Shown piece after piece: positions 1 through 13,691 of a DNA stretch of 13,691 bases. Origin of the DNA: a virus (lineage: Duplodnaviria; Heunggongvirae; Uroviricota; Caudoviricetes). Below the pieces are notes generated by a model. The model ran no database searches. It was not told where the DNA came from and saw only the letters and a program-made list of their open reading frames with translations. The translations under genes and the position numbers were made by a program. Location of the stretch: IMG/VR virus record IMGVR_UViG_2713896908_000003; one strand, written 5' to 3'. How positions within the stretch are numbered: position 1 is the first letter of the stretch; every line of letters begins with the position of its first letter.

Positions 1-1176
1 ATCTTTTGCTGCCATCTCACTGGCCTTTTCAAGATCTGCCTGCAATGTGGCGGCTGAAAGACCAAGTTGCGCATTCGCCCTGTCCTCCCATGCGCCACGG
101 AGATTGGCAAGAAATGCTGAGGTTTTACCACGCCGGTGGCTCCGGCTCTGATACCACTGCCATTTCTTGTCCGCTTCATCAAAAGCCTTTTCTGCTTTCT
201 CCAGCATTTCCCGGGCAGTGTCCGGGCGACCAATATCCAGCACCGAATCCCACATGGATTTAAATGCCCGTGCTGTCCTGTCTGCCCAGGTCTCCAGCGT
301 GCCCATGTTATCTTTCAGGCGGCGGGTCTGGTCATCAAACCCTTTCGTTGCGGCCTCGTTCGCCGCCTGCAATGCCCCGGCTTCATCGCCGGAACGCTGC
401 AACTGAGCAACATACGCAATCTGCTCCGCTGTCACGTTATGGAACTGGCGCGCCATCGCCGTCAGCCCCGACGTCGGGTCTGTGGTCAGCTTCCCGAAGG
501 CTTCAGCAACCTTGTCCACCTCCACGCCCGATGCAGAGGAGAAACGCGCCACACTCTGGCTGATCGCCTCAAACTGCTCACCACCACGCACACCGGCATT
601 CACCAGCGCCGTCAGTGATTCGCTGGTCTGGTTAAACGTCAGCCCTGCCGCCTGCCCGGCTCTGGACAGGACCAGCATACGATCTGCCGTTAGTCCTGCC
701 TGATTACCGGAAAGGACCAGCGTTTTATTGAAACTGGACAGGGTTGAGTCCCCCTGATACCAGGCATACGCCAGCGCTCCGGTGGCAACTGCCAGCGAAG
801 TGAGGCCCACCATCGGCAGGGTGACTGCACCGGCAAGCCCCCTGAACATGGGGATCAACCCACCGAAGGAATCTTTTACCTGACCGCCCTGTTGCAGCAG
901 GATGAGAAACGGGTTCTGCCCCCCTGCAAGCTGCGTGGCCACGTCGGTGAACTGCGCAGGCAGCATACGCATGGCAGCTTTATACTGCCCTACAGAGATA
1001 CCCGCTTTCTGTGCAGCCAGCGCCTGTCGGTTCATCGACTGCTCAACAACTGCCGCTGTTTTTTTCGCATCACTTTCCGTACCGGAAAAATGACGCCTGA
1101 CTCTGGCCATCTGCTCGTCAAATCTGGCTGCATCCAGACTTAAATCAACGACCAGATCGCCTACCGGTTCAGCCAT
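1..1176 (-). CDS. H: Tail tape measure protein, N-terminal ~392 codons; 3' end lies beyond the window start
   Basis: Minus-strand ATG at 1176..1174, with the frame reaching position 1 on a codon boundary and no minus-strand ORF of this frame closed in the track; the hand-translated N-terminus reads MAEPVGDLVVDL, matching my recollection of lambda gpH. The ATG overlaps the T-frame stop (1171..1169). Position after G/T as in lambda. Confidence 0.85.
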   Translation of the reverse strand, partial: MAEPVGDLVVDLSLDAARFDEQMARVRRHFSGTESDAKKTAAVVEQSMNRQALAAQKAGISVGQYKAAMRMLPAQFTDVATQLAGGQNPFLILLQQGGQVKDSFGGLIPMFRGLAGAVTLPMVGLTSLAVATGALAYAWYQGDSTLSSFNKTLVLSGNQAGLTADRMLVLSRAGQAAGLTFNQTSESLTALVNAGVRGGEQFEAISQSVARFSSASGVEVDKVAEAFGKLTTDPTSGLTAMARQFHNVTAEQIAYVAQLQRSGDEAGALQAANEAATKGFDDQTRRLKDNMGTLETWADRTARAFKSMWDSVLDIGRPDTAREMLEKAEKAFDEADKKWQWYQSRSHRRGKTSAFLANLRGAWEDRANAQLGLSAATLQADLEKASEMAAKD

Positions 1177-1594
1177 ACCGGACTCCTCCTGCGATCCCTT
1201 CTGATACTGTCATCAGCATTGCGTCATCCTCCGTCATGTCCGGGGAAGCGGGGATAACTTCATTCCCGTCCGGACCAAAACGAACACCTCCGGCAAGCCC
1301 TGCCGCTTTCTGCATCAGCACATCATCTTCAGGCTCTTCGTCAGCCCCGCGCCGGTTCAGCAGACTGAAATCCAGCGGATGCATATCCGGATCGCTGAAA
1401 AACAGGCTGAGCACGGTGTACGTCAGCCCGGAAAAGTGCATATCCAGCAGAACATCATGAAAATAATGGGTACTGTAAAAGCGGTGCCAGTCGGCATACT
1501 CCGTGGATGACATCCCGGCAAGCATGGCACGCCAGTCGGGTCGCCCCATCTCACGCGCCAGTTTCAGGGCAAAACTCAGCTCACCGTCGAACAC
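1169..1594 (-). CDS. T: T reading frame of the tail assembly chaperone, expressed only as a G-T fusion by -1 frameshift (no independent start expected)
   Basis: ORF-track frame 1169..1594 begins VFDGELSFALKLAREMGRPDW exactly at the slippery site at the 3' end of G; the track's first codon is GTG, not a real initiation codon. Confidence 0.8.
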   Translation of the reverse strand: MFDGELSFALKLAREMGRPDWRAMLAGMSSTEYADWHRFYSTHYFHDVLLDMHFSGLTYTVLSLFFSDPDMHPLDFSLLNRRGADEEPEDDVLMQKAAGLAGGVRFGPDGNEVIPASPDMTEDDAMLMTVSEGIAGGVRYG

Positions 1595-1998
1595 TTTCCC
1601 GCAGAAACAGGCTCTGCAGGCCCGGCGTCCTCTGCCTGTTCAGGGGCATCATTCACCACAAACTCATACATACCGGACAGCCGGTACACCACGTTTTCAG
1701 CATGAGAAATCGCCTCTGTGGGCCAGGTGGTGAGCACTTCCTGCTCAATCTGTTTAACGGCTTCATTCATGGACGGCATCTGCGTCTTCTTCGGATGGTT
1801 ATGCCACAGGGACATCGCCACCACAAAAGCGCCGGTTCTGATGACGTCTTCCACAGTAAACTTCCGGTTACTGTCTGACTCCGCCTGTTCTGCCTGCCGT
1901 TTCATCAGGGCGAGATGCTCAATGCGCTGCAGGGCTGACAGTTCAGAAAGCGTGACGGTCACGCCGTTATGTTCAAATGATTCGGTTTTCAGGAACAT
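1576..1998 (-). CDS. G: Tail assembly chaperone gpG
   Basis: 140 aa, same length as lambda gpG; ends ...SAGKCSTVS; followed by the overlapping T frame; located between V and H. Confidence 0.9.
   Translation of the reverse strand: MFLKTESFEHNGVTVTLSELSALQRIEHLALMKRQAEQAESDSNRKFTVEDVIRTGAFVVAMSLWHNHPKKTQMPSMNEAVKQIEQEVLTTWPTEAISHAENVVYRLSGMYEFVVNDAPEQAEDAGPAEPVSAGKCSTVS
1594..1600 (-). other. Programmed -1 ribosomal frameshift slippery heptamer G GGA AAG (G to G-T fusion)
   Basis: Plus strand reads ctttccc at 1594-1600, which is GGGAAAG on the minus strand. In the G frame the codons are GGA AAG (G K); after a -1 slip the reading continues GTG TTC GAC GGT GAG = VFDGE, the start of the T frame. 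Confidence 0.75.
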
Positions 1999-2013
1999 CG
2001 CTGACTCTCCGGA

Positions 2014-2754
2014 TTAACTGGCGGTGACGTTGATTTCTGCAACCGCAGCAAACTCACCATTACCGGATACAACCGGAATGTTGACCTTACCTGCAGCAAC
2101 ACCCTTCACGGTGATGGTCATACCACTGACCGACACCGTGGCTTTTGTTTTATCCGCTGACACCGCACGGAAGCTCTTGTCGGTTGCGCCTTCCGGCTGG
2201 AATGCCACGGTCAGCGTGGTGCTCTGCCCTTTCACTACGGAAGCACTGGCGGGTGTCACCGTCATGCCGGTTGCCGCCGTCACCGTGCTGCGATCTTCTG
2301 CCATTGACGGACGGCCCACATTGGTGACCTTCACCGTGCGGGTGATCGCTTCCTTCGCCGTTACTGCCTTACCGATACTGCTGACCCAGCCACGGAACAC
2401 ATCGACCGTGCCGTTCGGGAAGCGGATTTTATAGGCCCGGACATCCCCTTCATTAAACCACGCCAGCAGCGCCTGCTGCCCCTGCTCTCCGGGCATCCAC
2501 GCCAGCGTAAAGCTGGTATCTCCGGCTGACTTCTGCCCCTGTCCGGTCGCGGTCCAGTCCGCATCTTCATCATCGAGATAACTGTCGTCATAGGACTCAG
2601 CGGTCAGTTCGCCGGGCGTCAGGTCTTTAACTTTAGCCAGACGCGACCAGTCAACGTCTGAAAGCGGGTTCGCATAAGGGTCACCGTTCCCCTTATAAAC
2701 CCACAGTGTGGTCCCGGCCCCTTTCACCGGCATTGTAGGATTTGGTACAGGCAT
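2014..2754 (-). CDS. V: Major tail tube protein gpV (C-terminal Ig-like domain)
   Basis: The ORF-track frame 2014..2784 contains [22 protein letters not shown]... from its 11th codon, matching lambda gpV (246 aa). The ATG at 2754 is preceded by GAGGA with ~5 nt spacing and lies 7 nt after the U stop; the track's upstream ATGs fall inside U. Confidence 0.9.
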
Positions 2755-2761
2755 ATCGTCC

Positions 2762-3157
2762 TCACATTTCATAGGTAATGACATAAGTCAGATCGGCTGA
2801 ACTCCACAGGCCCGCATCATCGTCGCGCCGGTAGTCATAGCCACTGGCCACCATACTGGTGATCAAATCTGACAGTGCCGGGATATCGCTCATCACCGGA
2901 TAAATCCGGGACTCCATCCACGAATCCAGCTCTGAATCCGGCACCTGAGCAGGCAGGAAAACTTCGATATGCAGCTCTGCCTGCCAGGTATCGCTGTCCA
3001 GCTCTTCGCCCGTGTATTCAGCGCCGGTGAGATAAACGGCAACTGCCGGAAAATCCGCCTCATCAAAAACAGCGGGGCGACCATCAAAAAACGTCGCCCC
3101 GGTGTCATGCTTCTCCAGTGCATCCAGTACGGCTGCACGGAGTTCAGTATGTTTCAT
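2762..3157 (-). CDS. U: Tail terminator protein gpU
   Basis: 131 aa as in lambda gpU; start overlaps the Z stop (3154..3157); synteny between Z and V. Confidence 0.9.
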
Positions 3158-3732
3158 CGCTTTATTACCATCCTCAGCTGATGCTGCAGCGCATAGCCCA
3201 GCTCTTTCGGAAGACGCTCACGCCGTATCCGTTCAATATTCTGTTTAAACGCCGTGGTCAGCGGCACCGCCATCGGAATTTTCACCACATCAATGGGGTA
3301 ACGGTTTTTCCCGGCCACACGCTGCATGACATGCCACCGGCCATTTTTCAGTTGCTGAATAAACGCGCCGGGAATACGACGGTTTCCCACCACAAGCACG
3401 CTGCCGCCACCTTTCAGGGATGAACGCTGCCCCTTTTTACGACGCCTGCGGCGGGACAGGACAACCCGCGCATTCCCCAGCCTGATTACGGGCAAATCCC
3501 CCCGGTTAACTTTGATTCTGGCCTGCGGATTTTTGACCGTGGCCCTTTTCAGCCTGGCCCTTTCCTTTACCAGTTTCCGGCGTACCTTTGTCTCACGGGC
3601 AACCTGTGATGAAGACTGATTAATCGCCGTTGTAGCCACGCGGTTAATGGCCATTGCGGAGGCACCGGGCACCGCCGTTTTGCTGATACGGCTGAGGTTT
3701 TCAACGGCCTGCTCAAGACCTTTTATAGCCAT
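3154..3732 (-). CDS. Z: Tail completion protein gpZ
   Basis: 192 aa as in lambda gpZ; synteny between FII and U. Confidence 0.9.
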   Translation of the reverse strand: MAIKGLEQAVENLSRISKTAVPGASAMAINRVATTAINQSSSQVARETKVRRKLVKERARLKRATVKNPQARIKVNRGDLPVIRLGNARVVLSRRRRRKKGQRSSLKGGGSVLVVGNRRIPGAFIQQLKNGRWHVMQRVAGKNRYPIDVVKIPMAVPLTTAFKQNIERIRRERLPKELGYALQHQLRMVIKR

Positions 3733-3743
3733 ACATCCCCCTT

Positions 3744-4097
3744 TCAGCGGCGACGGTTAACGGCAGGCGGTACGCCACGCCCGAGCCAGAGATGACAGCT
3801 TCCGCCATCATCCGGCGAAATCCGGTCTATCCAGAAGTTTTCCTCACCGATGGTCAGCGTGTCGCCGCGCCGCAGCTGCCGCACATCATCAGTCCGGACA
3901 AACAGGGACGGGCTGGAGCCTTCAACGCGTACGCCCTGTCCGGCATAACTGATATTTTCAGGGTCATCAAAAACACCACGTATCACAGCACCGGACTGCT
4001 CACCGGATGTAATGGTGGCTGACGTTCCCATGTACCCGCGTATCGTTTCATCGGCGCGGGCAATGGCAGCATCGAACAGGTTATTGAAATCAGCCAC
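3744..4097 (-). CDS. FII: Head-tail joining protein gpFII
   Basis: 117 aa as in lambda gpFII; synteny between FI and Z. Confidence 0.9.
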   Translation of the reverse strand: MADFNNLFDAAIARADETIRGYMGTSATITSGEQSGAVIRGVFDDPENISYAGQGVRVEGSSPSLFVRTDDVRQLRRGDTLTIGEENFWIDRISPDDGGSCHLWLGRGVPPAVNRRR

Positions 4098-4108
4098 AGT
4101 GCCTCCCG

Positions 4109-4504
4109 TTATTGCATTCTGGCCAGGCCGCGCTCTGTCATTTCAGCTGCCACACCGGCAGAGACACGGAACGCCGTTCCCGGCAGCACAAATGCCACAG
4201 CCTCATCCCGCGTGGCGTGAAGTGCATCAGTATGCAGCGTCACCAGTGCCACGACCGTGACCAGAGCAGCCGTATCAATCACGGTACCCGGCTGCGCTGA
4301 TACCACCTCATTTTCATGCCCGGTCAGCACATTTTCCGGGCTGAGAGGGGTGTCCTGACCGGCAGTGCCATCCGTGTCATCAAGCTCTTCTTCCAGCTCT
4401 GCCACACGGAGCGCCAGTTCTTCTTTCGTCCCCGTCAGGCTGACATCACGGTTCAGTTGCTCACCCAGCGAGCGGAGACGGGCAATCAGTTCATCTTTCG
4501 TCAT
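4109..4504 (-). CDS. FI: DNA packaging / head assembly protein gpFI
   Basis: The ORF-track frame 4109..4543 contains MTKDELIARLRSLGEQLNRDV... from codon 14, matching the lambda gpFI N-terminus; the track start at 4543 is an upstream in-frame ATG in the E-FI spacer. Confidence 0.85.
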   Translation of the reverse strand: MTKDELIARLRSLGEQLNRDVSLTGTKEELALRVAELEEELDDTDGTAGQDTPLSPENVLTGHENEVVSAQPGTVIDTAALVTVVALVTLHTDALHATRDEAVAFVLPGTAFRVSAGVAAEMTERGLARMQ

Positions 4505-4545
4505 GGACTCCTCCACAGAGAAAAAATGGCCCCGAAGGGCCATTT

Positions 4546-5571
4546 TTACGCCAGCTGTACGGACACGAACTCATCAGGGTCAGCCAGCAGCATCAGCGGT
4601 GCTGACTGAATCATGGTGAACTCTCGCGCCGGATCGCCGGATGTCTTCCAGTTTTTCGGATAACGGGGAGACGCATTAATACCCTCACTCAATGCATCCG
4701 CATCCTGAATACAGCCATAAGTGCGCAGACCGCGTGCATGAGTGTTACCCAGCACCATCGTGTTGTCCGGCAGGAAGTTCTTTTTGACGCCGTTTTCCAC
4801 GTACTGTCCGGAATATACGACGATGGCCACATCGCCATACATCCCCTTACAGGACACCGCTTTACCCAGGTCTTTTACCGCTGTCTCCAGCTCGGAATGT
4901 GAGCCGCGACGGGTATCCAGCTTCTCCCTGACGGCTTTGAAGGAACGGAACAGCGCCCAGCCTTTAGGATCAAACACGATGATGTTCACCACGCCGCTGG
5001 CGTTCAGCGCGTAGGCTTCGATATCGTCGGTCGGGTCATACGTGGACTTGTCACGCTTGCTCCACTCCGTGCCGCCGGACTGCGTGATGTTGTTCGCCGC
5101 ACTGCGGCCCATATCCACCTCAACCGGATCGAAGGCTTCACCGGTCATGGTGTATTTGCCCCTGAGCACGGCAGAAACCGCCTGCATCTCTTCGACCTGA
5201 GCAATGGCCAGCTCCTCGTCTCGCATGTTCTGCATGATGATGCGACGGCGGCGGTAAGCCGGGTCCGCCAGATTCTGTGGATCTTCATCCGGCAGGCGAC
5301 GCAGGGTCATCTGCGGATTCACCTCATGCTTCGGCTTGACATAACCCGGCGTAAATTCAGAGGTGGAGCCGCCACGGGAGCGGATAACTTCACCGGAAAC
5401 AATCGGCGAAACGTACAGCGCCATGTTTACCAGCCCCGGAATTTGTGAGAGATAGACTTTCTCCGTGGTGAAGGGATAGCTCTCACGGAAAAAGAGACGC
5501 AGAAACAGCGGATCAAACTTAAATTTCTGCTCATTTGCCGCCAGCAGCTGGGCGGTTGTGTACATCGACAT
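4546..5571 (-). CDS. E: Major capsid protein gpE
   Basis: 341 aa beginning MSMYTTAQLLAANEQKFKFDPLFLRLFF and ending EFVSVQLA, as I recall for lambda gpE (341 aa). Confidence 0.95.
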   Translation of the reverse strand: MSMYTTAQLLAANEQKFKFDPLFLRLFFRESYPFTTEKVYLSQIPGLVNMALYVSPIVSGEVIRSRGGSTSEFTPGYVKPKHEVNPQMTLRRLPDEDPQNLADPAYRRRRIIMQNMRDEELAIAQVEEMQAVSAVLRGKYTMTGEAFDPVEVDMGRSAANNITQSGGTEWSKRDKSTYDPTDDIEAYALNASGVVNIIVFDPKGWALFRSFKAVREKLDTRRGSHSELETAVKDLGKAVSCKGMYGDVAIVVYSGQYVENGVKKNFLPDNTMVLGNTHARGLRTYGCIQDADALSEGINASPRYPKNWKTSGDPAREFTMIQSAPLMLLADPDEFVSVQLA

Positions 5572-5585
5572 AAAAAAATCCCGTA

Positions 5586-5609
5586 AAAAAAGCCGCGCAG
5601 GCGGCCTTT
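5586..5609 (-). other. GC hairpin followed by a U-run in the D-E intergenic spacer (terminator-like; possible RNA stability or attenuation element)
   Basis: Plus strand has an A-run, then gccgc gcag gcggc, then ccttt; on the sense (minus) strand this gives a GCCGC/GCGGC stem with a 4-nt loop followed by UUUUUUU, immediately upstream of the E start. Confidence 0.35.
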
Positions 5610-5626
5610 AGTGATGAAGGGGCAGG

Positions 5627-5959
5627 TTAAACGATGCTGATTGCCGTTCCGGCAAACGCGGTCCGTTTTTTCGTCTCGTCGCTGGCAGCCTCCGGCCAGA
5701 GCACATCCTCATAACGGAACGTGCCGGACTTGTAGAACGTCAGCGTGGTGCTGGTCTGGTCAGCAGCAACCGCCAGAATGCCAACGGCAGCACCGTCAGT
5801 GGTGCCATCCCACGCAACCAGCTTACGGGTGGAGGTATCCGGCATCAGCGGGGTCATTGCAGGCGCTTTCGCACTCAATCCGCCGGGCGCGGTTGCGGTA
5901 TGAGCCGGGTCACTGTTGCCCAGCGGCTGGTAATGGGTAAAGGCTTCTTTGCTCGTCAT
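5627..5959 (-). CDS. D: Head decoration protein gpD
   Basis: The ORF-track frame 5627..5965 reads [14 protein letters not shown]...; lambda gpD (110 aa) begins MTSKE. The ATG at 5959 has AGGGA ~5 nt upstream, whereas the ATG at 5965 has no spacing for a Shine-Dalgarno. Confidence 0.9.
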
Positions 5960-5968
5960 AAACATCCC

Positions 5969-6574
5969 TTACACTGGTGTGTTCAGCAAATCGTTAACGG
6001 CATCAGATGCCGGGTTACCTGCAGCCAGCGGTGCCGGTGCCCCCTGCATCAGACGATCCAGCGCAGTGTCACTGCGCGCCTGTACACTCTGTGGTGCAGC
6101 TGCCAGAATGCGGCGGGCCGTTTCCACGGTCATACCGGGGGTTTCGGCCAGCACACGTGCCTGTTCTTCACGTCCGTGGGCCTCTTCACAATTGAGGATC
6201 CCCATAATGCGACTGTTTTCTGCCGCAACCGCTGCGGTGATCTGCGCGTTCACGTCCGGCTGCGCCGCGCTGGCGTTTTCGCCCTCCGTCGCTGTCACCA
6301 CGCCAGTAACGTCAGCCTGCGAAGCAGTGGCTGAAACAGTTGTTGATTGAGTCTCTTTGGTCATTCGCCCTCCTGAGAGACGGGATTTACGTGCATCCAG
6401 TGCATCACGCATGACGGTGATCGCATCGGTGCTGTTAACAAGTTCATCAGCCAGTCCGGCATCAATGGCCTCCTGACCGCTGTACACTGCAGCCTCGGTA
6501 TCCAGCACGGCCTGCACGGACAGGCCGGTATATGCCGACACCTTCTGTGCAAACATCCGGCGGGTTGCATCCAT
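5969..6574 (-). CDS. Nu3: Scaffolding protein Nu3, in-frame internal start nested in the 3' third of C
   Basis: In-frame ATG at 6574..6572 gives MDATRRMFAQKV... and 201 aa sharing the C stop; the lambda nu3 arrangement is the same as I recall it (606 nt, shared stop with C). Confidence 0.7.
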   Translation of the reverse strand: MDATRRMFAQKVSAYTGLSVQAVLDTEAAVYSGQEAIDAGLADELVNSTDAITVMRDALDARKSRLSGGRMTKETQSTTVSATASQADVTGVVTATEGENASAAQPDVNAQITAAVAAENSRIMGILNCEEAHGREEQARVLAETPGMTVETARRILAAAPQSVQARSDTALDRLMQGAPAPLAAGNPASDAVNDLLNTPV

Positions 6575-7268
6575 CCGGGACTGCAGTGTTTCCCGGACGT
6601 CATCCGGAAGATGGCTGTAGGGGTTGCCATCCACCTTATGGCTGCCGCTGTAAATCAGAGTGATTTCCACGCCCTGTTTCTCCAGCGCAGCACCGTAATT
6701 ACTGTGAGCCATCATGACGCCGATGGAGCCTGTCCGGGCGGTCTGCGTGACCAGACGCCGGGAGGCGGCACTGGCAAGCAGCTGACCTGCACTGCAGTTC
6801 ATGTCGTTGGCCAGCGCCCATACCGGTTTTATGTCACGCACACGGGCGATGATGTCAGCGCAGTCAAATGCCCCCGCCACCATTCCGCCTGGCGTATCCA
6901 TATCGAGCAGAATGCCGTCCACCATCGGATCGCTGGCAGCCTGTTGCAGACGGGCGATAATGCCGTTGTAACCGGTCATCCCCGAATACGGCTGCAGCGC
7001 CCGCGTCCGGCTGACCAGCGTGCCGGACACCGGCAGCACGGCGATGCCGTTCATGACCTGATAACTGCGGGCCTGTCGTGGTCCGTCATCATTACCAGAT
7101 AACGCCAGCGTCGCGGGTGCCTCTCCGACGGTCAGGCTGTCGCCGGACACCGCATCCGTCAGGCGGCTGATCCCAAGCTGGCCGGCAAGCGCACAAAAGA
7201 AAACCCGCGCATAGGCGGGTTCAAGCATCAGCGGCTCATTAAAGGCCATGCTGGCAATATGCGGGAGA

Positions 7269-7288
<20 letters not shown>
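5969..7288 (-). CDS. C: Head maturation protease / scaffold-fusion protein gpC (S49-type serine protease), GTG start
   Basis: The ORF-track frame 5969..7420 contains VTAELRNLPHIASMAFNEPLMLEPAYARVFF from codon 45, which is the lambda gpC N-terminus (MTAELRN...). The GTG at 7288 is preceded by AGGAGGAG with ~7 nt spacing and overlaps the end of B by 20 nt, as in lambda. Resulting length is 439 aa. Confidence 0.88.
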
Positions 7289-10969
<3,681 letters not shown>

Positions 10970-10995
<26 letters not shown>

Positions 10996-11515
10996 TCAGC
11001 AACCCCGGTATCAGTTCATCCAGCGCGGCTGCTTTGTTCATGGCTTTGATGATATCCCGTTTCAGGAAATCAACATGTCGGTTTTCCAGTTCCGGAAAAC
11101 GCCGCTGCACCGACAGGGGGATCCCGTCGAGAATACTGGCAATTTCACCTGCGATCCGCGACAGCACGAAAGTACAGAATGCGGTTTCCACCACTTCAGC
11201 GGAGTCTCTGGCATTTTTCAGCTCCTGTGCATCGGCCTGCGCACGCGTAAGTCGATGGCGTTCGTACTCAATAGTCCCTGGCAGGAGATCTGTCTCGCTG
11301 GCCTGCCGCAGTTCTTCAACCTCCCGGCGCAGCTTTTCGTTCTCAATTTCAGCATCCCTTTCGGCATACCATTTTATGACGGCGGCAGAGTCATAAAGCA
11401 CCTCATTACCCTTGCCACCGCCTCGCAGAACGGGCATTCCCTGTTCCTGCCAGTTCTGAATGGTACGGATACTCGCACCGAAAATGTCAGCCAGCTGCTT
11501 TTTGTTGACTTCCAT
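10970..11515 (-). CDS. Nu1: Terminase small subunit gpNu1 (winged-HTH DNA-binding N-terminus)
   Basis: 181 aa beginning MEVNKKQLADIFGASIRTIQNWQEQGMPVLRGGGKGNEVLYDSAAVIKWYAERDAEIENEKLRREVEELRQASE, matching lambda gpNu1; sits immediately downstream of the cos-like sequence. Confidence 0.95.
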
Positions 11516-11540
11516 TGTTCATTCCACGGACAAAAACAGA

Positions 11541-11555
11541 GAAAGGAAACGACAG
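11541..11555. repeat. cosB R-element-like repeat, perfect inverted partner of 11581-11595
   Basis: gaaaggaaacgacag; its reverse complement ctgtcgtttcctttc occurs at 11581-11595 (25-bp spacer). Corresponds to the gpNu1-binding R elements of lambda cosB. Confidence 0.75.
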
Positions 11556-11580
11556 AGGCCAAAAAGCCCGTTTTCAGCAC

Positions 11581-11595
11581 CTGTCGTTTCCTTTC
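11581..11595. repeat. cosB R-element-like repeat, inverted copy
   Basis: ctgtcgtttcctttc, the exact reverse complement of 11541-11555. Confidence 0.75.
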
Positions 11596-11640
11596 TTTTC
11601 AGGGGGGGTTTTAAATAAAAACATGACGTTACGGAGAAGA

Positions 11641-11652
11641 AGAACGGAAACG
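11641..11652. repeat. cosB R3-like element, third and degenerate copy nearest cosN
   Basis: agaacggaaacg shares the GGAAACG core with the 11541 repeat; separated from the others by an A/T-rich stretch (11609-11622) where lambda has the IHF site I1. Confidence 0.6.
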
Positions 11653-11692
11653 CCTTAAACCGGAAAATTTTCATAAATAGCGAAAATCCGCG

Positions 11693-11704
11693 CGCCTTCC
11701 GCCC
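11693..11704 (-). other. cosN: predicted 12-nt cohesive-end sequence (minus strand GGGCGGAAGGCG)
   Basis: The minus strand reads tacg GGGCGGAAGGCG CGCGGATTTTCGCTATTTATGAAAATTTTCCGGTTTAAGGCGTTTCCGTTCTTCT. This is collinear with the lambda left end (GGGCGGCGACCT CGCGGGTTTTCGCTATTTATG...) but the last 6 nt of the 12-mer differ. Confidence 0.65.
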
Positions 11705-11913
11705 CGTAGCCTGTCAGATCGCCGGAAAGAACCCACAAAAAATGAGAATAGTTATCATCTGCATGATGACTCATCAGAACGTGTGTGTACGCAATCTAAC
11801 CACAAGAAATGATCAATTATGACGCAGGCATTGCATCAATTGATCCACATCAAATTAACGTAAAAGCAACTTCAGAAAATACAAACCAGCAACACTGAAT
11901 ATGGGGCAACATT

Positions 11914-12051
11914 ATGTCATCAAAGAACAGAACCCGCAGAACAACAGCCCTCAACATCCGATTTCCAAACCAGATGATTGAACAAATTAACATCGCTTTT
12001 GGTCAGAAAGGTTCAGGAATTTTTTCAGCGTGGATTATTGAAGTCTGCTGA
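11914..12051 (+). CDS. Hypothetical 45-aa protein, ribbon-helix-helix (Arc/MetJ-like) DNA-binding fold predicted; possibly a YlcI/YnfO-type small prophage protein
   Basis: Hand-translated (below the ORF-track cutoff): MSSKNRTRRTTALNIRFPNQMIEQINIAFGQKGSGIFSAWIIEVC. The pattern is a basic N-terminus, a beta-strand LNIRFP, helix A, a G-x-G turn and helix B, comparable to the P22 Arc segment FNLRWPREVLDLVRKVAEENGRSVNSEIYQRVMESF. GGGG lies ~7 nt upstream of the ATG. Same locus position (lysis genes to Nu1 homolog) as small ORFs in E. coli cryptic lambdoid prophages. Confidence 0.45.
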   Translation: MSSKNRTRRTTALNIRFPNQMIEQINIAFGQKGSGIFSAWIIEVC

Positions 12052-12156
12052 AGAAGACTAATTAATGAAAAACATTCTCAATTTGTACCCAACAAAAACA
12101 AACACGACCAGAGCACCTGTTCAGACAGGTTTACTTAAACGACGTATATATGACAC

Positions 12157-12183
12157 AAAAAGCGACTACTAAAGTCGCTTTTT
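12157..12183. terminator. Bidirectional rho-independent terminator between the convergent small ORF and the PerC-like gene
   Basis: AAAA AGCGACT actaa AGTCGCT TTTT: a 7-bp perfect stem (up to 11 bp with the A/T flanks) with a 5-nt loop, an A-tract on one side and a T-tract on the other, so a hairpin plus U-run forms on transcripts from either strand. Confidence 0.6.
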
Positions 12184-12219
12184 ATTATGGTAACAGGCAA
12201 TAACTTTCTCAGATATTTT

Positions 12220-12534
12220 TTAGCATTTTTTTGACCGCGCGTTTCCGGACGTATTCTGTTCTCCTGTCCCTTTATATCGTCGGAATATCCGCCGCTCTTC
12301 AAATCCCATTCCCAACTCAGAATGTAGTCTGTTGACCGCTTGCTTTATTTCTGTCAGATTCACCGGTGCAACCGAAGTCCGGCGCGCCTTACGCAAACAC
12401 TCTGCTCGTTTCTGTGCCGCGATTTTTCTTTTCTGATCATCACTTAGCTGTACCATCACTTTTGCCCATCGTTCAGCCGCTCTCCGGTACAGTCCTTTTT
12501 TCTCCAGACATTCAGCCAGGTGATCATGTAGCAT
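12220..12534 (-). CDS. Small basic regulator, PerC/Pch-family-like (putative transcriptional activator); phage accessory (moron) gene
   Basis: 104 aa, MLHDHLAECLEKKGLYRRAAERWAKVMVQLSDDQKRKIAAQKRAECLRKARR.... The GLYRRAAERW...VM segment resembles the conserved core I recall for PerC of EPEC and the Pch proteins of EHEC lambdoid prophages. GGAGG lies 6 nt upstream of the ATG. Flanked by AT-rich DNA unlike the structural genes. Confidence 0.6.
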   Translation of the reverse strand: MLHDHLAECLEKKGLYRRAAERWAKVMVQLSDDQKRKIAAQKRAECLRKARRTSVAPVNLTEIKQAVNRLHSELGMGFEERRIFRRYKGTGEQNTSGNARSKKC

Positions 12535-12999
12535 AAGTGACCTCCAATTATCTACAGATTACCATTCTAAATTTACCTGCCCTTAATAAGGGAACAATAC
12601 TCCCCCCTCCACAGAAAGACAATAAAACAACAAACAAAAATATAAATAACAAACAGAAATAATCACGCTATTTATTGTTTTTTACTGAAAGAACTATTAC
12701 TGAACAAAAAACGCTGACTATATACTCAAGACCAAATAACTATTCTGCCAATCAAGTATCATAGCAACATAAGGAATTACCGTGTTTTGCCTTCTCAGCC
12801 CATACAATATGAACATATACTTAATACTCTATTGTAATATTTTCATTCATGCGACCCACGTCATTTACCTGTAAATAATATTCAAAATATTTATCACAGA
12901 AATCGTTTTTGGCCATGATCTGAGCACACTATAAAGTCCGGAACTGGCTTTTTGTTAAATCCCCCCTAACACAACCATCAACACCTTTATAACAAAACA
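12535..12999. other. ~465-bp strongly AT-rich untranslated region between the Rz stop and the PerC-like start (probable promoter/leader, candidate nucleoid-protein silencing region)
   Basis: No ORF of 60 aa or more on either strand; long A/T runs such as aacaaacaaaaatataaataacaaacagaaataatc; base composition contrasts sharply with the GC-rich late genes. Confidence 0.5.
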
Positions 13000-13467
13000 T
13001 CACGGTATACACTGGGTACGGATATATTCCTGTGCCCCTTCCAGTTGCTTTTGCATTGTCATCAGCCGTTCTCTGAGGGTGAAATAATCCCGCTCAGCGG
13101 TGTCTGCCAGTCGGGGGCTGGTTGCATTATCCACGCGGGTGGGGCCGGTGGCCTCACGCACGGCTGCGGAGCAACTGGCATTGACCCGCAGGCGCTTACG
13201 ACCAGCGGCAACATCAGCGCGCAGAGTTTCATTTTCAGCTTTCGCATTGGCTAATTCTCTCAAGTACTTTGCATCTAGCGCAGCAACATCACGCTGACGC
13301 TGCTGCATGTCAGCGATGGTGGCGATCGCCTGCTTCAGCTCACTGACTTTTTTATCACGCTGTTCTTTGTAGGCGATGGCATTATCACGGTAATGATTGA
13401 CCGCCAACGACAGGCAGACGATGATGCAGATAACCAGTGTGGAGATAATCGCGGTAACTCTGCTCAT
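13000..13467 (-). CDS. Rz: Inner-membrane spanin Rz (i-spanin)
   Basis: The ORF-track frame reads [43 protein letters not shown]...[34 protein letters not shown], collinear with lambda Rz (MSRVTAIIS...). An N-terminal transmembrane segment is followed by coiled-coil-like sequence. The start is set at the second ATG (13467), which forms an ATGA overlap with the endolysin stop and has GGGGG upstream; 13479 is an alternative. Confidence 0.88.
13062..13247 (-). CDS. Rz1: Outer-membrane lipoprotein spanin Rz1 (o-spanin), embedded in the +1 frame of Rz
   Basis: 61 aa, [61 protein letters not shown]: signal peptide with lipobox VSAC and a proline-rich mature part, collinear with lambda Rz1 (MLKLKMMLC...[29 protein letters not shown]); entirely inside Rz. 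Confidence 0.88.
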
Positions 13468-13691
13468 TGTTGCCCCCATAAACAGACTTCACGCTCAATC
13501 TCACGGCGAGTCATCAGTCCTTTCCATTGCTTACCGCCAGCGTATGTCCAGCGCCGTAGCTGATCACATGCGCCTTTGATATCGCCCTGGTTTATTTTGC
13601 GAAGAAGCGTCGATGTTCTGAAATTACCAGCACCCACGTTGTAAACGAACGAGTAAAGAGCGCCGCGCGTTGTTTCCGGTATATCGACTTT
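13464..13691 (-). CDS. R: Endolysin, C-terminal 75 codons (5' end beyond the window); phage lysozyme (T4/P21/RrrD-like muramidase) type, not the lambda R transglycosylase
   Basis: Hand translation of the minus strand from the window end: [75 protein letters not shown]. This resembles the C-terminal region of lysozyme-type endolysins of lambdoid prophages; the stop overlaps the Rz start. Confidence 0.8.

Follow-up and report, generated by a model that had tools for sequence, protein, structure and literature searches.

Why a very short open reading frame should lie beside the cohesive-end site of a lambdoid prophage, and whether it encodes a complete DNA-binding protein or the remnant of a longer one, is the question raised by the locus described here. 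The window, by which we mean the whole 13,691-nt stretch of Caudoviricetes DNA that was analyzed, carries this ORF at positions 11914..12051 on the plus strand, where 45 codons followed by a TGA give the product MSSKNRTRRTTALNIRFPNQMIEQINIAFGQKGSGIFSAWIIEVC. A sequence-only reading of the window had described it as an unannotated ORF with a ribbon-helix-helix (RHH) pattern, probably a small autoregulated repressor, forming with a convergent PerC-like gene a compact cassette in place of the bor region of lambda.

The immediate surroundings of the ORF agree with that description in most respects. A Shine-Dalgarno-like GGGG, read directly from the sequence at 11903..11906 on the plus strand, stands 7 nt 5' of the ATG, and this GGGG-N7-ATG start is invariant in an alignment of five alleles (window, E2865, lambda, DLP12, and Qin). 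The lambda-type late genes of the window, Rz (13479-13000), nu1 (11515-10970), and A (10995-9070), all lie on the minus strand, as does a PerC-family gene (12534-12220; PF06069, E 1.1e-41) that is indeed convergent with the ORF. Common to these two convergent genes is a bidirectional terminator-like hairpin at 12157..12183, with perfect 11-bp arms flanked by A and T runs, whose predicted folding is favorable on the plus and the minus strand alike (dG -15.0 and -16.8 kcal/mol, z -3.7 and -4.3). A terminator scan did not call this hairpin, probably because the A/T runs were absorbed into the stem, and its existence was confirmed by folding. The ORF is monocistronic and runs to this terminator. 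We also considered a known RNA gene at 11400-13000 and rejected it, an Rfam scan of this region returning nothing near any gathering score.

The identity of the product is settled by profile searches and public records. The Pfam family DUF3950 (PF13132) matches the ORF with 41.1 bits against a gathering cut-off of 25 (E 1.6e-10), aligning residues 21-45 with profile positions 1-25 of 30, or 1-29 of 30 if the stop codon is read through. PHROG 949 matches with E 1.1e-22 over residues 1-45 and profile positions 1-45 of 61, extending to 1-55 of 61 upon read-through. Judged by these two scores, the ORF is far above a chance ORF, and the guess of a DUF3950-type family made from the sequence alone was a good one. 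It was not, however, unannotated: the identical 45-aa protein is already in RefSeq as WP_059222288.1, from a region of E. coli 377323_2f with 99.8% identity. The ORF is therefore a known, already annotated gene of a named family of uncharacterized function, and, with public genomes annotating the same protein, it was missed only through the length cut-off applied by the earlier reader. The exact protein occurs in 527 contigs under a MULTISPECIES Escherichia name, other 45-aa variants are present in E. coli and E. albertii, and full-length cluster members among the matches listed are all 45 aa long. In each of eight sampled places the truncated allele lies between Nu1 and the PerC gene, in a lambdoid late region that looks complete. 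The window protein scores 17.9 bits against the NCBIfam model NF041551 (YlcI_YnfO_N), below the curated cut-off of 30, which is why RefSeq names it "DUF3950 domain-containing protein" and not "YlcI/YnfO family protein."

We describe this allele as truncated from a comparison with its closest full-length relative. The common E. coli allele, with ~91% DNA identity to the window and 642 records, encodes a 74-aa protein (WP_001300236.1), and in the DNA alignment with E. coli E2865 the stop codon of the window ORF (TGA, 12049..12051, plus strand) corresponds to AGA, Arg46, in that allele. Downstream of this stop, an in-frame and now untranslated remnant of the tail, RRLINEKHSQFVPNKNKHDQSTCSDRFT, persists at 12052..12138 on the plus strand, covering codons 47-74 and the original TAA at 12136-12138, and equals residues 47-74 of WP_001300236.1 except at two residues. 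On this alignment, a single AGA-to-TGA change shortens the protein from 74 to 45 aa. The length of 45 codons given in the sequence-only reading is correct, but it is due to a premature TGA at codon 46.

The truncation falls inside the conserved part of the family. Conservation extends over residues 1-50 (...T-[RK]-N-I-R-F-P...N-F-S-A-W-V-x-E-A-C-[RK]-x-x-L), and every relative runs at least five residues beyond Cys45, both in a 35-sequence core alignment and in 39 translated Enterobacterales loci; in the 80 lambda-type viral loci the protein has 64 aa in 77 cases and 50 aa in the remaining three. The window protein ends directly after C45 and leaves the core motif C-[RK]-x-[RK]-L (residues 45-50) incomplete. 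Past residue 50, the family tail is hypervariable, with at least six unrelated tail types. DNA homology of lambda to the window and E2865 stops just past codon 50 (window ~12060-12065; alignment columns ~500-505), and hence a mosaic junction lies within the 3' end of the gene. From the alignments, the variable tail seems to travel with the neighboring accessory module and not with the conserved core.

Lambda itself carries an orthologous ORF of 64 aa at the same place (NC_001416, complement ~48110-48304), with its ATG 199 nt from the right end of the genome and DNA homology to the window extending from cosN via the upstream region to about codon 50. The lambda copy is intact, has a different C-terminal tail, and faces lambdap79, a ybcW-like gene, as its convergent partner, where the window has PerC. 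This homologue has no feature in NC_001416; phage O276 and several lambda-like records do annotate it, in O276 as "YlcI/YnfO family protein." Because lambda has a homologue at the same place, the gene does not replace the bor region, as had been proposed; it is the PerC gene of the window prophage that occupies the place of lambdap79/ybcW, with bor and p78.

In E. coli K-12, the homologues are YlcI (b4589, in DLP12) and YnfO (b4533, in Qin), which share with the window product an N-terminal core of ~80% identity over 45 aa. Like the window ORF, both genes are divergent from a Nu1 homologue (nohD or nohA) across cos, and they have the conserved upstream region and the GGGG-N7-ATG start in common with it. 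The K-12 proteins are 64 and 77 aa long, whereas the window copy stops at codon 46 and has near-invariant residues substituted. ynfO is listed among the uncharacterized y-ome genes, and the searched literature contained no functional study of ylcI, ynfO, or DUF3950, which yielded tables of variants, a list of y-ome genes, and a list of overlapping RNA-seq transcripts; nor did it yield DNA-binding or regulation data on any family member. In K-12 RNA-seq data, ybcW-ylcI appears as a convergent overlapping transcript pair (PMC12288877), and this listing is the only expression evidence found for the family.

The family as a whole is small and confined to Enterobacterales: clustering at 50% identity leaves 103 representatives among 1.84 billion proteins, and a 90% threshold gives 1,479 clusters. 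Its distant relatives, found in Pantoea, Pectobacterium, Serratia, Xenorhabdus, Tatumella, and others, sit in P4-like or PICI-like islands beside integrase, AlpA, primase, or AntA. One such P4-like island (L095) encodes at 4714-5103 a 129-aa fusion of a DUF3950 domain with the first 51 positions of the Terminase_2 small-subunit profile, in an arrangement of integrase, a 69-aa ORF, the oppositely oriented fusion, a 116-aa ORF, and primase; this fusion is present on one metagenomic contig, and a frameshift or an assembly artefact is possible. A match also occurs in species-representative "genomes" from unrelated taxa (Algoriphagus, Colwellia, Kitasatospora, Cohnella, Streptomyces, and others), on contigs of ~3.5 kb or 48.4-48.5 kb, at 82% identity, as for lambda's own copy, and 200-370 nt from the contig end. 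By these sequence features, the contigs look like contamination with lambda control DNA, and the error-laden "ena" variants on ~3.5-kb contigs probably have the same origin, inflating the apparent diversity of the family.

The position next to cos, which the sequence-only reading had noted, is confirmed by alignment with the lambda right end and E2865, which places the 12-nt cohesive-end sequence of cosN, GGGCGGAAGGCG, at 11693..11704 on the minus strand. Relative to lambda (GGGCGGCGACCT), it differs at positions 7, 8, 9, 10, and 12, and the same variant is present in all nine of the other truncated-allele loci and in no other fetched locus. Further toward the ORF, a 7-bp element at 11728-11734 aligns with lambda 48473-48479, GGGTCCT, which we take to be cosQ, and reads GGGTTCT in the window; the underlying G-to-A change at 11730 is private to the window, a G being found in 9/9 other truncated-allele loci. 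According to Feiss et al. (PMC4669245), cosN positions 7-12 are free to vary, and natural variation in cosQ is not apparent. We had considered the unusual cosN overhang as a sign of decay and dropped this idea, all of its changes falling within positions 7-12. The cosQ change, occurring in an element otherwise without apparent variation, suggests from its sequence that the window prophage may be defective in packaging termination.

The layout of nu1 and ylcI diverging from cos is shared by the window, E2865, lambda, O276, DLP12, and Qin. In lambda-type viral loci, cos is present in 76 of 77 and a divergent Nu1 homologue in 65 of 68 with enough flanking sequence, and the distance to cos is 190 nt in 71 of 80. 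Lambdoid ylcI/ynfO genes in general lie ~190-200 nt from cosN and are transcribed away from nu1, in the direction opposing late transcription. Their other neighbor differs from locus to locus, being ybcW, ydfO, or PerC. The two-gene cassette does not survive this comparison: the constant partner of ylcI is cos with nu1, not PerC. We also considered cos linkage as a property of the entire family and rejected it. A lambda-type cos was found within ~4 kb, or within the fetched flanks, at none of 44 distant family loci, where the neighbors are integrase, AlpA, and primase; hence, cos linkage characterizes the lambdoid lineage and not the whole family.

The proposed RHH fold was assessed by structure prediction and profile comparison. 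An AlphaFold2 monomer of the 74-aa allele, built from a 37-sequence alignment, has pLDDT values of 73-89 over residues 11-50 and features an extended N-terminus followed by helices at 19-32 and 37-55, with no strand called, as is to be anticipated for a sheet that assembles only upon dimerization. The model of the 45-aa protein is poorer (pLDDT 64). Foldseek matches with low rmsd or top rank are to the Arc-operator complex, ParB of pCXC100, NikR, and YiiF, each at E >1, and the top match of the 45-aa model is the Arc-operator complex 1par. In hhalign, the family aligns with the Arc-family profile over residues 8-33 (Arc 5-30), pairing NIRFP with NLRWP in the correct register at P 0.0011 and a probability of 21%; alignments to single Mnt and CopG sequences are in the right register with no statistical support. 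Among the Pfam RHH models there is no match to the ORF, and RHH_6 comes up at E 0.092 for one distant relative. Searches of the PDB yielded no RHH protein, giving a single chance-level match with the ORF sequence (E 1.4) and none with the family profile. Taken together, these results point, consistently but weakly, to an RHH fold for the family. In this predicted fold, the stop codon would remove about half of helix B.

A parallel exists with Arc and Mnt of P22 (PF03869), likewise small phage proteins, in which an N-I/L-R-F/W-P strand is followed by helix A in the same register. Helix B, however, is unaligned in hhalign, no Pfam Arc match is obtained, and the genomic setting differs, Arc and Mnt being encoded in the immI region of P22. 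The RHH antitoxins of the TacA type (DUF1778; PDB: 7zg6 and 7zg5) have 11-14% identity to the ORF product, which lacks both a toxin partner and the C-terminal toxin-binding region.

In addition to the lost tail, the remaining core of the window copy has changed at an unusual rate. By Nei-Gojobori counts over the ylcI core (codons 1-45), E2865 and lambda are separated by a dS of 0.50 and a dN of 0.039 (dN/dS 0.08), whereas the window and E2865 are separated by a dS of 0.069 and a dN of 0.091 (dN/dS 1.31; nine nonsynonymous and two synonymous changes). For the same pair, the neighboring genes give a dS of 0.016, a dN of 0.002, and a dN/dS of 0.15 in nu1, of 0.093, 0.007, and 0.07 in A, and of 0.093, 0.023, and 0.25 in perC. 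By this comparison, purifying selection is lost on the window ylcI copy alone, an estimate that rests on 11 changes, and with counts this small neutral decay and positive selection are inseparable.

Using lambda as the outgroup, we assign to the window branch seven substitutions in addition to the nonsense change: T12A, R13L, L29F, a change to G30, N36I, V41I, and A44V. In the 35-sequence family alignment, N36, V41, and A44 are each at least 90% conserved, and almost every member has a basic residue at position 13. Nine of the 12 near-invariant residues are kept (I15, R16, F17, I25, F37, S38, A39, W40, and C45), the other three being those altered by N36I, V41I, and A44V, and the basic residue at position 13 is now leucine. 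Control scores against NF041551 are 37.6 bits for lambda, 34.5 for E2865, 30.5 for E2865 cut to 45 aa, and 17.9 for the window, and therefore the substitutions cost more score than the truncation. The window copy is probably inactive or much weakened. E. coli genomes carrying the locus have a median of four copies, and the relaxed selection on this one could stem from intact paralogues carried in other prophages. Nevertheless, the truncated allele has persisted, as evident from the 527 contigs and the further 45-aa variants, always in an otherwise intact-looking prophage. Ten DNA copies of it show no polymorphism within the ORF and seven outside, which says little either way about further disabling mutations.

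The conserved interval between cosN and the start codon (11705..11913, plus strand, from the five-allele alignment) must hold the predicted promoter of the gene, and a scan of the upstream region in the window, E2865, and Qin alleles gave no sigma-70 consensus promoter at the tool threshold, the candidates picked by eye being weak. This interval is conserved in E2865, lambda, DLP12, and Qin; at 21 positions where these four agree, the window alone is changed. In the window, the interval diverges by 14% against a local dS of 0.07-0.09. Within it, 70-100 nt 5' of the start codon, lies a conserved 33-bp palindrome that we regard as a candidate operator. It reads ATCAATTATTACG-N7-CGTATTAATTGAT in E2865, with 13-nt arms that are 92% complementary, and its arms are 85% complementary in lambda. 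In the window the element (11811..11845, without strand) has five lineage-specific changes and is eroded to its outer 8-nt arms, GATCAATT and AATTGATC, which are perfect.

Other inverted repeats accompany the family elsewhere. In two intact alleles (L002 3233-3253 and L094 3277-3297, both minus strand), the terminator scan calls, on the strand of the late transcript, a hairpin with a T-rich tract opposite codons 5-12 of ylcI; it is not called in the window, where the codon changes behind T12A and R13L sit in the stem. Upstream of a distant family member in Xenorhabdus sp. TCT-1 (L088 3853-3981), palindromes of the sequence TGTTTAAACA are repeated at ~24-nt spacing and look like an operator array. 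Different upstream inverted repeats are seen at other distant loci, e.g., CTGTGCGCACA-N13-TGTGCGCACAG in L060.

Weighing these data, we think it fairly likely that the ORF is a nonsense-truncated, fast-diverging allele of ylcI/ynfO, a gene family that we infer to be RHH, and that the window copy is probably inactive or weakened. The family protein would be a small dimeric RHH DNA-binder, in which a basic N-terminal arm precedes a strand formed by residues ~13-18, and residues 19-32 and 37-55 form helices A and B. Because it is transcribed opposite to the late operon, the gene would be expressed in the lysogen, driven by its own promoter, by analogy with bor, and after induction the antisense late transcript would oppose it. 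The protein probably binds the conserved 33-bp palindrome upstream of its gene and so would regulate itself. In the window copy, helix B is predicted to be cut from ~19 to nine residues, with loss of the conserved basic CRRRL end, and this, together with the replacement of K/R13, N36, V41, and A44 and the eroded palindrome, would probably leave it inactive or much weakened. Overall, what the sequence-only reading observed is confirmed and its interpretation is supported in part, the family guess holding, the fold guess being weakly supported, and the claims of novelty, of a cassette, and of a bor replacement failing.

The interpretation favored in that reading, a complete and functional 45-aa minimal RHH autorepressor forming a two-gene accessory cassette with the PerC-like gene, seems to us unlikely, though it deserves some weight. 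An RHH protein of 45 residues is possible in principle, CopG being 45 aa long. The window protein retains the strand, helix A, and the beginning of helix B, along with the nine near-invariant residues from I15 to C45 listed above, the outer 8-nt palindrome arms match perfectly, and the allele is widespread across its 527 contigs. Pairing with PerC is also frequent in E. coli, where 660 genomes have a place covering at least 80% of a 551-bp two-gene query, and a DUF3950/YlcI-family protein and a PerC-family regulator are annotated together in 30 of 30 listed records. The short length, however, is the product of a nonsense mutation in a 74-aa gene, in a family in which all relatives in the 35-sequence alignment and the 39 loci continue for at least five residues past residue 45. 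The dN/dS of 1.3 against 0.08, the replacement of N36, V41, A44, and K/R13, and the fall in NF041551 score from 30.5 to 17.9 bits at equal length all argue against maintained function, and the constant company of the gene is cos and nu1 and not PerC. The same rise in dN/dS above 1 in the ylcI copy only, seen alongside alterations in both strand residues and palindrome and a 14% divergence of the upstream interval against a local dS of 0.07-0.09, would also fit a switch of specificity under positive selection, in which T12A and R13L co-evolved with the palindrome to create a new repressor-operator pair. We consider such a switch improbable: with only 11 changes, a dN/dS near 1 is equally expected under neutrality, the nonsense codon and N36I, where helix B begins, resemble damage and not retuning, and the palindrome lost its symmetry and gained no new symmetric sequence. 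A combination of these ideas, in which YlcI/YnfO is a lysogen-expressed RHH regulator with its operator between cosQ and its own start and the window allele is a minimal, co-evolving variant of switched specificity, likewise strikes us as a long shot.

Two further readings concern the role of the family rather than the state of this copy. The fixed distance to cos, 190 nt in 71 of 80 lambda-type loci, and the fusion of one relative to the N-terminal DNA-binding part of the Terminase_2 small subunit might suggest an accessory factor for cos or DNA packaging that binds beside cosQ and does not regulate transcription. We regard this as very unlikely, given that the 44 distant loci have no lambda-type cos within ~4 kb and lie in P4-like or PICI-like islands by integrase, AlpA, and primase, not terminase, and that the fusion comes from a single metagenomic contig; the genetically defined cos of lambda, ~200 bp in length, also presumably stops short of both the ylcI homologue and the palindrome. 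Least probable of all is that the ORF, as an RHH protein, represents the orphan antitoxin of a type II toxin-antitoxin pair. As the sequence-only reading had already remarked for the window, a toxin-sized co-directional partner is absent, which holds equally for lambda, DLP12, and E2865; the co-directional gene downstream in Qin is the DUF1398 gene ydfO, not a known toxin, PADLOC reports no defense-system matches, and the gene is monocistronic and runs to a terminator.

The finding is of small weight in itself, the protein being in RefSeq and its family named though uncharacterized. It does show that the reference lambda record NC_001416 is without a conserved gene that related phage records annotate, and it provides, in the RHH fold, a testable hypothesis for ylcI and ynfO, two K-12 genes of uncharacterized function. 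It further presents a prophage lineage in which one small gene is losing constraint while its neighbors nu1, A, and perC are under purifying selection, a loss that the many paralogous copies per genome may explain. If the reading of the family as lysogen-expressed regulators were true, then lambda would possess an overlooked regulatory protein beside cos, and this regulator could influence accessory neighbors, such as PerC-type virulence regulators, via repression or convergent transcription.

Follow-up and report, generated by a model that had tools for sequence, protein, structure and literature searches.

The regulators closest to the gene described here are PchA, PchB and PchC of EHEC O157:H7 Sakai, the group-1 members of the PerC family, each of which activates ler::lacZ at least 4-fold in K-12, an activity not seen with PchD and PchE (PMC5931665). 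LEE1 responds to Pch only when it is silenced by H-NS/StpA/Hha; Pch reduces H-NS occupancy, in vivo as well as in a reconstituted complex, and together with Ler co-activates other LEE promoters (PMC4764244). Without induction, expression of the pch genes depends on host regulators, LrhA among them (PMC13012123), and by RNA-seq an SOS- and prophage-inducing antibiotic raises group-1 pch, pchC about 8-fold (PMC5931665, PMC6265319). For expression of LEE type III secretion, EHEC, atypical EPEC and E. albertii depend on Pch as a switch borne on phages, and a pch copy marks its prophage as a virulence-regulating element. PerC (BfpW) of typical EPEC likewise activates LEE1, but EPEC can express LEE without it under many conditions, while EHEC cannot do without pch (PMC4764244). 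The remaining small prophage-encoded members of the family, PchD, PchE and K-12 YfdN (groups 2 and 3), differ in showing little or no ler activation, and PchE represses curli and flagella (PMC5931665, PMC6265319, PMC7369912). In position it resembles the lambda bor (and lom) morons, cargo of the Rz-cos interval with atypical composition and their own terminator.

The window, by which we mean the whole 13,691-nt stretch of DNA analysed, is the late region of a lambda-like prophage in reverse. All of its real genes lie on the minus strand: tail and head genes, portal, terminase A (9070..10995), Nu1, then cos, a cargo region of ~1.3 kb and Rz/Rz1, with the 3' part of the endolysin gene at the window end beyond Rz. 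The features of the cargo region and its borders are collected in Table 1.

Table 1. Features of the pch cargo slot and its flanks (positions in the window)
Feature	Position	Strand	Evidence
Nu1 small terminase, first gene past cos	10970..11515	minus	Pfam Phage_Nu1, E=3.3e-100
Putative cosN, GGGCGGAAGGCG, downstream edge of the cargo slot	11693..11704	minus	by-eye alignment to lambda-type cos of the EHEC loci
YlcI/YnfO (DUF3950) homologue, convergent, 45 aa	11914..12051	plus	Pfam DUF3950, E=1.6e-10; phrog_949
Symmetric hairpin, AAAAAGCGACT-ACTAA-AGTCGCTTTTT, with A-tract and T-tract flanks	12157..12183	both	folding, conservation
pch, 104-aa group-1 Pch (PerC-family) regulator	12220..12534 (stop included)	minus	ORF list, Pfam, identity to PchA
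Shine-Dalgarno, GGAGGT	12540..12545	minus	5 nt 5' of the pch ATG, read from the sequence
AT-rich (33% GC) Rz-pch spacer	12535..12999	minus	composition
Rz spanin gene, end of the lysis cassette, upstream of pch	13000..13479	minus	Pfam Phage_lysis, E=2.8e-49
Rz1, embedded in Rz	13062..13247	minus	ORF; relatives annotated as lysis protein or Rz1

The original prediction had placed a basic 104-aa protein in this slot and had assigned it to the PerC/Pch family from a motif. The ORF itself is real: a single ATG-initiated frame occupies exactly the interval given in the table, its Shine-Dalgarno is kept in the O157, O26 and E. albertii alleles, and its product (N-terminus MLHDHLAECLEKKGLYRRAAERWAKVMVQ, C-terminus SKKC, with the core GLYRRAAERWAKVM at residues 14-27) is basic, with 25 K+R against 12 D+E and a pI of 10.3. 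The family assignment was borne out by the profile and homology search that had been proposed for it. Pfam PerC (PF06069, score cut-off 22.6 bits) matched residues 1-89 on profile positions 1-89 of 90 at 144.4 bits (E=1.3e-42), far above chance, and phrog_994 matched at E=5.6e-44. Ten residues that are invariant in the PerC family (A7, L10, E11, R17, R18, A19, R22, W23, C46 and G75, taken from alignments of 79 and 40 relatives at about 28-50% identity) are all present, and the same invariants are found in EPEC PerC. The window protein is identical to PchA of O157:H7 Sakai (ECs_1091) at 99 of 104 positions (95%) and similar at 103, and is 96% identical to the O157 SS17 allele and 95% to the O26 allele. 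Four conservative substitutions (V38I, P54S, S56A, V83I) separate it from the O157 alleles, and the fifth difference from PchA is L6 in place of V6.

Sakai PchA/B/C share with it the length of 104 aa and the C-terminal tail, and by this near-identity, tail included, the window protein is a group-1 Pch; on sequence it clusters with group 1 and not with PchD, PchE or YfdN. The likeness to PerC of the EPEC pMAR7 perABC operon is lower (48% identity over residues 2-88). That protein is of 89 aa, lacks the 15-residue tail of the window protein and, unlike it, is borne on the pEAF/pMAR7 plasmid and co-transcribed with the AraC-type PerA. Public databases list the exact window protein on 485 contigs, under the name 'PerC family transcriptional regulator' (MULTISPECIES Escherichia), and it occurs in more than one Escherichia species. 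A scan of genome contigs with pch returned two species representatives only, E. albertii (89%) and Escherichia sp. (75%), and from the phage collection pch is essentially absent, apart from distant PerC-like proteins and one fragment of 1.5 kb. With the single Pch protein as query, the word-indexed homologue search got no further than close relatives.

Gene order in the window is R - Rz/Rz1 - pch - (ylcI/ynfO) - cos - Nu1 - A. That pch would lie on the strand of the late operon had been predicted, and Rz, Rz1, pch, cosN and Nu1 are indeed all on the minus strand. The prediction had also set the gene where lambda carries bor; this holds for the Rz-cos interval and fails for orientation, and the comparison is good for position only, because bor runs opposite to the late genes. 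The two differ in product as well, bor encoding an outer-membrane lipoprotein and the co-directional pch a regulator. Sakai pchA/B/C share the slot after Rz/Rz1 and the co-direction with Rz. The succession of Rz, pch, the convergent ylcI/ynfO-like ORF, cos and Nu1 is identical in O157 SS17, O26 11368 and the atypical-EPEC-like E. coli 377323_2f, the SS17 and O26 copies also having the same Shine-Dalgarno and hairpin, and it recurs in other Escherichia genomes, which are probably E. albertii, since some of their accessions fall in one series with those of E. albertii plasmids. All eight of the fetched loci that encode the exact protein keep the order up to the ylcI/ynfO-like (DUF3950) ORF, with Nu1 next in seven, and over 9.5 kb the window is 96-98% identical to several of these loci. 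Carriage by a lambda-like prophage directly after the lysis genes was thus found here, and Sakai Sp4 agrees with it for the Rz-pchA part.

Two of the related loci have been rearranged. In Sakai Sp4 (L016, 33366-36376) the segment from holin through endolysin and Rz to pchA lies next to IS629 and is turned around with respect to Q and the terminase genes; Sakai pchA is therefore no longer co-directional with its late operon, unlike the window copy. In one locus encoding the exact Pch protein (L012, 9977-16051) the region beyond cos instead holds a tail-fibre remnant, an IS and genes for T3SS effectors (NleG, a SopA/pentapeptide-type protein and Peptidase_M85). The DNA past cos having been replaced there, pch adjoins an exchangeable effector locus.

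The slot deviates in composition from the flanking late genes, as had been predicted: GC is 48% in the pch ORF, 33% in the 465-nt upstream spacer and 38% from the stop to cos, against 57% in the structural genes. The spacer presumably holds the promoter or regulatory region of pch and its leader. A simple promoter and terminator scan found no consensus sigma-70 promoter on the minus strand upstream of pch and no terminator-like site between Rz and pch; a looser -35/-10 scan of the upstream region was uninformative, because its best matches reach 8 of 12 only. Past the gene, starting 36 nt beyond the stop and lying between the convergent pch and ylcI/ynfO ORFs, is the perfectly symmetric hairpin listed in Table 1, a candidate intrinsic terminator for both directions. 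It folds at -17.4 kcal/mol on the minus strand (z -3.2) and -13.3 kcal/mol on the plus strand (z -2.2), and is conserved in O157 and O26. That the simple terminator scan passed it over is probably due to pairing of its A-tract with its T-tract. Measured against morons of the bor type, the slot, the deviant composition and a terminator hairpin are present, and the promoter scans were empty. An Rfam scan of 11400-13691 at permissive E-values gave chance-level matches only and no known sRNA.

We asked how far pch keeps company with LEE among 5426 complete E. coli genomes. The 315-nt ORF (megablast) is present in 673 of them, at a median of 3 copies, a ler/LEE1 probe (1149 nt, from Sakai) in 697, and a concatenated pch+ler probe in 699. 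By inclusion-exclusion 671 genomes have both, or 99.7% of the genomes with pch and 96% of those with LEE, all of these being raw counts, uncorrected for clonal over-sampling (many of the genomes are O157:H7). Among E. coli, pch hardly occurs outside LEE-positive genomes. The closest complete E. coli genome (377323_2f, CP039404), whose module is 98.8% identical and whose ORF is 100% identical, also carries ler, the number of probe places rising from two to three with the concatenated probe; read from such relatives, the host of the window was very probably LEE-positive. The original prediction had named the gene as a candidate phage-borne virulence regulator, a claim now supported by the near-identity to PchA, the synteny with EHEC prophages and the presence of ler in 671 of the 673 E. 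coli carriers. We put at roughly 85% the probability that the ORF is a functional group-1 pch allele that activates LEE, a cargo gene of a lambda-like prophage placed between its lysis cassette and cos.

Genes of the PerC family are frequent in Enterobacteriaceae that lack LEE (Salmonella, Klebsiella, Citrobacter and Enterobacter), and the family therefore has roles apart from LEE. Two other readings of the window gene draw on this. The protein might be a PerC paralogue with another job, acting as PchD, PchE or YfdN may on host traits (curli, flagella, metabolism) or on phage genes rather than on LEE; ler responds barely at all to PchD and PchE, and PchE is a repressor of csgD and flagella (PMC5931665, PMC6265319, PMC7369912). 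Against an identity of 95-96% to group-1 PchA/B/C across all 104 aa, the group-specific C-terminal tail included, a synteny that matches the group-1 genes, and the near-universal company of ler just described, we consider this quite unlikely. Or the primary role might be to serve the phage, with Pch countering H-NS silencing of AT-rich DNA of the phage or of a co-resident prophage during lytic growth and its use at LEE being a later co-option. The embedding of pch in the late operon, co-directional and with no upstream terminator found, would suit such a role, as would the spread of the family in prophages of LEE-negative hosts and the binding of Pch to many chromosomal sites outside LEE (PMC4764244). 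The group-1 clade is nonetheless nearly restricted to LEE-positive genomes, its genes are controlled in uninduced cells by host regulators such as LrhA (PMC13012123), and there is no known phage phenotype; a primarily phage-serving Pch is in our judgement very unlikely.

That the ORF only looks intact, its expression lost in a defective prophage, has to be weighed against how the locus has been conserved. Many EHEC prophages are defective (PMC5931665), the promoter scans were empty, and nonsense changes truncate both of the small ORFs that flank pch. In the YlcI/YnfO homologue, codon 46 is TGA where EHEC has AGA, leaving 45 aa instead of 74 (the EHEC-type frame would run to about 12140), and in the Rz-pch spacer a 31-codon ORF (12821-12916, minus) that matches phrog_2157 (E=7.6e-21; function unassigned, 46-position profile) ends at a TAA that is GAA in O157, where the frame continues; this ORF may be a genuine gene or else conserved regulatory DNA of pch. 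Since both neighbouring small ORFs are broken and pch is full length, the regulator has been kept intact while its neighbours decay. The pch CDS is 96% identical to the EHEC alleles, while identity between the Rz-pch spacer and its counterpart in front of Sakai pchA is 84.6%. By the method of Nei and Gojobori dN/dS is about 0.2, on small counts, for the window gene against O157 and O26, and about 0.13 against a divergent E. albertii paralogue, again on small counts and in a comparison that passes the earlier stop of that paralogue. These ratios indicate purifying selection on pch. With a full-length ORF, a strong Shine-Dalgarno, every invariant residue, conservative changes only, a CDS better conserved than its flanks, and the exact protein on 485 contigs from more than one Escherichia species, a silent remnant is scarcely credible. 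The 45-aa YlcI/YnfO form is itself widespread (527 contigs).

For a functional group-1 pch that activates LEE, the following course of events is proposed, its anti-silencing step and its SOS induction being carried over from the published work on PchA/B/C by near-identity. The small, basic, helical Pch would most likely bind the LEE1 promoter region silenced by H-NS, StpA and Hha in a LEE-positive Escherichia host and displace H-NS; ler would be switched on and would in turn activate the genes for type III secretion and attachment, along with phage-borne effectors. Within a lysogen, pch would be expressed from its own host-regulated promoter within the AT-rich spacer, and the hairpin 3' of the gene would end the transcripts from that promoter as well as antisense transcripts of the convergent ORF.

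In lambda-type phages, the Q-modified polymerase goes from the lysis genes across cos to Nu1 and A. Such a route in this prophage would mean that pch is transcribed and the hairpin read through; Q and pR' lie outside the window. Because pch is inside the late unit and points the same way, late transcription should have to read through it, so expression would be expected to rise upon prophage induction. This coupling, which the original prediction had suggested, fits the anatomy of the locus, with pch placed within the late transcription unit and a Rz-pch stretch in which no terminator-like site was found. The published rise of group-1 pch on SOS would follow from the same two properties, co-direction with the late genes and the lack of a terminator-like site after Rz. 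The location of pch within the late transcript would offer a simple structural reason for adhesion genes to rise with phage genes under prophage-inducing stress, some antibiotics included.

A group-1 pch gene is of an already known class in an already known location; the sequence has been annotated and the induction of such genes published. Possible novelty is limited to a resemblance at the level of the family, to the ANR proteins, and to minor details of this lineage (the variant cosN and the truncated neighbour ORFs). ANRs (AraC negative regulators, such as Aar of EAEC and Rnr of EPEC) are, like PerC, small three-helix proteins of enteric pathogens that modulate H-NS-family regulation, and five clusters of them have been published; unlike PerC, they are of 45-90 aa, act negatively by protein-protein contacts, and are without the PerC C-terminal half. 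An AlphaFold2 model of the window protein (79-sequence alignment; mean pLDDT 79, pTM 0.48) has confident helices at 5-13, 16-29 and 33-50 (pLDDT 89-95), a further helix at 60-73 and a disordered tail at 91-104. At E<=0.1 the NCBIfam ANR model NF033650 matches 74 of 79 PerC-family members in one register, the best at 2.1e-8, with PerC residues of about 6-50 aligned to profile positions 8-52. Against the curated cut-off of 32 bits for this model, Aar scores 65.7 bits and one PerC-family member, P0219, 33.9, above the cut-off; EPEC PerC scores 18.2, the window protein 14.0 (E=0.033) and Sakai PchA 13.6, so that the window protein stays below the cut-off. A gap-free alignment, made by eye with Aar, pairs the ANR signature residues from the literature (A, E, A, W ... 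R, C; PMC4983702) with PerC A7, E11, A19, W23, K/R42 and C46. Mutation of the Aar residues that correspond to A7, E11, A19 and W23 abolishes activity.

Profile-profile comparison (hhalign) of PerC with the Aar clade gave the same register at a non-significant E=0.68, where the Aar homologue search had yielded 5 sequences only; the comparison with Aar alone was also not significant, and Aar had no match to Pfam PerC. One PerC-family protein carries the NCBI name 'ANR family'. A kinship of PerC and ANR is thus plausible but unproven, and concerns the whole family, not this locus. The specific proposal, that the N-terminal 50 residues of Pch/PerC are an ANR-like, TPR-like three-helix module joined to a PerC-specific C-terminal half, we offer tentatively and think on balance doubtful. 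If true, PerC/Pch would share a single superfamily with the ANR 'anti-activators', made up of small modulators of H-NS-family nucleoprotein complexes with opposite outputs, and Pch might act partly by protein-protein contacts, beyond competing for DNA; the resemblance bears on how such small proteins act on H-NS complexes. H-NS was not recovered by co-precipitation with PchA (an unpublished observation cited in PMC4764244). No paper discussing PerC and ANR together was found in the literature searched.

Reviews describe the opening by DicF of an anti-SD structure in pchA mRNA (PMC7769764, PMC7873438). Folds of the pch leader hide either the AUG or the SD and differ between alleles, with z from -0.5 to -2, and the leader structure is no stronger than that of shuffles. 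A candidate anti-SD, CACCU at codons 5-6, was dropped, Sakai pchA itself having CACGU there, and unrestricted prediction of a DicF duplex on pch gave an over-extended pairing.

From Sakai-type pch loci the window also differs in its spacer (about 85% identical) with a different T-rich tract, in the truncated flanking ORFs and in a variant cosN. The T-rich low-complexity tract, at about 12575-12665 (minus), is the most variable part of the Rz-pch spacer; E. coli 377323_2f, otherwise near-identical, has in it an additional 19-nt copy (TTTATATTTTTGTTTGTTG-like). The presumed cosN of the window (11693-11704, minus) reads GGGCGGAAGGCG then CGCGGATTTTCGC, where the lambda type is GGGCGGCGACCT then CGCGGGTTTTCGC. 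The variant is common to all loci with the pch allele of the window (L001, L005-L012), while the O157 and O26 loci retain the lambda-type cosN, though their Nu1 and A are close homologues.
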